Below, one piece after another: positions 1 to 32,837 of a stretch of 32,837 nucleotides of DNA (positions are counted from its first letter, which is position 1; each line of letters starts with the position of its first letter). The position numbers and the translations under genes were made by a program. Below the pieces are notes generated by a model. It was not told the DNA's origin and made no database searches. It saw only the letters and a list, made by a program, of their open reading frames with translations. This stretch comes from Gaiellaceae bacterium. Lineage in GTDB: Bacteria > Actinomycetota > Thermoleophilia > Gaiellales > Gaiellaceae. The stretch spans positions 1 to 32,837 of the forward strand of contig DAINSN010000001.1 of NCBI GenBank assembly GCA_036741295.1, given 5' to 3'.

Positions 1-1018
1 CGTCGACGATCACGAGTGGCAGCTCGAGCGTGATCCCGAGCCCGATCGTCTCCTGTTTCAGCACGATGCCCGGGCCGCTCGAGGTAGAGACGCCGAGCGA
101 GCCGCCGAAGCTCGCGCCGAGCGCCGCGCCGACGGCGGCAATCTCATCTTCCGCTTGAAATGTGCGCACGCCGAAGTTCTTGTGGCGCGCAAGCTCCTCG
201 AGAACGGACGATGCCGGCGTGATCGGGTACGCGCCGAGGAACAGGGGCAGGCCTGACTTGACGGACGCCGCAATGAGCCCGTACGCGAGCGCCTGGTTGC
301 CCGTGATGTTGCGGTAGAGCCCCGGCTTCATCGTCGCCGGCTTGACCTCGTATTGCACAGCAAACGCCTCGGTGGTCTCGCCGAACGCGTACCCGGTCTG
401 GAACGCCTTCACGTTCGCCGCAGCAATCTCGGGCCGCTTCGCGAACTTCGACTCGAGAAAGGCGATCGTCCCCTCGGTGGGACGCCCGTAGAGCCAGGAC
501 ATCAGCCCGAGCGCGAACATGTTCTTGGCGCGCTCCGCCTCGCGCTTCGTGATGCCCTCGATCTCCTTCAGCGCCTCGATCGTCATCGACGTGAGGGGGA
601 TCGCATGGACCTCGAACGACTCGAGCGATCCGTCCTCGAGCGGATTGCCGTCGTAGCCCGCCTTCGTCAGGTTGCGGTCGGTAAATGCGTCCTTGTCGAC
701 GACGAGGATCCCGCTCGGCGGCAGGTCGTTGAGGTTCGTCTTCAATGCGGCGGGGTTCATGGCGACGAGGACGTTCGGCTGGTCGCCCGGCGTGAGGATG
801 TCGTGGTCGGCGAAGTGGAGCTGGAAGCCGGAGACGCCCGGGAGGGAGCCTGCCGGGGCGCGGATCTCGGCCGGAAAGTCCGGATACGTGGCCAGGTCGT
901 TACCGACCAGCGCCGTCTCGGAGGTGAAGCGGCCGCCGGTCAGCTGCATCCCGTCGCCGGAGTCCCCGGCGAACCGGATCACGACGGAATCGAGCTGCTC
1001 GACGGGCTTGGAGGCCAC
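1..1018 (-). CDS. korA: 2-oxoglutarate/2-oxoacid:ferredoxin oxidoreductase alpha subunit (fused KorA type); 3' end lies outside the window
   Basis: I translated the minus strand from GTG at 1018, which is preceded in frame by TAA at 1024..1022. The product reads VASKPVEQLDSVVIRFAGDSGDGMQLTGGRFTSE...MKPGLYRNITGNQALAYGLIAASVKSGLPLFLGAYPITPASSVLEELARHKNFGVRTFQAEDEIAAVGAALGASFGGSLGVSTSSGPG. This matches the typical KorA N-terminus and pyruvate-flavodoxin-oxidoreductase-type core. It is absent from the ORF track because it runs off the window edge. Confidence 0.85.
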   Translation of the reverse strand, partial: MASKPVEQLDSVVIRFAGDSGDGMQLTGGRFTSETALVGNDLATYPDFPAEIRAPAGSLPGVSGFQLHFADHDILTPGDQPNVLVAMNPAALKTNLNDLPPSGILVVDKDAFTDRNLTKAGYDGNPLEDGSLESFEVHAIPLTSMTIEALKEIEGITKREAERAKNMFALGLMSWLYGRPTEGTIAFLESKFAKRPEIAAANVKAFQTGYAFGETTEAFAVQYEVKPATMKPGLYRNITGNQALAYGLIAASVKSGLPLFLGAYPITPASSVLEELARHKNFGVRTFQAEDEIAAVGAALGASFGGSLGVSTSSGPGIVLKQETIGLGITLELPLVIVD

Positions 1019-1048
1019 GTCTTAGTTGTAGCGCAACCGCCCGGCGGA

Positions 1049-1081
1049 GATAGGTCCCAGGGACTGTCCCTGGGACCTATC
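1049..1081. repeat. Perfect 33-bp palindrome (16-bp arms, 1-nt centre) between the stop of the upstream minus-strand gene and the korA start
   Basis: GATAGGTCCCAGGGAC-T-GTCCCTGGGACCTATC. I verified each base: 1049..1064 is the exact reverse complement of 1066..1081. It lies 8 nt after the stop at 1089..1091 and 30 nt upstream of the korA GTG. No U-tract follows on either strand. Confidence 0.9.
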
Positions 1082-1088
1082 GGTTTGC

Positions 1089-1946
1089 TCAGCAGGACGG
1101 CGGCGTGACGAGGCCGGGCGTCCAGCTCTCAGCGTCGTAGAAGCAGAACGATTCGACCTCGCTCACCGATCCGGAGAACCCGCCCGGCGGCTGGAGCAAC
1201 AGCACGGACGAGGACGTCGTCCACGAGCCCCCGTCCATGTCGATCCATAGGGCACCGGAATCGACGAGAAGAGATGGCGAACGATCATGCCTCGCCCGGA
1301 AGCCGGATCGTGGATCGCGAACCACGTCCCGTTCCAGTTGGATACCGCGCAGCCGAACTCGCAGTCGTTCCCAACCTCTGTCGCCAGCGCGGTGCCGGCT
1401 CCGTCGGGATGGATCACGACCGAGTAGCGGTCCCGTGGGTAAAGACGCGGGATGTAGGGACGGAAGTCGTGAATGAAAGGTGTCGACCCGAAAGAGAACT
1501 TGCGGTGGACGAGAATCCGGTCGACCCCGCTCCCTTGATCGAAGAAGCGGTACTTGGTCTGAACCGGTATGCCGCTCGTCCCGAAACATCCCGAGGCCGC
1601 CGAGTCGACGCGCACACCTTAGCTGCCCTGGTCTGACCACGTGCCCTTCGTTCCCCAGCCGACGGGCGAGACGAAGTCGGCACCGCCGCTTGTTCCCCAG
1701 CTGTTACCGAAGTACTCAGAATCGCCGCCGGGGCAGAACGGATGCTCCCAGGAGTTCGTGAGGTTTGGCGATCCGTTCCAGGAAAGCTGGGAAATCTCCT
1801 CGGGAATCGACGAGCTCCACTGAACCTGGAGCCGTCCCGCCGTGACGGTACGGGTGCCGCTGTCCACGCCGGCCCGAATGAGCCCCGCTGAAATGAGCCC
1901 GATCGGCCACGACGGCCGCCAGTGAGAAAAGTGCTCGAACGGTCAT
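1089..1946 (-). pseudogene. Disrupted gene for a secreted or membrane-anchored Cys-containing protein of unknown function (two frameshifts plus one in-frame TAA), or alternatively 2-3 small separate ORFs
   Basis: ATG at 1946 has a strong SD (AAGGAG at 1957..1952, 5-nt spacer) and starts a signal-like MTVRALFSLAAVVA. GC3-rich, protein-like coding then continues in the other frame (IGLISAGLIRAGVDSGTRTVTAGRLQVQWSS...). ORFs 1619..1867 and 1163..1615 share one frame and are separated only by TAA at 1621..1619. Around the C5 run at 1228..1232 the GC3-rich frame switches back to that of ORF 1089..1640 (...GGSWTTSSSVLLLQPPGGFSGSVSEVESFCFYDAESWTPGLVTPPSC). Confidence 0.5.
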
Positions 1947-2012
1947 TGGGTCTCCTTTCCGAAGACCCTGAGATGAGCTGAGGCAGCCCTAACCGCGGCC
2001 TAATCCTCCCGA

Positions 2013-2687
2013 TCAGCGCTCTGCGTCGAGCTCCAGGCCGACCGCCGCGAAGTTGTAGAGCAGGAAGTACGCGAAGCTCAGCGCCAGGGTGAACACCAGT
2101 GTCACCGTGATCGCCTCCTGGTAGGCGAAGGGGTCGCGCGCCACGGTGTGAAGGATCCGCGGCAGGACGCTTGGATGCTCGACCGCGTCCCAGCTATTGA
2201 GGCGCAAGAAACGGCCGAGATAGATCCCGAGCGAGCCCAAGCCGATTGCGAAGAACGCAAAGACCCAGCCCGCGACCGCGCCCCGCCACTGACGGACGAC
2301 GGTCTGCATCAAGTACAGGGAAGCAAAGCCCAGGATCACACCCATCCAGGCGAACGCGGCGATCGTGACCGCGTCGTACCAGTACGGAGCCAGCGGGTCG
2401 TGCTGCAGGTGGACGAAGTCGGTCGCGATGTACGGCGCGTTCGGGAAGAAGAGCAGCCAGAACCCGCCCAGCACCAGGAGCAGCATGCCGCCGCGACGGC
2501 GCCGCCAACGGTCGTAGACGAAGACCGCAAGCGCAAACGGAATCCACGCGAGGAAGAGATTCCAGATCAGGTAGCGGAAGTCGACGTTCCCTGTGTGCGC
2601 GTCGCGCACGAGGACGAGTGCGACGCAGAAGAGCGACGCGAGGAAGAGGCCCAGGAAAGTCGCGAGTCGACGGCGACTGAAACGCAT
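2013..2687 (-). CDS. DUF1361-family integral membrane protein
   Basis: 224-aa ORF with multiple hydrophobic spans and the FFPNAPYIATDFVHL motif typical of DUF1361. Its ATG lies 2 nt after the stop of the upstream VOC gene. Confidence 0.75.
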   Translation of the reverse strand: MRFSRRRLATFLGLFLASLFCVALVLVRDAHTGNVDFRYLIWNLFLAWIPFALAVFVYDRWRRRRGGMLLLVLGGFWLLFFPNAPYIATDFVHLQHDPLAPYWYDAVTIAAFAWMGVILGFASLYLMQTVVRQWRGAVAGWVFAFFAIGLGSLGIYLGRFLRLNSWDAVEHPSVLPRILHTVARDPFAYQEAITVTLVFTLALSFAYFLLYNFAAVGLELDAER

Positions 2688-2689
2688 CG

Positions 2690-3169
2690 TCAGTCCGCTT
2701 CGGCCAGCAGCGTCTGGAGGTCGAGCGGCTCCGAGACCATCGACATGCTGCCGTCACCCGCGCGCGGCCACTCCTCCTTCGGACGGTCGCGGTAGAGCTC
2801 GATGCCGTTGTCGTCGGGATCCCGGAGATAGATCGCCTCGCTCACGCCGTGGTCGGTCGCGCCGCTCAGCGGGATCCCGGCCTCGACGAGCTGCTTCAAC
2901 GCCTGCGCGAGCGCCTTGCGGTCCGGATAGCGGATCGCTACGTGGTAGAGGCCGGTCGTGCCGGGCGGTGGCGGCGAACCGCCTTTCGACTCCCACGTGT
3001 TGAGACCGATGTGGTGGTGGTATCCACCGGCGGAGATGAACGCAGCTTGGTCGCCGTAGCGCTGCATCTCTTCGAAGCCGAGGACGTCACGGTAGAACGC
3101 CAGCGCGCGGTCGATGTCGCTCACCTTCAGGTGGACGTGGCCGATGTCCACGCGCGGATCGATCGCCAT
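2690..3169 (-). CDS. VOC-superfamily protein (glyoxalase/bleomycin-resistance/extradiol dioxygenase-like)
   Basis: 159-aa ORF with IGHVHLKVSDIDRALAFYRDVLGFEE...GGYHHHIGLNTW...GLYHVAIRYPDR...SEAIYLRDPDDNGIELYRD, the classic paired beta-alpha-beta-beta-beta VOC signature. Confidence 0.85.
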   Translation of the reverse strand: MAIDPRVDIGHVHLKVSDIDRALAFYRDVLGFEEMQRYGDQAAFISAGGYHHHIGLNTWESKGGSPPPPGTTGLYHVAIRYPDRKALAQALKQLVEAGIPLSGATDHGVSEAIYLRDPDDNGIELYRDRPKEEWPRAGDGSMSMVSEPLDLQTLLAEAD

Positions 3170-4625
3170 CAGCCGGCAACGCTACCGGTGCAAGTGCGAT
3201 CCCGGCCAGGGCCCAGAGGCAATACGCAATCCATGGGTCGCCGATGACATCCGTCTGGACAGCGAGCACGAGGGACGCTCCGAATGCTGCCGCGATGCCG
3301 CCGGCCGCCCACCAGCGCGTGCGGCGCGCAGTCGTGACGAGGCCGGCGAAGATCGCGAGCCCCCACCCGATCCAAAGCAGCGCCCCGAACAACCCAGTCT
3401 CGGCGCCGATCTCCGTGTAGTTCGACTCCCCGGCCTTGATCGCCGTCCCGGTGCGCGAGGCCGTCTGGCCCGCGTTGCCGAGCCCGAAGCCCTGCGGATG
3501 GTGGACGACGGTGCGCACACCTTCGCGAAGGCTGACCCAATGGCTATGAATCGAAGGCTCGTCGATGCTGCCGGCACTGCCGCTCGCACCCGGTTGTTGC
3601 TTCGCGTTGTTGCGTTGCTGCACCAGGTCCTGCTGCGTCCATTTCCCTTGCGGCGCGACGTGCGGGAAGACGTGCACCCAGGCAACGCTGACGGCCAGCG
3701 TCGCGATCACGGCAGCAATAGGCCACCAGCGCCGTGTGACGAAGGCAAGCACGACGAAACCGGCGGCGAGCGCAAGCAGTGACGAACGCGAGAAGGTAAA
3801 GAGCAGTCCCGCAAAGATCACCGCACTCAACGGGATCAGGATGCGGGGCCGGCGCAGGAACGCGGCGCCGAGCAATAGCGCCACAACGAACGCGTACGCG
3901 CTCGCGAGCGGCCCGAGGAAGGTCGACACCAGCCGGCGGTAGAACCCCGCCGCATCGCCGCCGTTGTTGAACACGAAGTTCTCCGGCAGGCGGCCGGTGC
4001 CGTGGTAGTCGTAGCCGAGGTGCTTGTGGAAGTAGTCGACGACCGCGGAGTCGCGCCACCACGAGATCGGAACCAAGAAGTCGTCGAGGAGCCCGAGCAC
4101 GGCGACGGCAGCTGCCGTACCGACGACGGTCCAGACGAGCCGGACGAGCTCCTCGCCGCGGAGGATCACGGAGCGGCCGAGGAAGTAGGCGCCGACCGGA
4201 ACGAGATCGTGCTTGAGCGCGAGGCCGACCGCCGACCGGTCGGCCGTTCCGCCGAGCCAGTCTTGCGGCAGGACCGCGTACACGCAGACGAGTGCCGCGA
4301 ACGCGAGGGCGAGAACGTCGGCGGGGTGAATCCGAAAGGCAAGCCGGCTGGTGCGGAGGACCTCGAGGGCGACCCGCGCGAGCGCGACGCCGAGCAGGAT
4401 CTCCTTCCACGCCTGAACGGCGGTCAGAGTCGCGCCGCGAACGCCCGCGCCGTAGAGCGTTGCCATGACGGCGTTGTGGGCGGCCAGGCCGACGATCCAC
4501 GCGTAGAGCGCGAAGACAGGCCGCCGCCAGACCAGGACCGCGCCGGGCACGAGCAGGAGCCCGTAGAACGCGACCGCGAGCCCTGAAGCCATCAGGCGGG
4601 TAGTAAACCGGGCGGGGAACGCCAC
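3087..4625 (-). CDS. O-antigen ligase/polymerase-like (Wzy_C) polytopic membrane protein
   Basis: 512-aa ORF with about 10-12 hydrophobic spans, an FSRSSLLALAAGFVVLA segment and a large periplasmic loop typical of the O-antigen ligase family. The start could be GTG 4625 or ATG 4592. The low-complexity C-terminal tail overlaps the VOC gene by 83 nt in another frame. Confidence 0.7.
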   Translation of the reverse strand: MAFPARFTTRLMASGLAVAFYGLLLVPGAVLVWRRPVFALYAWIVGLAAHNAVMATLYGAGVRGATLTAVQAWKEILLGVALARVALEVLRTSRLAFRIHPADVLALAFAALVCVYAVLPQDWLGGTADRSAVGLALKHDLVPVGAYFLGRSVILRGEELVRLVWTVVGTAAAVAVLGLLDDFLVPISWWRDSAVVDYFHKHLGYDYHGTGRLPENFVFNNGGDAAGFYRRLVSTFLGPLASAYAFVVALLLGAAFLRRPRILIPLSAVIFAGLLFTFSRSSLLALAAGFVVLAFVTRRWWPIAAVIATLAVSVAWVHVFPHVAPQGKWTQQDLVQQRNNAKQQPGASGSAGSIDEPSIHSHWVSLREGVRTVVHHPQGFGLGNAGQTASRTGTAIKAGESNYTEIGAETGLFGALLWIGWGLAIFAGLVTTARRTRWWAAGGIAAAFGASLVLAVQTDVIGDPWIAYCLWALAGIALAPVALPADGDRSARGHRPRPPEGERHRPRAGVLP

Positions 4626-4791
4626 AGGCGCCCCCGCCCGCTAAACGTCAAATCAGTCGCCCCAGGGATGCATAGGTTCCCCTCCTCCCAGACAGAATCC
4701 GCAAATCGAGGGGCTTATGTTGTCATGAGGAAGCGCCGATTGACAGAGCGTGGCCCCAGAAGGGAATTTGACTTATGTCCGAGAACTCCTG

Positions 4792-6129
4792 ATGATCCCA
4801 TTCAGCGTGACCGAGGGCGACACGACAGAGGGCATAGGAGCCCGCCTCAAACGCTTGCGTTTGGCGCGGGGCTTCTCCCAGCGGGATCTCTCATCTCCCG
4901 GAGTCTCGTATGCATACATCTCGCGGATCGAAGCGGGCGCCCGCACGCCGTCGGTCAAGGCACTCCGCAAGCTGGCGCAGAAGCTGGGGGTCTCGGTCGA
5001 GTATCTCGAGACCGGCCGTGACATTCGCGAGGTCGACGACCGCGAGCTCAAGCTTGCGGACGCAGAACTTCAGCTTCGCCTCGAGTCCGACACGACCTCG
5101 GCCGAGCAGAAGCTTCAGGAGGTCCTCGCGGACGCGCACGCGTCGGGCGATCGGATCTCGGCGAGTCGAGCTGCGATTGGGCTCGGGCTCGCGGCCGCCC
5201 AGCGCGGCAATCACCTCGACGCGGTCGAACGGCTGGAGTCCGCCCTCGAGTACAAGCGTGTTCCCCCCCATCTTCGCCCCGACGTGTACTCGACTCTCGG
5301 CCAGTCCTACGCCGCTCTCGGCGCACCCGACCGCGCCGCGCGGCTCTTCGAGCAATGCCTCGAAGACGTAACCGAGTCGACGCCCGAGGACGTGACGCTC
5401 CAGGTCCGCTATGCAACGTTCCTGAGCTATGCGCTGAGCGATGCAGGGGACTACGACCGCGCAGCCGATGTCGTTCGCGAAGCGTTGGGCCGGGTGGGCG
5501 ATTCTGCCGACGGCTACACCCGCGTGCGGCTCTACTGGTCACTCGCTCGTGTGGCCGCGATCGAAGGTCGTTCGGCGGAAGCGCTCACGCAAATCCGCAG
5601 GGCGATCGCGCTCCTCGAGGCAACCGACAACACGCTACAGCTCGCGCGCGGCTACCTCCTTGCGGCCGGCATCGAGTCAATGGAGGGGCACGTTGAGGAA
5701 ACGCGGCAGCAACTCGAAATCGCCGCACGGCTCCTGGGCCCCTCTCCGGAACCTGTCGACCTCGGAATGCTGCGCATCGGCGAGTCTCGCCTGGCCGTGC
5801 TCGAGGGCGACGCTGGTCGGGCGGTCGAGTTCGCGAGGGATGCGCTGGCGATCTTCGGGGACTTTCATGGGCCGGAGCTCGGGTCGGCCTGTTGGGCACT
5901 GGCTCGCGGACTGGCGCTCGACGGCGACACCGAGGCCGCAATCCAGACGTATCGGCGTGCAGTCGATCTTCTGACCGTGCACGGCCGGAGACACACCGCG
6001 GGGATGGCCTCGCTCGACTGGGCTTCGCTCCTCCAGGAGCAAGGGCAAGGCGACGAGGCGGAGCCGATCCTCCGCCGCGCGTACGATCTCGGCGTGGACG
6101 CCGAGACCGCAGCACACCGCAAGAGTTGA
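4792..6129 (+). CDS. XRE-family HTH transcriptional regulator with a long TPR-like C-terminal domain (paralogue 1)
   Basis: The HTH reads IGARLKRLRLARGFSQRDLSSPGVSYAYISRIEAGARTPSVKALRKLAQKLGV and is followed by about 350 aa of helical-repeat sequence. ATG 4792 is preferred over the in-frame GTG 4750 of the track ORF. Confidence 0.8.
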   Translation: MIPFSVTEGDTTEGIGARLKRLRLARGFSQRDLSSPGVSYAYISRIEAGARTPSVKALRKLAQKLGVSVEYLETGRDIREVDDRELKLADAELQLRLESDTTSAEQKLQEVLADAHASGDRISASRAAIGLGLAAAQRGNHLDAVERLESALEYKRVPPHLRPDVYSTLGQSYAALGAPDRAARLFEQCLEDVTESTPEDVTLQVRYATFLSYALSDAGDYDRAADVVREALGRVGDSADGYTRVRLYWSLARVAAIEGRSAEALTQIRRAIALLEATDNTLQLARGYLLAAGIESMEGHVEETRQQLEIAARLLGPSPEPVDLGMLRIGESRLAVLEGDAGRAVEFARDALAIFGDFHGPELGSACWALARGLALDGDTEAAIQTYRRAVDLLTVHGRRHTAGMASLDWASLLQEQGQGDEAEPILRRAYDLGVDAETAAHRKS

Positions 6130-7013
6130 ACCTCGAGCGGGTCGTTCGCCCCGCCGGCCCGTACACGCTCGCTCTCTGCATGAAGCACGCGAGCGATGCA
6201 ACGCGGCACGTCCGTGACGGGACGCTGACGACGGCGCTGCGTGTCGGCGAGCGCGTGGAGGTTGCGACGGCGAGGCAGACGCTGGATGGAAGCGTGGTGC
6301 TGGGCGCCGCGAGCGAAGAAGGTCTGGAGCGTTTGCGGTTCGTCCTCGCCCTCGACGCCGACCACACCGAGTTCCTGCACCGCTTCGCGCGTGATCCGCT
6401 CATCGGCGAGACGGCTTCGCGGTTCCAGGGCATGCGGCAGCTTCGGCTGCCGACGGTGGCACAGAGCTTGCTGCGTGCGTTCTGCGGGCAGCTGATCGAC
6501 TCGCGCAGAGCGCGGCAACTCGAGCGCATCGTCGTGCGCGCCGTCGAGTCGCGCGTGGACGGAACCGATCTCCATGCGCCGCCGACGTGCACATCGCTGG
6601 CACGGTTCGCGCCGGTGCGGCTGCGCCAGCTCGGTTTGCACGCGAGTCGCGCGGCGGCGCTCGTCCGGATCTGCCGCTCCACCGATCTGGAGCGGCTGCA
6701 CGCGCTGCCCACGGCGAAGGCGGCGGCGTTCATCGAGCGGCAGAGGGGCCTCGGGCCGTGGTCGGCCGGCGTGGTCTGCCTCGAAGGGCTCGGACGCTAC
6801 GAGCGTGGACTGGTCGGCGACCTCGCACTGGTGAAGCTGATGTCGCGGCTGCGCGGCCGCTGGGTGGAGGCGCACGAGACCGCCGAGCTGCTCGCGCCCT
6901 ACGGCGAATGGGGCGGCCTGGCCGGCCTCTACCTCACGATGGGTTTCGCACACGGGCTGATACCGCTGCCCGAGGAACGGCCGGTCCGTTTCCCGCGGCC
7001 GGCGTACGCGTGA
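6126..7013 (+). CDS. HhH-GPD DNA glycosylase, AlkA-like (DNA-3-methyladenine glycosylase II family)
   Basis: The in-frame TTG at 6126 overlaps the regulator stop (TTGA). The N-terminus [17 protein letters not shown] and the HhH-GPD segment [31 protein letters not shown], which includes the catalytic-position Asp, fit the family. The upstream part of track ORF 5892..7013 overlaps the regulator and is not protein-like. Confidence 0.7.
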
Positions 7014-7510
7014 TCGAGCTCGTCCTCGGCGACATTACGGAACAGGAAGTCGACGCGATCGTCAACGCGGCGAATCCCAGCTTGCTCGGCGGCGGCGGCG
7101 TGGACGGCGCGATTCACCGCGCGGGTGGGCCGTCGATCCTGGAGGAGTGCCGCCTGCTCGGCGGCTGCGACCCCGGAGACGTGAAGCCGAGCTCGGGCGG
7201 GGCGCTGCCGGTGAAGTACGTGCTCCACGCCGTCGGCCCGATCTGGCGCGGCGGCGGCGAAGGCGAGGCCGAACTGCTCGCGTCGTGCCACCGCCGCGCG
7301 ATCGAGCTCGCAGACGAGCTCGGCTGCGGGTCGCTCGCGTTCCCCGCGATCTCGACCGGTGCGTACGGCTACCCGGTGGAGCTCGCGGCGCCGGTCGCGA
7401 TCGCGGCCACGAAGGCGGCCCTCGCTGAGCATCCCTCCGTCGAGCTGGCGCGGTTCGTCTTCCGCGACGAGAAGACACTCGGCCCTTACCTCGCCGCTCT
7501 GGGTTCTTAG
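7010..7510 (+). CDS. Macrodomain protein (MacroD/YmdB-type ADP-ribose or O-acetyl-ADP-ribose hydrolase)
   Basis: GTG 7010 overlaps the AlkA-like stop (GTGA). The product reads [40 protein letters not shown]...[14 protein letters not shown], which are canonical macrodomain motifs. Confidence 0.85.
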
Positions 7511-7519
7511 ACTGCGGAG

Positions 7520-8341
7520 ATGGCTGCGAACCGGAAGATCGCGATTCTCGGCGCCGGGCGCATCGGCGAGTCCCTGCTGGCAGGGTTGCTCAGCTCGGGC
7601 TGGCGGAAGCCGGGAGACATCGTCGTCACCGCGCGGCGTGAGGAGCGGCTGAAGGAGCTCGCCGACCGCCACGGTGTCAAGGCAACCCTGTCCAACCCCG
7701 AGGCGGTCGCCGATGCCGGGCTGGTTGTGATCGCGGTCAAGCCGCAGGACTTCGACGTCCTGCTCGGCGAGATCGGCGGGCTGCTCACGCCCGAACAGAC
7801 GGTCCTCTCCGTCGCCGCCGCGATTCCGACTGCGCAGATCGAGGCACGTCTCGCAGCGGGCGTTCCGGTCGTGCGCGCCATGCCGAACGCCCCCGCTCTC
7901 GTGCACGAGGGCATCGCCGGCATTTGCGCGGGCGCACACGCCGACGACGAGCAGCTCGACCTCGCGGAGGACGTGCTCGCACATCTGGGCAGGGTCGTGC
8001 GCGTGCCGGAGCGCTACATGGACGCCGTCACCGCCGTGTCCGGCTCCGGGCCCGCATACTTCGCGCTGCTCGCGGAAGCGATGATCGACGCGGGAATCCT
8101 GCTCGGCCTCGGGCGCGAGACGTCGACGCAACTCGTTGTCCAGACGATGTTCGGGACCGCCAAGCTCCTCCGCGACGAGGAGATGCACCCGGTCGAGCTG
8201 CGCGAAGCGGTGACATCACCCGGCGGGACCACGATTTACGCAATCCGGGAGTTGGAACAAGCGGGTGTACGCGCTGCGTTCCTGAACGCGATACAAGCAG
8301 CGATGGAAAGATCGAAAGAGCTCGCAGCCGGCGATTCGTGA
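7520..8341 (+). CDS. proC: Pyrroline-5-carboxylate reductase
   Basis: 273-aa ORF with a Rossmann N-terminus IAILGAGRIGESL, then AVKPQD, RAMPNAPALV, GSGPAYFALLAEAMIDAG and SPGGTT motifs. Confidence 0.9.
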   Translation: MAANRKIAILGAGRIGESLLAGLLSSGWRKPGDIVVTARREERLKELADRHGVKATLSNPEAVADAGLVVIAVKPQDFDVLLGEIGGLLTPEQTVLSVAAAIPTAQIEARLAAGVPVVRAMPNAPALVHEGIAGICAGAHADDEQLDLAEDVLAHLGRVVRVPERYMDAVTAVSGSGPAYFALLAEAMIDAGILLGLGRETSTQLVVQTMFGTAKLLRDEEMHPVELREAVTSPGGTTIYAIRELEQAGVRAAFLNAIQAAMERSKELAAGDS

Positions 8342-9024
8342 GCGACGACATCGAGCTCGTCATTGTCGAGGACGCGGACGAAGTAGCCGCAGCGGTCGCG
8401 GAGCGACTGGCACGCGCGGCGCGTGAAGGCGGACACATCGCGCTCACGGGTGGCAGAACGCCCGAGCAGGCGTACGAGGAAGCAGCGAAGCGCGAGCCGG
8501 ATTGGAGCAACACTGAGATCTGGTGGAGCGACGAACGCTGCGTTCCACCCGATGACGACCTCTCGAACTACGCACTTGCGAAACGCACGCTGCTCGACCA
8601 GCTCGAGCGCGACCCGCGCGCGGTCCACCGCATCAAGGGTGAGCTCGGGAAAGACCAAGCCGCCGCCGACTACGAACGAGAGCTCGGCGACACCGTGTTC
8701 GACCTCGAGCTCCTCGGCATCGGCAAGGACGGTCACGTCGCATCCCTGTTCCCGAGTGCACCGACCCTGCACGAGCGCAGGCGGGTCCTGCCGGCGGCGC
8801 CCGGGCTGGAGCCGTTCGTCGACCGGGTCACCCTCAGCATTCCCGCGCTGAACAGCGCGCACGAGATCGTCTTCGCGGTCGCCGGCGCCGAGAAGGCCGA
8901 CGCTGCACGGCGTGCCTTTGCCTCGAAGCCGGGCCCCGAGACGCCCGCCAGCCTCGTCCGTGCGCGGAACGGCAGAACCATTGCAATCCTCGATCGCGCT
9001 GCTGCAGCCGACCTTCGAGCTTGA
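8338..9024 (+). CDS. pgl: 6-phosphogluconolactonase
   Basis: GTG 8338 overlaps the proC stop (GTGA). Motifs present are LTGGRTP, WSDERCVPPDD and LLGIGKDGHVASLFP. The upstream part of track ORF 7924..9024 is an overlap artefact. Confidence 0.85.
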   Translation: MSDDIELVIVEDADEVAAAVAERLARAAREGGHIALTGGRTPEQAYEEAAKREPDWSNTEIWWSDERCVPPDDDLSNYALAKRTLLDQLERDPRAVHRIKGELGKDQAAADYERELGDTVFDLELLGIGKDGHVASLFPSAPTLHERRRVLPAAPGLEPFVDRVTLSIPALNSAHEIVFAVAGAEKADAARRAFASKPGPETPASLVRARNGRTIAILDRAAAADLRA

Positions 9025-9081
9025 CAGGCCCGCGTCTATATGTAGAAGTGCCCCCGGACGACAAAAGGGGCGGGCTGTTCT

Positions 9082-9591
9082 TTGCAAGAGACGCTGGTAC
9101 TCGACAAGCCTGAGCAACTAAAGGCGCTCGGCCACCCGCTGCGGGTGCGCGTGCTCGAGATGCTCGGTCAGGAAGGCGACTGGCAGCTCACGAACCGAGA
9201 GCTCGCCCAGCAACTCGGAGTCGATCCCGGCCATCTGCACTTCCACGTGCGCATGCTGCTGAAGGCGGGATTGATCGAGTTGGCCGACGAGAACGGACGC
9301 GGACGCGAGAAACCGTACCGCGCCGTGGCGAAGGTCTTCCGCGTCGCGCCCGAACTGCTCGCGGCAGGCGGTGCCAAGGACATCCAGGCGGCGATGATCG
9401 ACCAGGTACAGCGTGCGCACGCGCTCTATTCGGCCGACGGCACGTTTCGGAGCGCGCAGCTCGAGCTGAAGCTGACGATCGAACGCGCGCTCGAGCTGAT
9501 GTCGACATTCCTGAGCGCTGCGCGAGACCTCGAAGACGACGACGCGGACAAGATCGTGCTGACGATGTTCGCGCATCCACCCGCGCACTAA
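9082..9591 (+). CDS. ArsR/winged-helix family transcriptional regulator with a C-terminal extension
   Basis: 169-aa ORF with a TTG start. LKALGHPLRVRVLEMLGQEGDWQLTNRELAQQLGVDPGHLHFHVRMLLKAGLIE is a typical ArsR-type wHTH. Confidence 0.7.
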   Translation: MQETLVLDKPEQLKALGHPLRVRVLEMLGQEGDWQLTNRELAQQLGVDPGHLHFHVRMLLKAGLIELADENGRGREKPYRAVAKVFRVAPELLAAGGAKDIQAAMIDQVQRAHALYSADGTFRSAQLELKLTIERALELMSTFLSAARDLEDDDADKIVLTMFAHPPAH

Positions 9592-10244
9592 GGCAGCAGC
9601 GGCGAACTGAGCTCCGCGGCCATGTCGCGGCGCGCCGCGAGCGCCTGCAGCACGACCACGGTGTCCGCGGCCGGCAGATCCTCGAGGTAGTCGTCGCGCG
9701 TCTCGAAGGATTCGAGCACGGCCTCGATCGCCTCGATGTACCCGAGCGGATCCTCGGCCGCGATGAACGCCAGTGCATCTCCCACAGGTGCGGGGAAGTC
9801 TTCGTGCGTTCGCAGCCCGTCCGCGAGTACACGCGCTTCCTCGTCACGGCCGAGCACGAGCAGAGCGAGTGCGCCGGCGTAACGCCCGATCGGCGATTCC
9901 GCGTCGGCAGCGCCCTGCTCGAGCGCCCAGCGCGCGTCGGCCTCCGCCTCGTCCCAGTCGCTGCTGAGAATGCGCGCCTTCAGGATCGCGATCGGCCGGC
10001 CCCAACTTCCGGGCGGCGCGAGCTCATAGCTCTCCCGGTAACGGCCGACGGCCCTTGCGAACCATTCCCGCGCTCCCTCCGTATCGCCACCCATGAGCTC
10101 TGCCAGACCCACGCCTGCGGCGGCGTTGCCCATCCGCGTCAACTGGCGCTGGCGGGCGTCCTGATCCTCCGCGTCCGGCAGTCGCACCTCGCCGTCCCGG
10201 TAGCGTTGGTCTTCACGCCGTGCGTGCTCCGCCCAGTCCACCAC
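9588..10244 (-). CDS. Hypothetical protein, helical-repeat (TPR-like) character
   Basis: 218-aa ORF with a GTG start, GC3-rich and protein-like throughout. I recognise no motif. It is convergent with the ArsR-type gene, and their stop codons overlap (CTAA at 9588..9591). Confidence 0.55.
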   Translation of the reverse strand: MVDWAEHARREDQRYRDGEVRLPDAEDQDARQRQLTRMGNAAAGVGLAELMGGDTEGAREWFARAVGRYRESYELAPPGSWGRPIAILKARILSSDWDEAEADARWALEQGAADAESPIGRYAGALALLVLGRDEEARVLADGLRTHEDFPAPVGDALAFIAAEDPLGYIEAIEAVLESFETRDDYLEDLPAADTVVVLQALAARRDMAAELSSPLLP

Positions 10245-10255
10245 CGCAAGAGCTT

Positions 10256-10822
10256 ATGAAAACATCCTTCTACGGCCTCCCGCTGCTGACTGCACCCGGA
10301 CAGGTGTTCACTCCCCGCGCATCGACGGAGCGGCTCGTCGACGAGGCCCTGCAGCGGATCGACGGAGTGCCGATGCGCATCGCCGACGTCGGCACGGGCA
10401 GCGGCGCGGTGGCGATCGCGCTCGCGGTCAACCGCCCACAGGTCGAGGTGTGGGCGACCGACACGAGCGCCGCAGCGGTCGAGCTCGCCCGGGAGAACGC
10501 AAAGCTCCACGGTGTCGAAGATCGGGTGCACGTAGTCCAGGGAGACCTGCTGGAGCCGCTCACCGAGCCGGTCGACCTCGTCGTCGCGAACCTGCCTTAT
10601 CTCTCGGCGAGCGAGCCCGACCCGCGCTACGAGAACGAGCCGCCCGAGGCGGTCTACGCGCCCGGCGACGGGCTGGATCCGTACCGACGGTTGCTGAATG
10701 CCTGCCGCGACGGCAAGCTCGAGACGGGCGGCACACTCCTGATCCAGTTCCACCGCGACCCGCTCGCGGCGAACTGCTGGGAGCTCGAGGACCTGCGCGA
10801 GCAGCTCGAAGCCTCCGCGTAG
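10256..10822 (+). CDS. HemK/PrmC-like SAM-dependent methyltransferase, catalytic core only
   Basis: ATG 10256. The sequence FYGLPLLTAPGQVFTPRASTERLVDEAL, the SAM motif IADVGTGSGAVAIALA and DLVVANLPYL (an NLPY variant of NPPY) fit the family. The ~75-aa N-terminal helical domain of PrmC is missing. Confidence 0.7.
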   Translation: MKTSFYGLPLLTAPGQVFTPRASTERLVDEALQRIDGVPMRIADVGTGSGAVAIALAVNRPQVEVWATDTSAAAVELARENAKLHGVEDRVHVVQGDLLEPLTEPVDLVVANLPYLSASEPDPRYENEPPEAVYAPGDGLDPYRRLLNACRDGKLETGGTLLIQFHRDPLAANCWELEDLREQLEASA

Positions 10823-10832
10823 ACTCGTCAGG

Positions 10833-12020
10833 ATGGAACGTCGGGAGGTCGTGTTCGTCGACGGCGTGCGCACGGCCTTCGGCCGCGCGGGGCCGCAAGG
10901 CATCTTCTGGAAAACGCGCGCCGACGACATGGCGGTCAAGGTCGTGCGCGAGCTGCTGCGCCGCAACCCGGAGGTTCCACCGGAGCGGATCGGCGACGTC
11001 ATCTACGCGGCAACGGCCCAGGTCGGGGACCAGGGGCTGACTCTTGGGCGTGACGTCGCGCTGCTCGCCGGCATCCCGCAGTCCGTTCCCGGCTTTGCGG
11101 TCGACCGCATGTGCGCCGGTGCCCTCACGGCCGTCACCGCCGGGGCCGGTGAGATTGCGTACGGCGCGTGCGACATCGTGCTCGCCGGCGGCGTCGAGCA
11201 CATGGGACACCATCCGATGGGCGAGGACGTCGACTTCAATCCACGTTTCGTGTCCGAGCGTCTCGTCGACACCAGCGCGGTGACCATGGGCGCGACCGCC
11301 GAGAACCTGCACGACCGCTTTCCGCAGATCACGAAGGACGACGCAGACGCCTTCGCAGTGCAGTCCCAGCAGCGTGCCGCGGCCGCCTGGACGAACGGCG
11401 TCATGCGCGAGACCGTCGTCCCGATGAGCGTCTTCACGGACGAAGGCTGGAAGCTCGCCGACAACGACGAGTTTCTCCGCCCGAACACGACGCTCGAAGC
11501 GCTTGCCGCTTTGCGCACCCCATTCCGCGCGGGCGGTCGTGTCACAGCTGGGAACTCGGCGGGGCTCACCGACGGGGCAACCGCCTGCTTCCTCGCCGCG
11601 GAGGAGACGGCCGCCGAGCTCGGGCTCGAGCCCAAGATGCGACTCGTCGCATTCGCGTTCGCGGGCGTCGAGCCGGAGCTGATGGGCATCGGCCCGATCC
11701 CGGCGACGAAACGCGTGCTCGACCAAGCCGGGCTCACGCTCGACGACGTCGGGCTCTTCGAGCTGAACGAGCCGTTCGCCGTGCAGGTGCTGACCTGGTG
11801 CGACGGCATGGGCGTCGACCCGGAGGACCCGCGCCTCAATCCGTACGGCGGGGCGATCGCCTGCGGGCACCCGCTCGCCGCCACGGGTGTGCGGCTGATG
11901 GCGCAGCTCGCGTACGGCTTCAAGGAACGGCCCGACGTGCGCTACGGGCTGACGGCGCTCTGCGTCGGGATGGGGATGGGCGCAGCGCTCTTGTGGGAGA
12001 ACCTTGGCGCCGGTCACTGA
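10833..12020 (+). CDS. fadA: Acetyl-CoA C-acyltransferase (thiolase)
   Basis: 395-aa ORF with VDRMCAGALTAV (active-site Cys), NEPFAVQVL, GGAIACGHPLAATG and LCVGMGMGAA thiolase signatures. Confidence 0.9.
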   Translation: MERREVVFVDGVRTAFGRAGPQGIFWKTRADDMAVKVVRELLRRNPEVPPERIGDVIYAATAQVGDQGLTLGRDVALLAGIPQSVPGFAVDRMCAGALTAVTAGAGEIAYGACDIVLAGGVEHMGHHPMGEDVDFNPRFVSERLVDTSAVTMGATAENLHDRFPQITKDDADAFAVQSQQRAAAAWTNGVMRETVVPMSVFTDEGWKLADNDEFLRPNTTLEALAALRTPFRAGGRVTAGNSAGLTDGATACFLAAEETAAELGLEPKMRLVAFAFAGVEPELMGIGPIPATKRVLDQAGLTLDDVGLFELNEPFAVQVLTWCDGMGVDPEDPRLNPYGGAIACGHPLAATGVRLMAQLAYGFKERPDVRYGLTALCVGMGMGAALLWENLGAGH

Positions 12021-13977
12021 GTTCAAGCTCACGCGCGCGGGCGATGTCGCGCTCGTGACGATCGACAACGGCGAGGACTGGACGAAGCCGACCTTCTTCG
12101 GCCGGCAGGCGCTCGAATCGTTGGAACGCCTCCTCGTCGAGCTCGAGAGCAGCGACTTTCGCGCTGCGGTGATCACCGGCAAGCCGCACGTCTTCGCAGC
12201 CGGCGCAGACATCACCGAGTTCCCGGACATCACGCGCGAGCGCGCGATCGAAGGCGCGCGGGCAGGACACGAGTTGTTCGGGCGACTCCGCTCGCTGCCG
12301 TTCCCCACTGTGGCCGCGATCAACGGCGCCTGCCTGGGCGGTGGTGTCGAGCTGGCGCTGCACTGCACGGCCCGCACGATCTCGGCCGGCGTCCGCCACT
12401 TCGCCTTCCCGGAGGTCTTCCTCGGACTGTTCCCGGCCTGGGGCGGCACGCAGCTCCTGCCACGTCTCGTCGGGCCCACGACCGCGATCAAGGTGATCGT
12501 GTCGAACCCGCTGAGGCAGAACCGGATGCTCACGGGCCCGCAGGTCGCGGAGCTCGGCATCGCTGACCGCCTGCTCGTGCCGGCCGAGTTCGTCGACGAG
12601 TCGCTGGCATTCGCGCGCGAGCTAGCCGAGCAGCCGCTCGACCGGCCCGAGCCCGACTGGTCCGACGCAGAGACGATCTTCCGCCGAGCGCGCACGGCCG
12701 TGGACGACACGGTGCACGGCGCGGCCCCGGCGCCGTACGCCGCCCTCGATCTGATCGAAGGAGCGCAGCATTGGACGATCGAGGAGGGCTACGAGCGCGA
12801 GCAAGAAGCAATCGGCGAGCTCCTCCCCGGCCCGCAGGCACAGGCGTCGCTCTACGCATTCCAGCTTGTCGAGCTGCGCGCGAAGAAGCATCCCGCTCGT
12901 CCGACCGCGCCGCCGCTCCAGGTGAGCAAGGTCGGCATCGTCGGCGCGGGCCTGATGGCGCGGCAGATCGCGGCGCTATTCCTGCGCCGCCTTGAGCTGC
13001 CGATCGTGATCCGTGACGTGAAGCAGGAGATCGTCGACGACGCGCTCGCCGACATCCGCGCGGAGATCGACAGCCAGGTCGCCAAGGGCCGCTACGAGGA
13101 AGGCAAGGCGCGTTTCCTTTGTTCACTCGTCTCGGGGAGCACGGACTACGACGGCTTCGCCGACTGCGACCTCGTGCTCGAGGCGGTGTTCGAGGAACTC
13201 GAGGTGAAGAAGCAGGTGTTCGCGGAGTTGGAACGGGTGGTGCGCGACGACTGTGTGGTCGCGACGAACACGTCGGCCCTTTCGATCACAGACATGGCCG
13301 CCGATCTACGCCGGCCCGAACGCGTCGCCGGCATGCACTTCTTCAATCCCGTGGGGGTGATGCCGCTGCTCGAAGTCGTGCGCGCCGCCGAGACAGACGA
13401 CGTGGCGCTCGCGACTGTGTGGGACGTCGGCCAGAAGCTGCGCAAGCGACCCATCCTCGTCAACGACGCGCCGGGCTTCGTCGTGAACCGCGTGCTGACG
13501 CGCATGACGCGCGTGATCATGGACGCCGTCGAGCACGGCACCCCGGTCGAGGACGTGGACGAGGCGGTCATGTCGCTCGGCATGCCGATGGCGCCTTCCG
13601 TCCTGCTGCAGATGGTCGGCCCGCGCGTGGCCAATCACGTGCTCGAGCGGATGCACGAAGCGTTCCCGGAGCGCTTCCCACTCTCGCCTGCGCTGGCGGC
13701 GATCGCCGACGGCGGCGAGCCGGTCGTCGTCGAGGATGCGCCGCGCACACGGGAGCAGATCGTCGAGGACGTTCTCGAGGCCGTCGCCGACGAAATCCAC
13801 CTCCTGCTCGAGGAAGGCGTTGTCACCGAAGCGGCCGACGTCGACACGGGCCTCCTGCTCGGAGCCGGCTGGCCGTTCTTCCTCGGCGGGATCACGAAGC
13901 ACCTCGACCAGATCGGCATGTCGGAGCGCCTCTTCGGCCATACCTTTGCCGACCTGGCGGCTGCGGCCCCCGCCTGA
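12004..13977 (+). CDS. fadB: Bifunctional enoyl-CoA hydratase / 3-hydroxyacyl-CoA dehydrogenase
   Basis: 657-aa ORF. It has an N-terminal crotonase fold (FAAGADITEF, INGACLGGGVELAL) and a C-terminal 3HCDH domain (VGIVGAGLMARQIA, NTSALSI, HFFNPV). The TTG start overlaps fadA by 17 nt, so the start is uncertain. Confidence 0.88.
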   Translation: MAPVTEFKLTRAGDVALVTIDNGEDWTKPTFFGRQALESLERLLVELESSDFRAAVITGKPHVFAAGADITEFPDITRERAIEGARAGHELFGRLRSLPFPTVAAINGACLGGGVELALHCTARTISAGVRHFAFPEVFLGLFPAWGGTQLLPRLVGPTTAIKVIVSNPLRQNRMLTGPQVAELGIADRLLVPAEFVDESLAFARELAEQPLDRPEPDWSDAETIFRRARTAVDDTVHGAAPAPYAALDLIEGAQHWTIEEGYEREQEAIGELLPGPQAQASLYAFQLVELRAKKHPARPTAPPLQVSKVGIVGAGLMARQIAALFLRRLELPIVIRDVKQEIVDDALADIRAEIDSQVAKGRYEEGKARFLCSLVSGSTDYDGFADCDLVLEAVFEELEVKKQVFAELERVVRDDCVVATNTSALSITDMAADLRRPERVAGMHFFNPVGVMPLLEVVRAAETDDVALATVWDVGQKLRKRPILVNDAPGFVVNRVLTRMTRVIMDAVEHGTPVEDVDEAVMSLGMPMAPSVLLQMVGPRVANHVLERMHEAFPERFPLSPALAAIADGGEPVVVEDAPRTREQIVEDVLEAVADEIHLLLEEGVVTEAADVDTGLLLGAGWPFFLGGITKHLDQIGMSERLFGHTFADLAAAAPA

Positions 13978-13983
13978 GCGGAC

Positions 13984-14008
13984 CGTACCGGTGCCAGGCA
14001 CGGGTACG
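13984..14008 (+). terminator. Stem-loop directly after the fadB stop (possible U-tract-less terminator)
   Basis: CGTACCGGTGC-CAG-GCACGGGTACG forms 10 pairs with one G-G mismatch. It starts 7 nt after TGA 13975..13977. No U-run follows. Confidence 0.35.
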
Positions 14009-14046
14009 AACCTGTGACGAGAGCCGCGCGAAAGTAGGCTCCCGCC

Positions 14047-14634
14047 ATGGCGCAGGACGATTGGCGGGTTCGAATCGAGCTTCCCGACGAGGGAGGCGCG
14101 CAGGACTTGCTCGGCCGGCTCGGCTTGCGGCAGAGCGGCGCGGAGGAGCTCGCGGACGAGCTGCGCGAACACCGGCTCGCCGTGTCGCAGGACGGCGACA
14201 CGGTGTTCGTGTACGCGGCCACCGGCATGCAGGCCGAGCAGGCAGCACGCATCGTCGAGAGCGAGCTGAACGACCTGGCGCTGACGCCGTCCCGCTTCGT
14301 GACCGAGCGCTGGCTCCGCGACGAGGAGCGCTGGGACGATGACCCAGAGCAGCCGGACGTCGAGGAGGAGCTCCTGCAACGGGGTTACGCGCCGTGGGAG
14401 GTACGGGTCGAGGCAAACAGCCTCCGGGAGGCCCACGACCTCGCCGAGCAGCTCCGGAGCGAGGGCTACGACGTCTCCCGCACGTTTACGTACGTGATCG
14501 CAGGCACCAGGAGCCGCGAGGAGGCCGTCGAGCTGGCCCGCAGGATCCACGGGGAGGTCGAGCCGGGCGGGGAGCTGGTCTACGAGGTGCTGCCCCAGAA
14601 CCCGTTTGCCGTCTTCGGGGGTCTCGGCACCTAG
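14047..14634 (+). CDS. Hypothetical acidic protein with an internal two-fold repeat
   Basis: 195-aa ORF. WRVRIELPDEGGAQDLLGRL...TVFVYAATGMQAEQAARIVESEL aligns by eye with WEVRVEANSLREAHDLAEQL...TYVIAGTRSREEAVELARRIHGEV. Confidence 0.6.
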   Translation: MAQDDWRVRIELPDEGGAQDLLGRLGLRQSGAEELADELREHRLAVSQDGDTVFVYAATGMQAEQAARIVESELNDLALTPSRFVTERWLRDEERWDDDPEQPDVEEELLQRGYAPWEVRVEANSLREAHDLAEQLRSEGYDVSRTFTYVIAGTRSREEAVELARRIHGEVEPGGELVYEVLPQNPFAVFGGLGT

Positions 14635-14737
14635 CCGACTTAGCCAACCAGTCGATATACTGGTTGCACGACGCCCGCCTTGGGGATTCGCGGGGTCGCC
14701 TTTTCTTACAAGTGCAGCGCTTTTAGACGCTGCGTCC

Positions 14738-17287
14738 ATGCAGGAGATCAAAGAGCAGCCGACTACAGCGTCGGAGGCGACGGACGGCCTGATGGCCGAC
14801 GCCCTCCGAGCCGAAGCCTGGGCGGGAGAGCCCTTCATTCGTGAGGGCGAGGATCCCGCCAAGGTCCTGGCGCCCGCTACATCTCGCCGGCGCGCGCTCA
14901 ACGACGCCCTCGCGGAGATCGAGGGAGGACGTCGCACACCGTCATCCGGCTGGAAGGTCGAGTATGGCCTCATGCTCGGTCTCGAGCGAGTGCTCGCCGA
15001 GGAGAAACCGCACCTCGCCTCCGGTACCGAGCTGCGCCGCCACCAGATCGACGCGCTCGCCGGCATGCTCACAGAGCTGATCGCTTCGCACGAGAAGGAA
15101 GCGGAGCCGAACGGAAACGGCGCCGTCGTCGAAGTCGTCGAAGCTGAAACCGAAGACGAGGACGAGCCGGCGGAGGATTCCACCGAGGACGTTCTCGACG
15201 AAGAGATCGAGGAGGACGAGCACTACAAGGGCCCGGACCCGGGTGCGGTGCGCCGCTACCGGTTCCGCCATCCGACCGCATCGGGCAAGACGATTGCGGC
15301 GGCCGGCTTCGTGGAAGCCGCGCGCTCCCTCGGCGTCCTGATCCTCACGCACCGCCGCCTGCTCGTCTCGCAGTTCCAGCGCGATCTCACCGACGAGGGT
15401 TACAGCGACCGGTTCGCCCCGGCTGTCGAGCGCGGCAAGGAACCGCTGCGAGACACGAGCCCGCTCACCATCCAGACGTACGCGTGGTTCGCGCGCCACC
15501 AGGACTCGATCTCGCGCGAGGCATATCAGCTCGTCATCTGCGACGAGGCTCACACCGCCCTGGGCGAGAAGACGAGCGCAGCGATCCGCGCGTTCCCAGA
15601 GCCGCTCTACATCGGGATGACCGCGACGGAGCAGCTGATCGCCAAGCAGGTGTCGGACGTGTTCCCTGCTTCGGTCGACGACCTGCCACTGCAGGACGCA
15701 GCGCGGCGCGGGTTGATCGCACCGTTGCGCGACCTGCGCGTTCCGCCCGTCGCCGCGATCAACCAGGTGCCGATCGTCGGCGGCGACTTCGACCAGGAGG
15801 TCCTGGCGAAGACACTCGACCACCAGGCGCTCAACCAGGCAGCCGCGTCCCTGTATCGCGAGCGCTTCGACAACACGCCGGGCATCGTCTACGCCGCGGG
15901 CGTCGACCACGCGTACAACCTCGCCAAGGAGTTCCGCGCGGTGGGCCTGAAAGCGGAGGCCGTCTCCGGGCGCACACCGCCCGTGCGGCTCGCCGAGACT
16001 CTCGCCGCCTACGAGCGCGGCGAGATCAACGTGCTCATCAACGCGATGCTGCTCGCGGAGGGCTGGAACTCTCCACGCGCGACCATCTGCATGCATCTCG
16101 CGCCGACAGCCTCGCGACGCGTCTATCAGCAGCGGATCGGCCGCATCATGCGCACCCATCCGCGCAAGGAGGCCGGGATCGTTGTCGACTTCGTCCCGAA
16201 GGCCGCGACGCACAACGAGCGCGTGATCTCGCTGCACTCGCTGCTCGACGCCGACTTCTACCGCGAGGGCGCGCGTGTCACGCCTGCGCCACGCCGCAGG
16301 GTCCAGCGGCGGGCTCGGCGCAAGCTCACCCCGGCCCCATGGCTCGTTCCGGTCACCCCCGACGTGCGGCGCCGCCTCGCCGTGATCACACGAGAGTGGC
16401 AGCGCGTCGACCCGAAGTATCTCGACGAGGACGAGCAGCGCTACTGGGCGACGATCGCCGGACGCCAGATCCGCTTTGACGAGCGCGCCGCGTTCGTAGA
16501 GAAGCTGACTGCACGCGGTGCATCGAAGGCGTGCCTCGAACAGTTCCTCGCAACGTGCGCTGCGGAGAACCCGAACCGCCGCCTTCGCATCATCGCTCTC
16601 TCGGACCGCGTGTCGATGACGGTCGAGCGCGCCGACTTCGACGATCTCGTCACGCTGGTCACTCAGGCGCCGACGTGGGAGAAGGACCGCATGGGCGGTG
16701 TCCGCGTCATGCTGCGCGCGATCGCAGAAGGAAAGGCCGACGCACCGGACCAGATCCTGGAGCGCTGGACGTGGCGCCTTGCGCGCGCCTCGCGCAAAGT
16801 GCAGGACCGCCGCGCGAGTGCGGAGTTCCCCGAGGCGAAGCGGCTCCTCGGCGCGCTCGCCAACTCACGCGGTCACAGGCACGAGGAGAACGCGGCGAAG
16901 CTGGTCAACGCAGCGCTCGAGCTGCCGGTTGCCGTCGGAGCCGCCTTGCTCGCGTCCGCCGAGGGGTACACGCCGCGGGCAACGCAGCTGATCGAAGCGG
17001 CCCGCGAGCGGCTGGGCACGGTGCAGGAAGTCGCCGGCGCGCTGGCGGAGAACCTTCCCCAGCCGAAGGTGACGTCGGGGCGCTCCCGGCGCCGGAAGCG
17101 ACGGAAGCGCAAGAAGAACGGCGGACCGCAGCAGCAGCAGCAGCAGCAGCAGCCGGCGCAGGCACAGGCGCCACAGGGGCAGGAGCAGCAGGTCGAGCCC
17201 GCGGAGGAGAAGAAGCCGAAACCGCGGCCCAGAAAGAAGCCCGCCCCCAAGGCCAAGCCGGCATCCGCTGAAACGCCTGCCGCGTAA
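14738..17287 (+). CDS. Superfamily-2 ResIII/DEAH-type helicase with a long C-terminal extension and a polyQ/basic tail
   Basis: ATG 14738. Motif I is HPTASGKT, motif II ICDEAH, motif III GMTATE and motif VI QQRIGRIMR. The first 44 codons of the track ORF overlap the previous gene and are not protein-like. Confidence 0.85.
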   Translation: MQEIKEQPTTASEATDGLMADALRAEAWAGEPFIREGEDPAKVLAPATSRRRALNDALAEIEGGRRTPSSGWKVEYGLMLGLERVLAEEKPHLASGTELRRHQIDALAGMLTELIASHEKEAEPNGNGAVVEVVEAETEDEDEPAEDSTEDVLDEEIEEDEHYKGPDPGAVRRYRFRHPTASGKTIAAAGFVEAARSLGVLILTHRRLLVSQFQRDLTDEGYSDRFAPAVERGKEPLRDTSPLTIQTYAWFARHQDSISREAYQLVICDEAHTALGEKTSAAIRAFPEPLYIGMTATEQLIAKQVSDVFPASVDDLPLQDAARRGLIAPLRDLRVPPVAAINQVPIVGGDFDQEVLAKTLDHQALNQAAASLYRERFDNTPGIVYAAGVDHAYNLAKEFRAVGLKAEAVSGRTPPVRLAETLAAYERGEINVLINAMLLAEGWNSPRATICMHLAPTASRRVYQQRIGRIMRTHPRKEAGIVVDFVPKAATHNERVISLHSLLDADFYREGARVTPAPRRRVQRRARRKLTPAPWLVPVTPDVRRRLAVITREWQRVDPKYLDEDEQRYWATIAGRQIRFDERAAFVEKLTARGASKACLEQFLATCAAENPNRRLRIIALSDRVSMTVERADFDDLVTLVTQAPTWEKDRMGGVRVMLRAIAEGKADAPDQILERWTWRLARASRKVQDRRASAEFPEAKRLLGALANSRGHRHEENAAKLVNAALELPVAVGAALLASAEGYTPRATQLIEAARERLGTVQEVAGALAENLPQPKVTSGRSRRRKRRKRKKNGGPQQQQQQQQPAQAQAPQGQEQQVEPAEEKKPKPRPRKKPAPKAKPASAETPAA
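17129..17152 (+). repeat. (CAG)8 trinucleotide microsatellite, in frame (Q8) within the helicase tail
   Basis: I counted eight consecutive CAG units directly. They are in frame with ATG 14738 and are flanked by CCG on both sides. Confidence 0.95.
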
Positions 17288-17302
17288 GAACGACTAACCA
17301 GG

Positions 17303-18961
17303 ATGCTCATCCTCGTCCCGATCGCGTTCGCGGCGGGCGTCATCACCGCGTTTACGCCCTGCATCCTCCCGGTGTTGCCGATCGTGCTCGCCGGTGGCGC
17401 CGGCGGGGGAACGAAGCGCCGGCCGTATGCGATCGCCGCCGGCCTCATCACGACTTTCACCGCCTTCCTCCTCGCAGGCGCCTGGCTGTGGGGCCTGATC
17501 GGCATCAGCGCGAAGCACCAGATCCAGATCGGGGCCGCTCTGTTGCTCGTGCTCGCGCTCACGCTGACCGTGCCGAAGGTAGGGGAGCTCGTGGAGCGGC
17601 CCTTCCGCTTCGCCACTCGTCGGCGCGCGGGTGACCTGGGCGGAGGCTTCTTCCTGGGCGCAAGTCTCGGGCTCGTCTTCATCCCGTGCGGCGGGCCGGT
17701 GCTCGCAACACTCACGGCAAACGCCGCGACCAATCGCGTTGGCGGCTGGATCGTCGCGATTGCGATTGCCTACGCTGCGGGCGCTGCAGTGCCGTTGCTC
17801 GCGATCGCACGCGGCAGCCGGGGTCTCGCAGCGCGGTTCCGGCAGCACGCACAGACTGTTCGCATCGCGGGTGGTGTGCTCATGGCCGCGGCCGCGGTGG
17901 TGATCTACCAGGGTTGGGCCGAGAGCCTCCAGACGAAGGTGCCCGGCTACGCGCAGTGGGTCCAGGACGCGATCGAGGGCAGCTCGGCGGCGAAGAACCG
18001 GCTCGACCGGCTCGGAGGCAAAAGCAAGGCGGTCTTCATCTCACGCGGACAGCTGGTCGGCAACGTGCCGCTGAAGGACTACGGTGCCGCGCCCGACGTC
18101 CAAGACGTTTCGGCGTGGGTCAACACGCGCCCGCTCAGCCTCCCCGAGCTCCGTGGCAAGGTGGTGCTCGTCGACTTCTGGACGTACTCGTGCATCAACT
18201 GCCTGCGCACGCTCCCGTATCTGAAAGCGTGGGATTCGCGGTACCGCTCGAAGGGTCTCGTCATCCTCGGCGTGCACACGCCCGAGTTCGCATTCGAGCG
18301 CGACCTCGGCAACGTCCGCGCAGCCGTCAAGCGCCTCGGCGTCAGGTATCCGGTCGCACTCGACAACAGCTACGGGACCTGGAAGGCGTACTCGAACAAC
18401 TACTGGCCCGCTGACTATCTGGTCGACCAGGCAGGACGCGTGCGTGACGTCCATTTCGGCGAAGGGGACTATGCGCAGACCGAACGGAACATCCGCCTCT
18501 TGCTCGAGGCCGCCAACAAGTCCGGCCGGCTACCGGAGGCCGGGCGCGACACCGACCGCACGCCACTGGAGATCAGGACGCCTGAGTCATATCTCGGCTA
18601 CCTGCGCATCGGCAACTACACGGGCTCGCCTCTGCGAACCGATCGGTCGGCCGCGTATCGCTTCCCCGCGTCGCTGACGCAAGACTCCTACGCATACGCC
18701 GGAACGTGGAAGGTCGAAGGAGAGCGGATCGTCGCCGGAGACAGCGCGCGCCTGCGGCTGCACTTCGGGGCCCGCACGGTGCACCTCGTGCTCACCGGCC
18801 GCGGCTTCGTGACGGTCAAGCTGAACGGCAAACCGCAGCCGACGGTTCGAGTGAACGGCGACCGGCTCTACACACTCGTGACACAGAAGAGCGCCGGGGA
18901 CGGTGTGCTGGACCTGAGCTTTACGCGAGGCCTCGCCGCCTACGCTTTTACTTTCGGCTAG
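17303..18961 (+). CDS. dipZ: DipZ-type protein: CcdA-like thiol-disulfide transporter fused to a thioredoxin-like domain and a C-terminal beta domain
   Basis: 552-aa ORF. The N-terminal TM domain carries TPCILP and IPCGGP cysteines. The thioredoxin motif is FWTYSCINCLR (CxxC), followed by YWPADYLVD. Confidence 0.85.
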   Translation: MLILVPIAFAAGVITAFTPCILPVLPIVLAGGAGGGTKRRPYAIAAGLITTFTAFLLAGAWLWGLIGISAKHQIQIGAALLLVLALTLTVPKVGELVERPFRFATRRRAGDLGGGFFLGASLGLVFIPCGGPVLATLTANAATNRVGGWIVAIAIAYAAGAAVPLLAIARGSRGLAARFRQHAQTVRIAGGVLMAAAAVVIYQGWAESLQTKVPGYAQWVQDAIEGSSAAKNRLDRLGGKSKAVFISRGQLVGNVPLKDYGAAPDVQDVSAWVNTRPLSLPELRGKVVLVDFWTYSCINCLRTLPYLKAWDSRYRSKGLVILGVHTPEFAFERDLGNVRAAVKRLGVRYPVALDNSYGTWKAYSNNYWPADYLVDQAGRVRDVHFGEGDYAQTERNIRLLLEAANKSGRLPEAGRDTDRTPLEIRTPESYLGYLRIGNYTGSPLRTDRSAAYRFPASLTQDSYAYAGTWKVEGERIVAGDSARLRLHFGARTVHLVLTGRGFVTVKLNGKPQPTVRVNGDRLYTLVTQKSAGDGVLDLSFTRGLAAYAFTFG

Positions 18962-19124
18962 TGCCCCTGCCGGTGATGCTGCCGAGTCTCTGGGTCGCGA
19001 GCACCAAGCCAGAGGCCGCACTCAACCGCAGCAAGGCTGGACAGCCTTGCTAAGGGCGAGGGTGGACTCTGGCGCCGCGTGATCGCGGGCCAGAGGCCGG
19101 TAAGCATTGCCGGTAGGGGCACTA
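18959..19124 (+). repeat. 166-nt rod-like imperfect inverted repeat filling the dipZ/PAC2 convergent gap; candidate structured RNA (+ strand) or MITE-like element
   Basis: 18959..18980 pairs with 19103..19124 (22 pairs: 19 Watson-Crick and 3 G-U). 18981..18993 pairs with 19090..19101 (12 more pairs, 2 of them G-U, with two 1-nt bulges). Further pairs are CGCGA 18996..19000 with TCGCG 19083..19087, and GCCAGAG 19008..19014 with CTCTGGC 19067..19073. A central hairpin lies at 19030..19051. All 5 substitution mismatches in the outer 34 pairs are G-U on the + strand, which makes them A-C on the - strand. Confidence 0.5.
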
Positions 19125-20018
19125 AGGCTGTTCCGACGGACCGCGTTCCGGTCCGCCGTTGCCACGCTCGCGCTCGCGGAGGAAGCGCGTGAGCTCGGCA
19201 GCGAGTGACTCGCCGGAAGGGATGTCCTCCTCGTCTTCCAGCAGTTCGGCACGCTGCTCGAGCTCCTCGACGTACGCCGAGGTCTCCTCGTCGGAGGAGA
19301 CCGCCTCGGTCACCTGCTCGCTGTAGCGCTCCGAAGCCTCTTCGAGCTCGGCCGTGTCGACCTTCGTTCCCAAAACGTCGCCGAGGCGCTGACAGAGCGC
19401 GAGCGCGGCGCGCGGGCTCGGCGCCAGCGAGACGTAGTGGGGGACCGCAGCCCAGAGGCTGGCCGACGGGATGCTCGCCTTGTTGCACGCGTCGTGAAGC
19501 ACTCCCACGATGCCGGTCGGTCCTTCGTAACGCGAACGTTGCAGGCCGAGACGCTCGATCAACTCCTGATCGGTCGCTCCTCCGGTCACCGGAGACGGTC
19601 TCGTGTGTGGGACGTCGGCGAGCAACGACCCGAGTGTGATCATCATCTCGACGCCGAGCTCGCGTGCAAGGTCGACGATCATGCCGGTGAAGGTCTGCCA
19701 GCGCAGGTTCGGCTCGATCCCGAGCAGCAGGACGGCGTCGCGATCGAGGCCGGGGATCGACGCGTGGTAGAAGGCGTTCTCCGGCCATTCGATGTGGCGC
19801 GTCTGTCCGTCGACGAGCGAGACGTGCGGCCGGGTCGCCTGGAAGTCGAAGAAGTTCTCCGGCTCGATGTCTGCGAACCGGTCTGCCTCCCAGATCTTGG
19901 CGAGGTAGCCGCCGGCGAGCGAAGCGCCCTGCCCCCCGTCGTTCCAGCCGCGAAAAGCGGCGATTAGAACCGGCTCGCGCAGGCTCGGACGGTCGACGAT
20001 GCGGAGTTCTTTAGCGAT
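19122..20018 (-). CDS. PAC2-family (proteasome assembly chaperone 2-like) protein; 5' end uncertain because no canonical start codon is available
   Basis: The track ORF starts at ATG 19682. The same frame is open up to TAG 20030..20028 and encodes the conserved PAC2 N-terminus ...ELRIVDRPSLREPVLIAAFRGWNDGGQGASLAGGYLAKIWEADRFADIEPENFFDFQATRPHVSLVDGQTRHIEWPENAFYH...LLLGIEPNLRWQTF. I checked every codon between 20027 and 19683 and found no ATG, GTG or TTG. The listed end of 20018 is the ATC overlapping the ctaA stop. Confidence 0.7.
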   Translation of the reverse strand: MAKELRIVDRPSLREPVLIAAFRGWNDGGQGASLAGGYLAKIWEADRFADIEPENFFDFQATRPHVSLVDGQTRHIEWPENAFYHASIPGLDRDAVLLLGIEPNLRWQTFTGMIVDLARELGVEMMITLGSLLADVPHTRPSPVTGGATDQELIERLGLQRSRYEGPTGIVGVLHDACNKASIPSASLWAAVPHYVSLAPSPRAALALCQRLGDVLGTKVDTAELEEASERYSEQVTEAVSSDEETSAYVEELEQRAELLEDEEDIPSGESLAAELTRFLRERERGNGGPERGPSEQP

Positions 20019-20946
20019 CGGCGAAGTCTACGTTCGGCCGGAAGAACAGCGTCGCGAGGGCGATCGTGCCCACCCAGACCGTGGCCGCCAGGAAGACGTG
20101 CACGAGCACGAGCCCCCATGGGAGATGCGTCCGCCACTGCAGCTCTCCCAGGCCCATCTGGGCAAGCAGCAGCACGAACACGGCTACACCGAGCTTGAAG
20201 AGGCGTGGCGCGCGATCGCGGCGCGCGGCGAGGTAGCCCAGGCTGAAAATGAAGGTCAGCAGGAAGATCCCGACGATTAGAGCGTGGATGTAGACGATCG
20301 GCTGCAGCCGTCCCAGCCGGTCGATCTTGTCCGCCGCGCCGCCGCCGGAGTGCGGCCCGGACGCGGTTGCGAGCGCTCCGCTTACGATCAGCAAGAAGCC
20401 GGCGCTCACGAACGCGAGCGCGAGCCGTCGCAACTCCGGCGGAACGAGCGGCTCGACGCGGCCGACGGCCTCCGCGCGAATCTCGAGGACGAGAATCGTC
20501 GCGCCCGCGAGCAACGCGATCGACAGCAGCAAGTGGACCGTGACGATCGGCCAGCGCAGGTCTGTCGCGATCGCAAGCAGACCGATCGGCGCCTGCGCCA
20601 GTGTCCCAAGGAACACGGCAAGTGCAATGCGCCTAACCCAACGTGACAACCCGGGCACGCGCCTCACGGCGAGCCAGGCGAGCAGCGTCACGACAATCGT
20701 CACGCCGCCGACGAGACGGTTGCCAAACTCGACGAACGCGTGCGCGTTCTTCGCCGGCAGCGGATGCCCCGCTTCGCAGCCGGGCCACGCCCGGCAGCCG
20801 AGACCTGAGTCGGTGAGCCTCACCGCAGCCCCGGTGCCGACGATGAGCCACAGCGCGCCGAGCTGCGCGATCACGAGCGGATAGATCTGCGCAGGAGTGA
20901 GGACGAGCGCCCGCAGCCGAGCGAGCGCAGTGGACTGGGCGAGCAC
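20011..20946 (-). CDS. ctaA: Heme A synthase (COX15/CtaA family)
   Basis: 311-aa polytopic membrane ORF with DSGLGCRAWPGCEAG (a Cys pair) and conserved His residues in TM helices (FGNRLVG, TVHLLLS, YIHALIV, LVHVFLA). The GTG start lies 14 nt after the upstream stop. Confidence 0.8.
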   Translation of the reverse strand: MLAQSTALARLRALVLTPAQIYPLVIAQLGALWLIVGTGAAVRLTDSGLGCRAWPGCEAGHPLPAKNAHAFVEFGNRLVGGVTIVVTLLAWLAVRRVPGLSRWVRRIALAVFLGTLAQAPIGLLAIATDLRWPIVTVHLLLSIALLAGATILVLEIRAEAVGRVEPLVPPELRRLALAFVSAGFLLIVSGALATASGPHSGGGAADKIDRLGRLQPIVYIHALIVGIFLLTFIFSLGYLAARRDRAPRLFKLGVAVFVLLLAQMGLGELQWRTHLPWGLVLVHVFLAATVWVGTIALATLFFRPNVDFADR

Positions 20947-20960
20947 GGCTTCGAGTCTAT

Positions 20961-22205
20961 TCAGAGGGGATCGAGAATCGACGGATAGCCGTCAGCCCCG
21001 TCGAACGGCGTCGGGCGCGAGCCGAGGAACAGCGGGCGGTCGGCGGCGTTCAAGAGCACAGGCATCATGTCCGGCCCGCGCAGGTGGCCGAGAATCCCCT
21101 CGGCGCACGTCGACTCTCCGAACTCCCTCACGCTGTCCGCTCGCACGCCCGGGCCTGCGACGACGAAGGGAACGGGATCGCCGGAGTGGATCACGTCAGG
21201 GGACGCGGGTGTCGCGTGGTCACCGGTCAGGCAGACGATCGCGTGGTCGGTCGGCAGATCGCCGAGCGCGCCGTCGAGAATCTCGATCATCTCCTGCTTC
21301 TGTCGCGGGTCCTTCGTGTGCCCCGCCGCATCTGCGCTCTTCACGTGGCAGAAGACGAACGTGTCGCCCGCATCGAGCCGCTTCCGCGCGAGCGCGACCC
21401 GGCCACGCAGATCCGCGGCAGCATCGGCGGTCTCGGGCTCCTCCCGCGCTGCGAGGCCGACTGCGAGTGCAAGGCCGCGCAGGAACGCGGAGCTCGCAAT
21501 GAAGGTCCCGCGAAGGCCGTGGCGTTGCTCGAAGGTCGGGACGTCGCGCGGCCTGCCCCACCACTTCAGGGTGATCACGTTGAAGCGTTCGTCTTCCAAG
21601 CGTCGCATCACTTCGCGGCTCCACTCTTCCGCGGCCCGCGCGGTTCGCTCCGCTTCGGGAACGAGCGCCTGGGGACGCAGCACGGGATGCCGGTCGCGGA
21701 AGAAGGCGTCGCTGTCGGTCACGCGCTCGTCCGCGCCTCCGGCGACGCGCAGAACCGCCTCCCCCCGCCAGACGTGGGCAAGCGAGAAGGTCAAGCCGTC
21801 GATAGTGATCCCGTCGCACAGCTCGACGAGTCGCTCCGCTTCCTCTGCATCCCGGTCCGGATCCGGCCGCCCGGTGAGCCACCAACCGTCGTCACGGCGC
21901 TCGGCCGGCCGGAGCGCGGCGTACGCAAAGACATGCTCGGCACTCACCTCCTGCCCGCGGCCGAGCGCCTCGAAGACGGCACGTCCAGGAAACTCGTCGG
22001 GCCGGTAACCGAACATCGACCAGTGGGCGACCTCGCTGGACGGCGCACGCCCCGGGCCGATCGCATAGAGGACGCCGCACGAAGCGGACGCGCAAAGCCG
22101 GTCGAGATTCGGGGTCTTCGCGGCCTCGAGCCCGCTGCGCCCGCCGAGCGACTCGTGTGCGCGGTCGGCAAGCCCGTCCAGCAGAAAGACGACGATCGGA
22201 TGCAT
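20961..22205 (-). CDS. Alkaline-phosphatase-superfamily metalloenzyme, archaeal-type cofactor-independent phosphoglycerate mutase (ApgM)-like
   Basis: 414-aa ORF. VVFLLDGLADRAHESLGGRSGLEAAKTPNLDRL, APSSEVAHWSMFGY, HVKSADAAGHTKD and CLTGDHATP match the ApgM/phosphopentomutase-type metal-binding motifs. The ATG directly abuts the upstream TGA (TGAATG). Confidence 0.75.
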   Translation of the reverse strand: MHPIVVFLLDGLADRAHESLGGRSGLEAAKTPNLDRLCASASCGVLYAIGPGRAPSSEVAHWSMFGYRPDEFPGRAVFEALGRGQEVSAEHVFAYAALRPAERRDDGWWLTGRPDPDRDAEEAERLVELCDGITIDGLTFSLAHVWRGEAVLRVAGGADERVTDSDAFFRDRHPVLRPQALVPEAERTARAAEEWSREVMRRLEDERFNVITLKWWGRPRDVPTFEQRHGLRGTFIASSAFLRGLALAVGLAAREEPETADAAADLRGRVALARKRLDAGDTFVFCHVKSADAAGHTKDPRQKQEMIEILDGALGDLPTDHAIVCLTGDHATPASPDVIHSGDPVPFVVAGPGVRADSVREFGESTCAEGILGHLRGPDMMPVLLNAADRPLFLGSRPTPFDGADGYPSILDPL

Positions 22206-22724
22206 TCAGACGGAGACGCGCTCGAGCGACCTGATCACGCGTGCAACCCCAGGCGGCACGAGCGTTTCCCACTCACCGCCGGAGCGCAGGGCCGCCCGCA
22301 CGTCGGTCCCGGAGATCTCCTTGTCGACGCCCTCGTCGAGCACGACGATCTCGTACCCGGCTTCACGCATCCGTTCGAGCTTCGTGCCGCCCCACTCTGA
22401 GAACAGTCGCAGGTACTGCGTGACGCCCGCCGGGACATATGCGGACCACAGCTCGGGCTCGTTCACCGGGAAGGGGATCACGTGCACGCGAATGCCTTCG
22501 TCCTGGGCAACGGCCTCGATCATCAGGAGCCGCTCGACGTAGGTGAACGGATTCGACTCGGGCAAGTGGCGGAGCGGATCGCTCGGCTCTTCCTTGACGC
22601 GTTGCGGATCGGGATTCGTGATTCCGACGAACACCTCGTCGGACTGCGCGGCCGCTCCGCGGAGGTATTCAAGGTGTCCGTTGTGAAAGGGCTGGAACCG
22701 CCCGTGGATCATCCCGACGCTCAC
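22206..22724 (-). CDS. Cytidylyltransferase-fold nucleotidyltransferase, archaeal NMN adenylyltransferase (NadM)-like
   Basis: GTG 22724 overlaps the selD stop (GTGA), with an alternative ATG at 22712. The product MIHGRFQPFHNGHLEYLRGAA carries the HxGH motif, and ISGTDVRAAL is the ISST-like second motif. This is only the last ~170 codons of the artefactual 729-aa track ORF. Confidence 0.75.
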   Translation of the reverse strand: MSVGMIHGRFQPFHNGHLEYLRGAAAQSDEVFVGITNPDPQRVKEEPSDPLRHLPESNPFTYVERLLMIEAVAQDEGIRVHVIPFPVNEPELWSAYVPAGVTQYLRLFSEWGGTKLERMREAGYEIVVLDEGVDKEISGTDVRAALRSGGEWETLVPPGVARVIRSLERVSV

Positions 22725-23758
22725 TCGACGAAAACGCCGGCGCCCTCCTCCACGCGGCCGATCCTGCGAACGAAGAGCCTGCGTTTCGCGAACTCCGCCT
22801 CGAGCGCGGCGCCCTGTTCCGCCGGGAGTGACACGAGCAGGCCGCCCGCGGTCTGCGGGTCGTAGCCGAGCGCCGCGAGCGTGTCGGAGAGGCCGTTGGT
22901 GGTCACGTGCGCGGCCGCGAAGTCGCGGTTGCGAGGATCTCCGCTCGTCCGCACGCCCTTGCGCGCGACGTCCAGGGCCCCGTCGATGGCCGGGAACCGC
23001 TCCGACTCGAGGCGGATGCAGACGCCGCTGCGGTCCGCGACCTCGTGAGCGTGCCCGAAGAGCCCAAAGCCCGTGACGTCCGTGACGGCATTGGGCTCGA
23101 GGGGGCGCAGGACGTCGGCAGCGTCCTTGTTCAACGTGCGCATCCAGCGAATGGCACGCTCGAGCTGCATGTCGCCGGCCTTGCCCTGCTTGTAGCCGGT
23201 CATGATCAATCCTGTTCCGAGTGGCTTCGTCAGGAAGAGCGCGTCGCCGGGCCGCGCGCCGTTCTTCGGCCAGATCCCGTCGGGACGCACCGTGCCGACG
23301 ACGGCGAGCCCGTACTTGGGCTCTGCATCGCGAATCGTGTGGCCGCCGGCCAGCAGTCCGCCCGCGGCGCGCACCTGTGCGTCTGCGGCAGCGAAGATCT
23401 CGGCGAGCATCTCGATCGGCAGCTCCTCGGGAAACGCCGCGATCGAGAGCGCCAGCAGCGGCGTGCCGCCCATCGCGAACACGTCGTTGAGCGCATTGGT
23501 CGCGGCGATCGCCCCGTAGTCGCCGGGGTCGTCCACGACCGGCGGGAAGAAGTCGAGCGTGAAGATGAGCGCACGCTCGTCGTCCAACCGATACACCGCC
23601 GCGTCGTCTGCCGGCGCCAGGCCGACGAGCAGGTTCTCCGCCTCCGCAGGAACGAAGCCGGCGAGCAGCTGCTCGAGACGGGCCGCCGAGTACTTCGCGG
23701 CACACCCTCCGCACGAGGCGAGGTCTGTCAACTTGACGCGCCCTGTTTCGATCTCCAA
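22721..23758 (-). CDS. selD: Selenide, water dikinase (selenophosphate synthetase), Cys-type
   Basis: 345-aa ORF. The TTG start is preceded by GGGAGGG (5-nt spacer). The N-terminal loop is LASCGGCAAKYS, with Cys at the Sec/Cys position three residues before the Lys. DFFPPVVDDPGDYGAIAATNALNDVFAMGGTPLLAL and VTDVTGFGLFGHAHE are PurM-superfamily SelD motifs. Confidence 0.9.
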   Translation of the reverse strand: MEIETGRVKLTDLASCGGCAAKYSAARLEQLLAGFVPAEAENLLVGLAPADDAAVYRLDDERALIFTLDFFPPVVDDPGDYGAIAATNALNDVFAMGGTPLLALSIAAFPEELPIEMLAEIFAAADAQVRAAGGLLAGGHTIRDAEPKYGLAVVGTVRPDGIWPKNGARPGDALFLTKPLGTGLIMTGYKQGKAGDMQLERAIRWMRTLNKDAADVLRPLEPNAVTDVTGFGLFGHAHEVADRSGVCIRLESERFPAIDGALDVARKGVRTSGDPRNRDFAAAHVTTNGLSDTLAALGYDPQTAGGLLVSLPAEQGAALEAEFAKRRLFVRRIGRVEEGAGVFVE

Positions 23759-23890
23759 AGGAGCCCTCCCGAGGGTTGAACCGCGAAATGTAGGGGTCTG
23801 TGAGCCTTTCGTCTACAGACTGCAGCCGGTTCACCGTTGTTACGACCCGATGACCGCTTCTATTCCCGCCTGCCGAGAGGAATTGGCCAC

Positions 23891-23956
23891 GGGGGAACCA
23901 GGCGGTTCCCCCGCAGCTTTCAGGGGAGAGGAGGAGCCTTTCGGTTCCCCCGCCGC
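23891..23956. promoter_or_regulatory. Two related 27-nt hairpin/operator-like units in the selD / SDR divergent intergenic region
   Basis: Unit A (23891..23917) is GGGGGAACC-AGGC-GGTTCCCCCGCAGC, with a perfect 9-bp stem. Unit B (23930..23956) is GGAGGAGCC-TTTC-GGTTCCCCCGCCGC. The two share 20 of 27 positions, and the exact 12-mer CGGTTCCCCCGC occurs twice, 39 nt apart. Confidence 0.4.
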
Positions 23957-24006
23957 CCAGTTCTGCACGATCGGCGCGGCACCTTCCGACTTGAAAAGAT
24001 GACTCC

Positions 24007-24699
24007 GTGGACAAGGCGGCGCTCGTGACAGGTGGCTCTTCTGGTATCGGCTTCGCCATCGCGAGCATGCTCCGCGAAAACGGCTTCGCCCTGACACTCG
24101 CCGCCAGGACGCGCGAGAAGGTCGAGCTCGCGGCGGAAACGCTCGGTGCCCATGCCGTCGCCGCCGACGTTGCGAAGGAGGAGGACTGCCGCCGCCTCGT
24201 CGACGAGCATCGCGAACGGCACGGACGGCTCGACGTACTCGTGAACTCCGCCGGAGTCGGGATCGCCGGCCCCGTCGACGAGCTCGAGACGAAGCACATC
24301 GACCTGCAGTTGAACGTCAACCTGCGCGGCACGATCCTGGTGACGGCGGCCGCACTTCCGCTCTTGCGTGAAGCGCGCGGCCTGATCGTGAACATCGCGT
24401 CGATTGCCGGAACAGGCCCGGCCGGACCGCTGTCGGTCTACGGCGCGACCAAGGCGGGCGTGATCAACTTCACGGGCTCACTCGGCCGCAACGAGGAGAA
24501 GCATGGCGTCCGCGCGACCGCGCTCAGCCCTGGCTTCGTGGACACGCCGATGACCTCGTGGGCCCCGGTCCCGCCCGAGCGCATGATCCGTCCGGAGGAC
24601 TGCGCCGAAGTCGTACGTGCATTGCTACGCCTCAGTCCGTACGCTCGGCTCCCTCACATCGTGATCGAGCGCGTGGACTCGGCCGATCTCGGCGCCTAG
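24007..24699 (+). CDS. Short-chain dehydrogenase/reductase (SDR) family oxidoreductase
   Basis: 230-aa ORF with a GTG start. It has the cofactor motif VTGGSSGIGFAIA, then NSAG, and the catalytic YGATK (YxxxK). Confidence 0.85.
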   Translation: MDKAALVTGGSSGIGFAIASMLRENGFALTLAARTREKVELAAETLGAHAVAADVAKEEDCRRLVDEHRERHGRLDVLVNSAGVGIAGPVDELETKHIDLQLNVNLRGTILVTAAALPLLREARGLIVNIASIAGTGPAGPLSVYGATKAGVINFTGSLGRNEEKHGVRATALSPGFVDTPMTSWAPVPPERMIRPEDCAEVVRALLRLSPYARLPHIVIERVDSADLGA

Positions 24700-24724
24700 A
24701 GCTCGCCGCGATATCTCCCGCCGT

Positions 24725-25066
24725 CTAGGCTTGGAAACGCGTCGGCTTGACGCGCTGCCGCGCAAGAAAGCGGTCGACCGCGTCACGATGAACGCGGAGG
24801 ACACGGCCGACGCGTACCGCATCGAGCCTGCCGTCGTGGATCAGCCGCCTGACGGTCTCGGGGTGCACACCCAGCTGATCCGCCACCTCGCGAACGCTGA
24901 CGAGCCCGGGCTCTCCGCCTGCAGAAGACACGATCACTGCGAAGCCTTGCAGGTCCTCCGGCCACGCGCATGGGCCGGCGCGCCTCGCTCCGAACGGCTC
25001 GTCGAAGAGCCACAGCCTGCCGCCAACGCAGTCAGCGCAAGGGCGGCGAGCAAAGCGCGCACGCAT
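24725..25066 (-). CDS. Excisionase-family (MerR-superfamily Xis-type) HTH DNA-binding protein
   Basis: The C-terminal 60 aa read LVSVREVADQLGVHPETVRRLIHDGRLDAVRVGRVLRVHRDAVDRFLA, a typical 'DNA binding domain, excisionase family' sequence. ATG 25066 lies 4 nt after the stop of the 37-codon ORF. A shorter version starting at GTG 24937 (70 aa) is possible. Confidence 0.7.
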   Translation of the reverse strand: MRARFARRPCADCVGGRLWLFDEPFGARRAGPCAWPEDLQGFAVIVSSAGGEPGLVSVREVADQLGVHPETVRRLIHDGRLDAVRVGRVLRVHRDAVDRFLARQRVKPTRFQA

Positions 25067-25070
25067 TCAT

Positions 25071-25184
25071 CTAGATCTCTCCGCCGTCGTGGTTTCCGTC
25101 AGGCAAGAAACTCAGTGCCGGCAGCAGAGCGGTAAAGATGAGGACTGCGAAGACCGCGAAATAGATCAGTCGAGCCTTGGACAT
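25071..25184 (-). CDS. Unlisted 37-aa ORF: signal-peptide-like small protein, candidate secreted propeptide
   Basis: My own translation gives ATG 25184 ... TAG 25073..25071 = MSKARLIYFAVFAVLIFTALLPALSFLPDGNHDGGEI. It is preceded by AAAGGAGGTG (GGAGG at 25197..25193, 8-nt spacer). GC3 is about 69%. It lies 27 nt downstream of the XRE/TPR gene stop and is below the length cut-off of the ORF track. Confidence 0.55.
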   Translation of the reverse strand: MSKARLIYFAVFAVLIFTALLPALSFLPDGNHDGGEI

Positions 25185-25211
25185 GTGGTTCACCTCCTTT
25201 CGAAAGATGGT

Positions 25212-26585
25212 TTAGAAGCGGACGTCTTGCAGGGCGTCGGCGGCCTGGCGGTAGAGCCGGGCGGCATTCCGATCGTCACCACGCCTCGCAGCGAGATCGC
25301 CCTGGGCGACCCACGCCGACGCACGGTGGCTCCCGGACGAGAGTTGGTCGTACGCGCGCTCGCCGGCCTGGAAGGCAACGTCGGCCTCGTCGAGCCGATC
25401 CTGCTCGAGCAACGACCGGCCCAGCACGAGCTGGGCGTTGCCGATTTCACTCATCTCGTCGACACGGTCGCCGAGCAGCTCGAGCGCATACCGCGCCTGC
25501 TCCTCGGCCCGCTTGATCTCGCCGGTGCGCAGGTGAACCTGGGCGATGCCGTTGACCGCGTGTGCGGCCTCCGCGTCGTTTCCGACTTCTAGGGCGATGC
25601 GAACTGCGTCTTTGAGGAAATCCACGGCCTCCTCGGGATGGCCGAGCAGGAAGTTGATCCCGCCCAGGTTGTTCAGCAGCCGGCCGAGGTTGCCGCGGTC
25701 CGAAAGCTCCTCGTATGCCGCCTTGGCGCGCTCTGCGTAGGAGCGCGCGAGTACCCAGTGGCCCTCGCGGTCGGCGATGATCGACGCCTGGAAGTAGACG
25801 TCGGCGGCCGTGCGCTTGTCGTTCAGGCCCTCGGCCAGCTCGAGTGCGCGTTCGACGTCCTCGCGAGCAGCCTCGAGATCGCGGCGCCGGCGATAGCACC
25901 GCGAGCGCCACGCAAGGATGTTCGAGCGGAGCTGATCTGACGGAATCTCCGAGCGCTCGGCCAGCTTGAGCGCCTCGTCGAACAGGCCGATCGCCGTCTG
26001 GATGCTGTTGAGCTTGTAGCGGGCGACGCCGAGCCGGAAGAGCACGTCGGCGCGCTCGACGTCCGAGAAAGACGTGCCCTCGCAGAGCGCGCGCGCCCGT
26101 TCGAGCAGAGCGATCGCCTCGCGGACCTCGCCGCGACGCATGCGTACGGTTGCCTCGCCGGAGAGCGCACGCGACTCGAGCTCCTGCATGCCGGTGGCCA
26201 GCACCGCAGAGCGGATGCCCTCGAACTCCTCGAGCGCCTCATCGTTCCGGCGCGCCTCGAGCAGCGCCTCCGCGCGCGCAAGCGCCGCATCGACGCGTCC
26301 GCGCTCGTCGGCAGAAACGCCGTTGGCCAGAAAACTTGCGTCTACGCCCAGCCGCTGTGCGAGCCAGTCGATCGTCTCGCGCGTGGGACGGGTCTTGCCG
26401 CGTTCGATCTGGCTCACGTACTCCTTCGAGAACCGATCGCCCGCCAGGTCCGTCTGGGTCATCGAGGCGGCGACGCGAAGCTGGCGCAGGCGTTCGCCGA
26501 GTCTCAGCCCGGCCTGAGCGGCAGAGGCCCGCTGTTGCTGACGGATGGCGGTCGAGTCAGACACGTGCGGCTTAGTAGACGACAT
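25212..26585 (-). CDS. XRE-family HTH transcriptional regulator with a long TPR domain (paralogue 2)
   Basis: 457-aa ORF. The HTH reads LGERLRQLRVAASMTQTDLAGDRFSKEYVSQIERGKTRPTRETIDWLAQRLGV. Repeated TPR-like helix pairs follow (e.g. ADVLFRLGVARYKLNSIQTAIGLFDEALKLAE, AADVYFQASIIADREGHWVLARSYAERA, LLNNLGGINFLLGHPEEAVDFLKDAVRIA). Confidence 0.85.
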   Translation of the reverse strand: MSSTKPHVSDSTAIRQQQRASAAQAGLRLGERLRQLRVAASMTQTDLAGDRFSKEYVSQIERGKTRPTRETIDWLAQRLGVDASFLANGVSADERGRVDAALARAEALLEARRNDEALEEFEGIRSAVLATGMQELESRALSGEATVRMRRGEVREAIALLERARALCEGTSFSDVERADVLFRLGVARYKLNSIQTAIGLFDEALKLAERSEIPSDQLRSNILAWRSRCYRRRRDLEAAREDVERALELAEGLNDKRTAADVYFQASIIADREGHWVLARSYAERAKAAYEELSDRGNLGRLLNNLGGINFLLGHPEEAVDFLKDAVRIALEVGNDAEAAHAVNGIAQVHLRTGEIKRAEEQARYALELLGDRVDEMSEIGNAQLVLGRSLLEQDRLDEADVAFQAGERAYDQLSSGSHRASAWVAQGDLAARRGDDRNAARLYRQAADALQDVRF

Positions 26586-26651
26586 ACTTCACAAAACTTC
26601 AACCTGTCCTTTCGGGCATCCCCCAAAAAGGTCATGTTCGGGCCGGAAACC

Positions 26652-26696
26652 TGTCAAGTAAGCCTAACTCAAATCACTTGACCTAGCTACTTGACA
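26652..26696. promoter_or_regulatory. Three ACTTGAC motifs, including a 9-bp inverted pair (candidate operator and/or divergent -35 elements)
   Basis: TGTCAAGTA at 26652..26660 is the exact reverse complement of TACTTGACA at 26688..26696. A third copy, CACTTGACC, sits at 26675..26683. All three lie in the intergenic region upstream of regulator paralogue 2. Confidence 0.45.
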
Positions 26697-26719
26697 TGCC
26701 CCGAGAAGCCTCCTAGAGT
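26691..26719 (+). promoter_or_regulatory. Near-consensus housekeeping-sigma promoter on the + strand
   Basis: The -35 is TTGACA (26691..26696), the spacer is exactly 17 nt, and the -10 is TAGAGT (26714..26719, TANNNT). The predicted TSS is near A26726. Confidence 0.6.
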
Positions 26720-26725
26720 GAGGCC

Positions 26726-26898
26726 AGCTTGCAACCGAGCCAGACGCCAGGGTCGGCTGCAGGAGGCACTTCACCAGGTGGGATCCGCAAGGGGCGTGGC
26801 TGGGCCGCAGAGCCAAGTCCCAGGGAGACCGCCACACAGGGCGGAGTCGCCTAAAAGGAATCGACCCCCGGAGCCGCAGCCGGGGGTCTTCCTCTTTT
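26726..26898 (+). ncRNA. Candidate ~170-nt small RNA of unknown family (promoter-to-terminator unit with no credible ORF)
   Basis: It is bounded by the promoter above and the intrinsic terminator at 26863..26898. Internal hairpins lie at 26731..26760, 26797..26815 and 26829..26844. The only in-frame start candidates lead into a read-through ORF antisense to the MFS gene, beyond the terminator. Confidence 0.45.
26863..26898. terminator. Bidirectional intrinsic terminator
   Basis: GACCCCCGG-AGCCGCAG-CCGGGGGTC is a 9-bp GC stem (26863..26888), followed by TTCCTCTTTT on the + strand. On the - strand the same hairpin is followed by GATTCCTTTTAG, immediately after the MFS stop codon (26898..26900). 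Confidence 0.7.
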
Positions 26899-28349
26899 CA
26901 GGGCCGGTTCACCTCGATGCCGAGGGCCGGTTCCGCGGCGCCTTCGTGGCGGGGCAGCCGGCGGACCGTTGTGACCGAGATGATCGCGCCCACGAGAACG
27001 AGTGCGGCGCCGAGGTGGACTGCTCGGTGATAGCCGCCGACGAACTCGCCTCGCCACAGGGGATCCGTCGGCGGGACGCTGACGCGCGTGGCCACGAGGG
27101 CGCCCATGATCGCGATCCCGAGCGAGCCGCCGACCTGGCGCATGCTGTTGATCACCGCAGAGCCCACACCCGCCTTCGTCACAGGAACGGAGCCCATCGC
27201 CGCGGCGGTCGTCGGCGCCATCGTGACGGCCATCCCGACGCCGCCCACGAGCAGGCCCGGGAGGATGTTCCAGAAAGACGAGCTCGCGTCCAGCGTCCCG
27301 AAGAGAACCAGCGACAGCGCGAGCAGGGACATCCCCGCCCCCATCAACCAGCGCGCGCCGATCCGGTCGGAGAACCTGCCTGCGGCCGGAGCGACGAGGA
27401 TGATCAGGACGGTCATCGGGAGGAACGTCGCGCCGGTCTCGATCGCGCTGTAGCCGAGGACGCGCTGCAGCAAGAGCGAGTTGTAGAAGAAGATCCCGAA
27501 CATCGCGAGCCCGACGAGCAGCATCGCGGCGTTGGCGCCGACGAACGTCGAATTCCGGAACAACGAGAGGTCGAGCATGGGCAGACGCTGGCGCAGCTCG
27601 AGCAACACGAAGGCGATCAGGGCCACCAGTGCGATGGCGAACAGCATCAGGACACGCGTCGACGTCCACGCGTGATCGTTCGTCTCGATCAATCCGTACG
27701 TGAGGGCGAAGAGGCCGGCCCCCGAGGTGATCAGGCCTGGTAAGTCGAGCCTCTGCTCCAGCGACGTGTCCTTCGTTTCGTCGATGAAGACTCGCGCCGC
27801 AACCACGCCGAGCACGCCGACGGGAATGTTGATGAAAAAGATCCAGCTCCAGCTGACCTTCTCCGTCAGCAGGCCGCCCACGATCGGGCCGATCGCGAGC
27901 GCAAGCGCAGAGACGCCGGCCCAGATGCCGATCGCTGTCCCTCGCTGTCGCGGCGGGAAGGTCGCGGTGATGATCGACAGCGTCGCGGGGTTCATCAACG
28001 CAGCGCCTACACCCTGCACAGTGCGTGCAGCGATGAGCGACCCCGCACCGCCCGCGAGGCCGCACCACAGCGACGCGCCGGTGAAGATCACAAGGCCCGC
28101 GATGAAGATCGCCCGGCGGCCGAGCAGGTCGGCGAGCTTCCCGCCGGTGAGAAGCAGCACCCCGAACGTGAGGGCGTAGGCGTTCACGACCCATTCGAGC
28201 TCCGAGATGCCGATGCCGAGGTCCTTCTGGATCGACGGCAGCGCCACGTTCACGACCGTGTTGTCGAGCATGATCATGAACAGCCCGACCGAGACCGCAA
28301 CGAGCGTCCACCACTTTCGGTTCTCAGGCGTGAAGAGCCGAGCACGCAT
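26898..28349 (-). CDS. MFS transporter, DHA2 (EmrB/QacA, 14-TMS) drug:H+ antiporter family
   Basis: 483-aa ORF. LDNTVVNVALPSIQKDLG, GKLADLLGRRAIF and WSWIFFINIPVG are typical DHA2 signatures, with about 14 hydrophobic spans. Confidence 0.9.
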   Translation of the reverse strand: MRARLFTPENRKWWTLVAVSVGLFMIMLDNTVVNVALPSIQKDLGIGISELEWVVNAYALTFGVLLLTGGKLADLLGRRAIFIAGLVIFTGASLWCGLAGGAGSLIAARTVQGVGAALMNPATLSIITATFPPRQRGTAIGIWAGVSALALAIGPIVGGLLTEKVSWSWIFFINIPVGVLGVVAARVFIDETKDTSLEQRLDLPGLITSGAGLFALTYGLIETNDHAWTSTRVLMLFAIALVALIAFVLLELRQRLPMLDLSLFRNSTFVGANAAMLLVGLAMFGIFFYNSLLLQRVLGYSAIETGATFLPMTVLIILVAPAAGRFSDRIGARWLMGAGMSLLALSLVLFGTLDASSSFWNILPGLLVGGVGMAVTMAPTTAAAMGSVPVTKAGVGSAVINSMRQVGGSLGIAIMGALVATRVSVPPTDPLWRGEFVGGYHRAVHLGAALVLVGAIISVTTVRRLPRHEGAAEPALGIEVNRP

Positions 28350-28384
28350 CCCGGAAAGGTTAAAGGACGCTCCCCGCCCTACGT

Positions 28385-28402
28385 CGTACGGCTACCCGTA
28401 CG
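28385..28402. promoter_or_regulatory. 7-4-7 inverted repeat in the MFS / acyl-CoA synthetase divergent intergenic region (candidate operator)
   Basis: CGTACGG-CTAC-CCGTACG, verified base by base. It lies 9 nt upstream of the GTG at 28411. Confidence 0.3.
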
Positions 28403-28410
28403 CTTCGCGC

Positions 28411-30342
28411 GTGTCCGACTTCATCTGGAGCCCGACCGCCGAGGACGTCGAGAGCGCGAACGTGACCAGGCTCGCGCGCAGCCTCGGCGTCGAGCGCTAC
28501 GGGGATCTCCACCGCATTTCGGTCGAGGAACCGGAGCGCTTCTGGCCCGCCGTGATCGAGGATCTCGGGCTCGAGTTCTCCGAGCCCTGGAAACACGTGG
28601 TGGACACGACTCGCGGCAACGAGTGGGCCACCTGGTTCACGGGTGGCAAGCTTAATCTCGCCTGGAACTGCGTCCACAAGTGGGCCGCCGGCGAGCTCGC
28701 TGAAGAGGACGCCGCGATCTGGCAGGGCGAGGACGGGACCCGGAGCTCTCTCACCTGGCGCGAGCTTTCCGCTGAGGTCTTCCGCCTCGCCGAAGGGCTC
28801 GCGTCGATCGGCATCGGCGAAGGCGATGCGGTCGGGATCTTCCTGCCGATGTCGCCCCAGGTCGCGATCGCCTCGCACGCCTGCGCGCACCTGGGCGCCG
28901 TCCAGGTGCCGATCTTCTCCGGCTTCGCCGCTCCGGCGATCGCGGCGCGACTCGCGGACGCGAAGGCCAAGGCGCTGATCACGGCCGACGGGTCACTCCG
29001 GCGAGGCCAGATGATGCCGATGAAGCAGATCGCCGACGAGGCGCTCGAATCGGCGGCGACAGTCACCCACACGGTCGTGTGGCGACGCCTCGGGCTCGAC
29101 GTGCCGATGACGCTCGGACGCGACCGCTTCTGGGACGAGCTCGTCGACGGCACGTCCGGGGACCTGGCCCCGAAGCAGGTCGATTCCGAGCATCCCTACC
29201 TGCTCGCGTACACGTCGGGGACGACCGGGAAGCCGAAGGGCGCGCTGCACGTCCAGGGCGGGTTCCTCGTGTCGATCGCGCGCGAGGTTGCGTACCAGAC
29301 GAACGTCAAGCCCGGCGACCGCATCCATTTCGCCACGGACATGGGTTGGATCATGGGCCCGTGGACGGTGGTCGGCGGCGGCGCGTCTGGGGCGACCGTC
29401 GTGTACGCGGAAGGCGCGCCGGATTTTCCGGCGGACCGCATCTGGAAGCTGATCGAGTCCGAGCGCGTGACGATGCTCGGTGTCTCCCCGACGCTGGTTC
29501 GCGCTCTGATCCCCAAGGGCGACCCGCAAGCCGACATGTCCACGCTGAAGGCGATCTGCACGACGGGCGAACCCTGGAACCGCGATCCGTACCACTGGCT
29601 ATTCGAGAAGGTCGGCGGCAACACCACGCCGATCGTGAACTGCTCGGGCGGCACCGAGGTCGGGGCGTGCTTCCTCACCACCTGCTTGACCGAGCCCGTG
29701 AAGCCAGTCGCGCTCGGCTTCCCGGCGCTCGGACAGGACATGGACGTGTTCGGACCGGACGGCGCGTCTTTGCGCGGCGAAGTCGGGGAGCTCGTCTGCA
29801 AACGGCCGTGGCCCGGAATGACCCGCGGCGTCTGGGGCGACAACGAGCGCTACCTCGACGCGTACTGGCGACGCTTTCCGGGAGTCTGGACGCACGGCGA
29901 CTGGGCGTCGATCGACGAAGACGGCTACTGGTTCCTGCACGGCCGCTCAGACGACACGCTCAACATCGCGGGCAAGCGAATCGGCCCGGCGGAGCTCGAG
30001 TCGGCGGCAGTCGCGCACGGTGCGGTCGCCGAAGCCGCGGCGATCGGGATCCCGCACGAGGTGAAGGGCGAGGTCGCGTGGATCTTCTGCGTGCTCAAGC
30101 CCGGCAACGAGGCGACCCCGGATCGCGCGCTCGAGATTTCGGCCGCCGTGACCGACGAGCTCGGGAAAGCCTTCAGGCCGGAGCGGATCGTCTTCGTCTC
30201 GGCGCTCCCGAAGACCCGCAGCGCGAAGATCGTCCGGCGGGCGGTGCGGGCCCGTGTCCTGGGCTCAGAGCTCGGCGACCTCTCCTCGGTGGAGAACCCG
30301 GAAGCCCTCGACGAGATCGCCGAGGCCGTCGGCCGCCCCTGA
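28411..30342 (+). CDS. AMP-forming acyl-CoA synthetase (acetate/short-chain acid-CoA ligase family)
   Basis: GTG 28411. The AMP-binding motif is YTSGTTGKPKG. Also present are TGEPWN, the HGRSDDTLNIAGKRIGPAELE hinge and LPKTRSAKIVRR. The first 68 codons of the track ORF cross the divergent MFS start and are not coding-like. Confidence 0.85.
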   Translation: MSDFIWSPTAEDVESANVTRLARSLGVERYGDLHRISVEEPERFWPAVIEDLGLEFSEPWKHVVDTTRGNEWATWFTGGKLNLAWNCVHKWAAGELAEEDAAIWQGEDGTRSSLTWRELSAEVFRLAEGLASIGIGEGDAVGIFLPMSPQVAIASHACAHLGAVQVPIFSGFAAPAIAARLADAKAKALITADGSLRRGQMMPMKQIADEALESAATVTHTVVWRRLGLDVPMTLGRDRFWDELVDGTSGDLAPKQVDSEHPYLLAYTSGTTGKPKGALHVQGGFLVSIAREVAYQTNVKPGDRIHFATDMGWIMGPWTVVGGGASGATVVYAEGAPDFPADRIWKLIESERVTMLGVSPTLVRALIPKGDPQADMSTLKAICTTGEPWNRDPYHWLFEKVGGNTTPIVNCSGGTEVGACFLTTCLTEPVKPVALGFPALGQDMDVFGPDGASLRGEVGELVCKRPWPGMTRGVWGDNERYLDAYWRRFPGVWTHGDWASIDEDGYWFLHGRSDDTLNIAGKRIGPAELESAAVAHGAVAEAAAIGIPHEVKGEVAWIFCVLKPGNEATPDRALEISAAVTDELGKAFRPERIVFVSALPKTRSAKIVRRAVRARVLGSELGDLSSVENPEALDEIAEAVGRP

Positions 30343-30452
30343 GTTTTCCGCTTCTCGACGCATACGCGTACGAAAAACGGACCTGAATGTAAATTTCGGG
30401 GCAGGAGTGCGCAGGATCCACTCCGAAGGGGCATCTAGTTCATCGACCGCGC

Positions 30453-30998
30453 ATGGTGGTAGCCGTCACCCTCACCGCGATCGTTTTTGGCTTGGCCGCG
30501 CCGTCGGGAGTAGCGCCACAAGCTTCCGATTCGTCTGCGTTGGCAGCCGTGGCTTCGTCGTGCTCCGGGGCGACGACCGCTGCCGGGGACGAGCACTCGC
30601 GGCTCGAGGCGATGTATTGCGGCATCAACGTCGTGCGACGCGCCTACGGCCTCCCGTTCGTCAAGGGCAACGTCCCGCTCAACCGGTCCTCCCTCCTGAA
30701 GGCCGATGCCGTGCGCCGTTGCGGCTTCACGCACACGCCCTGCGGGATGGCTTTCTCACGGACGTTCAAGAAAGCCGGCTACCTCCCGGCCCGCGCGTTC
30801 GGCGAGAACCTCGCCTGGGGGCAGGGCGAGCTCGGCTCGCCGGTGGGGACGCTCCAGCTCTGGCTCAACTCGCCACCCCATCGCAGGAACCTGATGGCGC
30901 GCCGCTGGCGAGACCTCGGGATCGCGTTCGAGCGGGGCCACATGTTCGGCCGCAACGGGGTCGCCCTCTGGGTGATGCAGTTCGGCCGGCGTCACTGA
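30453..30998 (+). CDS. Secreted CAP/SCP/PR1-like (YkwD-type) domain protein
   Basis: 181-aa ORF with a hydrophobic N-terminus MVVAVTLTAIVFGLAAP. The CAP signatures are GENLAWGQ and WLNSPPHRRNLM. No clear SD is present. Confidence 0.75.
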   Translation: MVVAVTLTAIVFGLAAPSGVAPQASDSSALAAVASSCSGATTAAGDEHSRLEAMYCGINVVRRAYGLPFVKGNVPLNRSSLLKADAVRRCGFTHTPCGMAFSRTFKKAGYLPARAFGENLAWGQGELGSPVGTLQLWLNSPPHRRNLMARRWRDLGIAFERGHMFGRNGVALWVMQFGRRH

Positions 30999-31038
30999 TA
31001 GTTTTCGACTGAGAGGCGGAAACAGCTAGACTGAGGCC

Positions 31039-32760
31039 GTGCGGCTCGCACTGGCCCAGATCAACCCGGTCGTCGGCGATCTCGAGGGAAACCGCAGGCT
31101 GATCCTCGAGTGGCTCGCCGAGGCGAAGGGCAAGGCCGCCGACCTCATCGTCTTCCCGGAGCTGGCGGTGACCGGCTACCCGCCGGAGGACCTCCTGCTC
31201 CGCCCCGGGTTCATCCGCGCTGCAGAGGAGTCCGTGGAGAAGATCGCGCGCGAGGCACGAGGCGCAACCGTCCTCGTCGGCGCGCCCCACTTCGACCGCG
31301 ACCTCTACAACGCCTGTTACGTCTGCTCCGCCGGGGAGGTCAAGGCGGTGTACCGCAAGCGCTTCTTGCCGAACTACGGCGTCTTCGACGAAGACCGCTA
31401 TTTCGCGCCGGGTCGTGACCTGATTCTGCTCGAGCACGGCAAGACCCTCGTCGGCCCAACTGTCTGCGAGGACATGTGGCAGCCGGGGCCACCCGCGACC
31501 GATCTCGCCCTGGCCGGGGCAGAGCTGCTCGTCAACATCTCGGCGTCGCCTTTCTACGTCGGGCGGCCGGACGAGCGCGAGGAGATGTTCGTGACGCGCG
31601 CGCGCGACAACTCGTGTTTCGTCGCGTTCTGCAACACGGTTGGCGGGCAGGACGAGCTGATCTTCGACGGTCACTCGTGCGTGCTCGACGACGAGGGGAA
31701 CGTGCTGGCACGCGCACCTGGTTTCGAGGAAGCGCTCCTGGTCGTCGACGTCGAGCCGCAGGAAGTGATCGGGCGCCGTCTGAGCGACGTGCGCCGCCGC
31801 GCCCTTGCGCGCGAACGCGAGCAGGTCCCGCCCGTCGAGACCATCCATATCGGGTCTCCCGGGCCGTCCAGCAACGGCAGCAAAGCCGTCGGCGAGATCG
31901 TCCCGTTCGTCGACGAGATCGAGCAGATGCGGCGCGCGCTCGAGCTCGGGCTGGGCGACTACGTCGGCAAGAACGGGTTCCAGGAAGTGGTCGTCGGCGT
32001 GTCGGGAGGGATCGACTCGGCGGTGACCGCCGCCCTCGCGGCGGAGACACTCGGCCCGGAGCACGTGCACTGCGTCTCGATGCCGTCCCGCTACTCGTCA
32101 GAAGGGACGCGCACCGACGCCCGCCGGCTTGCCGAGAGCCTCGGCTGCCCGTTCATGGAGATCCCGATCGGCAAGATCGTCGACGCATTCGGAGAGGCGC
32201 TCGAGGAAGCGTTCGCCGGGACCGAGCCCGATCTGGCGGAGGAGAACATCCAGGCCCGGGCTCGCGGCGTCCTGCTGATGGCGCTGTCGAACAAGTTCGG
32301 CTGGATGCTCGTCGCGACCGGCAACAAATCGGAGCTCTCGGTCGGGTACGCGACCCTCTACGGCGACATGGCGGGCGGCTTCGCCCTCTTGAAGGACGTC
32401 TACAAGACTGACGTCTTCCATCTCGCGCGCTACCTCAACGAGAGAACAGGTCGCGAGCTGATTCCGCAGAGCATCATCGACCGCGCGCCGAGCGCCGAGC
32501 TGCGCGACGACCAGCTCGACGAGGATTCGCTGCCGCCGTACCCGAAGCTCGACGAGGTGCTGGAGCAATACGTGGAGCACGACCGCACGCTCGAGGAGCT
32601 GTCGGGTGACGGCTTCGACCGCGACGTCGTCGAACGGGCGGTCGCGATGGTCGATCGCGCGGAGTACAAGCGGCGGCAGGCGCCGCCAGGCGTGAAGCTG
32701 CGACCGAAGGCCTTCGGCCGCGACCGACGGACACCCATCACCAACCGCTGGCGCGGTTGA
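31039..32760 (+). CDS. nadE: Glutamine-dependent NAD+ synthetase (nitrilase-like glutaminase domain plus NAD synthetase domain)
   Basis: 573-aa ORF with a GTG start preceded by GAGG. The CN-hydrolase domain carries FPELAVTGY, KRFLPNYGVFDE and the Cys-region VCEDMW. The synthetase domain carries the SGGIDS P-loop. Confidence 0.9.
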   Translation: MRLALAQINPVVGDLEGNRRLILEWLAEAKGKAADLIVFPELAVTGYPPEDLLLRPGFIRAAEESVEKIAREARGATVLVGAPHFDRDLYNACYVCSAGEVKAVYRKRFLPNYGVFDEDRYFAPGRDLILLEHGKTLVGPTVCEDMWQPGPPATDLALAGAELLVNISASPFYVGRPDEREEMFVTRARDNSCFVAFCNTVGGQDELIFDGHSCVLDDEGNVLARAPGFEEALLVVDVEPQEVIGRRLSDVRRRALAREREQVPPVETIHIGSPGPSSNGSKAVGEIVPFVDEIEQMRRALELGLGDYVGKNGFQEVVVGVSGGIDSAVTAALAAETLGPEHVHCVSMPSRYSSEGTRTDARRLAESLGCPFMEIPIGKIVDAFGEALEEAFAGTEPDLAEENIQARARGVLLMALSNKFGWMLVATGNKSELSVGYATLYGDMAGGFALLKDVYKTDVFHLARYLNERTGRELIPQSIIDRAPSAELRDDQLDEDSLPPYPKLDEVLEQYVEHDRTLEELSGDGFDRDVVERAVAMVDRAEYKRRQAPPGVKLRPKAFGRDRRTPITNRWRG

Positions 32761-32805
32761 TGACGGGCCGGTAAACGGTCACACCGGCAAAGCCGGCATG
32801 ACCTC

Positions 32806-32833
32806 CTAAGCGGCATCGCAAGCGATGCCTTAG
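32806..32833 (+). terminator. Stem-loop downstream of nadE (possible terminator; the tail lies beyond the window edge)
   Basis: CTAA-GC-GGCATCGC-AA-GCGATGCC-TTAG forms an 8-bp core stem plus a 4-bp extension across a 2-nt bulge. The window ends 4 nt later, so a U-tract cannot be assessed. Confidence 0.3.
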
Positions 32834-32837
32834 TCAC

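Follow-up and report, generated by a model that had tools for sequence, protein, structure and literature searches.

Published work describes RRNPP cytoplasmic peptide-receptor signalling as characteristic of Bacillota and of their mobile elements, and Actinomycetota as users of small-molecule signals (PMC10075063). The five-criterion RRNPP signature of that work consists of a propeptide of 10-100 aa, its secretion (a SEC tag by SignalP, or the SHP/PptAB type), a receptor of 250-500 aa, TPRs in the receptor and direct neighbourhood of the two genes, and its RRNPP_detector survey was limited to Firmicutes and viruses. A DPG motif has been noted in AimR and subfamily 08 peptides, and an outgroup is needed to root the RRNPPA family (PMC12700828). 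The original prediction for the locus described here placed RRNPP systems in Firmicutes and their phages, in agreement with reports and surveys that cover only Bacillota and viruses.

The locus lies in a window of 32,837 nt, the whole stretch of DNA analysed, from a Gaiellaceae bacterium. On the minus strand we detected the gene for an XRE-HTH/nine-TPR transcription regulator, the candidate peptide receptor (25212..26564), followed by a 37-codon peptide gene with export-type layout (25071..25184); a small RNA (sRNA) of about 172 nt is predicted on the plus strand, divergent from the regulator (26726..26897). The first, third, fourth and fifth features of the RRNPP signature were found: a propeptide of 37 aa, a receptor of 450 or 457 aa, nine TPRs and a gap of 27 nt. 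By analogy, the module layout matches that of the Firmicutes peptide quorum-sensing switches. NprR-NprX, QssR (clan B) and PlcR-PapR likewise have a cytoplasmic receptor of 250-500 aa with an N-terminal XRE-type HTH and about nine non-degenerate TPRs, a small ORF just downstream on the same strand, preceded by a Shine-Dalgarno (SD) sequence and encoding a peptide that is basic at the N-terminus, hydrophobic in its core and conserved in its C-terminal part, and repeat-type candidate operators upstream of the receptor gene. The RRNPP systems belong to Bacillota, whereas the module belongs to Actinomycetota, and beyond generic TPR and HTH similarity no specific likeness in sequence or fold was found. 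Of the characterised RRNPP systems, many are accessory or reside on mobile elements, while the module is single-copy, syntenic and core-genome; it also differs in having one family-wide motif, G-Φ-x-D-G, common to all clades, and an sRNA as the putative target, and its secretion, maturation and import are putative.

Arbitrium (AimR-AimP-AimX of Bacillus phages) and the module both combine a TPR receptor that also has a DNA-binding domain with a propeptide gene downstream; in both, a code with a conserved core, putatively matured in the module, is at the C-terminus, and there is an adjacent non-coding RNA, which is the output in arbitrium and putatively so here. The module RNA is upstream and divergent rather than downstream, the AimR TPRs are degenerate whereas those of the module are canonical, and the module is not on a phage. 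The arbitrium likeness originally proposed for the locus, and with it a phage affinity, was not borne out: no viral relative was found in 2.9 M viral contigs, AimR was not among the top 50 BFVD matches of the regulator fold, and the single-copy, syntenic, core-genome locus is set in a housekeeping region (acs, MFS, selD, SDR). Rgg-SHP and ComR-XIP resemble the module in the XRE-HTH receptor and the short hydrophobic peptide with a C-terminal active part, but have five-TPR receptors, usually a divergent shp gene and export by PptAB/Eep, unlike the nine canonical TPRs and the co-directional, tightly spaced genes of the module. Among Actinobacteria, WhiJ-like XRE regulators are encoded beside a small DUF397/BldB-like partner gene. 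The DUF397 partner is soluble and about 70 aa long, and the regulators are not known to contain TPRs, nor the pairs an export-type peptide.

Pfam analysis of the 457-aa regulator product detected HTH_31 at residues 28-83 (E 5.7e-12) and TPR_12, TPR_2 and TPR_MalT matches with E down to 6e-25 (TPR_12), and the AF2 model (pLDDT 87.2) contains the HTH and 18 helices forming nine TPRs, so the predicted XRE-HTH/TPR architecture is confirmed. The ORF reaches back to ATG 26585 (457 aa), and the start kept across orthologues is GTG 26564 (450 aa); the seven codons after ATG 26585 are interrupted by in-frame stops in four loci (L001, L002, L007, L013). The stop codon is TAA at 25212-25214. The 80 orthologues, all from Gaiellaceae or Thermoleophilia MAGs, share 64-96% identity, and the HTH segment (residues 29-97) is nearly invariant among them. 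The protein is of cytoplasmic type.

The original prediction also implied TPR similarity to RRNPP receptors, and here the comparison pointed elsewhere. The best 50 of 516 Foldseek matches in PDB (E <= 0.001) were consensus TPR, LGN/Pins, OGT and other canonical or eukaryotic TPR proteins; no RRNPP receptor was among these 50 or among the BFVD top 50. In the profile search against PDB, PlcR and ComR matched the regulator in the HTH only (ComR E 1.3e-4), and the RapJ TPRs matched at E 6.5e-4, weaker than LGN or KLC. LGN (TM 0.8) and KLC (E 1e-6) were among the best structural and sequence matches, a likeness that is due to the consensus TPR fold. As judged from these searches and the model, the TPR core resembles canonical TPRs (LGN, KLC), and specific kinship to Rap, Rgg, NprR, PlcR, PrgX or AimR was not detected; the module is not a demonstrably homologous member of the RRNPP family. 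LGN/Pins and KLC bind extended peptides in a concave groove, and KLC binds aromatic-acidic (W/Y-acidic) motifs. The KLC motifs resemble the module tails SWFDGH and GMNDGGYW, although LGN/Pins and KLC have unrelated functions and are without a DNA-binding domain.

The peptide gene begins with ATG at 25184, 27 nt after the regulator TAA (8-30 nt in orthologues), ends with TAG at 25071-25073 and encodes MSKARLIYFAVFAVLIFTALLPALSFLPDGNHDGGEI. Its SD sequence, AAAGGAGGTG (25191..25200, minus strand), includes one of three copies of AGGAGGTG in the window and the only one that precedes an ORF start, which supports the strong translation signal noted originally. GGAGGTG, GGGGGTG or a close variant was kept upstream of the start in all 79 extracted peptide genes, mostly 5-11 nt off. 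Recognisable peptide coding sequence was found in all 80 orthologous Gaiellaceae loci, intact and with the motif in 75, and pN/pS was 0.37 in frame versus 1.24 and 1.72 in the shifted frames. Conservation and purifying selection beside orthologous regulators had been named beforehand as the test that could refute the short ORF, and both were found; the peptide ORF is a real gene under in-frame purifying selection. A chance ORF was ruled out by conservation, in-frame pN/pS and GC3 (0.82). The exact window peptide was present on 36 contigs of the protein collection under no meaningful name. Pfam and NCBIfam searches with the peptide returned no family, and a profile search for wider taxonomic spread, by a word-index method of limited sensitivity, gave Gaiellaceae-named matches only.

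Intact family copies of the peptide are 28-44 aa long. Phr and AimP propeptide lengths span a range that takes in these values. All peptides have an N-terminal net charge of +1 to +3 followed by a hydrophobic run, and in most the tail charge is zero or negative; the window peptide has the basic N-terminus MSKAR, the hydrophobic core and the tail FLPDGNHDGGEI with the family motif as G-x-H-D-G. In 76 of 79 peptides the motif P/G-x-G-[FMWP]-x-[DE]-G comes 1-6 residues before the C-terminus, and this extreme C-terminal motif is the most conserved peptide element across 37-100% receptor identity. Simple -3/-1 candidate cleavage sites were found in 70 of 78 peptides, at a position that varies and is not conserved.

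Upstream of the regulator we detected a conserved block consistent with a divergent sRNA. Its promoter, TTGACA - 17 nt - TAGAGT (26691..26719, plus strand; 10 of 12 positions match), was the only promoter-like site in a scan of 24600..27000 (shuffles gave a mean of 0.1), and ACTTGAC-N17/18-TAnAGT is kept in the loci, with TATAGT in distant ones. The predicted RNA has three hairpins: one at the 5' end, a central one with GGGCCGCAG as its loop, and a terminator, in the loop of which GCCGCAG is again present. The bidirectional intrinsic terminator (26863..26888) ends both the MFS gene (minus strand) and the sRNA (plus strand); its loop, AGCCGCAG, is invariant and its stem covaries. The fold z-score was -3.3 on the plus strand and -2.3 on the minus strand, and RNAalifold on 43 sequences gave 21 pairs, 14 of them with compensatory changes. 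Alignment cells were paired in 95.2% of cases versus 82.9% in shuffles, and covariation was 0.415 versus 0.184 in shuffles (0 of 500 reached 0.415) and at most 0.147 in slid controls. The central-hairpin motif occurs once per locus in 79 of the 80 loci, on the strand opposite the regulator and 164-540 nt (in most loci 226-330 nt) upstream of where the regulator match starts; the L069 sRNA was confirmed by eye and covariance model. Every Gaiellaceae locus, and L086 as well, has the sRNA beside its regulator; none was found beside the 37-44% identity homologues, so the sRNA is possibly a neighbour peculiar to the lineage. Reading the block as a long 5' leader on the minus strand is disfavoured: there are more G-U than A-C pairs, and both promoter and terminator are on the plus strand. 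A known RNA family for the block was likewise rejected: Rfam gave no match at the gathering score and only chance-level matches (E of 5 or more). The complement of the sRNA loop, CTGCGGCC, had three matches in the window versus 4.2 expected, an uninformative target search. By its sequence features, the predicted sRNA is conserved, undescribed and without an Rfam family.

Between the regulator and the sRNA lies an operator-like GTCAAGT heptamer array (26653..26695), marked by clustering and conservation, with GTCAAGT at 26653-59 (plus) and ACTTGAC, as read on the plus strand, at 26676-82 and 26689-95; the last copy overlaps the sRNA -35. An extra heptamer, GTGAAGT, is adjacent to the regulator start (26586..26592, minus strand) and in distant loci forms GTGAA-N8-TTCAC. 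GTSAAGT occurs nine times in the window versus 3.8 expected, five of the nine inside 26586..26774, and across 68 loci both direct copies are conserved to 80% or more. The array was seen overall upstream of 32-46% identity homologues, with (A)GTCAAGT(A/T) twice upstream of the 44% and 32% identity ones. The features of XRE autoregulated factors, HTH_31 and repeated candidate operator half-sites upstream of the own gene, were found by motif analysis, and the GTSAAGT heptamers are probably operators of the regulator.

We suggest that a vertically inherited Gaiellaceae module of regulator, peptide and sRNA, working as an RRNPP-type (NprR/PlcR-like) peptide switch, is the best explanation of the locus, held tentatively and at slightly less than even confidence. 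The XRE-HTH/nine-TPR factor would be autoregulated, binding the GTSAAGT heptamers in its own upstream region, and the cognate 28-44-residue peptide would be co-transcribed 8-30 nt downstream and translated from the near-perfect SD. Since a heptamer overlaps its -35, the divergent sRNA of about 172 nt is the most likely direct target. The peptide may be inserted or exported via its basic N-terminus and hydrophobic core, and the C-terminal part with G-Φ-x-D-G would be released and re-imported, and the concave groove formed by the TPR superhelix would bind it. This would alter HTH occupancy of the heptamers, and with it how strongly the sRNA and the regulator-peptide operon are expressed, so that the module would work like an RRNPP-type switch. 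The analogous switch originally proposed is retained as far as the conserved, co-evolving receptor-peptide pair and four of the five signature features go, and loses the excisionase-type output, the arbitrium link and RRNPP-specific TPR likeness.

In favour of the peptide-switch reading stand the constrained peptide gene with its constant layout, the fast-evolving, clade-specific tails, a pairing that outlasts synteny, the cytoplasmic receptor type with its LGN/Pins and KLC matches, the clustered heptamers, the adjoining sRNA and the four signature features. Several observations were counted against it: the variable cleavage-site position, the long hydrophobic run of the window's clade and the generic TPR likeness, together with the single-copy core-genome setting, tails explicable by descent, the lack of an oligopeptide permease (Opp) within the 32.8-kb window and the absence of the sRNA beside 37-44% homologues.

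It is possible, though unlikely, that the peptide is a membrane-anchored single-pass (N-in, C-out) micropeptide, which would tether or sequester the regulator via its cytoplasmic MxKARL end, or act outside with a lipoprotein, without a diffusible signal. The hydrophobic run of 19-22 residues in the window's clade suffices in length for a stable membrane anchor, but the run is just 12-16 residues, signal-peptide length, in many clades. The N-terminal M-x-K-A-R-L-I is strongly conserved (pN/pS 0.22) and the locus is core-genome and single-copy, both in favour of an anchor; its cytoplasmic end would, however, be only 4-7 residues, and the most conserved, C-terminal motif would be extracellular, away from the cytoplasmic TPR domain. 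In at least 33 of the 80 loci the peptide gene is followed by an intact gene for an extracytoplasmic, thioredoxin-like lipoprotein of about 300 aa, with no Pfam or NCBIfam family and only weak NCBIfam lipoprotein matches, consistent with a partner outside the cell. This lipoprotein gene is dispensable: the window and L002, L003, L004 and L014 have lost it by deletion and many loci have no copy, yet the peptide is kept. What is left in the window is a 42-codon stump (24934..25062, minus strand) with the signal peptide and lipobox LAAGC (MRALLAALALTALAAGCGSS...), about 820 nt having been deleted.

Only because of this deletion does an Xis-like gene adjoin the peptide gene in the window. The ORF 24725..25066, whose ATG is 4 nt after the peptide TAG, exists as originally noted, but its HTH_17/excisionase match is confined to residues 56-105 and its first 42 or so codons overlie the lipobox stump in another frame. 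For this small Xis/BldC-type HTH_17 protein of about 71 aa (24725..24940, minus strand; HTH_17 E 1e-14, TIGR01764 E 2.7e-16), GTG 24940 is the most likely start codon, and its translation is not coupled to that of the peptide. The gene is present in 34 of the 80 loci, between +222 and +1165 nt, and most loci below 72% identity are without it. The Xis-like gene is a neighbour and not a conserved module member, and its proposed role as the coupled output is not upheld.

A less probable reading takes the peptide as a small membrane protein that has no link to the regulator beyond a shared transcript, with another ligand or protein being sensed by the TPR domain. TPR domains bind partners of many kinds, a 32% identity homologue is paired with a SHOCT protein instead of the peptide, and one HTH-less homologue has no peptide adjoining. 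Against this, such a peptide also accompanies six of the eight homologues of 37-46% identity, whose contexts are unrelated; the peptides end in ...GGFFDGH, ...GGGFVDGH, ...GGGWFDGS (in convergent orientation), ...GGGFVGH, ...RGFHEW and ...LGFSRGA. Receptor-peptide adjacency holds over 37-100% receptor identity despite changed context, spacing (8-170 nt) and even orientation. Tail evolution is about 3.5-fold faster than that of the receptor (pN 0.30 versus 0.085), and the tails sort into roughly a dozen classes, each strictly specific to a receptor clade (Spearman 0.31 on crude distances). This congruence of tail and receptor speaks against an unrelated protein, but the co-variation is not taken as an independent line of evidence, since clade-specific tails are equally expected from vertical descent.

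We consider it quite improbable that the peptide is an export monitor, normally cleared by SRP, Sec or YidC, which on failed insertion would accumulate, bind the TPR regulator and report envelope or proteostasis stress. One 44% identity homologue and its peptide are located between hrcA and dnaJ, and the Gaiellaceae locus is set among redox and envelope genes; this reading is purely inferential, and a generic hydrophobic monitor leaves the conserved C-terminal motif and the clade-specific flanks unexplained. The small size, hydrophobicity and conserved C-terminal motif of the ORF would also suit the precursor of a RiPP or bacteriocin, or a type-I-toxin-like peptide, for which the regulator would do no more than control expression. 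This is very improbable: no modifying enzyme, transporter or immunity gene is conserved nearby, the peptide matches no Pfam or NCBIfam family, and its gene lies downstream of the regulator in the same operon at one copy per genome.

Under the preferred reading of a peptide switch, the receptor-peptide pair would carry RRNPP signalling logic to another phylum, in the abundant, mostly uncultured soil Gaiellaceae. The fuller claim is a doubtful but real possibility: the first RRNPP-type system outside Bacillota, with an HTH/nine-TPR receptor, a secreted and re-imported C-terminal code and a new sRNA as direct output, ancient and vertical in Gaiellales (Thermoleophilia). The module yields roughly a dozen candidate peptide codes, along with one operator motif and one candidate output, the sRNA. 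If the peptide is a membrane micropeptide, the module would still be an undescribed family-wide regulator/micropeptide/sRNA unit. If the switch is real, genetically encoded peptide quorum sensing exists in Actinomycetota, and the non-degenerate nine-TPR HTH receptor could be the outgroup for rooting the RRNPPA family.

MAGs under the names Gaiellaceae, Thermoleophilia or Actinomycetota are the closest database relatives of the window (68% GC). The regulator ORF at 25212..26585 (-), encoding 457 aa, matches HTH_31 at residues 28-83 (E 5.7e-12) and the TPR families TPR_12 (E 6e-25), TPR_2 and TPR_MalT. GTG 26564, the conserved start, is the probable start of the regulator (450 aa) rather than ATG 26585, after which four orthologues carry in-frame stops. 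We detected no SD 5' of this GTG in the window, suggesting that the regulator mRNA may be leaderless.

Past the TAA of the regulator lie a 27-nt gap, AAAGGAGGTG and then the ATG at 25184 (-), which opens an ORF of 37 codons (25071..25184) with the product MSKARLIYFAVFAVLIFTALLPALSFLPDGNHDGGEI. AGGAGGTG has 3 copies in the window, and a start codon follows only the copy 5' of the peptide ORF. A genome scan provided 80 orthologous loci, one per species-level genome and all from the same lineage, with regulators 64-96% identical. The order anticipated by the original prediction, an XRE-HTH/TPR receptor and then an SD-preceded export-type ORF, was confirmed in 78 of the 80 loci, where the ORF has 31-44 codons and lies 15-43 nt past the regulator stop. 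One of the 78 (L046) is frameshifted to 53 codons and encodes the canonical tail in a different frame, and the peptide ORF of L067 has a premature stop. At L024:4001-5509 a frameshift near the regulator 3' end fuses regulator and peptide in frame (503 aa, ending in ...VSKARLIYVAVLAMLIAMALLPALQFFPLGPHDGGRF), a fusion that is natural or else due to an assembly error. The prediction also depended on purifying selection, and among 20 close, gap-free orthologues pN/pS (Nei-Gojobori) is 0.37 in frame vs 1.24 and 1.72 for the two other frames. Conservation, the SD, the in-frame pN/pS and the third-position GC (0.82) together mark the peptide ORF as a real, translated and constrained gene. The exact window peptide is found on 36 contigs in public gene calls, without a meaningful name, and the family profile retrieved 159 clusters, the only names given being Gaiellaceae hypothetical proteins.

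In every peptide the N-terminus, typically M-x-K-A-R-L-I, carries a net charge of +1 to +3; a hydrophobic run comes next, then a tail that is neutral or acidic in most. The motif P/G-x-G-[F/M/W/P]-x-[D/E]-G is present in 76/79 peptides, with 1-6 residues remaining after it. In the close clade, the tail (pN/pS 0.56, pN 0.30) evolves faster than the receptor C-terminus (pN/pS 0.16, pN 0.085) and is above the N-region (0.22) and the core (0.25). Peptides ordered by the receptor tree form about a dozen tail classes, among them ...GSWFDGH, ...VGFFDGH, ...GGGFFDGHxxxW, ...GGMNDGG[YS]W, ...LGFSDGAW, ...GFSDGPL, ...GFADGPR and ...PxGxH[DE]Gxx[IF]. Each class is strictly clade-specific; this fits a receptor-ligand pair, is equally expected from vertical descent and is no independent proof.

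The AF2 model of the regulator (pLDDT 87.2, pTM 0.71) places the HTH at residues 29-88 and, after it, nine TPRs made of 18 helices. In the PDB, Foldseek ranks consensus TPR proteins, LGN/Pins (target-normalised TM up to 0.80) and OGT highest for the receptor. The family profile matched Pins (2.4e-10) and KLC (~1e-6) among PDB sequences. LGN and KLC hold extended peptides in a concave groove, and aromatic-acidic motifs are the recognition target of KLC; by analogy, the receptor TPRs could plausibly take up a tail like SWFDGH in their groove.

We searched 1.84 billion representative proteins exhaustively with the receptor and detected full-length homologues down to ~32% identity (277 at E <= 1e-30); contexts were inspected for eight distant homologues with DNA. 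Six of the eight retain a peptide built to the same plan, with differing neighbours, spacing (15-170 nt) and orientation. Adjacent small ORFs accompany the homologues P0334 (43%; L081/L082, GT4 and Rv1322-like context; MINKGTLARLFVSVAAFASLASLAGGFFDGH) and P0333 (46%; L088, FTCD and an HD-domain gene; MNKGNLLLVLIVLTSFLAMLGGGFVDGH), and P0439 (37%; L084, DUF2207 genes) has a convergent ORF ending in ...LLRPLGGGWFDGS. Small ORFs also occur beside P0326 (46%; L086/L087, sRNA and heptamers upstream; ...ILGGHGHGGGFVGH), P0335 (44%; L085, between hrcA and dnaJ; ...QVHHHRGGRGFHEW) and the HTH-less P0405 (40%; L090; ...ISPLGFSRGA). The HTH-less P0425 (41%; L089) has no adjacent small ORF, and P0409 (32%; L083) has a SHOCT protein in place of the peptide. 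This persistence beyond synteny is the strongest evidence that regulator and peptide work together.

At L085:2501-4003 the regulator (2501-3853) is followed at +39 nt by a peptide with the tail RGFHEW, the pair being inserted between hrcA and dnaJ; several strong hairpins and two AGTCAAGTAC sites lie in the 490-nt upstream spacer, where the sRNA model has no match. At L090:1189-2490 the TPR homologue has MHRYALPALALALMVAHWKLGISPLGFSRGA at +15 nt, whose tail GFSRGA is similar to arbitrium xxxRGA codes, which may be coincidence. The HTH-TPR homologue at L083:889-2486 precedes a 95-aa SHOCT-domain protein and has two GTCAAGTTA sites upstream with no peptide, suggesting that the operator motif predates the partnership with the peptide.

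The 310 nt 5' of the regulator are conserved far beyond expectation at this divergence. GTSAAGT heptamers occur 9 times in the window vs 3.8 expected, and 5 of the 9 are within 26586..26774, arranged as GTCAAGT-N16-ACTTGAC-N6-ACTTGAC with the last copy overlapping the sRNA -35; a further heptamer abuts the regulator start. The form (A)GTCAAGT(A/T) is found twice 5' of the homologue with 44% identity and twice 5' of the one with 32%. The conserved heptamers fit the near-invariant HTH, which suggests autoregulation of the regulator.

Divergent from the regulator, we predict an sRNA of ~172 nt at ~26726..26897 (+), with promoter, terminator and fold. TTGACA-17-TAGAGT at 26691..26719 (+) is the sole promoter-like site found in 24600..27000 (mean 0.1 in shuffles of this region), and a bidirectional terminator lies at 26863..26888. 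The sRNA folds better than shuffles (z -3.3), and RNAalifold on 43 sequences predicted 21 pairs, 14 with compensatory changes. Paired cells reach 95.2% in the alignment vs 82.9% in shuffles, and the covariation score is 0.415 vs 0.184, a value reached by 0/500 shuffles, with all slid controls lower. G-U pairs are more numerous than A-C pairs, which supports the + strand. GCCGCAG is presented in two loops, the central one and that of the terminator. By motif or covariance model, exactly one divergent copy lies 5' of the regulator in 80/80 loci and in L086, and none beside the 37-44% identity homologues. No Rfam family matches it, and the alignments indicate an undescribed, structurally supported sRNA that is probably part of the module.

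The original prediction took the excisionase/BldC-type HTH_17 gene at 24725..24940 (-) as the coupled output. This assignment was rejected, together with module membership: the gene is present in 34/80 loci, mainly those with regulator identity >75% to the window's, and starts 222-1165 nt past the regulator stop. In the window, the 113-codon ORF beginning 4 nt past the peptide TAG overlies a lipoprotein stump in another frame, with HTH_17 confined to its residues 56-105. The protein is small and stand-alone, with a weak BldC-family match (NF033787, E 1e-3). No integrase is near the gene, so a BldC-like regulator is more likely than a prophage excisionase. In at least 33 of the 80 loci, the gene directly 3' of the peptide encodes a ~300-aa lipoprotein with a lipobox (intact, e.g., at L007:5521-6432 and L044:5634-6521). 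It has no Pfam match, and its C-terminal region, FATPxFCxSRTCGPVVD...FLVGxDGRIKxKFEG, is thioredoxin/TlpA-like by eye. About 820 nt of it are missing in the window, L002, L003, L004 and L014 relative to L007, L011 and L020, a deletion that leaves 42 codons as a signal-peptide stump at 24934..25062 (-). Loci without the lipoprotein (L030, L031, L069, L074, L079, L065, L078) have rhodanese-like sulfurtransferases or a 1-Cys peroxiredoxin next; selD and an SDR gene are conserved further downstream, giving the neighbourhood a redox, sulfur and selenium flavour. Around the module synteny is kept, and the genes are of housekeeping type (acetyl-CoA synthetase-like, MFS, SDR, selD; farther out thiolase, FadB, DsbD-like, CtaA, NAD synthase).

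The comparison shows three conserved elements: an operon of regulator and export-type peptide gene, an operator-like heptamer array, and a structured sRNA with its own promoter. The regulator would bind the heptamers and control the sRNA and itself; the N-terminal signal-like segment would insert or export the peptide, releasing a C-terminal fragment with G-Φ-x-D-G, which would be re-imported and bound in the TPR groove, switching the regulator. All functional steps are inferred, and we hold this RRNPP-like mechanism as a whole tentatively, at slightly under an even chance. A peptide that stays uncleaved as a membrane micropeptide partner is rather unlikely, and an unrelated, merely co-transcribed membrane peptide is improbable. 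A module monitoring export or proteostasis is quite improbable, and a RiPP or toxin precursor very improbable.

The RRNPP signature comprises five criteria (PMC10075063); the analysis covered four, all of which the locus shows, the fifth being a SEC tag by SignalP. RRNPP receptors are absent among the best 50 of 516 Foldseek PDB matches (E <= 0.001), and among PDB sequences the family profile matched ComR and PlcR over the HTH only and the RapJ TPRs at 6.5e-4; these matches do not support a specific TPR similarity to RRNPP receptors, and RRNPPA membership by homology is not supported. Arbitrium membership fails: viral contigs hold no relative, BFVD matches of the receptor are generic viral TPR proteins with no AimR, and the region is syntenic housekeeping. 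The receptor-peptide switch thus survives as plausible, and the Xis output and arbitrium analogy are unsupported. The observation itself is real and stronger than a reading of the sequence alone could reveal.

The survey of PMC10075063 covers Firmicutes and viruses only; this paper and a 2025 structural phylogeny (PMC12700828) present RRNPP(A) as a trait of Bacillota, the former considering small-molecule signals typical of Actinomycetota, and beyond their statements our literature search found no paper tying RRNPP to Actinomycetota. The Gaiellaceae receptor shares its architecture, HTH and nine non-degenerate TPRs, with the NprR-type receptors (clan B in PMC12700828). The system fits best under RRNPP-like receptor-peptide pairs, here in a new phylum; it belongs to the core genome, has one peptide motif across the family and is associated with a new sRNA. 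An outgroup for rooting the RRNPPA family is explicitly wanted (PMC12700828), and the present receptor, with nine TPRs and an HTH, is a candidate for that place. To specialists, an RRNPP-like pair conserved in Thermoleophilia would be surprising, and it is directly testable.
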